Shown: positions 1 through 14,369 of the stretch, piece by piece
Layout of the letters: each line of letters begins with the position of its first letter
Numbering within the stretch: position 1 is the first letter of the stretch
Virus genome (UHGV): UHGV-0126033
Length of the DNA stretch: 14,369 nucleotides
Origin: a virus
Direction: 5' to 3' (one strand)
The notes under the pieces: generated by a model
What the model was told of the DNA's origin: nothing
Database searches by the model: none
What the model saw: the letters and a program-made list of their open reading frames with translations, nothing else
Made by a program: the position numbers and the translations under genes

Positions 1-815
1 AGTCCACGACACATCGCCCCGTCAGCTTGCGCTGGGAGCTGTGCAGGTAGGTCCTGCTCCTGGTCTACACGAGACTGGTTGGATACCCCAGCATAAGTAT
101 CGCCAGCGTCGGAGGATACCACACAGTTGCTCAACCCATAGAAGAACAAGTATGCGCCGCGTACGCTAACGTTCCCAGCTGGCAATCCATTCGCTACAAG
201 AGAGTCTCGCAGCTGCTGAGCAACGTAGGCACCTGATACCTCCTCAGCGTTACCACTGGTACTGCCAGCAGCTGGGGCGGTGTAGTCCCCGGAGTAATCT
301 ACCCCGGCAGATGTAACAGTGATGTTCCAGCGTTTCTGGAATGCTGCAGATTTAACGTAGAAGAACCCAGTGGTGCCTGGGTCAATACGCCCCGTATTGT
401 CCACGGTTGTGTTCGGGGCCATCTCCGTATTCAGGATATAAGTCAGTCCAGCAATACTCGCGGTCTGCAAAGAGGTCTGACCCACGGTGGTAATAAAGTA
501 CGGGTCGTTTCCGGAGTTAAGGATGGTCTTTCCATTCTTAGCCAGTAACCACCAGTTACCGTTGCTGGTGTTAATCAGCAGGTGCCTGCCGTCAGTTCCA
601 CGCTCTACGTATTCAGTGAACAGGGAATCAAGCCCTGGACTATCAATCGTGCTTTCCCAGACAATCTCACCAGGAGGTCTGCGGCGGATACCGGAAACCG
701 GGTCGCTGAGCATGTTCAGCTGCGCCCCCAGTTGTCCTGGTTGGCGCTCTCTCGGAACCTGTTGGGAAACCCCCTGCAGCAAGCTCTGAATAGTACCTTC
801 TAATGATTGCGCCAT
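1..815 (-). CDS. Tail tubular protein B (T7 gp12-like), N-terminal part; gene continues past the window start
   Basis: Minus-strand ATG at 813-815 preceded by AAGGAGAGG. My translation begins MAQSLEGTIQSLLQGVSQQVPRERQPGQLGAQLNMLSDPVSGIRRRPPGEIVW, which resembles the T7 gp12 N-terminus (GISQQP, RPP) as I recall it. Frame stays open over the roughly 275 nt I translated by hand. Sits directly after the gp11-like gene as in T7-like phages. Confidence 0.8.
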   Translation of the reverse strand, partial: MAQSLEGTIQSLLQGVSQQVPRERQPGQLGAQLNMLSDPVSGIRRRPPGEIVWESTIDSPGLDSLFTEYVERGTDGRHLLINTSNGNWWLLAKNGKTILNSGNDPYFITTVGQTSLQTASIAGLTYILNTEMAPNTTVDNTGRIDPGTTGFFYVKSAAFQKRWNITVTSAGVDYSGDYTAPAAGSTSGNAEEVSGAYVAQQLRDSLVANGLPAGNVSVRGAYLFFYGLSNCVVSSDAGDTYAGVSNQSRVDQEQDLPAQLPAQADGAMCRG

Positions 816-824
816 AACCTCTCC

Positions 825-1385
825 TTAAACCATAAAACGAGCGCGGCGGATTCTGCGTGCAAAGCGTGTCTTGCTGGTGCTGAACCTTTGGTTGCGCAGA
901 TGCTCACGCAGCACCATGCTCTTGTAGCGCTCAGCTTCCTGTGCGTAATTAGCGTAGTTGCTATCGCCGCCCAGGTCGTTGAGGTACACCTGTGCAGTGG
1001 TATAGTTAGCCACCCACATAGCTGCATGCTCCGGCAGGTCCTCAAAGTCCAAGTCAAGGACTATTTTGAGCTTAACGGAGCTGTCGAAGTATTGGTTCTG
1101 CTCCATCAGGTCGTACAGGTTCCCATCACGCACCCCGTACTTGGAGTCAGAGCCAGCATCGTACACAGCCAACTGGTTCCACGGCACTTTGATAAAACCG
1201 TCAGCAGTGGGAGCAACTTCACGCTCTACCACGTTAAACCAGAATCCTGTGCTGAGTAACCCGCGACGATTGCGCGCAAGCGCAGAGCGAGCTAACCCCG
1301 CACTGGGGTTACTGGTGTTGATGTCCATAACGCGAGACTCCCCCAGGGCTTCAAGCGTCAGGTTCACAGCATCTAATTCTCTCAT
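825..1385 (-). CDS. Tail tubular protein A (T7 gp11-like)
   Basis: Track ORF 825..1460, but the likely start is the ATG at 1383-1385 (MRELDAVNLTLEALGESRV...) with AGAGGA upstream. The longer version would run through the terminator hairpin. Overall resemblance to T7 gp11 from memory (N-terminal A-V-N-x-x-L-x-x-IGE pattern, similar length). Stop TAA at 825-827. Confidence 0.8.
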   Translation of the reverse strand: MRELDAVNLTLEALGESRVMDINTSNPSAGLARSALARNRRGLLSTGFWFNVVEREVAPTADGFIKVPWNQLAVYDAGSDSKYGVRDGNLYDLMEQNQYFDSSVKLKIVLDLDFEDLPEHAAMWVANYTTAQVYLNDLGGDSNYANYAQEAERYKSMVLREHLRNQRFSTSKTRFARRIRRARFMV

Positions 1386-1430
1386 ATTTGTTCCTCTATT
1401 AAAGACCCCTTGGACCCTTAAGACAGGGAC

Positions 1431-1467
1431 AAAAAAAAAGCCCCTGGCACCCGAAGGCACCAGGGGC
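1431..1467 (-). terminator. Rho-independent terminator between the capsid-distal small ORF and the tail tubular genes (T-phi-like position)
   Basis: Minus-strand RNA reads GCCCCUGGUGCC-UUCG-GGUGCCAGGGGC followed by nine U. That is a 12-bp GC-rich stem (two G-U pairs), a UUCG tetraloop and a U9 tract, directly seen in the sequence. Confidence 0.8.
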
Positions 1468-1472
1468 GCGTA

Positions 1473-1655
1473 CTACTCTTCCGTAGTATCAGCGGCTACG
1501 TCAACCGCCTTACGGGTTTTCTTGGTAGCCTTGCGGCCAGACTCGACCGAAGCCACCTGGATGTTCTTCGCTACATCGGTGGCGGCCTTAACCGCCTCCC
1601 GCTGAGCTGCATTGGCCTGGAGAGTCTCCAGACCGAACGTAGCAATTACTGCCAT
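1473..1655 (-). CDS. Hypothetical small protein (60 aa, Lys/Ala-rich) immediately after the capsid gene
   Basis: ATG at 1653-1655 with GGAGG five nt upstream. Lies in the -1 frame relative to the capsid gene and is followed by the terminator. No recognisable motif. Confidence 0.55.
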   Translation of the reverse strand: MAVIATFGLETLQANAAQREAVKAATDVAKNIQVASVESGRKATKKTRKAVDVAADTTEE

Positions 1656-1666
1656 TGAACCTCCAA

Positions 1667-2686
1667 TTAGGGCTTGGTGGTGAAGGTGAACTTGGTCACT
1701 GCAGCGGTGTCCGGACGGCGCAGGCCGATGTTGTACATCGCGTAGCAGTCCAGCACGTTGCTGAACTCGCGCTCATCATCCCAGATACGGGAGGTGAACG
1801 GCTTAGCTTCAACAGTCACCAGGGTCTTGGACTTGCTGAAAGTCACCATACGGCACAGCGCGTCGTCAGAGGTGACGGTGTAAGCAGAGCCCAACGGGTG
1901 CGTACCGGCAGCGGTCGGGAACTCGGTGCACTCTACCACAGGCACGCCGTTCATCTTCACTACACGGCGGTCTTTGTAACCGTCGTTGTTGGATGCACCG
2001 AAGTCCAGGTTCAGGAGCTTCGGATGCTCCAGCAGACGCGAATAGGTATCGACATCCACCAGGGTAATCATGTCCGCCAGCGGGGTCTTGCGCTTGATGA
2101 GTTCATCGATACCAGCCTTGTGGGCCAGGTTGATGTTCATAGCGTTCGCCTCCATCTCAGCCTGGGTCAGCTGCGTGGCGGTGGTGGTACCCGGAACCAG
2201 GACGGCTGCGCCCACCTCGATACCGTCATTGAATGCTGGTTTCAGGTGCGCCGGAGCAACCCAGGAGCGGCCCTTGATGAGCTGAATCAGGTGCGCCTGG
2301 TCGAAGGTCTCCGCGAACTCAGAGCCGTTGTTCTGACCCATCTCGGTCAGGAAGTCCGGACCGGTCCAGTCATCCTGGTAGTCAATCGGGTTACGGATAT
2401 ACAGCACCGTATCCACCACGATAATCATCTTATCGTTACGGACCGGGGTGCTATCCAGCGCCTCACCGGAGCGACGACCTTTCACCGAGGAGGTGTTCAG
2501 GCGGTCAATACGGTAGGTGTTGGAACCACTGATAGAGCGCTGGCTGGAGAGGCCCAGGAACAGAGCCTGGTACTGGAAGCGGGTGTCGACTTCATTCTGG
2601 TACACTTCCAGGTGAATATCGACGTCAGACGCCGCGCCTGCCCAGTGGGCTCTTGTCAAGTTAGCTTTATAGATGGTATCGGCCAT
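1667..2686 (-). CDS. Major capsid protein (T7 gp10A-like)
   Basis: 339 aa, ATG at 2684-2686 with AAGGAAAG upstream. C-terminal YAMYNIGLRRPDTAAV resembles the T7 gp10A C-terminus (AKYAMGHGGLRPEAAGAV) as I recall it. Position after the scaffold gene and similar length to T7 10A (345 aa). Confidence 0.88.
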   Translation of the reverse strand: MADTIYKANLTRAHWAGAASDVDIHLEVYQNEVDTRFQYQALFLGLSSQRSISGSNTYRIDRLNTSSVKGRRSGEALDSTPVRNDKMIIVVDTVLYIRNPIDYQDDWTGPDFLTEMGQNNGSEFAETFDQAHLIQLIKGRSWVAPAHLKPAFNDGIEVGAAVLVPGTTTATQLTQAEMEANAMNINLAHKAGIDELIKRKTPLADMITLVDVDTYSRLLEHPKLLNLDFGASNNDGYKDRRVVKMNGVPVVECTEFPTAAGTHPLGSAYTVTSDDALCRMVTFSKSKTLVTVEAKPFTSRIWDDEREFSNVLDCYAMYNIGLRRPDTAAVTKFTFTTKP

Positions 2687-2698
2687 ATTCTACTTTCC

Positions 2699-3175
2699 TT
2701 ATTTAAGTACATTAACAGATGCATAAGCATGCATCTTTGCTTTAGCTTTCAGGTAGGCATCTCGCGCTGCGTGTTCGCAGTCAAAGTGCCCGAGGTGTGT
2801 TGTCTTACCATTTAGCTGTATGTAGGCCCGCCACTTGTTAGCTCGGGAATCCCAACAATAGCCTTTCCACACAGAGTTCTGAGCGTTACCTGATTTGTCA
2901 ACTAGGCGCAGGTTCTCAATTCTATTGTCTGCTTTATCCAGATTAATGTGGTCCACCATCAACCCTTGGGGTATATCCCCGTGATGCATGAACCAAACAA
3001 GCCGGTGTGCATACTCTCTCACCCGTCCCGCTGCCCCGCGGTCCCAGGTCACGCGGCGGTATCCCCAGTTATTCTGGTAGGTATCACCGAAACGACCTGT
3101 GGCCTTGTTAATCAAGCGCCCGTCTTCTGTGTAGGTGTAGCGATTAGCTAGTTCTTGCAAGAGATTAATCTCCAT
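2699..3175 (-). CDS. Free-standing HNH homing endonuclease with AP2-like DNA-binding domain
   Basis: 158 aa. HNH region YAHRLVWFMHHGDIPQGLMVDHINLDKADNRIENLRLV and AP2-like region WDSRANKWRAYIQLNGKTTHLGHFDCEHAARDAY. No clear Shine-Dalgarno; starts 12 nt after the scaffold stop. Confidence 0.85.
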   Translation of the reverse strand: MEINLLQELANRYTYTEDGRLINKATGRFGDTYQNNWGYRRVTWDRGAAGRVREYAHRLVWFMHHGDIPQGLMVDHINLDKADNRIENLRLVDKSGNAQNSVWKGYCWDSRANKWRAYIQLNGKTTHLGHFDCEHAARDAYLKAKAKMHAYASVNVLK

Positions 3176-3187
3176 GATTGGTAAGTA

Positions 3188-4030
3188 TTAGAGACCTACG
3201 CGCTTACCGGCTTCACGGCGTGCGAGCAAATCGTTATAACGTTGACTGAACTGTGGGGATGCCAAGCTACGGTTGCCCGCTTCCTGACGGAGTTTGGTAT
3301 ACTCTGCACGGAAGTCCGCAGCAGATAGTGCATTGTTGCTAGCTACGCCTCGTACCATTGGGTTCTGTGTCTTGATAAGACCCATATCCCGGCAGAAGCC
3401 CGCCACCAACTCGGCGGCCTGCTTAAGCTCGCCTGCGTTAGCGAGTACACGAGCTGCGTTACGCAGAGGTTCCGGAGCCTTGGAATTAAACAGCTGCGCT
3501 GCTACCTCCCAGTTCTCCTTCCCGCCTACAATATCGTAAGCTTCCTGTACTGCTTTGGTGGCTTGGCCAACCTGGTCTTCCAGGTACGCCTTGGCCAGCA
3601 GCTCTGCATAAGCAGCGTGCTCGCCGAAACGTTCCTTAATGAAGGCCGTATCGATTAGGTTAGGGTCCTGGTACTCCAGGGCCTTACCAAGTGCCCGCAC
3701 CATATCAGAGTCAGTTAACCCAGAGACTTTCTGCAACATAGCTACACCGGCGTCAATCGTCGGGTTGCCAGTCTTAGCCAGCTCCTGGGGCTGCTCTTTA
3801 GCGCTATCGCCACCCTTATCCAGGGCCGCTTTTAGGGCTTCGATATCCAGAGGAATCTTAGCAGGGTCAGGGGAATCTTTGCCCTGTTGCTGCTGGGTAG
3901 GTGTCTGTGCATCCTGCACGCCTTGATTGTTCGGGGCGCTAAGGGGAGCACCTAGGCCCGGAATCTTAGGACCACCTTGGTTCTCTACCTGTGTAGTTTC
4001 TACGTTTTGACCGTTTTCTACGTTATCCAT
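3188..4030 (-). CDS. Capsid assembly (scaffolding) protein, T7 gp9-like
   Basis: 280 aa, acidic, Ala/Gln/Glu-rich and low in aromatics. ATG at 4028-4030 with AGAGG upstream. Called by position between portal and capsid and by composition; no specific motif. Confidence 0.65.
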   Translation of the reverse strand: MDNVENGQNVETTQVENQGGPKIPGLGAPLSAPNNQGVQDAQTPTQQQQGKDSPDPAKIPLDIEALKAALDKGGDSAKEQPQELAKTGNPTIDAGVAMLQKVSGLTDSDMVRALGKALEYQDPNLIDTAFIKERFGEHAAYAELLAKAYLEDQVGQATKAVQEAYDIVGGKENWEVAAQLFNSKAPEPLRNAARVLANAGELKQAAELVAGFCRDMGLIKTQNPMVRGVASNNALSAADFRAEYTKLRQEAGNRSLASPQFSQRYNDLLARREAGKRVGL

Positions 4031-4044
4031 CTATGCCTCTGTTG

Positions 4045-5640
4045 TTAACTTGGTAATAAGCCCAGCTGCTTACCTGCTACTGTCGGGTCCGCTGCTGTCA
4101 AGCCCTGGAGTTGGTCCTGTGCTGCACCTGCGGATACATCGGCAGACGCATCTTGAACCTGTTGCTTCTGCTGCAGCTGCTCTTCGGTGTACATGAACGG
4201 CTCGCTGACGATACCATAGGCGTCGAAGTACCAGTCTACACACGCATCCTTGTTGAAGCGCGGAGTAATCTGCTCAAGCACCGGGATAGCCAGCTGCATG
4301 GACTGTGCCGCCTCTAACAGCTTGTCCGCTGCCGCGGCTTTAGCCAGCGCAGAGGTACCTACTGTAACGTTGATGCTCACCACGCCTTCGCTGAGGTACA
4401 ACTTAAAGCGAGGGTACACCAGTGCAGTGTACAGGTACGCCAGCTTACGCAGCCAGGTGTCGCTCAGGATACTGAACCCACCACCCATAGCGGCTTCCGC
4501 CTCTTTGGCGTTCTGGCGAATCTCATAAGCCGTGACACGCTCACCCTGCCGGGAGTTGCCGGTGTACATAAACGCACGAGACAGTTTCTGTTCGAGCATC
4601 TGGATGTTGCTGGCAATCCACTGAATCTTCTGGGCAGAGCCGCCCTCGTAAGCAGTGACAGGAGACTTAGTGTTTCCGTTGGAACCACCGCCGCCCACCT
4701 GCACGGCCTCCCCGGTCTCCGCCGTAGAGAACTCGTCCACATCCAGGCCAGAACTAGAATCTACTAGTGGAATCAGCCGAGAGGCTTCGACCTCGTAGTT
4801 AGTCAGTGCTTCCGACAGTACCGATAATCGGGCAAAGTCCCCAGCGTAGTCCTCTACCAAGCCGCGCCCGTAGTGCTCGCCACTAACAAGGTTCCACACC
4901 AGCACGTTGTAGGGGAGCTCCAGCTCCGGATAGGTGCTGCTGTCCCCGATACGGTGTCCATCGGCTTCTTGATACACCTCGTAGCTTACTACCTCTACGC
5001 CTTCCTCTGTCAGCTTAACTTTGCGACAAGCGGCAGTGTAGATATCAACGTCGCCGTATGGGTCTTTGTCACGGTAGAAGGTGTTCTGGAAATCCTCTGG
5101 CAGGTCCTGGACGCTTGTGCGCTCTCTGATAATGAGTCGCAGGACGTTCCCGCTGCCATCCCTTCGAACGGTAAAGTTACGAACTGAGTAGACGATGGAT
5201 TTACCTGTCCGCTCATCAATATACTCCAACGCGTTACCTGTAACCAGCAGCAGCTTCACAGCTTGCAACTTCGCAGCATAACCGTCTTTCTCAAATACTT
5301 TCTGTGACGCTGTGTTCTCAACCTCAGCCAGCTTAGATTCTGCCGTAGCTGCACTGCCCAGCGAACTAATGAACTCGTCCAGGTCCGAACTCTTGGAGAA
5401 CCGGAAGAAGCTAGTGCCCTGAGGGAACAGTGCCCCTACAATCTTAGTGGCTGCAGTGTTGACCAGCTGCGCGCCGGTGCTCTGGTAGTCACGCTCTAGC
5501 GGTCTGCGTCTACCGTCCAGGGAATCGTCCCGGGTAAAGATAGTGCTGAGCGTCCACTGCGCGAACTTCTCGGAGGCATCCAATACACCTGCGTCCTGGT
5601 CCTTCTTAAAGAGTTCTGCTAATGTTGCTTTTTGTTCCAA
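4045..5640 (-). CDS. Portal (head-tail connector) protein, T7 gp8-like
   Basis: 531 aa (T7 gp8 is 536 aa). N-terminus MEQKATLAE resembles T7 gp8 MAEKRTGLAE as recalled. Apparent TTG start at 5638-5640 with AGGGGG four nt upstream; no in-frame ATG near the 5' end. Confidence 0.75.
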   Translation of the reverse strand: MEQKATLAELFKKDQDAGVLDASEKFAQWTLSTIFTRDDSLDGRRRPLERDYQSTGAQLVNTAATKIVGALFPQGTSFFRFSKSSDLDEFISSLGSAATAESKLAEVENTASQKVFEKDGYAAKLQAVKLLLVTGNALEYIDERTGKSIVYSVRNFTVRRDGSGNVLRLIIRERTSVQDLPEDFQNTFYRDKDPYGDVDIYTAACRKVKLTEEGVEVVSYEVYQEADGHRIGDSSTYPELELPYNVLVWNLVSGEHYGRGLVEDYAGDFARLSVLSEALTNYEVEASRLIPLVDSSSGLDVDEFSTAETGEAVQVGGGGSNGNTKSPVTAYEGGSAQKIQWIASNIQMLEQKLSRAFMYTGNSRQGERVTAYEIRQNAKEAEAAMGGGFSILSDTWLRKLAYLYTALVYPRFKLYLSEGVVSINVTVGTSALAKAAAADKLLEAAQSMQLAIPVLEQITPRFNKDACVDWYFDAYGIVSEPFMYTEEQLQQKQQVQDASADVSAGAAQDQLQGLTAADPTVAGKQLGLLPS

Positions 5641-5649
5641 GCTACCCCC

Positions 5650-5916
5650 TTACAGGCCCAGAGGATTGCTCTGCCCTGCTTGTCGCCGTTTCTTCTGCTC
5701 AGACGTAATTGCATCTGCAGATTCAGAGGCAGCCCCTGCGGGGTCAATCTCAGCAATGTTATCTGCGGCGCTATTAGCCTCTAAGGCAGCCTGTTGTTTA
5801 GCTGCGCTGGCCTGCTGCTCTGCCAAGCGCTGCTGCGCCTCTAATCCTGCGTTGTCAGTAAGGCCGAGCATGTCCGTGGCCTTACCTAACAGCTTACCTA
5901 AATTACCACCACTCAT
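5650..5916 (-). CDS. Hypothetical protein (88 aa, Ala/Gln-rich)
   Basis: ATG at 5914-5916 overlaps the upstream gene stop as ATGA; GAGGT upstream. Lies between RNAP and portal, where phiKMV-like phages carry small genes of unknown function. Confidence 0.5.
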   Translation of the reverse strand: MSGGNLGKLLGKATDMLGLTDNAGLEAQQRLAEQQASAAKQQAALEANSAADNIAEIDPAGAASESADAITSEQKKRRQAGQSNPLGL

Positions 5917-6353
5917 TCTGACCTCACTAAATGATAAGTTGTCTTGTACGTGTTATCCGATGTACTCCGGCTAATGGCTATACGCCCAGCGCGCATGCAT
6001 TTGGCTATTGCGCGCAGGCCTTGCATAATCACAGACACTGCCGCGCCGTTGTCCGGTTTCAATACGAAGAAGTCTGTATACAGCACAGGCTCTACGTAAT
6101 GACAGTCCTCTACAGCCTCTGGGTAGTAGCTGACAGCACCGACTAAGTCGCCTTGGGAGTCATAGACTCCTAGTATATACTGTTTACCCAGTATACTTCC
6201 CAGCACCCTCCAGTAGTGCTGCTCTGGAGCCAGGCCCCGACTAATGCCGTGGCCCAGTTCATGCAGTTGCTTCACTGCGTCCGTAATGTCGTCAGACTTA
6301 TACAGAACTCTGAGAGTGTAGTCGGAAGTTTTACTAGTGTGTTTTAACTTCAT
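5913..6353 (-). CDS. Hypothetical protein (146 aa)
   Basis: ATG at 6351-6353 with AGGAG five nt upstream, 25 nt after the RNAP stop. No confident motif; faint acetyltransferase-like feel is not supported well enough to call. Confidence 0.55.
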   Translation of the reverse strand: MKLKHTSKTSDYTLRVLYKSDDITDAVKQLHELGHGISRGLAPEQHYWRVLGSILGKQYILGVYDSQGDLVGAVSYYPEAVEDCHYVEPVLYTDFFVLKPDNGAAVSVIMQGLRAIAKCMRAGRIAISRSTSDNTYKTTYHLVRSE

Positions 6354-6378
6354 TCCTACTCCTGTAACATTAAATTTT

Positions 6379-8847
6379 TTAGCAGAAGAAGAACGGGGAT
6401 TCTAGCACTTGCCGGATGTCCAAAGTGCCCACTTCCGGCATGTCCAGGTCCGTCAAGTCTGCCCCGGCTGCTGCTGCCGCGCGAGTAATGTAGCCAAGCA
6501 GGTCATTCTCTTCATACAGGCGCACAAACTGCTCACGGATGTGCCTATGCATAGCGTCAACGTCAGCTGCGTGAGTAGCCAGCGAGTCGTGAATAGGCAC
6601 AATGTCCAACCCCTCCGCAGCACAGAGCACCATCATCAAGTGCGTACTGTCCAGGCTATGCACAAAGTTCGGGGCAATCCCGGAGGCTGCCTTGCGCTTG
6701 TTGCAAGTTTTGAAGTCCCGGTTGTGTACCAGTACCGCTGACAGGTTCATGCAGTCAATACGTACGCGCACTTCTTCACGCTGCGTGTAGCGGTTCATTA
6801 CGAGCCCACCCAGCGGCGTATACCACTGCAGATGCTGGCTTGCCGGTACACGCCTAGCGAGGTTCTGCAAGTACCCCATAACTGCGGCTGCGGCTGGGTT
6901 TGCCTCCTCGATAGCAGTGCGCATACGCGGAGCCAGGTAGCATGACAAGTTCCACAGACTGTTAGTCTCAGTACCCTCGTACCCCTCAGCGCAAGCGCCT
7001 TCGAAGATGTAGTCGCTGCAGCTGCGCACAGTGGCGCTGTAGAAGTAGGTCATACTAGGGCGCTTGGTCATGCTGCGGGTGATTTCGTTCTCTCTCCAGT
7101 ACGTGCTCTGGATAACGAAATCCTCCTTGTCCAGGTCCAGTATCACCTTCTCGTCCGTACGGCGCTTCACGTCCATGTACAGGTCCGCTTTCTTATCATT
7201 ACCCTCCCAGTACAGGTTCGTCAAGCGTCCGCCCACAGGGTCTCTCAGGAGCGCTGAGAGATGCTGTCCACCTGAGTTTGTAGCGTCCATAGCAACTGGG
7301 ATTCGGCTAATATGCTCTTCTGGGCATCCAGAACGAACCGCATTAACCAAGTCGATAGCGGCGGCCAGCAGGCACCAGGGGCTATCCGCAGAGGAAAAAG
7401 CAGGGGCATCAAGAGGAGAATCCGCGAGCCTCTCAATCTCTGCATAGTTCGCATCAACCCAAGCTGCACGGTCTTCGAATAGGGTTTTGTCATAACCAAA
7501 GCAAGTGGCGACGTGCACTTTAAGCCAGAAAAGTCCGCGCTCTCCCAGAGGCTTGCCACGTCCGAATTCAAGAAGGGCTTTCTGCAAATCAGAACCTTGG
7601 GGATGCAGCGAGGACTTGAAGTACAGGCGGTAGCGCCAGTCCACACAAGTCGGGAAGTACAGGGCTTTCTCATCTTTGAATTCCTCCGCCATTTCCAGCG
7701 TGGTCAACAGGCTGCGTAGTTGTGACACACGCTTACGGTCTGCGCTGTACCATAGGGACATGCGCGTCTTCCACTCACCGAAGCGGCCCAGTTCTTCTTC
7801 GGTGTAGTTCTCTTTTGGTACTCCATCCAAGTACCACTCCGGTTTAGGCTCTGGTACTGAGCGGGGCATGCCCACCCCAATACCCAGGGCCCGTGCTTCT
7901 TGCACCAGTTCCAGTATGCGCTTATTAATACGGTATGGGGTTTCCTGTGCCTTATTAAGCGCCTTCTTGATGCCGTCCGCGGACTTAAATGCTTCCGCTA
8001 CTTCACGGAGTCGCGCGCGGTCGATGTGCGAGTTGTGATAGGTCCCGCGATTGTCGATGGGGGTAAGGTACCCGCCATCCCACATAGTGGTGTGCTGTAC
8101 CGGTGGCACCAGCATAGGCGGCTTCATGGTTACGGTATCAGCGGACTCTACCAGTTTCTGGAAGGCCTCCATAACATCGTCAGCCGGGTAGAGCATGCTC
8201 AGGTTCCCACTACAGTTCTTCCATTGGAACAGGCCAGTCTCAAACACCGCGGCACATAGCAGCCGACCTACTGAGATATTCTGGGAGTTGGTCCATGGCT
8301 CGTGCCCATAGTGCACGTTCTCAGCACTGGCCCGCAGCGTACGCAGGATGTGCGTGGGAGACTTGGTCTTACGCTCCGTAAGGTACTCGTACACACGGTC
8401 CATGTACGCCGGAGCCACGTTGCGTAACTGCAGGGCCAGCAGTTCCGATTGTACGTTCCGGCCCAGCGCGGACATTACCGCCTGTGCAGTCTGGCGGCGG
8501 CTAGCGGACTCGCCAGGAGCTACGCTAAATGCCTCAAACATTGTGCATAGGCTCAGGGTGGTCAGGACATCCAAGGGGACTAAGCGCAGGAACCGGCGGT
8601 ACTTACCGCCAATGCCCGGGGCTTTTACATTTCGCATCTCATCGATAGCGGCGGCGGCCACCTCATATGCCGAGGTGAGCATACGCTGCGTCATCGGCAG
8701 GTTCATAATCCCACCGTTCTGCAATGCGTCCGTAATCAGCTTACGTGCCCGCTCGATTCCGCGAATCTTATAGGTCTCTTCAAGCTCCAGCTGGCGTTTC
8801 ACCAGTGCTTCCTCTGGTACTACAACCGTATTCAGGGCGCTAATCAT
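6379..8847 (-). CDS. Single-subunit DNA-directed RNA polymerase (T7 RNAP family)
   Basis: 822 aa. Matches to T7 RNAP conserved blocks: YFPTCVDWRYRLY and HPQGSD, DATNSGGQHLSALLRD (motif A aspartate), ASGIAPNFVHSLDSTHL, IHDSLAT (motif C aspartate), C-terminal LESPFFFC (T7 ends ESDFAFA). ATG at 8845-8847 with AAGGAGA upstream. Confidence 0.95.
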   Translation of the reverse strand: MISALNTVVVPEEALVKRQLELEETYKIRGIERARKLITDALQNGGIMNLPMTQRMLTSAYEVAAAAIDEMRNVKAPGIGGKYRRFLRLVPLDVLTTLSLCTMFEAFSVAPGESASRRQTAQAVMSALGRNVQSELLALQLRNVAPAYMDRVYEYLTERKTKSPTHILRTLRASAENVHYGHEPWTNSQNISVGRLLCAAVFETGLFQWKNCSGNLSMLYPADDVMEAFQKLVESADTVTMKPPMLVPPVQHTTMWDGGYLTPIDNRGTYHNSHIDRARLREVAEAFKSADGIKKALNKAQETPYRINKRILELVQEARALGIGVGMPRSVPEPKPEWYLDGVPKENYTEEELGRFGEWKTRMSLWYSADRKRVSQLRSLLTTLEMAEEFKDEKALYFPTCVDWRYRLYFKSSLHPQGSDLQKALLEFGRGKPLGERGLFWLKVHVATCFGYDKTLFEDRAAWVDANYAEIERLADSPLDAPAFSSADSPWCLLAAAIDLVNAVRSGCPEEHISRIPVAMDATNSGGQHLSALLRDPVGGRLTNLYWEGNDKKADLYMDVKRRTDEKVILDLDKEDFVIQSTYWRENEITRSMTKRPSMTYFYSATVRSCSDYIFEGACAEGYEGTETNSLWNLSCYLAPRMRTAIEEANPAAAAVMGYLQNLARRVPASQHLQWYTPLGGLVMNRYTQREEVRVRIDCMNLSAVLVHNRDFKTCNKRKAASGIAPNFVHSLDSTHLMMVLCAAEGLDIVPIHDSLATHAADVDAMHRHIREQFVRLYEENDLLGYITRAAAAAGADLTDLDMPEVGTLDIRQVLESPFFFC

Positions 8848-8988
8848 AGGCGCTTAGTCTCCTTGGTTATGTCCGGTACTTCTAACTACTGATTGCGACT
8901 TACCCAGAGATTGTACATCTCCAGGTAGTCTTTAGCGGCGCGTTCGTCTCCCCGCTCTACTGCTTTCTGCCACATCCCGTGGCACCAC

Positions 8989-9444
8989 TCACTTGGCGTC
9001 AATGCACTTACCTCTGTGTTGCTCGTATAGTTCTGAGTACTTGTCGGACTTGGCAATGTCTTGTTCCAGCTTATCCTTGTTCCCGGCGCGCAGTCTGTAC
9101 TTGAGCCGGTTCCCCAGGCAGTATCCGTAGAACTGCTCTTTCGTCATACTGCGTGCAATCACCTCAATTGCCTCCAGGTCCGGGAAGAACTGGTAGTGCT
9201 TGGGTGAGTTCACTGCGTCGGGCGCTTGTGTGCTGGTTATGGGGACTTCCCCCGCTACATGGAAGTAGTCCGCGCGCCAACCGCCAGCTAGGTCTCCGCT
9301 TAGTGTAATTGTGGTGCCACTAACCTCAAGCACCTCCCTGGAGGCGTATGGGGAGATATGAAGAGACTCGCAGATTCGAGACCAGTCACCCGACACGTGC
9401 GTAGCTTTACGAACTACCACATCACCAACTTTAATATTACTCAT
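8989..9444 (-). CDS. T7 gp1.7-like protein (DUF3310 C-terminal domain; putative nucleotide kinase) with a different N-terminal domain
   Basis: 151 aa. C-terminal HYQFFPDLEAIEVIARSMTKEQFYGYCLGNRLKYRLRAGNK resembles the T7 gp1.7 C-terminus (HYMLFDDIEAIEVIARSMTVEQFKGYCFGNILKYRLRAGKK) as recalled. N-terminal 70 aa (MSNIKVGDVVVRK...) lacks the T7 gp1.7 Cys-rich region. ATG at 9442-9444 overlaps the endonuclease VII stop as ATGA. Confidence 0.7.
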   Translation of the reverse strand: MSNIKVGDVVVRKATHVSGDWSRICESLHISPYASREVLEVSGTTITLSGDLAGGWRADYFHVAGEVPITSTQAPDAVNSPKHYQFFPDLEAIEVIARSMTKEQFYGYCLGNRLKYRLRAGNKDKLEQDIAKSDKYSELYEQHRGKCIDAK

Positions 9445-9884
9445 TTAATAGTCTCCCGTGCTTTACGTCGTGCCCGGGCCTTGCGGGCCTTGAGCTTCTG
9501 TGCCTGCGCCAATTCTTCCGGCGTCTTGTGCGTATAGTATAGCATATCCGTAGGTTCGCGGTCTAAGTAATCGGCGACCCTACGTAGAGATTCAGCAATA
9601 GCCCCAGAAGATTGCATGCTACCAACAATCCAGCGCCCAGCGGCAGATGCCACTTTGCCTTCCCCTCCATTGCACGAGCGATGAAGAGCACCCCGAATAC
9701 GCCCAGTAATATGATCGTGGTCAACGACAACAGAATCACCAGTTACCCCCTTGATTGTGAAGTCCAAAGGTTTGCCACAAAGGGGGCAGATACCTCCCTG
9801 GTCTTTGGCAAGCTTAATTGCCACGGAGCGAATCTGTGCCCGTGTAATCTTCCGCAGACTCATACGTATATGAACCCCCACCAT
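9441..9884 (-). CDS. Endonuclease VII-like Holliday-junction resolvase (T4 gp49 family)
   Basis: CPLCGKPL followed by VVVDHDHITGRIRGALHRSCNGGEG, the zinc-binding and DHDH pattern of endonuclease VII. Start uncertain: ATG at 9884 has no Shine-Dalgarno; ATG at 9863 (MSLRK...) has a G-rich stretch upstream. Confidence 0.8.
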   Translation of the reverse strand: MVGVHIRMSLRKITRAQIRSVAIKLAKDQGGICPLCGKPLDFTIKGVTGDSVVVDHDHITGRIRGALHRSCNGGEGKVASAAGRWIVGSMQSSGAIAESLRRVADYLDREPTDMLYYTHKTPEELAQAQKLKARKARARRKARETIK

Positions 9885-9983
9885 AAATGCGCGGAGCGTA
9901 TGTGAGCTACGGTCAGTGCCGGAGACATCACCTCTCCGGTGTTAGTGCACCTAACCTGAACCCCTTGCTGTGGGGCGGGTTCC

Positions 9984-10011
9984 AATATATACACGTCTTG
10001 TGTATCCTCAA
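9984..10011 (-). promoter_or_regulatory. Candidate sigma70-like promoter (TTGAGG, 16 nt, TATATT) in the intergenic region upstream of the endonuclease VII gene
   Basis: On the minus strand TTGAGG (plus 10006-10011) and TATATT (plus 9984-9989) with a 16-nt spacer. Match by eye only, in the most AT-rich part of an otherwise GC-richer window. Confidence 0.25.
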
Positions 10012-10032
10012 AAGTATATTCTCTACCCATTT

Positions 10033-10233
10033 CTAACATAGTTCAATCTCCCCCACTACATCCAGCATAGCATTGTCGTGAATGAGAGAATCCAAATGCT
10101 CAACCGTTCTTCGATGTGTTTTGGGTGCTCGTTCACGCAGCGCAACCAGAATAGTTTCAAGTTCATCATGTTTCCCCTCGTAGTATAACTCAATCGCCCG
10201 CAGGCTCATTTCCTTCGCAGACATCTTCGCCAT
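10033..10233 (-). CDS. Hypothetical small acidic protein (66 aa from the ATG at 10233)
   Basis: Track ORF 10033..10302. The ATG at 10231-10233 (MAKMSAKEM...) has AGGAG 12 nt upstream and overlaps the exonuclease 3' end by 44 nt. Glu/Asp-rich. No motif. Confidence 0.45.
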   Translation of the reverse strand: MAKMSAKEMSLRAIELYYEGKHDELETILVALRERAPKTHRRTVEHLDSLIHDNAMLDVVGEIELC

Positions 10234-11158
10234 TGTCTGGGTGCTCCTGTATCCACTGTATATGCTGTTTATGGTACTCGTGCAGCGAATGCACCCAGTC
10301 ACGCAGACTGGGAGTAGTCAACAGTGACATCAGATACAGGTACGCTGAATCTGACGGGGAGCGCCGCAGGAACAGGCATTCTGCCTCTGCGAGTACATCT
10401 TGGTTGTTTCGAGCGTAAGCCGCTACAACGAATTCTGCGGCGTCCTGCTCTGAGGTAATAGGGTAGATAGCATCAAAGGCCGTTCGCTTCCCACAGAGCT
10501 TCCCATCAAGCAATGTGATGCCTTTGACGTTATCTGCGTCATCTCCTGCTAGCATCTGCCACCAGAAGAACTTAGTGCCATGCGCTCGTACCGGCATAGC
10601 CTGGGTATCATCCCACTTAATCCATCCGAAGGGGTTATCCAAGGCAGGCCATACGGTTCCGGTTGGGATATCGAACCGGGCCATAGGGCTGAGCCAGGAG
10701 TCCTTGTCCTGAGACATCAGGATTCCACGGTCCCCGAAGCTGTACGAATCCATTATGAACAGGTCATCCGCCTCGAAGTAGTCACTGCTTACTACCTGAA
10801 TACCCTGCTCAGAATACTGGTCTGGATTTTCAATCAGGTGCCGCTTCAATGGCGCCTTGAGCGGTAGCTCCTGTCGATTAGCGCGCTGCCCCTGATAGGG
10901 CTTAGCCGTAGGCAGGTGCCAGCGCAAACACTTGGCGCATCCCGTAGGCGTCAGATACGCAACTGCTTCTGAGCAGCCGACCAGGAACATGTCCTCAAGC
11001 ACCAGCTGATAGAAGCGGCGTATTGCGGTGTCCAAACGTTTCACTGTAGCGGCAGATTTATAAACTGTGAAATCCGCATCGTACAGCAGAATCTTCCCAG
11101 AGTTCTGCGGAGCTAACTGCTCCCCGAGCTGGGACAAGTCAACCCCGTTGATAATCAT
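10190..11158 (-). CDS. 5'-3' exonuclease (FEN family, T7 gp6-like)
   Basis: 322 aa. Acidic active-site blocks in the expected order: ILLYDADFTVYKSA, FEADDLFIMD, MSQDKDSW, LAGDDADNVKGI. ATG at 11156-11158. Confidence 0.8.
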   Translation of the reverse strand: MIINGVDLSQLGEQLAPQNSGKILLYDADFTVYKSAATVKRLDTAIRRFYQLVLEDMFLVGCSEAVAYLTPTGCAKCLRWHLPTAKPYQGQRANRQELPLKAPLKRHLIENPDQYSEQGIQVVSSDYFEADDLFIMDSYSFGDRGILMSQDKDSWLSPMARFDIPTGTVWPALDNPFGWIKWDDTQAMPVRAHGTKFFWWQMLAGDDADNVKGITLLDGKLCGKRTAFDAIYPITSEQDAAEFVVAAYARNNQDVLAEAECLFLRRSPSDSAYLYLMSLLTTPSLRDWVHSLHEYHKQHIQWIQEHPDNGEDVCEGNEPAGD

Positions 11159-11319
11159 CAGACCCCCGTAACCTTCTTGGTCAACTTACGCGCCCAGGAT
11201 TCCCAGGCGGTCAGCGCCTTGCTGTTCTCTACCTTCTCAAACACCCAGCACAAGATGGCTACCGGTACTAGAGGGGCCACTAGCATAAAATAAAATACTC
11301 TGGCAAGGGTATTTCGCAT
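11158..11319 (-). CDS. Unlisted small ORF, 53 aa, predicted single-pass membrane protein
   Basis: Hand translation MRNTLARVFYFMLVAPLVPVAILCWVFEKVENSKALTAWESWARKLTKKVTGV. ATG at 11317-11319 with GGAGA seven nt upstream; TGA stop overlaps the exonuclease ATG as ATGA. Fills an otherwise 160-nt gap. Below the track length cut-off. Confidence 0.4.
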   Translation of the reverse strand: MRNTLARVFYFMLVAPLVPVAILCWVFEKVENSKALTAWESWARKLTKKVTGV

Positions 11320-11321
11320 TA

Positions 11322-11519
11322 TTAAATCTCCAGTCTAGCTACTGATTTAGTAGCTGATTTCACCTGCTTACGGGTAGGTTTAGCGGCCCAGCGCACCACG
11401 TACATGGTGCAAGGGTCGTCCTCCCGGATAAAGGTTACGTACCAGCGGTTGCAGGCATGCTCAGCATAAGGTGCCATAAAGCTGTGCCTAGGTGCGTGCA
11501 CCTCTACACGTACGCCCAT
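11322..11519 (-). CDS. Hypothetical protein (65 aa from the ATG at 11519)
   Basis: Track start 11525 is a TTG; the ATG at 11517-11519 has GGAGG seven nt upstream and lies 2 nt after the upstream gene stop. Protein MGVRVEVHAPRHSFMAPYAEHACNRWYVTFIRE...; no motif. Confidence 0.5.
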   Translation of the reverse strand: MGVRVEVHAPRHSFMAPYAEHACNRWYVTFIREDDPCTMYVVRWAAKPTRKQVKSATKSVARLEI

Positions 11520-11521
11520 GC

Positions 11522-11893
11522 TCAAGCCTCCAGCTCAGATAGCACCAGCACGGTGCCGAGCATGTCCCCGATTACTTCCGGAGTACGCAGGCTCTGGTCT
11601 ACGTCGTAGATGCAGGAACCAATCTCCGCCAGCCCGATGCTTAGCGTACCCACTACACGGATAAGCACGAGGTCGTCGCCACGTAGCTTATCGGCATGTG
11701 CCGCCAGGTCGTTGTGCTCTTTGAAGGCGGTAGCGGCCAACTCCAGGTCCATGCCGTACAGGGCCGCCAGCTTGTCCAGAGCATCGTACACAGCGCCGAG
11801 CTGGTCACCATTGTCGAAACCTTGAACGGCGCTACAGTTCACGTAACCTACAGCCAGAACCAGTTTCTTGTATGCGTCTAGTACTTTGTCCAT
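11522..11893 (-). CDS. Hypothetical acidic protein (123 aa); weak resemblance to all-alpha NTP pyrophosphohydrolase (MazG-like) helices
   Basis: ATG at 11891-11893 overlaps the upstream stop as TAATG. Segments LAEIGSCIYD and EVIGDMLGTVLVLSE loosely resemble MazG-type E-x-x-E and E-x-x-D helices, but the order is atypical, so the call is tentative. Confidence 0.5.
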   Translation of the reverse strand: MDKVLDAYKKLVLAVGYVNCSAVQGFDNGDQLGAVYDALDKLAALYGMDLELAATAFKEHNDLAAHADKLRGDDLVLIRVVGTLSIGLAEIGSCIYDVDQSLRTPEVIGDMLGTVLVLSELEA

Positions 11894-12171
11894 TAGTCAA
11901 ATCCTTTCAATTTGTGTTTTGAAATGAAATTGTGGGCTTTGGTCTCAGTGGCCGTAGCCTCTGCACCCAGGGCGTATGCACGGCGTCGGGACTTGGCGCA
12001 CTGGCGAGTCAAGTGATAGCGGTGTGCGCTAATCTCGGCACCCAGAAGGCTTGCCCTGTGTGCGTGAGAATTAGCTGCCCAGTGCCAGTCGTTTGCTCGC
12101 TTCTGCAAACGCTGTGCACGCAGAAGCAGAAACACAGCGTACTGTTCTTTGGCCCATGTGATTATGCGCAT
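11893..12171 (-). CDS. Hypothetical basic protein (92 aa, Arg/His-rich)
   Basis: ATG at 12169-12171 directly abuts the upstream TAA. Strongly basic, possibly nucleic-acid binding; no motif. Confidence 0.5.
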   Translation of the reverse strand: MRIITWAKEQYAVFLLLRAQRLQKRANDWHWAANSHAHRASLLGAEISAHRYHLTRQCAKSRRRAYALGAEATATETKAHNFISKHKLKGFD

Positions 12172-12426
12172 TTATACCCCCAGGAAGTTAGCTACTTCAT
12201 CACGCTTAGCGCGCAGGTTATCAGCAGGGCAAGCGCACGCCTCGGCTAACTCTTTGCTATGCTTGGATGCCTCTACGCGCGCCTCGGATTGAGCGGCCAG
12301 ACGCACTGCGTCGTCTGCGAATTTAACTGACAACTGCTCGTTAAACTGCGCTTTGGCATCGGCGCGTTTAGCTTCTGCTGTGTAGGCTGCGCTCAGGAGT
12401 TTGATGAGAATCTTGATGATGTTCAT
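12172..12426 (-). CDS. Hypothetical protein (84 aa) with hydrophobic N-terminus
   Basis: ATG at 12424-12426 with AGAGGAAG upstream. N-terminal MNIIKILIKLLSAAY followed by a charged, helix-like region. Confidence 0.5.
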   Translation of the reverse strand: MNIIKILIKLLSAAYTAEAKRADAKAQFNEQLSVKFADDAVRLAAQSEARVEASKHSKELAEACACPADNLRAKRDEVANFLGV

Positions 12427-12439
12427 AGGCTTCCTCTAA

Positions 12440-12456
12440 GGCCCCTAGGAGGGGCC
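12440..12456 (-). promoter_or_regulatory. Perfect 17-nt palindrome (stem-loop) in the 53-nt intergenic region upstream of the 84-aa gene
   Basis: Plus strand GGCCCCTAGGAGGGGCC. On the minus-strand RNA this is GGCCCCU-CCU-AGGGGCC followed by UUAGAGGAAGCCU-AUG. No U-tract, so not a classical terminator. Preceded by CTAATACGG. Confidence 0.3.
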
Positions 12457-12479
12457 GTATTAGTTTAGGTTAGGGTTGA

Positions 12480-13268
12480 TTAGGCTTGATGTGCGGCGGG
12501 TGCTGCTGGCGCCACAGGGGCTGCAGGGGCCACTGGTGCAGCCGGGGCTGCGGGTGCCTGCATAGCCGCCGGACTAGGAACCGAGCCAGCGTTCAGCAGA
12601 ATATCCAGAGCACTGCCAGGGAAGTCTACAGCCTTGTACATATCCTCCTGAATCCAGTTCTTGCTCTTACCATCGTCGAAGGTGCCTTCGATGTGCAGGC
12701 TATCCCAGGTCTCTTTGGTTGGGTTGTTCCACAGGAACAGCTTAATCTCAGAGGCATCCAGGGCAGGCATCTTGATAGGCTCGCCAGTGTTCGGGTCGAA
12801 TTTCGGAATCGGGCGGATACCGGACAGGTCCGCGATGTTGGACTTCTTGCCCGCGGCGCTGGTGTGCTCATCAATCGGGAAGGTGAAGGCCTGGCCCAGA
12901 CGCTGTGCTGCATGCTTAATGCTATTGTCGTAGTTGAGCTTGTCGAAGAACTTCTTGAAGCCTGCGCGCTCAAAGTTACTGATAGCCATCGGGAACGGGC
13001 GGATACGCTTCACTTCGCCGTTAGGACCGAACACTACAATGCCGATGCGTACGTTAGCTACTGCGGGCTTACCGGTCGGCTTGCCACCCTTAGTCGGCAG
13101 GCGCTTACCGATTTCTACGTACTCGGTGAAGTAGCCGTAGTATTCACCCTTCGGCAGCAGCACGTCCTCATACGCACCGCCCTGTGCGGTTTCAGTCATA
13201 TCAACATCCTGCGTTTCAATAGCAGCCGCTACCAGGGAGTTCAGGGTGTCCAGTGCATTCATCGTCAT
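12480..13268 (-). CDS. Hypothetical protein (262 aa) with C-terminal Pro/Ala-rich low-complexity tail
   Basis: ATG at 13266-13268 with GAGGAAG seven nt upstream. C-terminus SPAAMQAPAAPAAPVAPAAPVAPAAPAAHQA. No catalytic motif recognised. Confidence 0.6.
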   Translation of the reverse strand: MTMNALDTLNSLVAAAIETQDVDMTETAQGGAYEDVLLPKGEYYGYFTEYVEIGKRLPTKGGKPTGKPAVANVRIGIVVFGPNGEVKRIRPFPMAISNFERAGFKKFFDKLNYDNSIKHAAQRLGQAFTFPIDEHTSAAGKKSNIADLSGIRPIPKFDPNTGEPIKMPALDASEIKLFLWNNPTKETWDSLHIEGTFDDGKSKNWIQEDMYKAVDFPGSALDILLNAGSVPSPAAMQAPAAPAAPVAPAAPVAPAAPAAHQA

Positions 13269-13319
13269 ATAATTACTTCCTCGTTTAGTTTGAATGATAT
13301 TTACGTGCAGATGCAGGGC

Positions 13320-13490
13320 TTAGCGGGAGGCAGCTTTGAGGGCCACCGCCAAGAACACTAGGATTACGCCGAGTGCCATAGGCCCCCAGAACGGGAGCAG
13401 CACCCACAACCAGGACCAGGCGATAACGCCAGTCAGTTTCAAGGTTACAAAGATAAGGCCCAGTACAGAACAGATTCCCATTTTCATCAT
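13320..13490 (-). CDS. Small membrane protein with two predicted transmembrane helices
   Basis: Track ORF 13320..13538 begins at a TTG inside the upstream gene. In-frame ATGs at 13490, 13487 and 13481 follow AGAGGTG just after the upstream TAA. Protein MMKMGICSVLGLIFVTLKLTGVIAWSWLWVLLPFWGPMALGVILVFLAVALKAASR. Confidence 0.55.
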   Translation of the reverse strand: MMKMGICSVLGLIFVTLKLTGVIAWSWLWVLLPFWGPMALGVILVFLAVALKAASR

Positions 13491-13500
13491 CACCTCTGTG

Positions 13501-14358
13501 TTATTTAGTACGACCAACCCAACGACCATCGTCGTCAAGCAGCATCGGAATTAACTGCGGGCAACCCTCGGTGATTACCATCACACCCAGGATTGGTTTC
13601 TTGCGGGTGAGTCTGCCGTAAGCAAAGGCCATGCTCTTACGGTCAATCAGACACCCAGCATACGCACCAAAGTACAAAGCTGTTGAGCTAGCTGCATATT
13701 GCACCTCAAAGCGACCATGTTCGTGACCAAGGACAAGGCTGGTTCTTTCGTGGCTAGCGTTGAGCATGAAGTCACCCGACACTTGATGCTGGAATCTAAC
13801 CGGGCCAAGTGGGGTATTGAGTACCCACGCGTCAGCCCAAGACCACGCCGGGGCACCATGTTCAGGGAAAAGTATATCTCGGTACTTCTTGATGAATTGC
13901 ACTGGTAGCCCGTGAGCTTTCGCCCTGCGGTAAACCAGACTGCCGTGATTGGAATCGCAAACCAATAGGTTCGGGAACAGTTCATGTAGCTCCTCCAGTA
14001 CGAGCTTAGCTTTCTCCAGCTCCACCCCGGCGCTATCCAGGTTCGGGTTACTTTCGTGGAATGATATAGCGTGGCCGTCCGTCTCGTCGCCTACCTGTAC
14101 AACCATGTCCGGACAGTAGGCGTCTCGCACAGATTCTAAGAAGGCCATAGCATCTACGTGCGTATAGGGGGCATGCAAATCCCCAACTACGAGAATACGG
14201 TGGCACACTTCCGGCACGAAGGTTTTGCCGATGTCATCAGTGGGACTGGGCTGTATGAGCTTTAGTGCCTCCTTCATGTGGGATATTGCCTTACCCTTGC
14301 TCCCAGCGTGGTCTAGGAATATGCTGCGCCAGTACTTCACCATCTGTCGATACACCAC
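13501..14358 (-). CDS. Calcineurin-like metallophosphoesterase (putative nuclease or phosphatase); 5' end uncertain, may extend past the window
   Basis: Metal-ligand motifs in canonical order: VVGDLHAPY, VQVGDETDGH, VCDSNHG, LVLGHEHG. Track start 14358 is a GTG and the frame is still open at the window edge; an ATG at 14341-14343 is an alternative start. Confidence 0.75.
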   Translation of the reverse strand: MVYRQMVKYWRSIFLDHAGSKGKAISHMKEALKLIQPSPTDDIGKTFVPEVCHRILVVGDLHAPYTHVDAMAFLESVRDAYCPDMVVQVGDETDGHAISFHESNPNLDSAGVELEKAKLVLEELHELFPNLLVCDSNHGSLVYRRAKAHGLPVQFIKKYRDILFPEHGAPAWSWADAWVLNTPLGPVRFQHQVSGDFMLNASHERTSLVLGHEHGRFEVQYAASSTALYFGAYAGCLIDRKSMAFAYGRLTRKKPILGVMVITEGCPQLIPMLLDDDGRWVGRTK

Positions 14359-14369
14359 TGGCTCCCCCA

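Follow-up and report, generated by a model that had tools for sequence, protein, structure and literature searches.

Genes around the capsid gene of a Klebsiella Drulisvirus

The DNA analyzed here, henceforth termed the window, is a stretch of 14,369 nucleotides from the virus genome UHGV-0126033. It belongs to a Klebsiella Drulisvirus, i.e., a KP34-like podophage, and carries every gene on the minus strand. A megablast search with positions 1300-2900 matched 306 phage records at full coverage and identities of up to 95%, with 234 of the records coming from Klebsiella phages. KpV74, an annotated relative (Drulisvirus, Autographiviridae, Slopekvirinae), shows the gene order collar, scaffold, HNH endonuclease, capsid, hypothetical protein, terminator, and tail tubular protein A. 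The major capsid protein gene of the window occupies positions 1667-2686 (minus strand), encodes 339 aa (37.6 kDa), and ends in a TAA stop codon at 1669..1667. Its product matches the major head protein family phrog_267 (E 1.8e-96) and is near-identical to the chain 'major capsid protein gp17' of the PDB entry 23sf (E 1e-223), and the homologous gene is annotated as capsid in both KpV74 and KP34.

The capsid stop codon is followed by an 11-nt spacer and a small ORF at 1473-1655 (minus strand), which starts with ATG and encodes a protein of 60 aa and 6.3 kDa. Embedded in the spacer is a GGAGG Shine-Dalgarno sequence (1660-1664, minus strand), located 4 nt before the ATG. An intrinsic terminator identified by a terminator scan (1430-1467, minus strand) begins 5 nt past the stop codon of the small ORF and consists of a 12-bp stem with nine G-C pairs, a 4-nt loop, and a T9 tail. 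Rho-independent terminators are annotated at the equivalent place in KpV74, KP34, and PM16, and hairpins come after the small ORF in related lineages. With a strong terminator directly behind it, the small ORF closes the transcription unit of the capsid gene as its final member. An Rfam search of the whole window returned no match.

Beyond the terminator lies the gene for tail tubular protein A (825-1385, minus strand; 186 aa; Pfam Tube PF17212, E 1.3e-24; phrog_446). The same protein of 186 aa is encoded in a related locus from the comparison described below (L012), and the gene is annotated in KpV74 and KP34. The program-made ORF list gives a longer, GTG-started version of 211 aa (825-1460, minus strand) that crosses the terminator; the true start is the ATG at 1385, as in the relatives. 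Two further genes in the neighborhood deserve mention. One, at 2699-3175 (minus strand; PF13392, E 2e-19; phrog_99), is a free-standing gene for an HNH/AP2 homing endonuclease that lies between those for scaffold and capsid. It looks like a mobile insertion, because the gene is missing from many relatives that are otherwise 94-95% identical and whose matches start at query position 182, immediately ahead of the capsid start. The other, an 88-aa ORF at 5650-5916 (minus strand) upstream of the portal gene, matches the 87-aa chain 'gp20' of PDB entry 23sg at E 5.5e-45 and shows a weak match to a 'tail channel protein' (9s0y, E 0.002). These matches identify its product as a small virion protein from the portal and tail region whose structure has been resolved.

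A conserved small gene upstream of the late terminator

The small ORF matches the family phrog_7403 from end to end, with residues 1-60 aligned to profile positions 1-60 (E 2.5e-40). By tblastn, 249 phage records were found to carry it as an ORF of its own, at 80-100% identity and mostly under the annotation 'hypothetical protein'. Matches in a large protein database were likewise unnamed, 'hypothetical', or automatically named (e.g., 'Capsid and scaffold protein' or 'putative transcriptional regulator'), and searches of Pfam and NCBIfam yielded no match. The ORF is under purifying selection: pN/pS amounts to 0.20 overall, with 0.14 for codons 1-40 and 0.32 for codons 41-60, and is thus comparable with that of the capsid gene (0.13). 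The small ORF is thus an already-annotated gene known in hundreds of phages, to which the window adds one more member.

The encoded protein is composed of an N-terminal MAVIATFG motif, a predicted helix, a Lys/Arg-rich tail, and an acidic end; its N-terminal peptide is (M)AVIATFGLETLQANAAQR. The AlphaFold2 models, which are of low to medium confidence, show one long helix; pLDDT was 77.5 when only the single sequence was supplied and 59.9 when an alignment of 12 sequences was used. Searches of the PDB at E values of up to 10, conducted with the single sequence as well as with a 13-sequence profile, returned noise only, such as the coiled coil of the proteasome subunit Rpt1 at E 0.37. Differences among phages are concentrated in the C-terminal tail (1473-1520, minus strand), where the last 10-20 residues vary. 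The protein occurs in a 60-aa and a 65-aa form, and several phages match over residues 1-49 alone, at 100% identity. Because the length forms differ and pN/pS is higher in codons 41-60, the tail is variable or mosaic.

Reading frame of the small ORF relative to the capsid gene

The codon phase of the small ORF is one base behind that of the capsid gene, which places the ORF in the capsid -1 frame. A first-pass annotation of the window had called attention to this relation and reported, from translation by hand, that no stop interrupts the frame over the 39 codons before the ATG, back to a TGA at 1773-1775. It further drew a parallel to the capsid proteins 10A (345 aa) and 10B (398 aa) of phage T7, which arise by a programmed -1 frameshift reportedly described by Condron, Atkins and Gesteland in 1991. 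Our reading of the minus strand confirmed the phase, and translation of positions 1656-1772 (minus strand) gave 39 sense codons with no overlooked stop, bounded by TGA TGA at 1778..1773. The T7 lengths and the GGAGG and ATG that the annotation had assigned to the small ORF itself are likewise correct. A hypothetical fusion of capsid, linker, and small ORF would comprise 399 aa and 43.6 kDa, compared with 37.6 kDa for the capsid protein. Its trans-frame peptide, running from the capsid C-terminus through the -1 linker into the small ORF, would contain, for example, ...HQALIGGSMAVIATFGLETLQANAAQR, while a peptide through the -1 linker would be, for example, CSDQVHLHHQALIGGSMAVIATFGLETLQANAAQR.

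The length of the open stretch is near chance level. Stops make up 6.8% of -1-frame codons in nine genes of the window, which gives a 39-codon open run a probability of P = 0.063. Open runs of at least 39 codons occur 15 times in the 3185 codons, and one of them, with 78 codons, is situated within the capsid gene. A scripted scan found no X_XXY_YYZ heptamer in the entire capsid gene, which extends the earlier statement that the overlap lacks a canonical slippery heptamer. Neither an X_XXN single-tRNA slip site nor a homopolymer of four or more bases occurs in the last 39 capsid codons. As a positive control, the scan flagged the GGTTTTC sequence of T7 gene 10 at codon 342. The sole TTTC in the capsid gene of the window is located at codon 283, from where the -1 frame runs into a stop after 10 codons.

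Capsid-small ORF junctions in close relatives

For comparison, 80 loci with relatives of the capsid gene were taken from IMG/VR, and the capsid stop codon and the small ORF following it were located in each. A close homologue of the small protein is present in 60 loci (the window and KpV74 counted), which together represent 53 distinct junction sequences. Stop codons interrupt the -1 frame in 29 of these 60 close relatives. The junction of 15 loci reads GGAGGTTAAATG, with a TAA in the frame of the small ORF directly before its ATG, so that read-through from the capsid gene into the small ORF is impossible in these phages. Eleven other loci have -1-frame stops 7 to 14 codons upstream of the ATG and three more have them 26-27 codons upstream; examples of closed loci are L045, L040, and L049. 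The frame is open in KP34 (L039), as it is in the window. Across all 60 loci, including those with a closed frame, the small protein is 80-100% identical. Its ATG is kept without exception and the GGAGG in 58 loci, with GGGGG in the remaining two. Conservation of the -1-frame overlap among relatives, which the first-pass annotation had proposed to examine, was not borne out, given the stops in nearly half of the loci, whereas its simpler reading, independent initiation at the GGAGG and ATG, is supported by the retention of both signals and by the pN/pS of the ORF.

Synonymous diversity is 0.146 in the last 39 capsid codons vs 0.208 in codons 1-300. Values below that of the overlap were obtained for 25 of 301 segments of 39 codons, and one internal segment is equally low. 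As the overlap is not exceptional among the 301 segments, there is no sign of dual coding at the 3' end of the capsid gene.

In L012, whose capsid protein is 98% identical, an inserted 87-aa gene separates the capsid stop from an intact small ORF. This gene (2538-2801, plus strand, in that locus) encodes a Tad2-like Thoeris anti-defence protein (PF11195, E 1.3e-22), and its stop codon overlaps the ATG of the small ORF as TAATG. The site just upstream of the late terminator thus accepts accessory genes. In L014 (about 2517-2545) and in L085, i.e., phage GZMU_VR401 (270-1304), the capsid stop codon TAA is changed to TCA. The capsid protein, 344 aa long in GZMU_VR401, is thereby lengthened by a few residues, and in both loci its new stop codon overlaps the start codon of the small ORF as TAATG. 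The capsid C-terminus thus tolerates a short extension.

Post-capsid ORFs in distant lineages

Other lineages also carry a small ORF behind the capsid gene, with an N-terminal MA-[VLI]-[ILV]-x-[TSK]-[FIYV] motif followed by a helix and a Lys-rich tail. In 12 lineages, we compared the phase of the capsid gene with that of the ORF that is homologous or equivalent in position, and found the ORF four times in each of the three phases (-1, 0, and +1), with spacers of 4 to 90 nt. A spacer of 11 nt in one and of 12 nt in the other gives even two close relatives, the phiKDA1-like loci L058 and L060, different phases. A hairpin or terminator-like structure separates the capsid gene from the small ORF in five of the 12 lineages. 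A programmed fusion would need a conserved phase, which these lineages do not show.

The HRP29-like loci L068-L070 have a different basic ORF of 42 aa (MAKVIDLRAKW...) after the capsid gene (about 2510-2640). This ORF is in the -1 phase as well, but with a TAA or TGA directly before its ATG, and a PDB search with it gave no match.

Possible association of the small protein with virions

A candidate counterpart of the small protein is known from Proteus phage PM16 (Novosibovirus, Slopekvirinae), in which gene 32 encodes a 46-aa protein with a calculated mass of 5.05 kDa that is annotated as 'virion protein'. According to the summary of earlier work in PMC8310086, the proteins identified by mass spectrometry of PM16 include a free 5.1-kDa virion protein. 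Direct BLASTP of the small protein against PM16 gp32 produced no match. Full-length colinear matches were obtained transitively in a 14-sequence database with lenient search settings (e.g., window to L066, 5e-8; L066 to PM16, 7e-4; PM16 to Buco, 6.5e-5), and these matches, together with synteny, hint at weak homology between the small protein and PM16 gp32.

By analogy to PM16, the small protein is possibly a virion-associated or head-assembly accessory protein, and we consider virion association to have a somewhat less than even chance. PM16 is the only source of evidence that post-capsid small proteins enter virions, and our search for literature on the virion proteome or cryo-EM of Drulisvirus phages recovered nothing directly relevant. 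Two findings speak against assigning the protein firmly to the virion. The mass-spectrometry lists of proteins detected in RS1pmA and RS8pmA virions do not include the PM16-type small protein, and the near-identical Drulisvirus cryo-EM entries 23sf (capsid), 23sg, and 23sh (portal) have no chain matching the small ORF, even though the 87-aa gp20 is modeled in 23sg. Since its chain is missing from these entries, the small protein, if in the particle, would have to be disordered, asymmetric, or present at low occupancy. A bolder proposal is that the protein is a genuine virion component of KP34-like podophages, in which a hydrophobic N-terminal helix binds the capsid or the portal while the Lys-rich tail touches DNA; we regard this as a long shot.

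Discussion

Our comparisons show that the small ORF is an independent gene that is under selection and has no conserved frameshift. In our assessment, it is very probably a separate late gene expressed from its own GGAGG and ATG, with a coincidental -1 phase and no programmed capsid extension.

The contrasting idea, in which a T7-like programmed -1 frameshift within the last 39 capsid codons generates a minor capsid protein of 399 aa (43.6 kDa), draws on real features of the locus. The -1 frame is open in the window and in KP34, 339 plus about 60 aa parallels the two T7 products in size, and the small ORF occupies the position of the T7 10B tail from the capsid stop to the late terminator. Moreover, the KP34 paper of 2011 describes an extra 42-kDa virion band and speculates about a frameshifted capsid protein (PMC3082699). 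However, this band was larger than that of the capsid by only about 3 kDa, and the fusion would exceed the capsid protein by 6 kDa, and a 2026 paper reports that phiKMV-like phages make one capsid isoform (PMC12846835). The sequence comparisons point in the same direction: the overlap contains no slip site or homopolymer although the same scan detects that of T7, many close relatives have closed the frame, about half of those directly before the ATG, phase changes from lineage to lineage, and a whole gene separates the two ORFs in L012. The overlap is under no special synonymous constraint, its open run is near chance level, and neither BLASTP nor hhalign, with the small ORF and its family profile as queries, detected similarity to the T7 10B tail. 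A frameshift product is thus very improbable, and the analogy to 10A/10B suggested by the first-pass annotation does not extend to the mechanism. Still less credible is the assumption that the ORF is no gene at all, but a frame left open by chance in untranslated sequence that separates the capsid gene from the terminator. Its shortness, the failure to match Pfam, NCBIfam, or the PDB, and the low-confidence structure prediction would be compatible with this assumption. Against it stand the full-length PHROG match, the occurrence in 249 phage records, the low pN/pS, particularly in codons 1-40, the conserved Shine-Dalgarno sequence and ATG, the survival of an intact ORF behind the gene inserted in L012, and syntenic counterparts in other genera, one of which, that of PM16, is listed as a virion protein in the summary cited above.

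A third alternative concerns the function of the product, which might be an ordered capsid decoration or cement protein resembling the alpha-claw of PhiM1 and HRP29. The small protein is predicted to be helical and is co-expressed with the capsid protein, and by eye its residues 19-22 (REAV) can be compared with RDAV at residues 18-21 of PhiM1_47. We nevertheless rate this identity as unlikely. No PDB chain was matched at E values of up to 10 even though the database contains related capsid entries. Such a chain is also missing from the near-identical Drulisvirus capsid entry, and AlphaFold2 gave one long helix in a low-confidence model rather than a helix-turn-helix. The PhiM1 protein is also encoded after the terminase and not after the capsid gene: PhiM1_47 and PhiM1_48 lie behind maturase B, and Arg18, Asp19, Leu22, and Lys23 fit the description in PMC11440229. 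With PhiM1_47 encoded elsewhere in the genome and sharing no detectable sequence similarity with the small ORF, we rejected it as the counterpart.

For the separate late gene that we favor, expression probably proceeds as follows. The small ORF, of the KP34 gp43 type (phrog_7403), would be transcribed together with the capsid gene ahead of the main late terminator and translated from its own GGAGG and ATG, 11 nt beyond the capsid stop. Ribosomes that finish the capsid gene would probably re-initiate there; the short stop-to-start distance with its embedded Shine-Dalgarno sequence and the natural TAATG variants suggest such translational coupling between the two genes. The -1 position and the 39 open codons would then be accidents of the 11-nt spacer and of a GC-rich, codon-biased capsid 3' end. 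The predicted product is a helical peptide of roughly 6 kDa whose N-terminus is conserved and hydrophobic and whose tail is rich in Lys and Arg. Ribosome-dependent anti-termination, which was considered on account of the stop codon 5 nt from the terminator stem, was set aside, as the stop-to-stem distance varies among relatives; in addition, transcription by the phage RNA polymerase is not known to be coupled to translation.

These results remove a tempting recoding annotation, one that had also been a subject of speculation for KP34. In practical terms, the capsid gene and the 60-aa ORF should be annotated as two genes, and peptide display on Drulisvirus capsids cannot count on a naturally occurring minor isoform. 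Of continuing interest is a conserved, presumably highly expressed small late protein encoded after the capsid gene in several KP34-like genera.

Comparison with known systems

Among known proteins, KP34 gp43 and KpV74 gp42 of phrog_7403 are the same protein as that of the window, encoded at the same position between capsid gene and terminator with the same Shine-Dalgarno sequence and ATG. There is no substantive difference; the member in the window has a few substitutions in the C-terminal tail. PM16 gp32 is similar in being encoded directly after the capsid gene and before a terminator and in combining an MA-hydrophobic N-terminus with a helix and a Lys-rich tail, but with 46 aa it is shorter, and its gene is in frame 0 relative to its own capsid gene, behind a 9-nt spacer. 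The alpha-claw proteins of PhiM1 and HRP29 are small helical accessory proteins of KP34-related podophages, as the small protein may be; they differ in their genomic location after the terminase and in forming helix-turn-helix homodimers that are ordered on the capsid, and no relation to it was detected in sequence.

The likeness to T7 10A/10B is one of layout: in both, about 55-60 codons in the capsid -1 frame separate the capsid stop from the late terminator, with comparable sizes. In contrast to T7, which has the slip site GGTTTTC at codons 341-342, the window has none, and its small ORF possesses a strong Shine-Dalgarno sequence and ATG of its own in a phase that is not conserved. We also observed that the 10B tail of T7 (L084, about 1095-1263) contains an in-frame ATG overlapping the 10A stop codon (GGAGTAATG), with GGAG before it. 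This ATG opens a 52-aa ORF that ends at the 10B stop just before the T-phi terminator, i.e., at the position of the small ORF in the window. The in-frame ATG and the GGAG are compatible with descent of the 10B tail from a once-independent gene. Should the bolder proposal made above for the small protein hold, KP34-like podophages would supply an accessory polypeptide of roughly 6 kDa in trans where T7 frameshifts, and the 10B tail of T7 would come from such a once-independent gene.

Follow-up and report, generated by a model that had tools for sequence, protein, structure and literature searches.

A free-standing HNH-AP2 gene between the scaffold and capsid genes of a KP34-like Klebsiella phage is probably a homing endonuclease gene

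The stretch of DNA analysed here (UHGV virus genome UHGV-0126033, 14,369 nt), hereafter called the window, was assigned by megablast to a Klebsiella Drulisvirus of the KP34-like type (Autographiviridae, Slopekvirinae). Its closest relatives genome-wide in the megablast search were RCIP0106 (95.2%) and RCIP0044 (94.3%), and its sequence is identical to part of the ENA metagenome contig ERZ1304258 NODE_586. The long ORFs without exception lie on the minus strand, as do the genes and sequence elements mapped below at and around the HNH ORF, and run from metallo-phosphoesterase, exonuclease, endonuclease VII, nucleotide kinase and an 822-aa T7-type RNA polymerase (a label that this ORF also carries in the annotation of relatives) to portal, scaffold, an HNH ORF, major capsid and tail tubular protein A, which is the gene layout of KP34-like podoviruses. 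The HNH ORF (2699-3175, 158 aa), which begins with an ATG at 3175 and ends with a TAA stop codon at 2701-2699, has as its upstream neighbour the gene for a 280-aa head scaffolding protein (3188-4030; phrog_1018, E = 5.6e-70), whose counterparts in XP4, KpV74 and SU503 are annotated as scaffolding proteins and which is itself preceded by the portal gene (4045-5640). The downstream neighbour is the 339-aa major capsid gene (1667-2686; phrog_267 major head protein, E = 1.8e-96). The spacers on either side of the HNH ORF are both 12 nt long (3176-3187 and 2687-2698), confirming the 12 nt given for one of them in the first-pass annotation and correcting the 10 nt given for the other. Across the window, identity to relatives was sharply mosaic: it was ~100% to RCIP0106 and RCIP0044 over 14270-11770 and fell to 0.47-0.8 in short patches, where XP4 or KpV475 was closer; low-identity patches were seen at 11170-11670, at 9170-9470 and, over ~300 nt inside the RNA polymerase gene, at 7270-7570.

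Judged by its sequence features, the HNH protein is a two-domain enzyme of the cysteine-less "HNN" type (PMC2248197). Residues 55-98 (2882-3013) matched the Pfam HNH_3 domain, a beta-beta-alpha-metal fold, with an E value of 2e-19 (69.3 bits, the cut-off being 24.8), and residues 104-149 (2729-2866) make up a C-terminal AP2-like DNA-binding domain of three strands and a helix. The Pfam AP2 match (E = 2.4e-4, 21.8 bits) lies below the gathering score of 33.3 bits, and the AP2 fold was confirmed structurally. In PHROGs, the ORF was assigned to phrog_99, HNH endonuclease (E = 3.7e-46), and no family matched in an NCBIfam scan of the protein. The first-pass annotation had described a 158-aa HNH plus AP2-like ORF between scaffold and capsid and had proposed the HNH and AP2 profile searches as a check; the strong HNH_3 match, and the AP2 fold seen structurally, agree with that description. 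The sole significant match in a PDB sequence search was I-HmuI (E = 2e-4, residues 19-113), with which the HNH protein has in common an N-terminal beta-sheet followed by the HNH core fold. In an alignment of 92 homologues, the invariant columns were H57, D75, H76, N88, L89, R90, N97 and N100, and D75, H76 and N97 align with D74, H75 and N96 of I-HmuI, which we take to be the active-site residues of that enzyme. Both the nuclease motif and these catalytic residues are intact in the protein of the window, which has in its AP2 domain a DNA-binding module distinct from the nuclease motif.

The location of the ORF inside the head-morphogenesis gene block would be in keeping with a packaging-associated HNH protein, that is, a terminase cofactor serving genome maturation as in cos-type HK97-like phages. 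Packaging-associated phage HNH proteins have a zinc-binding [CxxC]2 arrangement around the HNH motif (PMC3592412). However, a search of the HNH protein sequence for CxxC pairs found none, and instead of a paired CxxC zinc site the protein has the HNH_3/I-HmuI type of nuclease with an AP2 domain; likewise, no terminase gene adjoins the ORF, whose neighbours are scaffold and capsid.

The distribution of the gene at the scaffold-capsid junction was assessed in two collections. A scaffold-to-capsid DNA query matched 305 phage records in GenBank, 265 of them at ≥80% identity, and HNH DNA was present in 21 of the 305 (one of the 21 being a RefSeq duplicate). Among the 80 IMG/VR loci recovered by a capsid protein search, the junction is empty in 64, with a spacer of 9-66 nt, and occupied by an HNH-family ORF in 16. 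Drulisvirus genomes with an empty junction have a spacer of 24-25 nt. The 25-nt form, which runs from the scaffold stop codon to the capsid ATG, is found in RCIP0106, RCIP0044, KpV475, SU503, KX1 and Kp_Pokalde_001, and reads TCTCATT[T/C]AAAAGGAAAAGTAAGAT in five of these six, KpV475 having a diverged 25-nt version. With a scaffold-capsid distance of 501 nt in the window and 25 nt at the empty site, the net insertion is 476 nt. The Shine-Dalgarno sequence of the capsid gene, AAGGA (2696-2700, within AAGGAAA), overlaps the HNH stop codon and is retained from the empty-site spacer, the sequence ahead of the capsid start being TCTCATTTAAAAGGAAAAGTAAGAT-ATG at the empty site and ...CTTAAATAAGGAAAGTAGAAT-ATG at the occupied one. 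The earlier prediction that close relatives would lack the insertion is thus borne out, by the empty junctions of RCIP0106 and RCIP0044 as well as by the record and locus counts, and the junction alignment that had been suggested as a check revealed an ORF that is sporadic and absent from most relatives. These presence/absence data also contradict a role as terminase cofactor, since the gene is missing from most of the genus, the closest relatives included, and we consider a packaging function extremely unlikely.

Where the junction is occupied, the occupants are of several kinds, which we graded by amino-acid identity to the HNH protein of the window. Lineage A (92-99%) comprises the window, XP4 and KpV74, and lineage B (78-80%) comprises Kpp-9 and IME308; these are followed by the ZH5 lineage (77%), the Enterobacter phage phiKDA1 of the genus Koutsourovirus (66%; L007, 2501-2977), L079 (57%), L080 (52%), the L021/PWKp type (48%), L071 (44%) and the Pectobacterium phage PhiM1 (42%; L008, 2459-2917). 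The phiKDA1 and PhiM1 genes are likewise at the scaffold-capsid junction, although PhiM1 belongs to another subfamily, the Corkvirinae. A GGAG-N9-start arrangement is common to lineages A and B, ZH5, phiKDA1 and L079, and the junction motif CTTAAATAAGGA is common to the same set with the exception of L079. In PhiM1, the endonuclease ORF and the capsid start overlap by 4 nt.

Translation of the HNH gene could begin at either of two codons. The 12 nt ahead of the ATG at 3175 contain no Shine-Dalgarno sequence, and a Shine-Dalgarno-like GGAG (3170-3173) is located 9 nt upstream of an in-frame TTG (3158-3160), codon 6 of the 158-aa reading, which would give a 153-aa product. The first-pass remark that the ORF has no obvious ribosome-binding site therefore holds for the ATG but not for the TTG. 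Several relatives are annotated from the TTG position (153 aa), and most homologues begin there. At the position of the window's ATG, lineage B has ACG and L079 has CCG, such that both must start at the TTG position, where phiKDA1 has an ATG; the P0006-like lineage has Ile at the TTG codon and so must use an upstream ATG or GTG. Re-initiation at ATG 3175 is possible given that the scaffold stop codon is only 12 nt before it. For the window, products of 158 aa (ATG 3175) and 153 aa (TTG 3160) are both possible readings of the sequence.

A scan for sigma-70 promoters and terminators predicted none between scaffold and capsid on the coding strand (phage-RNAP promoters being outside the scope of the tool), and the sole coding-strand terminator in the scan is at 1467-1440, after a small ORF downstream of the capsid gene. 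An Rfam scan of the window gave no intron or other RNA family, and a tRNA scan gave no tRNA. The HNH ORF is a separate reading frame in the intergenic spacer, with both neighbouring genes intact, and, given the lack of an Rfam RNA match, it is a free-standing rather than an intron-borne gene.

Two potential RNA elements were noted within the HNH ORF. The palindrome GAGATTAATCTC (3161-3172) overlaps the GGAG motif and lies between ATG/GGAG and the TTG; its lineage B counterpart, GAGGTCAACCTC, has a compensatory A-U to G-C change. The palindrome could pair with the Shine-Dalgarno sequence in a 5-bp stem, which was predicted in 5 of 5 folded lineages at -3.5 to -5.5 kcal/mol. This stem has little stability and shuffled sequences fold equally well (z about 0), and we therefore do not claim a Shine-Dalgarno-sequestering 5' hairpin as a regulator. 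The same nucleotides encode a conserved peptide, E-[IV]-N-L, and coding constraint could account for the conservation of GAGATTAATCTC where the start is the upstream ATG or GTG. The second element, an 8-bp hairpin, AGAUGCAU-GCUU-AUGCAUCU (2717-2736), is in the 3' end of the ORF ~30 nt upstream of the capsid start, and was found as an inverted repeat with a predicted fold of about -11 kcal/mol. Hairpins of about -10 to -13 kcal/mol were predicted at this position in six lineages, with a different stem sequence in phiKDA1, L071 and L079, and the KpV74 hairpin has a compensatory U-A to C-G change. In shuffle tests of single sequences, the support was modest, with 2-45 of 200 shuffles folding as well.

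We compared the history of the HNH gene with that of its neighbours. Between the window and L018, which carries a lineage B gene, dS was 0.20 for scaffold and 0.19 for capsid, and the HNH gene was saturated in dS with a dN of 0.175; between the window and XP4, by contrast, HNH dS (0.095) was lower than flank dS (0.19-0.20). By these values, the divergence of the HNH gene is decoupled from that of its flanks. In a segment nearest-neighbour scan, the scaffold gene of the window was identical to that of the HNH-minus locus L037 over 4027-3548, and the capsid gene was identical to that of the HNH-minus phage KX1 over 2206-1787. The HNH gene and capsid nt 1-50 matched HNH+ phages only. For capsid nt 1-120, the best matches were all HNH+ (4 mismatches to L046, 7 to XP4, and 11 to L077 and MC07C), compared to 17-25 mismatches to HNH-minus phages, and the alignment places the HNH-linked block in the capsid gene at nt ~6-50. 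In these comparisons, the HNH gene and capsid nt 1-50 are one haplotype block in a backbone of HNH-minus type.

A tract of 956 nt (2634-3589) had 0 mismatches between the window and loci L095 and L099, which are from another sample, have a different backbone and encode an HNH protein identical to that of the window. The tract begins 414 nt upstream of the HNH start, takes in the last ~400 nt of the scaffold gene, the HNH gene and capsid nt 1-53, and ends at capsid nt 53; outside it, the window and L095/L099 differ by 2-5%. This tract, together with the matches in the segment scan, indicates that the HNH cassette was recently exchanged between backbones along with short flanks. Wherever differences were sufficient to measure it, pairwise dN/dS of the HNH gene was 0.03-0.13 (about 0.1). 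Decaying copies were also found. In L067 and L070 (sample 3300045988, nt about 1995-2500), a lineage A gene has a 4-nt GAGA repeat expansion that causes a frameshift ahead of the catalytic domain. These frameshifted copies are on near-complete phage contigs, a further point against a packaging function. Truncated forms are found in RCIP0099 (141 aa) and P0033 (a fragment of 96 aa). The gene is thus under purifying selection yet appears dispensable to the phage. An intact gene under selection in some genomes, no gene in most relatives and decay in others collectively make up the life cycle expected of a homing endonuclease gene, and HNN-AP2 genes of Xanthomonas phages have a like pattern of intact, absent and decaying copies (PMC2248197).

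The decayed copies, and a genus so mosaic across the window that general recombination alone moves segments, might also be expected if the gene were an inactive relic, an old insertion passed on by vertical inheritance and ordinary recombination with no endonuclease-driven mobility. However, the copy in the window is intact with all of its catalytic residues, a dN/dS of about 0.1 indicates a protein under selection, and the exchanged blocks centre on the HNH gene and end repeatedly at one capsid position. We therefore regard a relic as very improbable.

The capsid side of the junction stood out in a further respect. The major capsid gene is hypervariable in its first ~50 nt (2637-2686), a patch that is, by linkage and diversity, inherited with the HNH gene. 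Association of flank sites with HNH occupancy, by a statistic that ignores phylogeny, peaked in capsid nt 1-50, with a -log10 p of 7.7 at nt 33, and the 3'-terminal 600 nt of the scaffold gene showed none (maximum -log10 p of 2.5). In capsid nt 1-50, 27 of the 50 sites are variable. Nucleotide diversity over capsid nt 1-60 (2627-2686) was 0.20-0.22, 3-4 times higher than the 0.05-0.08 found further in, was raised at third and at first plus second codon positions alike, and was also high when only HNH-minus phages were considered. The final 60 nt of the scaffold gene show unusually little variation (nucleotide diversity of 0.03-0.04). From the linkage and diversity, we infer that the endonuclease target or an immunity determinant is in this 5' patch of the capsid gene; some of the diversity could come from a capsid N-terminal arm under relaxed constraint. 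The recurrence of the right-hand boundary at capsid nt ~50 is unlike what random resection would predict, which is a point against the homing explanation. As a possible marker of sensitive alleles we considered the AP2 "GCC-box", GGCGGC, at the capsid 5' end. Although the window, XP4 and L046 have a disrupted box, the HNH+ phages KpV74, MC07C and L077 have an intact one, and it was rejected as a simple explanation.

Hypervariability of the capsid 5' patch even in HNH-minus phages is also expected if these phages are under attack by a nuclease that is kept because it helps its own phage, and is domesticated or beneficial rather than purely selfish. Such a protein might cut HNH-less competitors in co-infection (marker exclusion) or bind near the capsid gene and tune late expression. 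A dN/dS of about 0.1 and old, diverged lineages at one site would also fit a phage-beneficial gene: purifying selection is strong (0.03-0.13), anciently diverged lineages persist at the scaffold-capsid junction across three genera or subfamilies, and AP2 domains have acquired regulatory roles in other settings (PMC10448857). However, about 80-93% of close relatives do without the gene, and copies with frameshifts or truncations are in circulation. The nuclease residues, superfluous in a pure regulator, are all intact, and exclusion of competitors follows from homing with no separate mechanism. We consider a primarily beneficial role improbable.

We thus favour, as highly probable from the comparative sequence data, the reading that ORF 2699-3175 encodes a homing endonuclease and forms a free-standing, selfish cassette of ~476 nt in the 25-nt scaffold-capsid spacer. 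The sporadic presence, the decoupled divergence, the identical 956-nt tract and the lack of an intron all support the original suggestion that a mobile homing endonuclease has invaded this late-gene junction. The protein would combine an I-HmuI-like N-terminal module, in which an HNH/HNN nuclease (D75, H76 and N97) comes after a beta-sheet, with an AP2-type DNA-binding domain. Upon co-infection with an HNH-less relative, the enzyme would recognise a sequence close to the empty junction, most likely in capsid nt 1 to ~50, and nick or cut it; repair on the HNH-carrying template would then copy the cassette and a short flank into the recipient. The carrier would be protected by sequence differences in the flank and/or by the insertion itself. 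The gene would be co-transcribed with the late structural genes and probably translated weakly, with initiation at TTG 3160 through the GGAG (3173-3170) or, once ribosomes have terminated at the scaffold stop, re-initiation at ATG 3175.

A joint reading of the capsid 5' patch and the RNA elements adds several components to this homing scheme, and we offer it tentatively, as a possibility that we find rather doubtful as a whole: a target in the capsid 5' end, hypervariability through an arms race, one-sided tracts of the nickase type, and cassette-borne RNA elements that insulate the capsid ribosome-binding site. Attack by several diverged HNH lineages and the ensuing repair would leave a hypervariable, HNH-linked patch in the N-terminal coding region, and this arms race would also alter capsid amino acids 2-17. 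One-sided repair initiated at a nick by an I-HmuI-like nickase would give tracts that end at capsid nt ~50. The conserved 5' Shine-Dalgarno palindrome and the 3' hairpin would be RNA elements carried by the cassette that hold HNH translation low and keep the insertion from disturbing the ribosome-binding site of the capsid gene. Were the capsid 5' patch indeed the target, diversity at the capsid N-terminus would be driven directly by homing.

The junction is not the only place in these genomes where HNH genes were seen. Between tail tubular protein A and the small ORF that follows the capsid gene there is a second slot for an endonuclease; in the window it is empty (1386-1472) and contains only the terminator at 1467-1440. 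In many relatives this slot is occupied by a different, 155-aa HNH_3 gene whose product is 31-39% identical to that of ORF 2699-3175, including L095 (4958-5425), L099 (4440-4907) and many IMG/VR loci at about 3950-4260; BUCT86 ORF29 is a published example (PMC9119126). XP4 (locus L013; 7803-8279 and 3875-4324) has two more HNH genes, of which the first follows the RNA polymerase gene immediately and the second is located between endonuclease VII and the exonuclease region. At the first of these sites the window has a 25-nt spacer (6354-6378), and at the second a 59-aa ORF with no PHROG match (9860-10039).

Near-identical HNH genes at the scaffold-capsid junction are already annotated in GenBank, and the type of element is ordinary, a textbook selfish gene; it is the comparative evidence for its mobility, as read from sequence, that is unusually clean. 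Our literature search on HNH genes of Drulisvirus/KP34 and on Autographiviridae homing endonucleases of the free-standing kind found genome descriptions and no experimental work. The insertion accounts for length variation in what is the most conserved region of Drulisvirus genomes, and flags a recombination hotspot beside the capsid gene in candidate therapy phages against Klebsiella pneumoniae. The 25-nt empty and 501-nt occupied sites form a natural allele pair that is tractable for tests of HNH-AP2 homing.

Among characterised enzymes, I-HmuI (PDB 1U3E), an intron-encoded HNH homing endonuclease of Bacillus phage SPO1, is only 23% identical to the HNH protein. The I-HmuI gene is carried by a group I intron, and the DNA-binding modules at the C-terminal end of the enzyme are helical and helix-turn-helix. 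The gene in the window, in contrast, is free-standing between two complete genes, has no intron match and ends in an AP2 domain. A counterpart among the homing endonucleases of phage T4 is mobE, which is also a free-standing HNH-family gene between conserved genes and moves by cleavage of the endonuclease-lacking allele with co-conversion of the flanks (PMC2790892); homing of mobE was shown experimentally, whereas for the gene in the window it is deduced from comparative data only.

Free-standing HNN-AP2 endonucleases are known in phages Xp10, OP1 and Xop411 of Xanthomonas oryzae (PMC2248197), and phages, cyanobacteria and protists have a family of HNH-AP2 homing endonucleases, as cited in PMC10448857. 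Genes of the latter family tend to sit beside essential genes, for example capsid, and at boundaries of genetic exchange (PMC10448857), and in PhiM1-like phages homing endonucleases are interspersed among the structural genes (PMC6115819). The Xanthomonas phage genes and the HNH-AP2 family have in common with the window an N-terminal HNH/HNN and a C-terminal AP2 domain, the boxes HRLxW, DH, DNR, NLR and xN with no CxxC, and a free-standing, sporadic occurrence with degenerate copies near essential genes including capsid; the phage groups and insertion sites differ. The "IPA-HNH" proteins of ICP1 are too diverged to match Pfam HNH_3 (PMC10448857), which the protein of the window matches strongly. 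The most similar genes are those annotated at the same junction in other Drulisvirus phages, vB_Kp_XP4 (XAG93571.1, 99.4% aa identity), KpV74 (gp40, APZ82752.1, 96%) and Kpp-9 (ORF34, 78%), which are labelled "HNH endonuclease" or, for Kpp-9, "HNH homing endonuclease". Their position, domains and junction sequences are as in the window, and nothing substantial differs, the window being a metagenomic contig with a backbone closest to phages that lack the HNH gene.

Follow-up and report, generated by a model that had tools for sequence, protein, structure and literature searches.

A phage RNA polymerase gene that lies directly in front of portal and capsid genes raises two questions: what kind of phage carries it there, and what would its position mean for the order in which the genome is transcribed? 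We asked both of a window (the whole 14,369-nt stretch of DNA analysed here) that runs, on its minus strand, from the end of a DNA-metabolism block to the start of a structural block. The best joint explanation, to which we give a probability of roughly 95%, is that the window is the central part of the genome of a Klebsiella phage of the genus Drulisvirus, that its RNA polymerase (RNAP) is orthologous to that of phage KP34, and that this RNAP acts by the mechanism proposed below.

An RNA polymerase of the T7 family

The gene in question is as follows.

6379..8847, minus strand: single-subunit, T7-family DNA-dependent RNA polymerase, 822 aa (Pfam, alignment to T7 structures, identity to KP34)

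The open reading frame, which starts with ATG, lies exactly where the original prediction had placed a T7-family polymerase of this length, and the similarity that might have proved lacking is strong. The protein belongs to the Pfam family RNA_pol (PF00940) with an E value of 1.4e-89 and 301.4 bits against a cut-off of 22 bits, and it also carries the N-terminal domain RPOL_N (E 4e-09; 36.7 bits against a cut-off of 30.1). It aligns end to end with the T7 RNA polymerase structures 1aro and 1cez (E ~1e-67). In this alignment T7 residues D537, K631, Y639, H784, H811 and D812 correspond to D521, K595, Y603, H730, H753 and D754; the catalytic Asp, Lys and Tyr residues (D521, K595, Y603 and D754) are thus all present. 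Y603 is the residue altered in the KP34 Y603F enzyme (PMC6834552). Family and fold are shared with the T7 enzyme (gene 1, Studiervirinae), but the two proteins are only ~27-30% identical, and the T7 polymerase has 883 aa, leaving the protein studied here 61 residues shorter.

The similarity to the KP34 polymerase, gp37, is of a different order. Both proteins have 822 aa, 799 of which (97%) are identical in an alignment without gaps, leaving 23 amino-acid substitutions. Only one of these (A765 for D) falls within residues 661-780, a region that contains the counterpart, in the alignment, of the T7 specificity loop. Identity reaches 98.5% with the RNAP of Klebsiella phage 6993, and many Drulisvirus polymerases fall between 95 and 98.5%. 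Judged by its sequence, the 822-aa protein is an orthologue of the characterised KP34 RNA polymerase. Promoter-specific transcription has been demonstrated biochemically with the KP34 enzyme (PMC6834552), and the RNAP of the window should likewise recognise the KP34 promoter.

The genes on either side of the polymerase

Downstream of the RNAP gene, two small genes followed by portal, scaffold, capsid and tail tubular A/B genes had been predicted. These are indeed found on the same strand, with profile matches.

5913..6353, minus strand: 146-aa conserved protein with a GNAT-like predicted fold, equivalent to KP34 gp38 (phrog_5167; AlphaFold2/Foldseek)
5650..5916, minus strand: 88-aa virion structural protein, equivalent to LUZ19 gp29 and KP34 gp39 (phrog_3112, E 5.5e-26)
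4045..5640, minus strand: portal (head-tail connector) (PF12236, E 5.6e-52)
3188..4030, minus strand: head scaffolding protein (phrog_1018, E 5.6e-70)
2699..3175, minus strand: free-standing HNH_3 + AP2 homing endonuclease, between the scaffold and capsid genes (PF13392, E 2e-19)
1667..2686, minus strand: major capsid protein (phrog_267, E 1.8e-96)
1473..1655, minus strand: conserved 60-aa ORF after the capsid gene, equivalent to KP34 gp43 (phrog_7403, E 2.5e-40)
825..1385, minus strand: tail tubular protein A (PF17212, E 8.7e-25)
3..815, minus strand: tail tubular protein B / nozzle, first 271 aa, cut by the window start (Phage_nozzle, PF25675, E 2.1e-45)

The start codon of tubular protein A was chosen from synteny with KpV475 and from the sequence. 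The 60-aa ORF is annotated in the matching place in KP34 and KpV475, and LUZ19 gp29 is a homologue of the 88-aa protein (32% identity, E 1e-6). The 146-aa protein requires more caution. It matches a PHROGs family of unknown function (phrog_5167, E 1e-61). Its AlphaFold2 model (pLDDT 79.9) has a predicted GNAT fold: the best 50 PDB matches listed by Foldseek are all GNAT acetyltransferases or probable ones, with a probability of 1.00, E ~1e-5 and TM scores of 0.5-0.6. At the sequence level, no Pfam family was matched at E <= 0.01, and the acetyl-CoA-binding motif (Q/R-x-x-G-x-G/A) is not fitted when judged by eye; past the long central strand the protein reads KPDNGAA, and the family consensus KPGNSxA. 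Because neither a profile nor the motif was found, we call the protein GNAT-like in fold only. Its gene occupies the same slot as that of LUZ19 gp28, which is annotated as GNAT, and the BLASTP match between the two proteins is not significant (E 0.6); what may link them is only the predicted fold and the gene position.

On the upstream side, the exonuclease, endonuclease VII and gp1.7-like genes that had been named were likewise recovered on the minus strand through profile matches.

8886..9056, minus strand: gp1.8-like small ORF between the gp1.7-like gene and the RNAP gene, start codon uncertain (tblastn)
8989..9444, minus strand: gp1.7-like protein (DUF3310), 151 aa (PF11753, E 7.5e-21)
9441..9884, minus strand: recombination endonuclease VII (PF02945, E 9.5e-12; KpV475 gp29, KP34 gp34)
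10190..11158, minus strand: 5'-3' exonuclease (phrog_107, E 2.1e-69; KpV475 gp27, KP34 gp32)
13501..14369, minus strand: metallophosphoesterase, N-terminus cut by the window end (phrog_221, E 6e-98)

Relatives annotate a slightly shorter endonuclease VII gene, and label the gp1.7-like gene a nucleotide kinase (KpV475 gp30). KP34 differs in this stretch, having a short 72-aa gp1.7-like gene and then an HNH gene before the RNAP gene. The gp1.8-like ORF has tblastn matches in 637 phage records and is annotated as "gp1.8" in phage XP4. T7-like genomes, which have both gp1.7-like and gp1.8-like genes, are among these records, and in these the match is located between gene 1.7 (nucleotide kinase) and gene 2 (host RNAP inhibitor) or overlaps them. 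The original prediction contained neither this ORF, nor the location of the HNH gene between scaffold and capsid, nor the 60-aa ORF and terminator after the capsid gene.

Two genes had been taken as additions that mark a distinct lineage, and neither bears this out. The HNH gene, whose AP2 domain scores below the Pfam cut-off, is a sporadic mobile homing endonuclease insertion and not a lineage marker. The stretch 2720..3186 is absent from KpV475, RCIP0106 and KP34 (KP34 has HNH genes elsewhere, but none between scaffold and capsid), and a query containing the gene (2600..3300) is at least 80% covered in just 18 of 224 matching records. XP4 carries the same gene between scaffold and capsid, encoding a 99.4% identical protein. 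The phosphoesterase gene, for its part, has a counterpart at this position in each of the four Drulisvirus genomes that were inspected; KpV475 and XP4 carry it under that name, RCIP0106 and KP34 as a hypothetical gene only. Its Pfam match (PF00149) is barely above the cut-off, at 21.8 against 21.5 bits. An ORF listing had given it as a complete gene starting at 14358, a reading we rejected; no in-frame stop precedes the window end, so the gene, whose product has 326 aa in relatives, is simply cut there.

Pfam gave no match for the scaffold, capsid, exonuclease, 146-aa, 88-aa and 262-aa proteins. PHROGs named five of these six, the 262-aa protein (phrog_862) being returned as "unknown function". 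Two plus-strand ORFs, 1655..2815 (386 aa, antisense to the capsid gene) and 12486..13361 (291 aa, antisense to the 262-aa gene), were set aside as the usual antisense frames of a phage with 54% GC, because the annotated relatives all code on one strand. Neither a tRNA scan nor an Rfam search at gathering thresholds gave any hit in the window.

Relatives and lineage

The published gene arrangement of KP34-like phages (PMC4411677, PMC6834552) is the one seen here: a late RNAP gene before the structural genes is a hallmark of KP34-like Klebsiella phages (Drulisvirus). The window RNAP lies between the DNA-metabolism and structural genes, with the same flanking genes as KP34 gp37, and the window is collinear with KP34, KpV475, RCIP0106 and XP4. 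The placement of the RNAP gene at the end of the DNA-metabolism block had been likened to that of phiKMV-like phages, for which it is typical (PMC6834552), and KP34 itself was originally described as a phiKMV-like phage (PMC6834552, PMC4411677). This comparison holds for gene order. The Pseudomonas phages phiKMV and LUZ19 (Phikmvvirus, Krylovirinae) share the succession of exonuclease, endonuclease VII, further genes, RNAP, small genes (in LUZ19 including a GNAT and a virion protein gene), portal, scaffold, capsid and tubular A/B, and a VP93-like Vibrio phage, also more distant, is collinear as well. Close relationship to Phikmvvirus is a different matter: the LUZ19 RNAP is only 33% identical to that of the window, LUZ19 is without gp1.7/gp1.8-like genes before its RNAP gene and has other phage promoters annotated elsewhere, and the ten organism names that occur most often in the nucleotide matches include no Pseudomonas phage. 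Architecture alone is common to both genera, which now belong to the same family but to different subfamilies.

The original prediction had left a choice between a phiKMV-like and an unclassified lineage of Autographiviridae. In favour of a new lineage, phiKMV-like in gene order only, it can be said that by megablast no deposited genome is nearly identical across the window, the top match being Klebsiella phage RCIP0106 with 95.2% identity over 92% of it, and three islands (2720..3186, 9228..9415 and 9852..10036) are missing from the closest relatives. However, 326 phage records match. The deposited genomes that span 80% or more of the window number 209 and come almost entirely from Klebsiella phages, and the identity of 222 records is between 90 and 95%. 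KpV475, KpV41 and XP4 show 91-95% nucleotide identity at 92-94% coverage; RCIP0106, RCIP0044, KpV475 and vB_Kp_XP4, in the same ranges, are collinear with the window, with mosaic differences in small accessory ORFs and HNH insertions. KpV475 and XP4 are the classified members of this last group, and both, like KP34, are assigned to Drulisvirus. Each variable island is present in other Drulisvirus genomes, so the window is a mosaic within the genus. Together with the polymerase identities given above, this makes a new lineage very improbable, and at the genus level we consider it refuted; what novelty there is may be at the species level. Of the prediction, then, the phiKMV-like architecture stood, and both the unclassified status and a narrow phiKMV affiliation fell. 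Less probable still is that the genome is T7-like or SP6-like, with the RNAP gene in the canonical early place and only seemingly elsewhere through an artefact of the window. The protein does belong to the T7 RNAP family, but it is only ~26-30% identical to T7-like and SP6-like polymerases. In T7-like and SP6-like records the RNAP gene is mostly in the first 2-10 kb of genomes of 38-46 kb (in T7 near the left end), whereas in KP34, LUZ19 and relatives it lies at ~18-22 kb. The early RNAP of T7 and SP6 also drives the DNA-metabolism genes, upstream of which its gene is found in Studiervirinae; the RNAP gene of the window is downstream of the exonuclease and endonuclease VII genes, flanked by the endonuclease VII/gp1.7-like genes and by the portal module. 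This gene order already refutes a T7-like or SP6-like placement.

Drulisvirus belongs to Slopekvirinae in Autoscriptoviridae (formerly Autographiviridae), the family that now also holds phiKMV, and is well populated, with 99 taxa directly beneath the genus. The ICTV guideline for a genus is ~70% nucleotide similarity over the genome, a level that is reached here over the 14.4 kb compared. For the best deposited genome, the product of identity and coverage over the window stays below 95%, so the source phage may be a separate species within Drulisvirus.

Transcription signals and the proposed mechanism

Three signals could be placed on the sequence.

6407..6426, minus strand: counterpart of the KP34 weak promoter, 19/20 match to ACTTTGGACATCCGTCAAGT, inside the 3' end of the RNAP gene
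6357..6372, minus strand: KP34-type strong promoter TAATGTTACAGGAGTA, exact 16/16 match
1440..1467, minus strand: intrinsic terminator with a 12-bp GC-rich stem, a UUCG loop and nine U (terminator scan and fold)

The strong promoter, defined in KP34 by 5'-RACE and in vitro transcription (PMC6834552), starts 6 nt past the RNAP stop codon and is directed at the structural module. It is the sole match in the window with up to 3 mismatches allowed, it differs from the T7 promoter TAATACGACTCACTATA, and it occupies the identical place in KP34, KpV475, RCIP0106 and XP4, in KP34 at an equal distance to the ATG of the next gene. The weak promoter was also defined experimentally in KP34 (PMC6834552); its counterpart, of a quality seen in none of 200 shuffles, departs from it by one synonymous change in an Arg codon, CGG for CGT, leaving the protein as in KP34. 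The terminator folds at -26.5 kcal/mol (z = -4.6) and alone stands out among the terminator-like sites of the window (6, versus 11 in shuffles); it is annotated in the matching place, after the capsid module, in KP34 and KpV475 (see also PMC4411677). A sigma-70 scan yielded 12 sites against 9.0 +/- 3.2 in shuffles, near the shuffle level, and thus says nothing on how the RNAP gene is transcribed. KpV475 has annotated promoters behind the terminator and ahead of gp18, which were rejected because they do not resemble the experimental KP34 promoter. Rejected, too, was the motif predicted by Eriksson et al., which is reported to have failed in vitro (PMC6834552).

The likely mechanism is the published one, with the RNAP being produced towards the end of the DNA-metabolism block and then transcribing the structural genes from the promoter beside its own gene. 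The RNAP gene is the last large gene of the replication/recombination block and is probably co-transcribed with the genes upstream, since neither a promoter match nor a terminator lies between them. The polymerase would then recognise TAATGTTACAGGAGTA just after its own stop codon, as it does in KP34, and transcribe from it the GNAT-like, virion protein, portal, scaffold, HNH and capsid genes. By analogy with T-phi of T7, the hairpin that follows the capsid gene probably reduces the transcription that reaches the tail genes.

How far this arrangement would impose an order in time is less certain. KP34 has a further strong promoter variant near its left end, at nt 475-490 (PMC6834552), whose counterpart region falls outside the window; from such a site the phage RNAP may also transcribe early and middle genes, its own included. 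One could thus suppose that there is no temporal switch, that the RNAP transcribes the whole genome in a positive feedback, and that the downstream promoter only boosts the structural genes. The minus strand from 14369 to 8848 showed no terminator-like site, which makes read-through into the RNAP gene plausible. The first RNAP synthesis must nevertheless still depend on host RNA polymerase, and KP34-like genomes have predicted sigma-70 promoters for that enzyme at their left end (PMC4411677); we regard feedback without a switch as possible but rather unlikely.

The strong promoter may have a second role. The AGGAG ribosome-binding site of the 146-aa gene falls inside it, and the predicted start site is 3 nt before the ATG, so that the start site mapped in KP34 would leave a 3-nt leader (GGA-AUG). 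RNA reading through from upstream would carry the Shine-Dalgarno sequence and RNA started by the phage RNAP would be effectively leaderless, so promoter choice might limit translation of the GNAT-like protein. The overlap is identical in the 5 Drulisvirus sequences examined, and no mention of it was found in the passages of the literature consulted. That promoter choice restricts this translation to the middle phase, through the same promoter that drives the virion genes, is a speculative idea that we think will more probably prove wrong.

The late RNAP position in KP34-like and phiKMV-like phages has reportedly been described since 2003-2011. The position and the type of region are already known and are of little value as a discovery; the characterisation of the KP34 RNAP with its promoters dates from 2019 (Lu et al., PMC6834552; on KP34 see also Drulis-Kawa et al. 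2011). The practical value lies in annotation: the window can be confidently assigned to Drulisvirus, use of the KP34 promoter by its RNAP is to be expected, and positions on the sequence can now be given for the exact promoter, the counterpart of the weak promoter, the terminator and the gp1.8-like small ORF. On the inferred temporal model, the gene's position would couple RNAP production to the change from DNA metabolism to virion assembly.

The RNA polymerase and its gene neighborhood

The window is a single chain of closely packed minus-strand genes, and plus-strand GC skew lies below zero across most of it. As the original prediction had it, the ORF at 6379..8847 has an ATG start and encodes 822 aa, and Pfam and PHROGs searches returned the flanking genes that had been named: exonuclease, endonuclease VII and a gp1.7-like gene before the polymerase, and portal through tail tubular A/B after it. 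At its far end the window also contains a genuine phosphoesterase gene (phrog_221, E 6e-98), truncated by the window boundary.

Features around the RNA polymerase (RNAP) gene, in transcription order
10190..11158, minus strand: exonuclease, upstream of RNAP (phrog_107)
9441..9884, minus strand: endonuclease VII, upstream of RNAP (PF02945)
8989..9444, minus strand: DUF3310/gp1.7-like protein, upstream of RNAP (PF11753)
8886..9056, minus strand: gp1.8-like small ORF, up to 56 aa, start codon uncertain (tblastn)
6379..8847, minus strand: RNAP (PF00940 and PF14700)
5913..6353, minus strand: 146-aa protein, function unknown (phrog_5167)
minus strand: 88-aa protein
minus strand: portal, downstream of RNAP and two small genes (PF12236)
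minus strand: scaffold (phrog_1018)
2699..3175, minus strand: free-standing HNH_3 homing endonuclease with a sub-threshold AP2 match (Pfam), inserted in the short scaffold–capsid spacer; island 2720..3186
minus strand: capsid (phrog_267)
minus strand: 60-aa ORF
1467..1440, minus strand: intrinsic terminator with a 12-bp GC-rich stem, a UUCG tetraloop and nine U (fold)
minus strand: tail tubular A (PF17212)
minus strand: tubular B/nozzle, first 271 residues inside the window (PF25675)

In Pfam, the RNAP scored 301 bits (E 1.4e-89) against PF00940, the single-subunit RNA polymerase catalytic domain, and its N-terminal domain matched PF14700. Residues 13-821 align to T7 RNA polymerase crystal-structure sequences (E about 1e-67), with D521, K595, Y603 and D754 corresponding to the catalytic T7 residues D537, K631, Y639 and D812; mitochondrial RNA polymerases also align, more weakly than the T7 structures. 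Identity is 98.5% with the enzyme of Klebsiella phage 6993, and 799 of the 822 residues are the same, with zero gaps, in KP34 gp37, the type enzyme. The enzyme of a VP93-like Vibrio phage is about 53% identical, values for Acinetobacter phage phiAB1 and Pseudomonas phage LUZ19 drop to 33-35%, and T7-like and SP6-like enzymes share 26-30%.

Elsewhere in the window, a conserved protein of 262 aa, a member of phrog_862 (unknown function; 12480..13268, minus strand), ends in a proline/alanine repeat tail, APAAPAAPVAPAAPVAPAAPAA, and bears spurious names in relatives, such as “large tegument protein”. A 291-aa plus-strand ORF antisense to its gene is probably no gene.

Promoters, terminator and expression

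Lu et al. worked with purified KP34 polymerase and located its promoters by combining 5'-RACE with in vitro transcription (PMC6834552). The strong promoter that they report, T(A/G)ATGTTACAGGAGTA, immediately follows the polymerase gene; a weak, imprecise one, ACTTTGGACATCCGTCAAGT, lies within the 3' end of that gene (PMC6834552). When both were used as queries across the window, the strong promoter gave an exact 16-mer at 6372..6357 (minus strand), beginning 6 nt after the polymerase stop codon and remaining the single match even at 3 mismatches. The counterpart of the weak promoter, at 6426..6407 (minus strand), matches at 19 of 20 positions (0 in 200 shuffles), and its sole difference is a synonymous Arg codon. 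Both the position of the strong promoter and the promoter/AGGAG/ATG context are identical in the Klebsiella phages KP34, KpV475, RCIP0106 and vB_Kp_XP4 (XP4).

The AGGAG inside the strong promoter, TAATGTTACAGGAGTA (6353..6372, minus strand), is the would-be Shine-Dalgarno sequence of the next gene, which starts with the ATG at 6353. By analogy with the start site mapped in KP34, the leader of polymerase-made transcripts would be just 3 nt long (GGA-AUG), which would make the first late gene leaderless on them, whereas read-through transcripts would supply it with a ribosome-binding site. In XP4, the polymerase gene and the strong promoter are separated by an inserted HNH gene (7163..7639 of that record, minus strand). 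The stretch right before the promoter there keeps “...cttctgctaaaaatt”, the polymerase 3' end in other phages, which suggests that inserting the HNH gene duplicated the final polymerase codons or reused them.

Past the capsid gene and 60-aa ORF comes the very stable terminator hairpin (-26.5 kcal/mol, z = -4.6), and a terminator is annotated at the matching position in KP34 and KpV475. The GTG at 1460 in the ORF listing for tubular A falls within it; the true start is the ATG at 1385.

The best-supported mechanism for this region has four steps. Within the DNA-metabolism block, the polymerase gene would be the last large gene to be expressed, its product would initiate at the promoter immediately 3' of its own gene, the structural module would be transcribed by the phage polymerase, and transcription would be attenuated past the capsid gene. 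What the window itself shows is the promoter match, the terminator hairpin and the gene order; promoter recognition would follow by analogy with the 97%-identical KP34 enzyme, the one for which it was demonstrated, and we infer the timing, terminator read-through and the part played by the host polymerase. Because KP34 has another strong promoter near its left end (PMC6834552), the phage polymerase may also transcribe the entire genome, its own gene included, to some extent; the equivalent region falls outside the window.

Small genes and mosaic islands

PHROGs places the 88-aa protein in phrog_3112 (virion structural protein), and it shares 32% identity with LUZ19 gp29. The 146-aa protein had no match in a Pfam search, and nearly all of its relatives in a large protein database exceed 75% identity. 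Its AlphaFold2 model, built from 14 sequences (pLDDT 79.9), was compared with the PDB using Foldseek, and every one of the 50 best matches listed was a GNAT acetyltransferase or a probable one (E about 1e-5, TM 0.5-0.6). The same slot in LUZ19 is filled by gp28, annotated as a GNAT, but sequence similarity between the two is not detectable and an acetyl-CoA motif is not evident in the 146-aa protein, so we predict that it is GNAT-like in fold only. Some records label it “acetyltransferase” or “N-myristoyltransferase”.

The small ORF before the polymerase overlaps the end of the gp1.7-like gene in another frame. A tblastn search found matches to it in 637 phage records, among them T7-like phages, where the match sits at the gene 1.7/gene 2 junction, and on this basis it is a gp1.8 homologue; it is annotated in XP4 and left unannotated in KP34 and KpV475.

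Three small islands (2720..3186, 9228..9415 and 9852..10036) are missing from the closest relatives. The HNH gene at the first, whose best protein match is the XP4 copy (99.4%), had been counted among the signs of the proposed lineage. It is no lineage marker: of 224 records matching a 2600..3300 query, only 18 span 80% or more of that query, a sporadic distribution usual for homing endonucleases. In relatives, similar HNH genes sit at other sites: behind the polymerase, ahead of the exonuclease and behind the phosphoesterase. Of the other two islands, one covers the N-terminal portion of the gp1.7-like protein and the other is a 59-aa ORF situated between exonuclease and endonuclease VII; in the closest genomes they are absent or divergent. 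Because other Drulisvirus records hold both at 90-99% identity, they point to recombination within the genus, and the window is a mosaic within Drulisvirus.

Placement among KP34-like phages

When the full window was run through megablast against a set of 50,697 phage records, 326 matched, nearly all Klebsiella phages; window coverage is at least 80% in 209 of them, and 222 are 90-95% identical. The top record, RCIP0106, is 95.2% identical across 92% of the window. The annotated relatives KpV475, XP4 and KP34 are classified in Slopekvirinae, genus Drulisvirus, which current taxonomy puts within Autographivirales, Autoscriptoviridae, with 99 taxa directly beneath the genus. Gene order is collinear among the window, KP34, KpV475, RCIP0106 and XP4, and at the level of modules the match extends to LUZ19 and the VP93-like Vibrio phage.

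Of the two lineages originally proposed, phiKMV-like or unclassified Autographiviridae, the phiKMV-like branch was right and the unclassified one was wrong, the genus being Drulisvirus. The window shares its architecture with Phikmvvirus, but not a close sequence relationship, and the early polymerase gene by which T7-like phages are recognized is not what it shows. The genus proposal by Eriksson et al. rested partly on conserved polymerase loops and gene order (PMC4411677), and the point that had been made about RNAP placement is stated outright in the literature, where an RNAP gene lying between DNA-metabolism and structural genes is described as typical of phiKMV-like viruses (PMC6834552). 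This placement is a known and experimentally characterized feature. The source phage could be at most a new species in a genus already holding about a hundred, and the region belongs to the KP34-like Drulisvirus group, working as that group does.

Follow-up and report, generated by a model that had tools for sequence, protein, structure and literature searches.

The virus genome UHGV-0126033, of which a stretch of 14,369 nucleotides was analyzed here (referred to as the window), contains an open reading frame (ORF) whose product resembles phage T7 gp1.7 in its C-terminal part and differs from it in its N-terminal part. T7 gp1.7 is known as a metal-independent dTMP/dGMP kinase (PMC11897194, PMC7693777). 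The locus raises the question of whether such a combination of domains is unusual, whether the protein would act as a nucleotide kinase, and what the N-terminal domain would contribute.

Genomic setting of the kinase gene

The window was identified as a segment of a KP34-like Klebsiella podovirus (Autographiviridae, Slopekvirinae, Drulisvirus). A megablast search with positions 8700-10100 returned 249 phage records with identities of 82-97%, and 233 of these records are Klebsiella phages. The minus strand carries every gene of the window, in the order metallo-phosphoesterase, several small ORFs, a phrog_862 protein, exonuclease, two small ORFs, endonuclease VII, the kinase ORF, a small gp1.8-like ORF and RNA polymerase, after which come the portal, scaffold, HNH endonuclease and major capsid protein genes. 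The kinase ORF is set in a DNA-metabolism block, made up of the metallo-phosphoesterase, exonuclease, endonuclease VII and kinase genes, the gp1.8 homologue and the RNA polymerase gene. The features of this region are as follows.

13501-14358, minus strand: metallo-phosphoesterase
10190-11158, minus strand: exonuclease
9441..9884, minus strand: endonuclease VII, longest ORF (PF02945, phrog_423)
9453..9457, minus strand: GGGAG Shine-Dalgarno-like motif, 8 nt 5' of the kinase ATG, within the endonuclease VII coding end
9441..9444, minus strand: ATGA start/stop overlap of endonuclease VII and kinase (from the sequence; a 4-nt overlap is annotated in relatives)
8989..9444, minus strand: gp1.7-family 'nucleotide kinase', complete CDS of 151 aa plus a TGA stop (ORF list, Pfam DUF3310, PHROGs)
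8886..9056, minus strand: small ORF homologous to T7 gp1.8, overlapping the kinase 3' end
6379-8847, minus strand: single-subunit RNA polymerase

The kinase ORF matched phrog_2585, phrog_1689 and phrog_236, all of which are named 'nucleotide kinase'. Its closest protein was KX1_23 (90% identical), and many Drulisvirus records give the orthologue the same label. On the upstream side, the endonuclease VII ORF matched PF02945 (E 9.5e-12, 45.1 bits vs a gathering cutoff of 23.6) and phrog_423 (E 2.6e-45). The latter alignment begins at residue 9 and homologues are annotated at 423 nt; the true start is likely M8, the ATG at 9863, which forms a second ATGA overlap, with the 59-aa ORF upstream of endonuclease VII. 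On the downstream side, the gp1.8-like ORF matched phrog_1312 (E 3.5e-20) and, in BLASTP, T7 gp1.8 (E 2e-8). It is conserved from about 9002 downward, with the TTG at 9002 or the ATG at 8975 as candidate starts. Neither the kinase nor T7 gp1.7 nor the gp1.8-like ORF had a model in NCBIfam.

As in the window, T7 gp1.7 lies among DNA-metabolism genes and is followed by an overlapping gp1.8 gene, and the gene 1.7-1.8 pair is conserved with T7. However, T7 gene 1.7 follows ligase and gene 1.6, whereas the window kinase follows endonuclease VII; in SP6, unlike in the window, the kinase gene is not adjacent to endonuclease VII.

Start junction and possible translational coupling

The first-pass annotation had reported a start overlapping the endonuclease VII stop, and the 151-residue minus-strand ORF at 8989..9444, with a sequence exactly as quoted there (MSNIKVGDVVVRKATHVSGDW...), was confirmed together with this overlap. 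The plus-strand letters TCAT at 9441-9444 correspond to a coding-strand ATGA, in which the kinase start codon occupies 9444-9442 and the endonuclease VII TGA 9443-9441. The coding-strand junction is ...GAG ACT ATT AAA TGA, in which the final A of AAA and the following TG make up the kinase start codon. This 4-nt overlap was kept in all 8 of the 8 Drulisvirus-type loci inspected (KX1, KP1-1, VLCpiA1a, K51PH129C1, KpV71, JKP2, RCIP0106 and KpV475), and no terminator-like site was found in the endonuclease VII-kinase interval. Translational coupling of the two genes, typical of compact phage operons, is plausible but ordinary, because about 6 of the 22 gene junctions in the window have a start that overlaps a stop (ATGA, TTGA, TAATG, TGATG). 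The kinase gene would be co-transcribed with endonuclease VII, and the overlap may couple its translation to that of endonuclease VII, with a putative Shine-Dalgarno sequence of its own also in place.

The C-terminal DUF3310 domain

Two features make up the C-terminal part of the protein.

9034..9213, minus strand: DUF3310 (PF11753) helical domain, codons 78-137 (Pfam, T7 gp1.7 identity)
8992-9033, minus strand: conserved C-terminal tail, to codon 151

A gp1.7-like C-terminus with a DUF3310 domain had been proposed, and database comparisons bore out both points. Residues 78-137 matched PF11753 in Pfam with 74.4 bits vs a cutoff of 24 (E 7.5e-21), spanning profile positions 1-59 of 60; T7 gp1.7 matches this Pfam domain as well. 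A BLASTP alignment of 80 residues paired residues 71-147 with residues 115-194 of T7 gp1.7, 60% of them identical (E 1e-31). Invariant from T7 to the window kinase are H83, Y84, E91, S99, G107, G111, N112, K115, Y116, R119, K123, D129, K132 and Y136, and 21-23 columns were invariant across T7, K11, Pharr, HC12, SP6, KP1-1 and the window protein. Among the 120 homologues listed, the C-terminal part showed a mean pairwise identity of 94% and a minimum of 81%.

In a full-length AlphaFold2 model, built on an alignment of 123 sequences, four helices were predicted in this domain (residues 90-99, 102-120, 123-131 and 135-146) with moderate confidence (pLDDT 66-87); the model as a whole reached a pTM of 0.40, the packing of the two domains against each other being without confidence. 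PDB sequence searches with the kinase protein and with the DUF3310 profile found nothing, and fold searches with DUF3310 against the PDB gave no informative relative, so that structure lends no support to any particular catalytic site.

A predicted SH3-like barrel at the N-terminus

The part of the protein preceding DUF3310 consists of a small domain, here called the N-module, and a linker.

9250..9444, minus strand: SH3/KOW-like small beta-barrel module, codons 1-65
9214..9249, minus strand: flexible variable linker, codons 66-77 (low pLDDT, high column entropy)

A small beta-rich module without the T7 Cys-rich region had been suspected here, and both parts of this suggestion were upheld. Modeled alone with AlphaFold2, the N-module was predicted as a five-stranded barrel with one helix (pLDDT 88.9, pTM 0.73), and in the full-length model it reached pLDDT 80-88, with values below 50 for linker residues 66-85. 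T7 residues 1-114 remained unaligned in BLASTP, and profile comparison with hhalign gave a probability of 0.2%. T7 gp1.7 has a 114-residue Cys-rich N-region, whereas the window kinase has an unrelated SH3-like module in which C25 is the one cysteine.

The predicted fold resembles that of SH3-like small beta-barrels, such as the KOW domains of Spt5 and L24, Tudor/PWWP domains, NdhS, the C-domain of FeoA/IdeR and HERC2/MIB, but the N-module has no sequence membership in the curated SH3, KOW or Tudor families, and fold likeness assigns no ligand. Even with E values of up to 1 allowed, Pfam returned nothing for residues 1-73, NCBIfam had no model matching the N-module, and Foldseek gave no match reaching E 0.001.

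Homologues of the N-module outside the kinase were few. A word-indexed protein search with the N-module alone returned nothing, the index being too coarse for a divergent 67-aa domain, and the same kind of search with the N-module alignment returned only three stand-alone proteins of 68-77 aa. An exhaustive phmmer search with residues 1-73 against 1.84 billion representatives gave 8 matches. Of these, P0124, P0126 and P0128 were real, and P0121, P0122, P0123, P0125 and P0127 were judged spurious, being long repeat or low-complexity proteins. The module occurs alone in the metagenomic proteins P0124, P0129 and P0130 (68-77 aa) and as a tandem pair in P0128. A marginal match of P0128 to SH3_6 (E 0.012, below the Pfam cutoff) was the sole signal linking the module to such families. 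G7, V10, W21 and F61 are retained in stand-alone and tandem copies.

Among sequenced phages, the N-module is almost confined to the kinase gene, with the exception of Pectobacterium phage Jarilo gp12, in which hhalign detected the same module (probability 96.4%, E 1.3e-9). Jarilo is a T7-like phage, and gp12 is encoded in its gene 1.7 slot, with ligase/gene 1.6 on one side and the RNA polymerase inhibitor on the other. Unlike the window kinase, gp12 carries the N-module twice in tandem, followed by a C-terminal domain undetected as DUF3310: this domain looked like DUF3310 by eye, but it had no Pfam match and no hhalign support and fell into other PHROGs. Homology of the N-module to the N-terminal module of HC12 (Kayfunavirus) was also dropped, with an hhalign probability of 3% despite a long gapped tblastn alignment.

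The two-domain architecture is common among relatives

The idea that the fusion is unusual largely failed, since the N-module proved to be a common conserved part of the subfamily. The 'nucleotide kinase' family phrog_1689 aligned with residues 2-150 at profile positions 91-241 of 243 (E 3e-38), and SP6 gp23 matched the same positions of this profile. Of 1272 phage records with a match, 302 covered at least 80% of the protein, among them SP6 gp23 and those of K1-5-type Vectreviruses. The gp23 proteins of SP6 and K1-5 have the same two-domain architecture over their full length (SP6 gp23 is 44% identical over 99%), and the conserved core of the N-module is the same in SP6/K1-5 gp23-type proteins and in the window kinase. 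The N-module was present in all 120 of the 120 homologues listed, which are 146-163 aa long with the same layout, except for one 110-aa entry. Across this set G7, R12, W21 and W56 are invariant, and D8, V10, V38, L48 and F61 are near-invariant.

In Autographiviridae the variable part of the protein is the region preceding DUF3310. T7, K11 and Pharr have a Cys-rich region there, the K11 and Pharr proteins beginning where M42 lies in T7; HC12 has another small module, and the SP6, K1-5 and KP34 groups have an SH3-like barrel. An SH3-like barrel followed by DUF3310 is the normal form for KP34-like, SP6-like and K1-5-like phages; the N-terminal domain was correctly described as different from that of T7, but it is standard within Drulisvirus-type phages. 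The gene is already annotated and PHROG-classified, and Drulisvirus phages ordinarily have both the fusion and the ATGA overlap.

A mosaic cassette within a conserved gene

What sets the window apart from the kinases of SP6, K1-5 and other Drulisvirus phages is the class of its N-terminal cassette, which is rare and is found, by DNA, in only 3 sequenced phages.

9214..9420, minus strand: mosaic hypervariable cassette, codons about 9-77, covering most of the N-module and the linker (sliding identity, saturated dS, blastn)

In a sliding profile the nucleotide identity of the cassette was 27-53% vs K51, KpV71, JKP2 and RCIP0106, with both flanks at 90-100%. The conserved flanks are the endonuclease VII 3' end and the first eight codons of the kinase (MSKFKVGD) on one side and the start of DUF3310 on the other. 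Among the 120 homologues listed, the N-terminal part had a mean pairwise identity of 41% (minimum 21%), and column entropy was about 2 bits vs 0.18 in the C-terminal part. Clustering of these homologues placed the C-domain in one cluster, whereas the N-block fell into 8 classes when the identity threshold was 50% and into 17 when it was 60%; the class of the window held 16 of the 120 protein clusters.

The two halves of the gene also differed at synonymous sites in the codon analysis, which covered nine genes. Between the window and RCIP0106, dS was 0.07 in DUF3310, vs a pS of 0.83, which is saturated, in the N-module. The contrast was similar for K51, KpV71 and JKP2, and DUF3310 dS was 0.07-0.5 where synonymous sites of the cassette were saturated. 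Within classes, the N-module had a dN/dS of 0.2-0.38 and the C-domain one of 0.02-0.04. Both ratios show purifying selection and hence functional domains, with roughly tenfold weaker constraint on the N-module.

The two halves of the gene also have different nearest relatives. The 207-nt cassette matched in blastn only KX1, KpV475 and VLCpiA1a (three phages, four records), whereas the neighboring 222 nt of DUF3310 DNA matched 641 records under the same settings. The best DUF3310 DNA matches (98.6%) were RCIP0106 and OU509534, both of which are without the N-block of the window. The closest N-block was that of KX1 (87%), a phage absent from the closest C-domain matches. KP1-1 shows the swap in the other direction: its N-module belongs to the KpV71/JKP2 class (dS 0.4-0.6), but its DUF3310 domain differs greatly (pN 0.42).

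The simplest reading of these patterns is that ancient alleles of the N-module are exchanged by homologous recombination between conserved flanks. The crossovers would lie in the first 8 codons and the endonuclease VII end on one side and in the DUF3310 start on the other, and exchange between these flanks would in consequence yield many ancient allele classes on nearly identical backbones. A diversity-generating retroelement was dropped as the source of the variable block: the variation includes indels and all base types, and the ORF list and matched families of the window gave no pointer to a reverse transcriptase gene. A second mosaic block lies about 400 nt away, at roughly 9860-10040.

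Proposed function and alternative explanations

We consider it likely that the ORF is the Drulisvirus orthologue of T7 gp1.7, made of a kinase core and an accessory, exchangeable barrel. By homology to T7 gp1.7, the only member with established kinase activity, the window protein is probably a kinase, in which the DUF3310 domain (residues 78-151) would pass phosphate from a (d)NTP to dGMP or dTMP. Phosphates are likely bound by the invariant basic motif GN..KY.LRAG.K...D..K, which plausibly acts in place of a metal ion. Phage DNA synthesis would in this way be supplied with dNMPs that the neighboring exonuclease and endonuclease VII set free. The accessory N-module (residues 1-65), on its flexible linker, would take the place of the T7 Cys-rich N-region and most likely serves in assembly or in binding of a partner (protein or nucleic acid), not in catalysis; such a role seems probable to us. 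T7 gp1.7 itself forms a large oligomer. Work by Tran and colleagues in 2012 reportedly showed activity only for full-length T7 gp1.7 and for the form starting at M42, both of which retain the Cys-rich region that the window kinase lacks, so that DUF3310 by itself need not be the catalytic unit. The K11 and Pharr gp1.7 proteins, with their starts at the T7 M42 position, give indirect support to the existence of these two T7 forms.

In a different explanation, which we regard as quite unlikely, the window protein would not be a kinase, T7 activity would depend on the Cys-rich N-region, and DUF3310 would be a generic helical oligomerization or binding domain, so that an SH3-like plus DUF3310 protein would, for example, bind DNA or RNA or modulate a host protein. 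DUF3310 is indeed the sole region common to T7 gp1.7 and the window protein, and it is preceded by unrelated N-regions in different phages (Cys-rich in T7, K11 and Pharr, another module in HC12, an SH3-like barrel here). KOW/Tudor-like barrels are often nucleic-acid binders, the database labels of 'nucleotide kinase' are propagated annotation, and overexpression of a DUF3310 protein from a mycobacteriophage causes strong toxicity (PMC9339283). However, identity to T7 of 60% over 80 residues, with the charged and aromatic positions all kept, argues for a conserved biochemical function, purifying selection on the C-domain is very strong (dN/dS 0.02-0.04), and the gene stays among DNA-metabolism genes beside a gp1.8 homologue. 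Neutral drift in place on a dispensable leader, with neither cassette exchange nor a functional N-terminal domain, appears far-fetched. The entropy of the N-terminal part (about 2 bits vs 0.18) and the activity of T7 gp1.7 in the absence of an N-module would fit such drift, but drift in place cannot yield saturated synonymous sites in the block next to DUF3310 codons at 0.07-0.5. Nor would it explain why the nearest relatives differ by half, with RCIP0106 at 98.6% in C-domain DNA lacking the N-block and KX1 carrying the closest N-block. Four invariant and about eight near-invariant residues, a confident predicted fold and a within-class dN/dS <0.4 further argue for a functional domain.

A third explanation accepts both the kinase role of DUF3310 and the exchange of cassettes, and makes the N-module the surface of an arms race, acting as an evasion or decoy element or as a binder of a variable host defense protein or other host factor. 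The diversity of the cassette would then be kept by diversifying or balancing selection from host immunity, e.g., from Avs-type sensors recognizing gp1.7. This idea arose from the report that T7 gp1.7 activates the defense protein EfAvs5 (PMC11897194), taken together with the polymorphism of the cassette. Several observations agree with it: near-identical backbones carry numerous deep, sharply bounded classes of the N-block, the module is mobile, being found by itself, as a tandem pair or joined to other C-domains, and SH3/KOW/Tudor-like barrels are typically interaction modules. On the other hand, a within-class dN/dS of 0.2-0.38 indicates purifying and not overall positive selection; T7 gp1.7, the Avs5 trigger, is without the N-module, and Avs5 could sense any part of gp1.7; and mosaic blocks, such as that at roughly 9860-10040, are common in these phages without a proven immunity link. 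Given the purifying selection within classes, we hold the arms-race explanation to be unlikely, and the same doubtful standing applies to the N-module as a specificity or evasion cassette contacting a variable host component (an Avs5-like sensor or a neutralized defense protein).

Implications

Literature searches on the Drulisvirus nucleotide kinase found no description of a variable N-region, and the literature searched appears to describe neither a bounded, hypervariable N-cassette nor a mobile N-module. As a gene the kinase is routine, and two points of modest value arise from it. Hundreds of 'nucleotide kinase' annotations rest on the DUF3310 domain only. In the window protein the T7 Cys-rich region is replaced by an unrelated barrel, and such proteins are therefore a natural test of the sufficiency of DUF3310; if this domain alone suffices, it would be the smallest known metal-independent nucleotide kinase.

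A sharply delimited polymorphic cassette in an otherwise nearly invariant gene is a pattern usual in genes for interaction with the host. Since Avs5 is reportedly triggered by gp1.7, the polymorphism of the N-module may mark a phage-host interface, which, if true, would be an unrecognised one in therapeutic Klebsiella phages. Should the cassette indeed serve evasion, it would represent a domain-level, 'tail-fibre-like' mosaicism within a metabolic enzyme whose DUF3310 kinase core is left untouched.

Mosaicism and gene starts around endonuclease VII

Besides the mosaic block within the kinase gene, a second one was found nearby:

~9860-10040, minus strand: second mosaic block with sharp boundaries, just upstream of endonuclease VII
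9860-10039, minus strand: 59-aa ORF inside this block

The block showed 30-60% identity to KpV71, JKP2 and RCIP0106; the segment is absent from KpV475, and the position is occupied in other phages by different ORFs or an HNH endonuclease. No match to the 59-aa ORF was found in Pfam or PHROG. Its stop is overlapped by the ATG at 9863, forming another ATGA junction. Within 9860-9884 (minus strand), this ATG (M8) is probably the true start of endonuclease VII, rather than the first ATG at 9884, because the phrog_423 alignment begins at residue 9 and homologues are annotated with 423 nt. About 6 of the 22 junctions in the window have start/stop overlaps (ATGA, TTGA, TAATG, TGATG).

An HNH gene also separates the scaffold gene from the gene for the major capsid protein, and is probably a homing endonuclease insertion:

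2699-3175, minus strand: HNH endonuclease, 158 aa (phrog_99, E 3.7e-46)

Related proteins in other phages

L007:601-1510: segment of Klebsiella phage KP1-1 with the kinase gene
L014:829-1605: gp12 of Pectobacterium phage Jarilo (P0126), 258 aa
L001:1159-1749: T7 gp1.7, compared with gp1.7 of K11 (L006) and Pharr (L004)

The KP1-1 kinase consists of a KpV71-class N-module joined to a strongly divergent DUF3310 domain, and its gene is directly followed by an HNH endonuclease gene. Its C-domain is possibly a homing-associated replacement. In the T7-like phage Jarilo, gp12 occupies the gene 1.7 slot and contains the SH3-like module twice in tandem. Its C-terminal domain, in which DUF3310 was not detected, falls in other PHROGs (35442, 4521 and 7063, the last labeled "3'-phosphatase, 5'-polynucleotide kinase"). 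By eye, a motif in this domain, E..I..H....F..GNAFK, resembles DUF3310. K11 and Pharr gp1.7 both start with MTEREIQ, which aligns with MTEREQE at T7 M42; this agrees with T7 gp1.7 having an internal start and occurring naturally in a shorter form as well. In Pharr, gp1.7 has an additional Cys-rich insertion and is extended at its C-terminus.

The overlapping 1.7-1.8 gene pair

8886-9056, minus strand: small ORF homologous to T7 gp1.8 (phrog_1312 and BLASTP), overlapping the kinase gene 3' end

This ORF matched phrog_1312 (E 3.5e-20) and, by BLASTP, T7 gp1.8 (E 2e-8), with which it shares the motif SEWC..MW...Y..Y.LW.SR.Q. Its start is ambiguous, the candidates being TTG at 9002, preceded by AGAGG, and ATG at 8975, and its annotation varies among database records (171 nt in KpV71, 93 nt in K51PH129C1, absent in others). 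Since the ORF overlapping the kinase gene is homologous to T7 gp1.8, and genes 1.7 and 1.8 likewise overlap in T7, the overlapping pair is conserved between T7 and Drulisvirus.

Follow-up and report, generated by a model that had tools for sequence, protein, structure and literature searches.

Positions 9885-10032 of the window, by which the whole 14,369-nt stretch of viral DNA analysed here is meant, very probably form the body of a real minus-strand gene of 59 codons in a KP34-like phage, in which the hairpins and promoter-like hexamers are incidental. The original prediction described the region as structured intergenic DNA upstream of the gene for endonuclease VII and offered two explanations for it, a regulatory hub or a small gene just below the cut-off of the gene track. 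The second of these is correct, as revealed by a conserved reading frame, a Shine-Dalgarno sequence and a bias towards synonymous substitutions. The main value of this result lies in a correction: the apparent gap between two genes results from a missed short gene combined with a start of endonuclease VII that had been placed 21 nt too far upstream, and the same annotation inconsistency is found among the GenBank records of the KP34-like group. The gene itself is already known, since it is present in public records of related phages as a gene for a hypothetical protein, and the finding is in this respect an ordinary one.

Source phage and organization of the operon

A megablast search with positions 9400-10400 matched 249 phage records, 233 of which are Klebsiella phages, and the matched records with a taxonomy line are assigned to the Autographiviridae, Slopekvirinae, Drulisvirus (KP34-like). 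The source of the window is a Drulisvirus, i.e., a KP34-like Klebsiella podophage. All long ORFs of the window are located on the minus strand, and the following features, given in the order of transcription, surround or form the region under study:

11158..10190, minus strand: 5'-3' exonuclease, first in the local transcription order
10233..10033, minus strand: 66-aa gene of unknown function, phrog_6923 (PHROG E = 1.1e-38), annotated as a 201-nt CDS in relatives
10054..10048, minus strand: Shine-Dalgarno sequence GGGGGAG, 8 nt upstream of the ATG at 10039
10039..9860, minus strand: 59-codon protein-coding gene, an ORFan accessory gene with the product MLEMGREYTFEDTQDVYILEPAPQQGVQVRCTNTGEVMSPALTVAHIRSAHLWWGFIYV followed by a stop, located between the 66-aa gene and endonuclease VII and enclosing 9885-10032 entirely
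9863..9441, minus strand: endonuclease VII, 140 aa, with the start MSLRK (phrog_423, E = 2.2e-45)
9444..8989, minus strand: DUF3310-type "nucleotide kinase", 3' of endonuclease VII
8847..6379, minus strand: single-subunit RNA polymerase (RNAP), downstream of the DNA-metabolism genes

In phiKMV-like phages, the RNAP gene is placed downstream of the DNA-metabolism genes (PMC6834552), and the gene order in the window, with the DNA-metabolism genes upstream of the RNAP gene, is the same. From the exonuclease to the nucleotide kinase, the genes of the local operon are densely packed, each overlapping the next. The exonuclease and the 66-aa gene overlap by 44 nt, and the 66-aa and 59-aa genes share 7 nt (ATGTTAG), with the TAG stop codon of the former located at 10035..10033. 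The 59-aa gene and endonuclease VII overlap by 4 nt (ATGA, 9863..9860), which are composed of the ATG at 9863..9861 and the TGA at 9862..9860, and a second ATGA overlap of 4 nt connects endonuclease VII with the kinase gene. The GC content of the 59-aa gene is 48.3%, that of the adjacent 66-aa gene 46.8% and that of the window 54.3%.

Copies in related phages and existing annotation

The 59-aa gene is carried by 8 of the 249 related phage records, and these GenBank copies share 76.7-99.4% nucleotide identity and 79.7-98.3% protein identity with the copy of the window. Another eight loci were retrieved from IMG/VR, JGI/ENA metagenomes and Logan assemblies. The eight GenBank copies, the eight metagenome loci and the window copy make up a set of 17 copies with 13 distinct DNA haplotypes, which are 77-100% identical; among the IMG/VR and ENA contigs are copies with 100% identity to that of the window.

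The gene is annotated as a CDS for a hypothetical protein in six of the eight GenBank relatives (P7285, VLCpiA1l, P1010, K51PH129C1, PQ5104 and P29), and it is predicted by gene callers in identical synteny on metagenome contigs. The Drulisvirus hypothetical proteins UVX30362.1 (VLCpiA1l), UPT53484.1 (P1010), XMN67814.1 (P7285) and CAK6596041.1 (K51PH129C1) are products of this same gene: they consist of 59 amino acids, are 80-98% identical to the window copy and are encoded at the same place, where the phrog_6923 gene and endonuclease VII flank their genes with identical overlaps, and they do not differ from the window copy in anything substantive. In the remaining two GenBank records, ZX11 and VLCpiA1a, the ORF is unannotated and endonuclease VII is extended upstream instead.

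Coding signature of the 59-codon frame

The ORF at 10039..9860 on the minus strand, which had been listed in the original prediction, is present, and its 59-codon frame is intact in 17 of 17 copies (13 haplotypes), including that of ZX11, in which a (TA)3 expansion adds 6 nt in frame. The 56 variable columns of the alignment are distributed over the first, second and third codon positions in a ratio of 15/10/31. The pN/pS ratio derived from summed Nei-Gojobori counts is 0.20 in the frame of the ORF, as compared to 1.73 and 1.69 in the other two sense frames, and amounts to 0.06 in the core of the gene (codons 16-42). Between the window and VLCpiA1a, 24.5 of 39 synonymous but 17.5 of 138 non-synonymous sites have changed (Fisher p = 2.4e-9). 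Forty of the 59 residues are invariant, and stop codons interrupt all other frames of the window's own copy. A 49-aa antisense ORF (9887..10036, plus strand) was rejected, as its pN/pS ratio is 1.04 and an additional in-frame stop codon is present in six relatives. Judged by its pattern of substitutions, the 59-aa ORF is a real gene under purifying selection.

These data bear on the first rival explanation, according to which the region is a non-coding regulatory hub with a promoter and/or an RNase III-type hairpin that controls endonuclease VII, and the ORF is fortuitous. The lack of an annotated ORF in two of the GenBank records would fit this explanation; however, a pN/pS ratio of 0.20 versus about 1.7, and a frame that stays intact in 13 haplotypes, one of them with an in-frame indel, would not be expected of a fortuitous ORF. 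The original prediction had itself stated that a 59-aa frame kept in relatives with synonymous-biased substitution would speak for coding and against regulation, and this is the pattern found among the relatives. The regulatory explanation thus appears largely refuted by the substitution pattern already, and we consider it highly improbable.

Translation signals and the start of endonuclease VII

The ORF had been described as lacking a good Shine-Dalgarno sequence, which is wrong: GGGGGAG precedes the ATG at 10039 with a spacing of 8 nt, and the Shine-Dalgarno motif of the gene, GGGGAGATTGA, is invariant across all nine aligned relatives. Similarly, the region only appears to be intergenic if endonuclease VII started at the ATG at 9884, and it lies inside the 59-codon ORF. 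The conserved start of endonuclease VII is the ATG at 9863, as three lines of evidence converge on this codon. In the alignment with phrog_423, residues 2-139 of the 140-aa form correspond to profile positions 2-137; a 423-nt CDS is annotated for endonuclease VII in most relatives; and in phages without an insert, such as KpV475, the protein begins with MALRK.

A second rival explanation holds that the ORF is an annotation artefact and that the sequence is an N-terminal extension or the 5' leader of endonuclease VII, in line with the annotation of ZX11, VLCpiA1a and K51PH129C1. Upstream ATG and GTG codons in frame with endonuclease VII indeed permit models of this protein with at least 147 amino acids. 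However, the frame of endonuclease VII has a pN/pS ratio of about 1.7 in this region and contains four stop codons in the window, the PHROG profile of endonuclease VII begins at MSLRK, and in phages with an empty slot or with another cassette, endonuclease VII likewise begins with M(S/A)LRK. Such an extension or leader therefore has next to no probability.

For the 59-codon gene, the ATGA overlap suggests that the translation of endonuclease VII is coupled to that of the 59-aa protein. Ribosomes that terminate at the end of the 59-aa gene would probably re-initiate on endonuclease VII, and the coupling would be at least partial. Codons 43-59, at the 3' end of the ORF, have a pS of 0.14, as compared to 0.33-0.47 elsewhere in the ORF. 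This low value fits such coupling, as it would be anticipated if these codons double as the initiation region of endonuclease VII; a recombination tract common to the 59-aa gene and endonuclease VII would explain it just as well.

Hairpins within the coding sequence

Two stem-loops are located within the gene:

9919..9939, minus strand: perfect 7-bp stem with a 7-nt loop (CCGGAGA-N7-TCTCCGG), inside codons T34-A41
9953..9981, minus strand: GC-rich stem-loop with imperfect pairing, within codons 20-29, not significant

The inverted repeat at 9919-9939, which had been noted in the original prediction, is present with seven perfectly matched pairs and has a folding energy of -12.1 kcal/mol (z = -2.0), which would be in favor of a regulatory hub. 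However, the window is rich in such hairpins: 14 with a perfect 7-bp stem and a loop of 3-10 nt were counted, as compared to 7.8 +/- 3.4 in dinucleotide shuffles. The second GC-rich hairpin that had been proposed could be recovered as a weaker stem-loop at around 9953-9981 with -11.9 kcal/mol, but it is not significant (z = -1.19), and an equal or better fold was reached by 27 of 200 shuffles. Folding the entire 211-nt region gives a z-score of -0.93, and the designation of the region as structured is thus not borne out.

T7-type RNase III sites need an imperfect duplex of roughly 20 bp and are usually located between genes. The hairpin at 9919-9939 has in common with these sites and with intrinsic terminators that it is a stem-loop within a polycistronic phage transcript; it differs from them in that the stem consists of 7 bp, lies within a CDS, lacks a U-run and is not conserved in three lineages. 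An RNase III processing site was rejected since the longest stem has 7 bp and is located inside the CDS, and since the z-score of the region is -0.93. The stem is followed by CACUGACC, and an intrinsic terminator was likewise rejected as this sequence contains no U-run. Terminator-like sites could not be found on the minus strand between 8800 and 11400, and an Rfam 15 scan of both strands of 9700-10250 yielded no match at E <= 1, which further argues against a regulatory hub.

A third rival explanation assumes a dual function, in which the region is coding but the hairpin at 9919-9939 is additionally selected as RNA, for instance because it slows ribosomes or protects the mRNA and thereby tunes the coupled translation of endonuclease VII. 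Several observations point in this direction. The pair 9938-9920, which is the second from the open end of the stem and involves third codon positions on both sides, occurs as C-G in the window type and as U-A in seven other haplotypes, and the pair 9935-9923 is either A-U or G.U. The stem of the PQ5104 type is lengthened to 8 bp. A count of the pairs in the first nine copies revealed that 96.8% of the cells are paired, with one pair changed on both sides, and the covariation score of these copies was reached by 2 of 500 column shuffles, although relatedness alone can yield such an excess.

The compensatory change is, however, a single event in what are effectively two or three lineages, for which relatedness exceeds shuffles even without structure, and the covariation term of RNAalifold for nine relatives is only -1.48 kcal/mol. 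Furthermore, the stem is not kept in all copies: the pair 9938-9920 is A.A in the copies L010, L017 and L018/L019, and the closing pair is lost (C.A) in L010 and L018/L019. The mismatches in these three lineages shorten the stem to 5 bp, and in VLCpiA1a its energy is -5.9 kcal/mol (z = -0.25). The five inner pairs are formed by GGA-GA, encoding Gly35-Glu36, and TCT-CC, encoding Ser39-Pro40; all four residues are invariant, and the core of the hairpin is fixed because of these invariant Gly-Glu and Ser-Pro codons. The alternative cassettes that occupy the same position in other phages have no equivalent hairpin at a comparable position. A dual function is thus very unlikely. When the conservation of the hairpin is compared to that of the frame, as had been proposed in the original prediction, the hairpin is not kept beyond the codon constraint, and its outer pairs are broken in three lineages. 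The hairpin at 9919-9939 is judged to be a by-product of the coding sequence and not an independent element.

Promoter-like sequences

One promoter-like element is located in the region:

10011..9984, minus strand: sigma70-like TTGAGG-16-TATATT, matching 9 of 12 consensus positions, inside codons 10-19

The sigma70-like -35/-10 pair had been noted previously, and the sequence is indeed present; its 9/12 match could be regarded as support for a regulatory hub. However, a consensus scan found four sigma70-like sites in 2.6 kb, as compared to 2.0 +/- 1.3 in shuffles, which places their frequency at the level of chance. In addition, the hexamers degrade in relatives: the -35 hexamer is changed to TTGGGG or TGGGGT, and the -10 hexamer to TATATC in P29 and CATATT in VLCpiA1a.

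The promoters of the KP34 RNAP have been defined experimentally as the strong sequence T(A/G)ATGTTACAGGAGTA and the weak sequence ACTTTGGACATCCGTCAAGT (PMC6834552). The strong promoter has an exact match in the window at 6372..6357, just downstream of the stop codon of the RNAP gene, and a sequence differing from the weak promoter by one mismatch is found at 6426..6407, within the 3'-terminal part of the RNAP gene; the positions of both mirror those in KP34. Elsewhere in the window, including 9885-10032, neither promoter could be matched even if three mismatches were allowed, and repeated motifs common to 9885-10032 and the rest of the window were not found. Promoter prediction with both models thus returned sigma70-like sites at chance level and KP34-type promoters only at 6357-6426. 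Taken together with the coding signature, the short stem and the lack of an Rfam match, the lack of a phage promoter leaves the proposed regulatory hub unsupported.

An exchangeable slot upstream of endonuclease VII

A comparison of the window with KPPK108.1 and KpV475 revealed that homology stops exactly at the ATG following GGGGAGATTGA-NN and resumes at the ATG of endonuclease VII. In KPPK108.1, JKT6 and JKP2, the slot between these two points is occupied by an unrelated ORF of 76 amino acids, and RCIP0044 and vB_VIPECOTPH05B carry an unrelated ORF of 67 amino acids. In KpV475 and others, the slot is empty, and the same combination of Shine-Dalgarno sequence and ATG starts endonuclease VII itself. 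All three types of cassettes (59, 76 and 67 aa) are entered via an identical Shine-Dalgarno sequence and ATG and exit into endonuclease VII via ATGA. The slot is empty or filled with an unrelated ORF in most relatives that still express endonuclease VII, and this is a further argument against a hub that controls this gene.

The 76-aa ORF of the KPPK108.1 type shows a weak KOW-like match and is more widespread than the 59-aa gene: tblastn detected it in 46 phage records, of which 31 are from Klebsiella phages and the others from Pectobacterium, Erwinia, Ralstonia and related phages. The 67-aa ORF of the RCIP0044 type, found in 23 phage records using tblastn, is DUF7279-like, and its sequence is unrelated to that of the 59-aa gene. 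An alignment of the 59-aa and 76-aa cassettes with hhalign revealed no relationship (probability 0.3%).

The adjacent 66-aa gene and endonuclease VII are typically 96-98% identical, the 59-aa gene 87-90%. The stronger divergence of the 59-aa gene relative to its flanks fits a mosaic exchange through recombination in conserved flanks, and the gene was most likely exchanged in this way. Since relatives have unrelated ORFs or nothing in the slot, the 59-aa gene is dispensable. It thus has the properties of a phage accessory gene: the phage can do without it, close relatives may or may not carry it, and its slot is plastic. In KP34-like phages, a group with uses in phage therapy against Klebsiella, the position serves as a plug-in site for small accessory genes, and a search for host-range or anti-defence factors could reasonably turn to slots of this kind.

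Possible function of the 59-aa protein

The 59-aa protein has no match in PHROGs, Pfam or PADLOC. A search of 5.8 billion proteins retrieved only nine clusters at 90% identity, all from the gene's own family, the members of which have a length of 59 amino acids and are at least 80% identical. A profile search against 1.84 billion representatives returned the family itself and three other proteins. Two of the latter were inspected, a junk-like repetitive ORF and an archaeal-type protein with beta-propeller repeats, and were rejected because their scores are sums of weak matches to repeats; the propeller-repeat protein was also discarded as a homolog based on an hhalign probability of 28% with 34 aligned columns. 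The third is a protein of 4326 amino acids. A sequence search of the PDB yielded nothing convincing (best E = 0.0096). AF2 predicts a beta-beta-beta-alpha fold with moderate confidence (pLDDT 72.5, pTM 0.58), and Foldseek found no significant neighbors of this model in the PDB (best E = 0.63) or in BFVD (best E = 0.027). The protein contains one invariant cysteine, and its window version is mildly acidic.

In T7-like phages, many small accessory proteins act by binding a host or defence factor; those encoded among DNA-metabolism genes include gp5.9, gp5.5 and gp4.5 of T7, which are host-takeover or anti-defence proteins. The 59-aa gene is similar to the genes of such T7-type accessories in that these encode products of around 50-80 amino acids, are located among exonuclease and endonuclease genes, are dispensable and variably present and have mildly acidic products; it differs in that its product has no sequence or fold similarity to gp5.9, gp5.5 or gp4.5, and the resemblance is one of genomic context. 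Because the gene is small, dispensable, swappable and located among nuclease genes in the part of the genome that is transcribed by the host RNAP, the likeliest role of its product, proposed from genomic context and with low confidence, would be that of a small, non-essential protein binding to a host or defence factor. Its synthesis would fall into the DNA-metabolism phase of infection. It is somewhat more doubtful still that this ORFan, as one of at least three unrelated and interchangeable cassettes, encodes a protein that modulates the neighboring recombination nucleases or serves as a new factor for host takeover or counter-defence. If this speculation is true, the host range of therapeutic KP34-like phages on particular strains of Klebsiella would be tuned by the presence of the 59-aa gene.

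Sequence divergence and probable recombination around the slot

The slot, i.e., the position between the 66-aa gene and the endonuclease VII gene, is occupied in the window by the 59-aa gene (9860-10039, minus strand), which is markedly more divergent than its surroundings. The gene shares 77-90% identity between phages, compared with mostly 96-98% for the flanks (9480-9859 and 10040-10233). The relation between flank and gene identity differs from relative to relative; for instance, in L010 (phage VLCpiA1a) and the relative L017, the 66-aa gene is 98-99% identical, while endonuclease VII reaches only 85-86%. Judged from these sequence comparisons, the higher divergence of the 59-aa gene and the relative-specific patterns indicate mosaic recombination around the slot.

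Alternative cassettes and a resident gene possibly related to one of them

L022:554-757 (RCIP0044) and L023:545-748 (vB_VIPECOTPH05B): 67-aa slot ORF, weak resemblance to DUF7279
11525..11322, minus strand: resident 67-aa gene of the window, DUF7279 member (33.9 bits)
L003:739-969, L021:554-784 and L024:539-769 (loci in KPPK108.1, JKT6 and JKP2): 76-aa slot cassette, sub-threshold match to the KOW motif only

The 67-aa ORF occupying the slot in other Drulisviruses scores 23.3 bits against DUF7279, which is under the cut-off of 24.5, and it matches the resident DUF7279 gene of the window by BLASTP over 26 residues (E = 0.001). Based on these similarities, the 67-aa cassette may be a distant paralog of the resident gene. 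The 76-aa cassette reaches 11.2 bits against the KOW motif (cut-off 22.3), and it is labelled "transcription elongation factor" in the record of phage JKP2 despite this sub-threshold score. Homologs of the 76-aa cassette also adjoin endonuclease VII in Pectobacterium phages, and further homologs can be found in Erwinia, Dickeya and Ralstonia phages.

Annotation of the slot and of endonuclease VII

The endonuclease VII gene models disagree between near-identical phages, as seen in the GenBank annotations of five relatives (L006, L009, L010, L021 and L024). The model comprises 140 aa in most records and 147 aa in K51PH129C1 and VLCpiA1a, where it begins at an upstream ATG or GTG. In JKT6 and JKP2, it covers just 213 nt, leaving about 200 nt without annotation, which may be due to a frameshift or a mis-call. 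The model of phage vB_KpnP_ZX11 is longer than 147 aa; in this record, the 59-aa gene is unannotated and the endonuclease VII start is placed far upstream instead. The ZX11 copy of the 59-aa gene (L009:401-586) contains a (TA) microsatellite, GTATATATATTGG, which is three units longer (+6 nt) and results in an in-frame duplication of Tyr-Ile in the protein.

Resemblance of the 59-aa protein to a repeat protein

Within the 59-aa protein, the conserved core DVYILEPAPQQGVQVRCTNTGEVMSPA is similar to one repeat unit, DIYKWDPADGIQAVCTYPGDQMYPA (residues 147-180 and repeats), of the 410-aa metagenomic protein P0011, a propeller-like repeat protein. The two share 38% identity over 34 columns with an hhalign probability of 28%; a PD40 match was sub-threshold. 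The likeness is probably the product of chance or convergence.

Features in and around the RNAP gene

8886-8975, minus strand: 29-aa ORF MWQKAVERGDERAAKDYLEMYNLWVSRNQ, below the usual cut-off, within the 141 bp that separate the kinase and RNAP genes
6357-6372, minus strand: KP34 RNAP strong promoter TAATGTTACAGGAGTA, exact match, directly past the RNAP stop codon
6407-6426, minus strand: KP34 RNAP weak promoter ACTTTGGACATCCGGCAAGT, one mismatch, inside the RNAP gene at its 3' end

The window copy of the 29-aa ORF gave no hmmscan match at E <= 0.01. On a related contig, gene calling gives an almost identical gene of 29 aa, for which a precomputed Pfam match to DUF8272 is recorded, and a 30-aa gene at a similar place on a second contig, known from its gene call, is labelled DUF8272. 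The strong and weak promoters of the KP34 RNAP were defined experimentally, and their layout around the RNAP 3' end in KP34 is identical to that in the window (PMC6834552).

Follow-up and report, generated by a model that had tools for sequence, protein, structure and literature searches.

Upstream of the exonuclease gene of this phage lies an intergenic gap of 163 nt, extending from the exonuclease start at 11158 to the stop of the preceding gene at 11322. The locus raises the question of whether the small open reading frame (ORF) occupying the gap is a gene, what kind of protein it would encode, and whether its contact with the exonuclease start codon has any special role. The gap lies within a 14,369-nt stretch of a viral genome (UHGV-0126033), hereafter called the window.

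A megablast search with 2.4 kb around the small ORF returned 259 phage records at 80–96% identity, 233 of which were Klebsiella phages, and the examined relatives KpV41, IME337 and VLCpiA1c are classified as Drulisvirus. By sequence, the window is that of a Klebsiella Drulisvirus, a KP34-like podovirus (Autographiviridae, Slopekvirinae). Every gene in the window is on the minus strand. The gene order is phiKMV-like: a phosphoesterase, a 262-aa protein and several small ORFs are followed by the small membrane-protein ORF and the exonuclease, and then by endonuclease VII, a DUF3310 protein, RNA polymerase and the structural genes. The locus comprises the following features:

11322..11525, minus strand: upstream DUF7279 gene of 65–67 aa (PF23945, E = 3e-8)
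11327..11331, minus strand: Shine-Dalgarno sequence GGAGA, 7 nt 5' of the small-ORF ATG, in the context ctGGAGAtttaataATG
11158..11319, minus strand: small membrane-protein gene, allele class A of phrog_7652, 53 codons plus TGA
11156..11169, minus strand: junction ACGGGGGTCTGATG, where the small-ORF TGA shares one base with the exonuclease ATG (11158..11156)
10190..11158, minus strand: downstream gene of a 322-aa 5'-3' exonuclease (phrog_107, E = 2e-69), annotated as exonuclease in relatives

The small ORF starts with ATG at 11319, ends with TGA at 11160..11158 and translates as MRNTLARVFYFMLVAPLVPVAILCWVFEKVENSKALTAWESWARKLTKKVTGV. The TAA stop of the DUF7279 gene ends 2 nt 5' of its ATG. The first-pass annotation had proposed an ORF with GGAGA and ATG at 11158–11319 that fills the gap upstream of the exonuclease; both statements agree with our reading, which adds the strand (minus) that had been left unstated. 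The composition of the ORF is ordinary, with a GC-content of 0.52 versus 0.54 for the window. An open frame is no proof by itself, because a stop-free run of 53 sense codons is expected in random sequence with a probability of about 0.08 per frame; the case for a gene rests on the relatives.

Related loci were sampled as 69 IMG/VR loci anchored on the exonuclease, together with three GenBank loci. The ORF was found in 64 of these loci, which with the window gives n = 65. Conservation of the frame in relatives had been suggested as a check, and no disruption was observed, the frame being intact in all 65 loci. Two length classes were present: class A, the type of the window, comprised 20 loci, all of 162 nt, and class B, the KP34/KpV41 type, comprised 45 loci, all of 159 nt. 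No indels occurred within either class across the 65 loci. The start codon was ATG in 63 loci and GTG in two, and an SD-like 4-mer starting at −16 to −7 was found in 65/65.

Substitution patterns were those of a coding sequence in this frame. In class A (17 distinct sequences) pooled dN/dS (Nei-Gojobori) was 0.17, and in class B (42 distinct sequences) it was 0.13; the values were 1.3–6.8 in both shifted sense frames and in two of the antisense frames. The antisense frame that has its third codon positions in common with the ORF gave 0.30–0.36. Variable sites at the three codon positions numbered 26/20/42 in class A and 21/16/37 in class B, with the third position the richest in both. Among the relatives examined, every one with an exonuclease about 59% or more identical to that of the window had the gene. 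On this evidence the small ORF is a genuine gene under purifying selection, and the earlier claim of a real small ORF is borne out by that selection and by conservation across relatives. The intact frames, the dN/dS values and the excess of third-position variation rule out that the ORF is a product of chance or no more than a translated spacer, and they also rule out a 38-aa ORF on the opposite strand (11177..11293, plus). The latter was rejected as two antisense frames have dN/dS above 1, and the low value of the third comes in the frame with shared third positions. A literature search for transcriptomes, ribosome profiling or proteomes of a Drulisvirus gave no result, and no phenotype of the gene was found either.

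The gene is already catalogued in most relatives and in PHROGs, and is no new kind of element. The small protein matched the phrog_7652 HMM with E = 7.4e-30 and 103.7 bits, residues 1–53 aligning to profile positions 1–53 of 53; PHROGs v4 labels this family as of unknown function. A tblastn search with the 53-aa protein returned 238 phage records, 237 of which cover at least 80% of the protein. Among 60 rows sampled from this list of 238, 53 carried an annotated feature over the ORF, nearly always as a "hypothetical protein". The description of the ORF as unlisted is thus correct with regard to the default 60-aa ORF list, from which it is missing, but not with regard to the phage records. The closest annotated GenBank copies of the small protein are 98% identical, and an identical copy is present in IMG/VR (L014). 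Annotated copies include gene 30 of KP34 and, as "hypothetical protein", gp28 of KpV41 (YP_009188770.1; RefSeq NC_028670), QEQ50415.1 of IME337 and RCIP0044_00036, while phage Pone labels its own copy "putative membrane protein". The positional homologue in JKP2, ORF34, is 162 nt long and lies just 5' of an HNH gene and the exonuclease (PMC10194101, Table S6.1). The phrog_7652 family and its annotated phage copies are the same gene, in the same slot and with the same 52–53-aa single-TM build. KP34 and KpV41 differ from the window in allele only, carrying allele B, which is 32% identical to allele A of the window. Since these "hypothetical protein" entries and the PHROG family exist, the novelty of the gene is nil. 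Standard gene callers already detect it in most deposited Drulisvirus genomes, and the finding as first stated matters little. Drulisviruses are, nevertheless, widely used therapeutic candidates against Klebsiella pneumoniae, and this is one of the few universally conserved Drulisvirus genes that is still "hypothetical", and one of membrane type.

Searches for function returned little. Pfam, NCBIfam, PADLOC and PDB-sequence profile searches of the small protein gave chance-level TM matches as their best results. No match to the defence and counter-defence models of PADLOC-DB was obtained at E ≤ 1 with five family members, and Foldseek comparison of the AlphaFold2 model with BFVD gave 0 matches. 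In the literature on phrog_7652 and on small membrane or exclusion proteins in Autographiviridae, only genome-annotation tables cover the gene.

For more distant relatives, 1.84 billion representative proteins were screened with a profile of classes A and B. Only 8 matched, all of them small homologues, fragments or fusions, and none annotated. Four of the 8 are proteins of 51–55 aa with the same build (P0041, P0042, P0043 and P0045). Two of these, P0042 and P0045, come from metagenomic contigs that share the gene order of the window, and are encoded directly 5' of exonucleases that are 67% and 59% identical, respectively, to that of the window. The architecture is kept in homologues only 26–50% identical to the small protein. 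The Drulisvirus VLCpiA1c carries a P0041-like class C allele of 55 aa in the same slot, beside an exonuclease 93% identical to that of the window. At four loci with exonucleases about 53% identical or less (L066–L069), the slot holds a non-homologous non-TM ORF or nothing. With the homologue missing at that distance, the family is confined to Drulisvirus and its near relatives.

The position of the gene is equally constant. In 65/65 loci the small ORF lies directly upstream of the same-strand exonuclease or of an inserted HNH gene, and its stop overlaps the next start; slot and overlap also hold in L073, L074 and L075. An HNH endonuclease gene stands between the small ORF and the exonuclease in at least six loci. 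The DUF7279 gene on the other side is a variable neighbour, absent from many relatives, in which a 123-aa gene directly precedes the small ORF. A second 53-aa TM ORF of RCIP0044 and JKP2 was considered as a paralogue and rejected, as hhalign showed no homology.

Two segments of the protein can be distinguished beyond its short N-tail:

11239..11298, minus strand: TM segment VFYFMLVAPLVPVAILCWVF, codons 8–27 (Kyte-Doolittle), with a conserved P16-x-x-P19 kink
11161..11238, minus strand: polar cationic tail, codons 28–53, with a Trp-rich amphipathic helix at residues 34–51

The mean Kyte-Doolittle hydropathy of the best 19-residue window (residues 8–26) was 2.37. The Hessa insertion sum for the TM segment, a simple sum of scale values, was borderline at about +1 kcal/mol, which is due to the two prolines in the segment. 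AlphaFold2 with the family alignment gave a model with pLDDT 87.6 and helices at residues 2–14, 17–31 and 34–51, broken at residues 15–16; the model reads as a P16-kinked TM helix with a separate C-terminal helix. TMHMM predicts 1 TMH in JKP2 ORF34 (PMC10194101, Table S6.1). The hydrophobic segment noticed in the first-pass annotation is therefore present, at residues 8–27, and its assignment as a single TM agrees with the hydropathy, the AlphaFold2 helices and the published TMHMM call.

The C-terminal helix is rich in Trp and Lys/Arg, with a hydrophobic moment of 0.56 in allele A (residues 33–50) and 0.67 in allele B. Four residues do not vary across alleles A and B (L13, P16, W42 and A43), and Y10, P19, A21, L23, K29 and W39 are nearly invariant. 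T51 and G52 are conserved as well, probably because their codons, ACGGGG, overlap the Shine-Dalgarno sequence of the exonuclease. The N-tail, MRNTLAR in the window, carries 1–4 K/R and no D/E in 43/43 distinct sequences. The first residue after the TM segment is acidic (E or D) in five representatives (alleles A, B and P0041–P0045), and the C-tail is net cationic, with 6 K/R versus 3 D/E. An N-in/C-out orientation is weakly favoured by the purely basic N-tail, although the net cationic C-tail weighs the other way.

A cleavable Sec signal peptide would have a short h-region of 7–15 residues followed by an A-x-A type cleavage site; the sequence here reads as a 20-residue hydrophobic run followed by CWVFEKV, with no small residues at −1/−3. 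The lipobox [LVI][ASTVI][GAS]C of Llp/Cor-type lipoproteins, phage proteins that block receptors or the entry of DNA, was found in 0/43 distinct family sequences, and in 7/43 the Cys close to the end of the TM segment gives way to V, S, L or M. Given the missing lipobox and the replaceable Cys, the small protein is not a lipoprotein.

At the exonuclease junction, an ATGA overlap had been proposed. The actual sequence is gtcTGATGatt, with a 1-nt TGATG overlap rather than one of 4 nt, and the 3' end of the small ORF reads ACGGGGGTCTGATGATT. The one-base stop/start overlap was found in all 65 loci, as TAATG in 45, TGATG in 19 and TAGTG in one; two distant relatives have 4-nt GTGA or ATGA overlaps instead. 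The final codons of the small ORF (T-G-V) contain the Shine-Dalgarno sequence of the exonuclease, GGGGG, and "ACGGGG" is kept in 65/65 loci of both allele classes. Structure in the junction RNA was not above shuffled controls (z = −0.93), with the Shine-Dalgarno sequence and ATG unpaired in the centroid. The only Rfam result was a sub-threshold eukaryotic element (E = 0.34), and no promoter or terminator signal was above expectation. RNA-element explanations of the junction were rejected, the fold being no better than shuffles and no Rfam match being above threshold. Overlapping or abutting gene junctions are the norm in the operon of the window. Translational coupling of the small ORF to the exonuclease is plausible and would be ordinary, the anatomy of the overlap being compatible with termination-reinitiation. 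The idea of a special coupling is weakened by the invariant Shine-Dalgarno sequence of the exonuclease itself, the unstructured junction, the operon-wide overlaps and the HNH gene at the junction in six or more relatives.

The small gene exists in at least three alleles (A, B and C) with protein identities of 32–42%, whereas the exonucleases next to them are 93–99% identical. At the DNA level, identity between alleles A and B is about 50%, versus about 90% in the flanks. In 40-nt sliding windows, between-class divergence was 0.39–0.60 over a stretch that begins near the start codon and ends some 10 nt short of the stop, and immediately outside the ORF it returned to the within-class level of 0.03–0.15. 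A reference-anchored scan of 21 kb in 60 genomes, from the DNA polymerase side to the structural genes in 150-nt windows, revealed excess A/B divergence only in the two windows holding the ORF (+0.11 and +0.24), with values of at most +0.02 elsewhere. No partner gene co-varying with the allele class was found within the scanned 21 kb, the exonuclease included. In one family member, P0035, recombination has joined a B-type N-terminus to an A-type C-terminus. With divergence confined to the ORF across 21 kb, and with this recombinant, the alleles act like cassettes the size of the ORF that recombine freely among genomes which are otherwise panmictic.

Sequence change is faster in the small protein than in the exonuclease: P0042 and allele A share 50% identity, versus 67% for the exonucleases. 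Given this difference in rate, the split between A and B corresponds in depth roughly to one between genera. The most economical account is that alleles entered from diverged relatives by introgression via the conserved flanks, and the multi-allele pattern can be explained without an arms race, by replacement of a fast-evolving protein through homologous recombination in the flanks. Balancing selection on the alleles is possible and not required. The alleles are ancient and stand in complete linkage equilibrium with the 21 kb around them. A stronger version, to which we attach little weight, is that negative frequency-dependent selection maintains them; the small protein would then determine specificity, either when Drulisvirus phages compete with one another (superinfection exclusion) or when they face a membrane-bound host defence that is polymorphic.

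The locus is very probably a genuine Drulisvirus gene for a 53-residue single-pass inner-membrane protein made together with the DNA-metabolism genes. Its product would consist of three parts: a basic N-tail, a 20-residue helix kinked at P-x-x-P, and a Trp-rich cationic amphipathic helix of about 26 residues beginning at an acidic residue. It would be translated from its own Shine-Dalgarno sequence within a tightly packed DNA-metabolism (middle) operon. Through the one-base overlap some terminating ribosomes may re-initiate on the exonuclease, which would also be served by its own exposed Shine-Dalgarno sequence. During the replication phase, this presumably non-enzymatic protein would bind a host inner-membrane protein or the membrane itself, and it may serve to take over the host, to exclude competing phages or to evade a defence located in the membrane.

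Comparison with known small membrane proteins suggests how such a protein might act. AcrZ, MgrB and MgtS are proteins of about 30–50 residues with one TM helix, non-catalytic, which dock onto a larger membrane protein, and in AcrZ a proline kink in the helix is functionally important. The phage protein resembles them in architecture alone, with no sequence similarity. By this analogy we tentatively propose that it acts on a target in the host membrane as AcrZ or MgrB do. T4 Imm and HK97 gp15 are small inner-membrane superinfection-exclusion proteins that are made before lysis and vary between related phages. Imm, in contrast, has two TM segments, and the small protein has no homology to Imm or HK97 gp15.

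The gene occurs in every Drulisvirus examined, which suits a housekeeping role no less well, and perhaps better, than an accessory role in host interaction.

The main rival, though an unlikely one, is a membrane tether for the exonuclease or the replicating DNA. The protein would hold its partner through the cationic C-terminal helix, in the manner of phi29 p16.7 or p1, with the overlap fixing the stoichiometry. The phi29 protein p16.7 is a membrane organiser of phage DNA replication that has an N-terminal TM anchor, is expressed with replication genes, and comprises about 130 aa with a dimeric DNA-binding domain. A tether would account for a gene found in every Drulisvirus examined and always in the DNA-metabolism cluster, overlapping the next start even beside exonucleases 59–67% identical to that of the window, and for the net cationic C-tail. 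However, the alleles are only 32–42% identical and the exonuclease shows no co-variation with them (excess divergence about 0), which counts against the exonuclease as partner unless contact is made only through a few invariant residues. At least six loci accommodate an HNH gene inserted between the small ORF and the exonuclease, and the tail would be periplasmic if the protein is N-in/C-out. Compared with a p16.7-like build of a TM segment plus a DNA-binding domain of about 70 aa, the phage protein has the TM segment, but its tail is only a single helix of 26 residues, far smaller than that domain. Nor was there a sequence match in the PDB; the protein has no sequence similarity to p16.7, and phi29 belongs to a different host and phage lineage.

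It is considerably less probable that the protein is a lysis-timing or membrane-damaging peptide, either a holin, antiholin or pinholin-like protein or a Hok/TisB-like depolariser serving host shut-off. Small size, a single TM and a charged C-terminus are the general build of class III holins and Hok-type toxins. The gene, however, stands in the middle (replication) operon beside the exonuclease, endonuclease VII and RNA polymerase, and not in a lysis cassette; JKP2 has a distant spanin/holin/endolysin cassette at ORF6–8, in which ORF7 is the 83-aa holin. Searches of Pfam, PHROG-lysis, NCBIfam, PDB and BFVD gave no sequence or fold match to holin or toxin families.

That no functional protein is made, the ORF being a chance frame or a translated leader delivering ribosomes to the exonuclease start, would suit the probability of about 0.08 for a 53-codon frame, the constraint of the exonuclease Shine-Dalgarno sequence on the last codons and the universal stop/start overlap, but is scarcely credible for a frame with a dN/dS of 0.13–0.17 along its whole length, the lowest of six frames, with a length fixed per allele, with invariant or nearly invariant residues scattered across alleles about 50% identical in DNA, with the same architecture in 26–50% identical homologues, and with an exonuclease start not gated by RNA structure.

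The ORF-precise multi-allelic cassette is a mildly interesting by-product of the analysis, and makes the gene a cheap and clearly delimited target for allele swap or knockout.

The junction between the small single-TM ORF and the exonuclease gene is the exact insertion point of an HNH homing-endonuclease gene in several relatives, where the inserted gene takes over the TAATG/TGATG overlap. The following insertions were located in the relatives' loci (L numbers):

L002:2540-3046, HNH gene separating the small ORF from the exonuclease gene
L043, L044, L060, L064 and L065, ~2086-2520, HNH gene in the same position
L041 and L042, 2008-2514, HNH gene, fused form

In the fused form, the first 12 exonuclease codons are followed by the HNH gene, which is fused behind them. 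ORF35 of phage JKP2 represents the same insertion as in these relatives. The window carries no HNH insertion at its junction (11158).

The small ORF itself was found in a third allelic form in Klebsiella phage VLCpiA1c:

L075:1501-1668, third allele of the small ORF, 55 aa

This allele occupies the identical slot and shares 35% identity with the window's allele; the exonucleases of the two phages are 93% identical. Among the database homologues, protein P0035 is a natural recombinant of the B (KP34/KpV41-type) and A (window-type) alleles.

Some relatives encode a second single-TM ORF (MRKFISYIISVPALVLLAISLMLMALALSVAGGSKGVAMLGRAIHAFTDHLKV), located one or two genes upstream of the small ORF:

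L003:2724-2885, minus strand, second 53-aa single-TM ORF (also JKP2 ORF32)

It resembles the window's small ORF in size (53 aa) and single-TM build, but homology between the two was undetectable. The window lacks this second ORF.

Observations were also made on three neighboring genes of the window:

11322..11525, minus strand, DUF7279 gene (65-67 aa), upstream of the small ORF
12480..13268, minus strand, 262-aa protein, phrog_862 (unknown function)
10033..10233, minus strand, next gene downstream of the exonuclease gene, about 66 aa (MAKMSAKEM...)

The DUF7279 gene is a present/absent element, missing from many relatives of allele classes A and B alike; in these, a 123-aa gene directly precedes the small ORF (upstream context '...LSELEA*'). 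The phrog_862 protein of the window has a Pro/Ala repeat at its C-terminus (APAAPAAPVAPAAPVAPAAPAA), and its labels conflict among relatives: some call it 'large tegument protein', others 'single strand DNA binding protein', and others list it as hypothetical. The downstream gene starts, in a different frame, 44 nt before the exonuclease gene ends (at 10190), and the same 44-nt overlap is annotated in KpV41, RCIP0044 and JKP2.

Matches to the small ORF also include Escherichia and Shigella phages. A copy of this Klebsiella-Drulisvirus gene with 94% identity was found in Acinetobacter phage vB_AbaP_Indie (PQ049254.1; match H36), whose reported host is Acinetobacter baumannii. Either such a spread of hosts is unusual given the closeness of the genomes, or some host assignments need checking.

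Follow-up and report, generated by a model that had tools for sequence, protein, structure and literature searches.

A small predicted hairpin membrane protein encoded among the DNA-metabolism genes of a Klebsiella phage and its kinship to the TMEM185A-type repeat

Several kinds of small phage membrane protein have been described. T4 Imm-type proteins, which are small, early and located in the inner membrane, shut out superinfecting phage. Class II holins and pinholins are two-TM proteins of about 70 aa, and other small phage membrane proteins target conserved envelope enzymes. Proteins of the phi29 p16.7 type combine a TM anchor with a cytosolic domain that binds DNA or protein. We analyzed a small protein, hereafter the hairpin protein, encoded by a Klebsiella phage, and compared it with these systems and with the families that it resembles in sequence.

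The window, which is the whole stretch of 14,369 nucleotides that was analyzed, comes from a KP34-like Klebsiella Drulisvirus and matches phage RCIP0044 at 99.8%. Its genes are on the minus strand throughout, in the order phosphoesterase, hairpin, phrog_862, exonuclease, endonuclease VII, kinase and RNA polymerase, followed by the head genes (Table 1). The initial annotation had placed a small two-TM membrane protein inside the DNA-metabolism block, with the metallophosphoesterase on one side and the 262-aa gene on the other, far from the expected site of a lysis cassette. Both the position, between phrog_221 and phrog_862, and the distance were borne out. In KpV71, which is 89% identical over the region, the spanin, holin and endolysin genes lie at 39.2-40.5 kb and the hairpin gene at 14.3 kb, 25 kb apart. 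No promoter or terminator was predicted around the hairpin gene. Since the gene begins 13 nt past the phosphoesterase stop codon (TAA, 13503..13501) and precedes the gene for the phage RNA polymerase, it is likely expressed in the early or middle phase with the DNA-metabolism genes, and, judged by this position, the protein would be made from host-polymerase transcripts.

Table 1. Positions in the window of the hairpin gene, its predicted elements and its neighbors.
Feature	Position	Strand	Details
Hairpin-protein CDS	13320..13487	-	55 aa, MKMGICSVLGLIFVTLKLTGVIAWSWLWVLLPFWGPMALGVILVFLAVALKAASR including stop; conserved start, intact frame
Shine-Dalgarno GAGGTG	13491..13496	-	SD-like GAGG/GGAG kept in relatives
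TM helix 1 (predicted)	13434..13475	-	Residues 6-19 (56-aa numbering), ICSVLGLIFVTLKL; AF2 pLDDT >90
Trp-rich turn TGVIAWS	13413..13433	-	Residues 20-26; non-helical in AF2; predicted periplasmic
TM helix 2 (predicted)	13326..13412	-	Residues 27-55; kink at L31/P33; AF2 and alignment
Family core	13380..13463	-	Residues 10-37, LGLIFVTLKLTGVIAWSWLWVLLPFWGP; unit of tandem relatives, matches PF10269 repeat
Metallophosphoesterase (phrog_221)	13501..14369	-	Upstream neighbor; runs past window end
262-aa protein (phrog_862)	12480..13268	-	Downstream neighbor; PAAP/PVAP-repeat tail

The neighbors of the hairpin gene were also examined. In other podophage loci the position of the 262-aa neighbor is occupied by a gp2.5-type SSB, and a gp2.5-type identity was rejected for this protein, which has no detectable similarity to gp2.5 and no PDB relative. 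A phosphoesterase (phrog_221/20266) adjoins a relative of the hairpin gene in a second, unrelated group of loci as well (L039, L043, L044 and L058). A general link between hairpin proteins and metallophosphoesterases was discarded, the phosphoesterase being missing from most other contexts, and the "phosphatase" beside the RcGingersnap relative is a weak HAD-type match only.

The hairpin-protein frame ends at a TAA codon (13322..13320, minus strand) and reads MKMGICSV at its N terminus when translated from the ATG at 13487; an alternative ATG at 13490 would give a protein of 56 aa. Among 33 related loci there are four unrelated upstream contexts, each of which has an SD sequence (GAGG/GGAG) a few bases before the same ATGAAAATG, and the positions that precede MKM are variable (IMKM, tMKM, yMKM and pMKM). 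Because the SD and the ATG are kept in all four contexts and the residues before MKM are not conserved, the ATG at 13487 was taken as the start. The initial annotation had the gene running from 13538 to 13320; its end holds, and its start does not. A 72-aa ORF called mechanically from the TTG at 13538 was rejected as the gene, as it is an over-extension that overlaps the 3' end of the phosphoesterase.

The frame is unbroken in all 33 of the IMG/VR Drulisvirus loci, so that the check on conservation proposed with the initial annotation brought no refutation. In 30 distinct hairpin-protein sequences, compared over their first 36 codons, pS was 0.20 and pN 0.036, giving a pN/pS of 0.18, and the gene is therefore under purifying selection. 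Close relatives of the protein fall into 208 database clusters; frameshift-like, non-hydrophobic tails (P0110-type) were found in 2 of 120 close-relative clusters. The ORF is short, and, hydrophobic ORFs being prone to leave their antisense frame open, the opposite strand is open as well, with a 72-aa plus-strand ORF at 13336..13554 and antisense ORFs in 12 other loci, all of which might point to a chance ORF or to the shadow of another signal, without function of its own. Against this stand the low pN/pS, the start signals kept across the four upstream contexts, the phrog_1374 match (E 4e-20) with its more than 2,000 clusters and the high-confidence structural model described below. We consider the chance-ORF reading almost certainly wrong, and the conservation data already refute it. 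The hairpin gene is genuine and conserved.

The hairpin protein is strongly hydrophobic (GRAVY 1.6), with Kyte-Doolittle windows above 2 at either end. AF2 modeling from a 107-sequence alignment produced a hairpin with a pLDDT of 93.5, in which helices at residues 6-19, 27-30 and 32-55 are separated by a turn at residues 20-26, and for a homologue, PVP-SE1 gp37, two TM helices were predicted with TMHMM/Octopus by its annotators. The proposal of a small two-TM protein thus withstood the topology check, at a length of 55 aa. TM helix 1 ends in a nearly invariant L17-K18-L19, with K at position 18 in 103 of the 107 sequences and R in the other 4. The first third of TM helix 2 (WLWVLLPFWGP) is near-invariant and its distal part is hydrophobic and readily exchanged, about five unrelated C-terminal variants being present among 120 close relatives. 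W27, V30 and P33 are invariant in phages of unrelated hosts, among which ten more positions reach 90% conservation or higher. The non-membrane parts are very short, with 3-5 residues at the N terminus, 7 in the turn and 4 at the C terminus. In the C-terminal tail K/R exceed D/E in 78 of the 107 family members and are outnumbered by them in 9; the turn has no K/R except K18, and the two tails average 3.8 K/R. This charge distribution suggests that both ends are cytoplasmic and that the turn is periplasmic. As modeled, the protein is a 55-residue inner-membrane helical hairpin, in which a short TM1 leads through a Trp-rich turn (LKL-TGVIAWSW) into a long TM2 kinked by proline. A lipoprotein reading of the "MGIC" near its start was rejected: C stands at this position in 28 of the 107 sequences, too few for a conserved cysteine, and the motif makes a poor lipobox.

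A search with the PHROG 1374 HMM matched residues 1-53 of the hairpin protein to positions 13-65 of the 89 profile positions (E 4.4e-20, 72.3 bits), indicating that it is a single-unit member of this very large family of phages and prophages, with which it agrees in length, hairpin format and the LKLTGVIxWSWxWVLxPFW core. Klebsiella phage RCIP0044 has an annotated protein identical to it, and GenBank labels for PHROG 1374 proteins are hypothetical protein, "transmembrane protein", "small Trp-rich protein" and "transmembrane fragile-X-F protein". The family contains 2,153 clusters (50% identity, E <= 1e-3). Members occur in 506 phage records, whose hosts include Klebsiella, Rheinheimera, Mycobacterium, Gordonia, Bacillus and Vibrio, and at least 353 matches fall in bacterial and archaeal genomes; phage-type genes were unmistakable near the member in four of the five annotated loci sampled from these genomes. 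The motif is near-invariant across phages of Actinobacteria, Firmicutes, Bacteroidota and Proteobacteria and in some archaeal MAGs. By these matches, nearly every bacterial phylum has phages or prophages with a PHROG 1374 protein. When viral predicted structures were searched for the hairpin fold, only unnamed members of its own family came back, and the literature on Trp-rich/fragile-X-F phage proteins and KP34 early proteins yielded no experimental work on a family member. The hairpin gene is an ordinary, already annotated gene of a catalogued family without an assigned function.

The family unit, LKLTGVIAWSWxWVLxPFW, also occurs as 2-12 tandem repeats in relatives, among them proteins with 12, 5, 3 and 2 matched stretches (P0121, P0122, P0123, P0128 and others). 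PF10269 (Tmemb_185A) was matched at E <= 0.01 by 75 of the 107 single-unit members, the best at 8.6e-6, and tandem relatives exceeded the PF10269 cut-off with 78.6, 45, 24.9 and 24.0 bits. The hairpin protein itself scored 15.4 bits (E 0.015), below the gathering threshold of 23.1. PF10269 comprises long polytopic proteins, described by a 252-position profile, whereas the phage hairpin protein is one 55-aa unit, and it is the internal repeat of PF10269, found in TMEM185A/B of eukaryotes, that is the counterpart of this unit. By these scores the hairpin protein is related to PF10269 at the level of the repeat and is no member of the family as defined. A functional paper was not found in the literature on TMEM185A.

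The linkers of the two-unit relatives are polar, which fits units arranged in parallel with N-in/C-in topology. AF2 modeled one two-unit relative as two hairpins with moderate confidence (pTM 0.59, pLDDT 76.9). A fold search of this model against the PDB gave nothing (best E 2.7), and a profile search against PDB sequences gave no match. A relation to the SLATT 2TM effector was also considered and dropped: one tandem relative had a weak match (28 bits, with no stretch passing its own E-value), and the hairpin protein had none.

About 14 of 20 sampled family contexts were replication/nucleotide-metabolism modules or early lytic operons, an association with a high base rate, non-structural phage regions being largely replication genes. 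Genes for DNA polymerase, helicase, primase, SSB, exonuclease and ribonucleotide reductase neighbor family members in unrelated phages, and members in replication modules were found in T7-like, T4-like and P2-like phages, cluster A mycobacteriophages and marine myoviruses. The member of the T4-like phage JC221 lies between the genes for helicase gp41 and primase gp61, in a region of small accessory genes. Exceptions included at least one member in a head-gene module (L098) and several among unknowns. Subject to this base rate, placement in replication modules characterizes the family at large and is no oddity of the Drulisvirus window. The initial annotation had overlooked this huge catalogued family, its kinship to the TMEM185A repeat and its family-wide position in replication modules.

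We weighed several roles for the hairpin protein. Its size, its predicted embedding in the membrane and its place in the early/middle block, ahead of the RNA polymerase gene, would suit superinfection exclusion during the lytic cycle, in the manner of T4 Imm, by which entry of a secondary genome is blocked through the injection machinery or a membrane target; members from temperate phages also lie in early lytic operons and not at lysogen-expressed moron positions, which matches lytic-cycle exclusion. Exclusion proteins are normally lineage-specific, however, whereas the motif is near-invariant over Gram-positive, Gram-negative and actinobacterial hosts with differing envelopes and injection routes. 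The periplasmic part is only ~7 residues, and no annotated exclusion family was matched in PHROGs or Pfam. We therefore regard this role as unlikely. More broadly, a mechanism that relies on a partner particular to one host or phage, as exclusion or takeover classically does, fits poorly with a motif that is near-invariant across phyla. A universal partner was considered separately. The extreme conservation of the turn and the start of TM2, with the remainder variable, is the pattern of a binding epitope, and the motif might be a docking surface through which the protein inhibits or modulates a universal host membrane machine, such as FtsH, YidC/Sec or lipid-carrier or cell-division proteins. 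Reiteration of the motif in long tandem-repeat proteins, including those of the PF10269 type, fits a structural packing unit better, matches occur in archaeal MAGs too, and the conserved neighbors point to no partner; this role is likewise improbable in our judgment.

A phi29 p16.7-type role, in which the protein anchors or organizes the phage replication complex at the membrane, would account for the recurrence of members beside replication genes in unrelated phages. Replication anchoring is nevertheless very unlikely because the hairpin protein has essentially no soluble part: tails of 3-5 residues and a turn of 7 leave no domain by which DNA or a replication protein could be held. Among the replication proteins that flank it in the window, none has a TM segment with which it could pair; a separate 53-aa single-pass ORF in the window (11319..11158) is the sole TM-bearing exception beside them. 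A holin, pinholin or antiholin-like protein that times lysis and is encoded apart from the lysis cassette is, in our judgment, highly unlikely. Class II holins share the two-TM, 55-70-aa format, and Phage_holin_3_6 was weakly matched by 2 of the 107 members and one tandem relative (E 1e-3, below the cut-off), but in close relatives of the phage a holin, endolysin and spanin are already annotated 25 kb downstream, the hairpin gene lies in the pre-late region, ahead of the RNA polymerase gene of the phage, the hairpin protein matched no holin family in PHROGs or Pfam, and the contexts of its relatives are replication modules and not endolysin neighborhoods.

The explanation that we favor, tentatively and at somewhat less than even probability, is a self-assembling bundle of hairpins that acts on the membrane in the early or middle phase. 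Side-by-side packing of several hairpins, with the invariant core (K18, W25, W27, W29, V30, P33 and W35) as the contact, would give a multi-hairpin bundle, a non-covalent counterpart of the tandem relatives. During replication such a bundle might alter a generic property of the cytoplasmic membrane, for example its ion permeability or the organization of its outer leaflet, and one possible outcome would be an infected cell shut to further DNA entry. The protein would take no part in lysis or in the tethering of replication proteins and would probably have no host-specific protein partner. The action appears generic rather than host-specific because W27, V30 and P33 are invariant across unrelated hosts and distal TM2 is freely swapped, and a generic early-phase membrane function is possible. 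We infer the oligomerization, the timing and the membrane effect alike, and a universal membrane machine could just as well dock at the invariant motif, which would undo the absence of a protein partner. A bolder version, which we think has little chance of being right, is that the free-standing TMEM185-type unit forms a homo-oligomeric, channel-like complex, a phage "viroporin" that is switched on with the replication genes and adjusts the flux of ions or precursors, in phages of nearly all bacterial phyla and in some archaeal viruses. If true, an orphan family with members as far afield as eukaryotes would have its first function.

The single gene in the window carries little weight, as it is annotated as "hypothetical protein" and has an identical copy in GenBank. 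The family is the better target, with more than 2,000 clusters, recurrence in the replication modules of unrelated phages, a motif among the most conserved seen in small phage proteins and a unit that is kin to the repeat of the uncharacterized human TMEM185A/B proteins. A 55-residue protein that is open to deletion in a 43-kb lytic Klebsiella phage offers a cheap route to the function of this family.

No PADLOC defense-system model matched the hairpin protein at E <= 1. The name of TIGR04438 (NCBIfam), "small Trp-rich protein", is used in some records of Drulisvirus orthologues, and TIGR04438 is likewise a small Trp-rich membrane protein; the match of the hairpin protein covers residues 9-34 only, at 14.7 bits (E 0.024), below the cut-off of 36. 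It differs from the phi29 p16.7 type in having no soluble domain. With class II holins and pinholins it shares size and the two-helix membrane format, but its gene is neither beside endolysin and spanin genes nor in the late region. Like T4 Imm-type proteins, it is a small protein, predicted to lie in the inner membrane, encoded among the early/replication genes of a lytic phage; no sequence relation to them was detected, and its family spans host phyla, whereas exclusion proteins are narrow in distribution.

The mechanical ORF list gave the hairpin gene, the small two-TM ORF, as a 72-aa frame whose TTG start falls within the upstream metallophosphoesterase gene. Orthologues were taken from 33 Drulisvirus contigs of IMG/VR, and the frame was intact in all 33 of these close relatives, each ending in a short basic tail. 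Four unrelated types of immediate upstream sequence were found among them, because some phages carry ~480 extra bases, annotated as an HNH endonuclease in phage QL, between the phosphoesterase and hairpin genes. In all four types a GAGG/GGAG Shine-Dalgarno sequence lies a few bases 5' of the same ATGAAAATG, and the residue preceding MKM differs (M, I, T, Y or P), indicating that the true gene encodes 55 aa. Since the gene retains its own Shine-Dalgarno sequence and start despite the insert, it does not depend on coupling to the phosphoesterase. Across the first 36 codons of 30 distinct nucleotide sequences, 17 third positions were variable versus 7 first and 7 second positions, and mean pS was 0.20 and mean pN 0.036 (ratio 0.18). 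These substitution patterns indicate that the gene codes for protein and is subject to purifying selection. The ORF of about 55-69 aa that the initial annotation placed at 13320-13538 is thus a real gene, correct only after trimming to 55 aa. We rejected a 72-aa plus-strand ORF as a gene: the frame opposite a hydrophobic gene usually stays open, and an equivalent frame occurs in 12 unrelated loci.

Coordinates of the hairpin gene, its neighbors and features in related phages
Feature	Coordinates	Strand	Remarks
Metallophosphoesterase	14369..13501	-	phrog_221; first in order; stop codon 13503..13501
72-aa version of hairpin ORF	13538..13320	-	TTG start
Second in-frame ATG, window phage	13490	-	
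Hairpin ORF, true gene	13487..13320	-	between phosphoesterase and 262-aa gene
Variable C-terminal part of hairpin ORF	13320-13379	-	orthologues L003-L037
Antisense ORF	13336..13554	+	72 aa
262-aa protein	13268..12480	-	phrog_862; no known function
Palindrome GGCCCCTCCTAGGGGCC	12440-12456		53-nt gap, 262-aa gene to next gene
Several small genes, no known function		-	between 262-aa gene and exonuclease
53-aa membrane ORF (MRNTLARVFYFMLVAPLVPVAILCWVFEKVENSK...)	11158-11319	-	directly upstream of exonuclease gene, same block
Exonuclease	11158..10190	-	
Endonuclease VII, then nucleotide kinase		-	between exonuclease and RNA polymerase
RNA polymerase	8847..6379	-	
Head-tail adaptor, scaffold, major head protein		-	after RNA polymerase
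KpV71 hairpin orthologue	14.3 kb		
KpV71 spanin, holin, endolysin	39.2-40.5 kb		
~480-nt insert	about 2520-3000 of each locus		L014, L019-L023, L028, L032, L033
L035 (distant member)	about 3160-3315		C-terminal extension
L105 (distant member)	about 5140-5327		C-terminal extension
NearlyHeadless gp74 (L083)	3600-3971		gene just upstream of hairpin

The 2-kb stretch round the hairpin gene shares 99.8% identity with Klebsiella phages RCIP0044 and RCIP0106 and 86-93% with many further KP34-like phages (Autographiviridae, Slopekvirinae, Drulisvirus). All window genes lie on the minus strand, and their order was read from PHROG matches and the annotation of the related phage KpV71. The placement described initially, between the metallophosphoesterase and the 262-aa gene and far from a lysis cassette, was confirmed; in KpV71 the orthologue lies 25 kb upstream of the lysis genes. 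The 262-aa protein has a C-terminal tail of PAAP/PVAP repeats and no Pfam or PDB relative; in some GenBank entries it is named 'large tegument protein' or 'single strand DNA binding protein'. A gp2.5-like SSB occupies the same position in other podophage loci, and we rejected this identity because no similarity was detectable. The second small membrane ORF, annotated hypothetical in KpV71 (gp27), combines a single N-terminal helix of strong hydrophobicity (KD19 2.37) with a short polar tail.

Neither a sigma-70-like promoter nor an intrinsic terminator was predicted beside the hairpin gene, which starts 13 nt past the phosphoesterase stop codon. The DNA-metabolism region of phiKMV-like phages ends with the RNA polymerase gene, and the host polymerase transcribes the genes that lie upstream of that gene. 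By this scheme, the hairpin gene should be expressed in the early/middle phase. The perfect GC-rich palindrome downstream of the 262-aa gene lacks a T-run on the coding (minus) strand and so is not a classical intrinsic terminator; it may act in RNA processing or stability.

The hairpin protein is almost wholly apolar (GRAVY 1.6). AlphaFold2, run with a 107-sequence alignment, gave a mean pLDDT of 93.5, with helices at residues 6-19, 27-30 (short) and 32-55 and a non-helical turn, TGVIAWS, at 20-26 (56-aa numbering). In the predicted helical hairpin, the first helix is short, and the long second one bends at an invariant proline. The two hydrophobic helices noted initially were thus recovered, and a homologue, PVP-SE1 gp37, has two TM helices according to its annotators, who used TMHMM and Octopus. 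Over the 107 sequences, the two terminal tails jointly contain a mean of 3.8 Lys/Arg, K18 is the sole K/R associated with the turn, and K/R exceed D/E in the C-terminal tail of 78 (the reverse in 9). By the positive-inside rule, this charge distribution suggests a cytoplasmic location for the two ends and a periplasmic one for the Trp-rich turn.

The window protein matched phrog_1374 (function unassigned; E 4.4e-20). It scored below threshold against Pfam PF10269 Tmemb_185A (15.4 vs 23.1 bits) and TIGR04438 'small Trp-rich protein' (14.7 vs 36 bits) and had no PADLOC match. A full HMMER scan over 1.84 billion representatives matched 2,153 clusters at E <= 1e-3. Most matched proteins contain one hairpin unit in 54-96 residues; others carry two (P0128, P0146, P0151, P0159, P0166, P0212, P0223), three (P0123, P0124), five (P0122) or twelve (P0121; 1,289 aa). 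Tandem proteins exceeded the PF10269 cut-off (78.6, 45, 24.9 and 24.0 bits), and 75 of 107 single-unit members matched PF10269 at E <= 0.01. The family consensus is G....LGL.FI.LKLTGVI.WSW.WVLAPFW.P, in which W27, V30 and P33 are invariant and conservation is at least 90% at L10, F14, L17, K18, L19, I23, W25, S26, W29 and W35. Free variation is seen in the N-terminal tail and in TM2's distal half. Within the genus, residues 1-36 are nearly invariant among 120 close-relative clusters, and the rest of the protein occurs as ~5 unrelated hydrophobic variants of 17-32 residues. This mosaic suggests intragenic recombination or very relaxed constraint.

Distant members L035 and L105 have C-terminal cytoplasmic extensions of ~55 residues with the common motif LGIER..(P)GETD.EL..RI, and P0171 (137 aa) and P0127 (307 aa) are fused to soluble domains without known identity. 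The five-unit P0122 weakly matched SLATT_1 (28 bits), a 2TM effector associated with SLOG/SMODS, and NearlyHeadless gp74, representing the cluster A mycobacteriophages, contains a SLOG-family (YAcAr) domain (E 2.8e-17). The SLOG neighbor and the SLATT_1 match may be coincidental.

By tblastn, the family was found in 506 phage records, covering Klebsiella podophages, Rheinheimera myophages, cluster A mycobacteriophages, Gordonia/Rhodococcus phages, Vequintavirinae, and T4-like, SPO1-like Bacillus, Vibrio and Campylobacter phages. A scan of one prokaryotic genome per species gave at least 353 confirmed matches, in Firmicutes, Actinobacteria, Bacteroidota, Proteobacteria, Gemmatimonadota, Spirochaetes, Planctomycetes, Saccharimonas, and MAGs labelled Nanoarchaeota and Heimdallarchaeota. 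Five of seven sampled prokaryotic loci had PHROG matches, every one to a family typical of phages (portal, minor head and major head; DNA polymerase and ribonucleotide reductase; P2 gpA-type replication nickase; exonuclease); four of the five lie near unmistakable phage-type genes, and the fifth has an exonuclease only.

In ~14 of ~20 independent contexts sampled, DNA/nucleotide-metabolism genes lie within a few genes of the hairpin. In Drulisvirus, phosphoesterase, hairpin and phrog_862 follow a DNA polymerase gene and precede an exonuclease gene. NearlyHeadless gp73 is flanked on one side by a DnaB helicase or SLOG/DprA-like protein and on the opposite side by endonuclease VII and primase. 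The hairpin lies between helicase gp41 and primase gp61 in T4-like JC221, between DNA polymerase and exodeoxyribonuclease in Rheinheimera Barba phages, between DNA polymerase and exonuclease in L048, and between a phosphatase and a membrane protein followed by MazG in an early rightward operon of RcGingersnap. It adjoins endonuclease V in Vibrio F12, polymerase-exonuclease or exonuclease genes in L055 and L059, and a DNA methyltransferase in L061; L069, L072 and L076 have DNA polymerase, then hairpin and gp2.5-like SSB, and prophages L107, L092, L141 and L091 also belong here. L039, L043, L044 and L058, a second, unrelated phage group, have the opposite order, hairpin then metallophosphoesterase (phrog_20266 / phrog_221), and the phosphoesterase is not adjacent to most other members. 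Exceptions are a Streptococcus suis prophage, with the hairpin between minor and major head protein genes, and PVP-SE1, Pleakley and L078-82, whose neighbors are all of unknown function. The replication-block position is a family trait; its base rate is high, since replication genes make up most of the non-structural part of phage genomes.

We found no study of any PHROG 1374 member in the literature and no solved structure related by sequence or fold, and a fold search against viral models returned unnamed relatives only. With no soluble domain, the hairpin protein must act within the membrane, and a phi29 p16.7-like replication anchor is for this reason poorly supported. A holin-like role is likewise poorly supported, given the position, the timing and the lack of holin matches. 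The near-invariant turn and TM2 start in phages of hosts with unrelated envelopes, together with the long repeat proteins, count against a host- or phage-specific partner. This near-invariance favors either a self-packing structural unit or contact with something universal, be it lipid, ions or a machine conserved in all hosts. Two less likely rivals to the self-packing reading are a T4 Imm-like exclusion protein and an inhibitor of a conserved host membrane machine.

Natural covalent multimers are the usual signature of a unit that oligomerizes when singly encoded. Covalent dimers, trimers and pentamers of the hairpin unit exist, with polar, cytoplasmic linkers, and the AF2 model of a two-unit relative contained two hairpins (pTM 0.59, pLDDT 76.9). 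From the absence of a soluble domain, the invariant core and the natural multimers, we propose that single hairpins self-assemble into a multi-hairpin membrane module. Made during the replication phase, this module would change a generic membrane property, the most plausible effects being a block to entry of further DNA or a shift in ion flux. The initial interpretation is supported in part: a small membrane protein lies within the DNA-metabolism block, and of the candidate roles named initially (superinfection exclusion, host takeover, membrane anchoring of replication) the last is unlikely.

The hairpin gene is already annotated (an identical protein is present in RCIP0044), its family is catalogued, and as a finding in the window it is ordinary. 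The PHROG 1374 family, large, strikingly conserved and tied to replication modules, is of moderate interest as an experimental target. Among known families, the window protein belongs to PHROG 1374. Though related to the repeat of PF10269, it falls outside both PF10269 and TIGR04438 by their curated thresholds and does not have TMEM185A's polytopic architecture. Its likeness to class II holins and to T4 Imm is in size and membrane location only.
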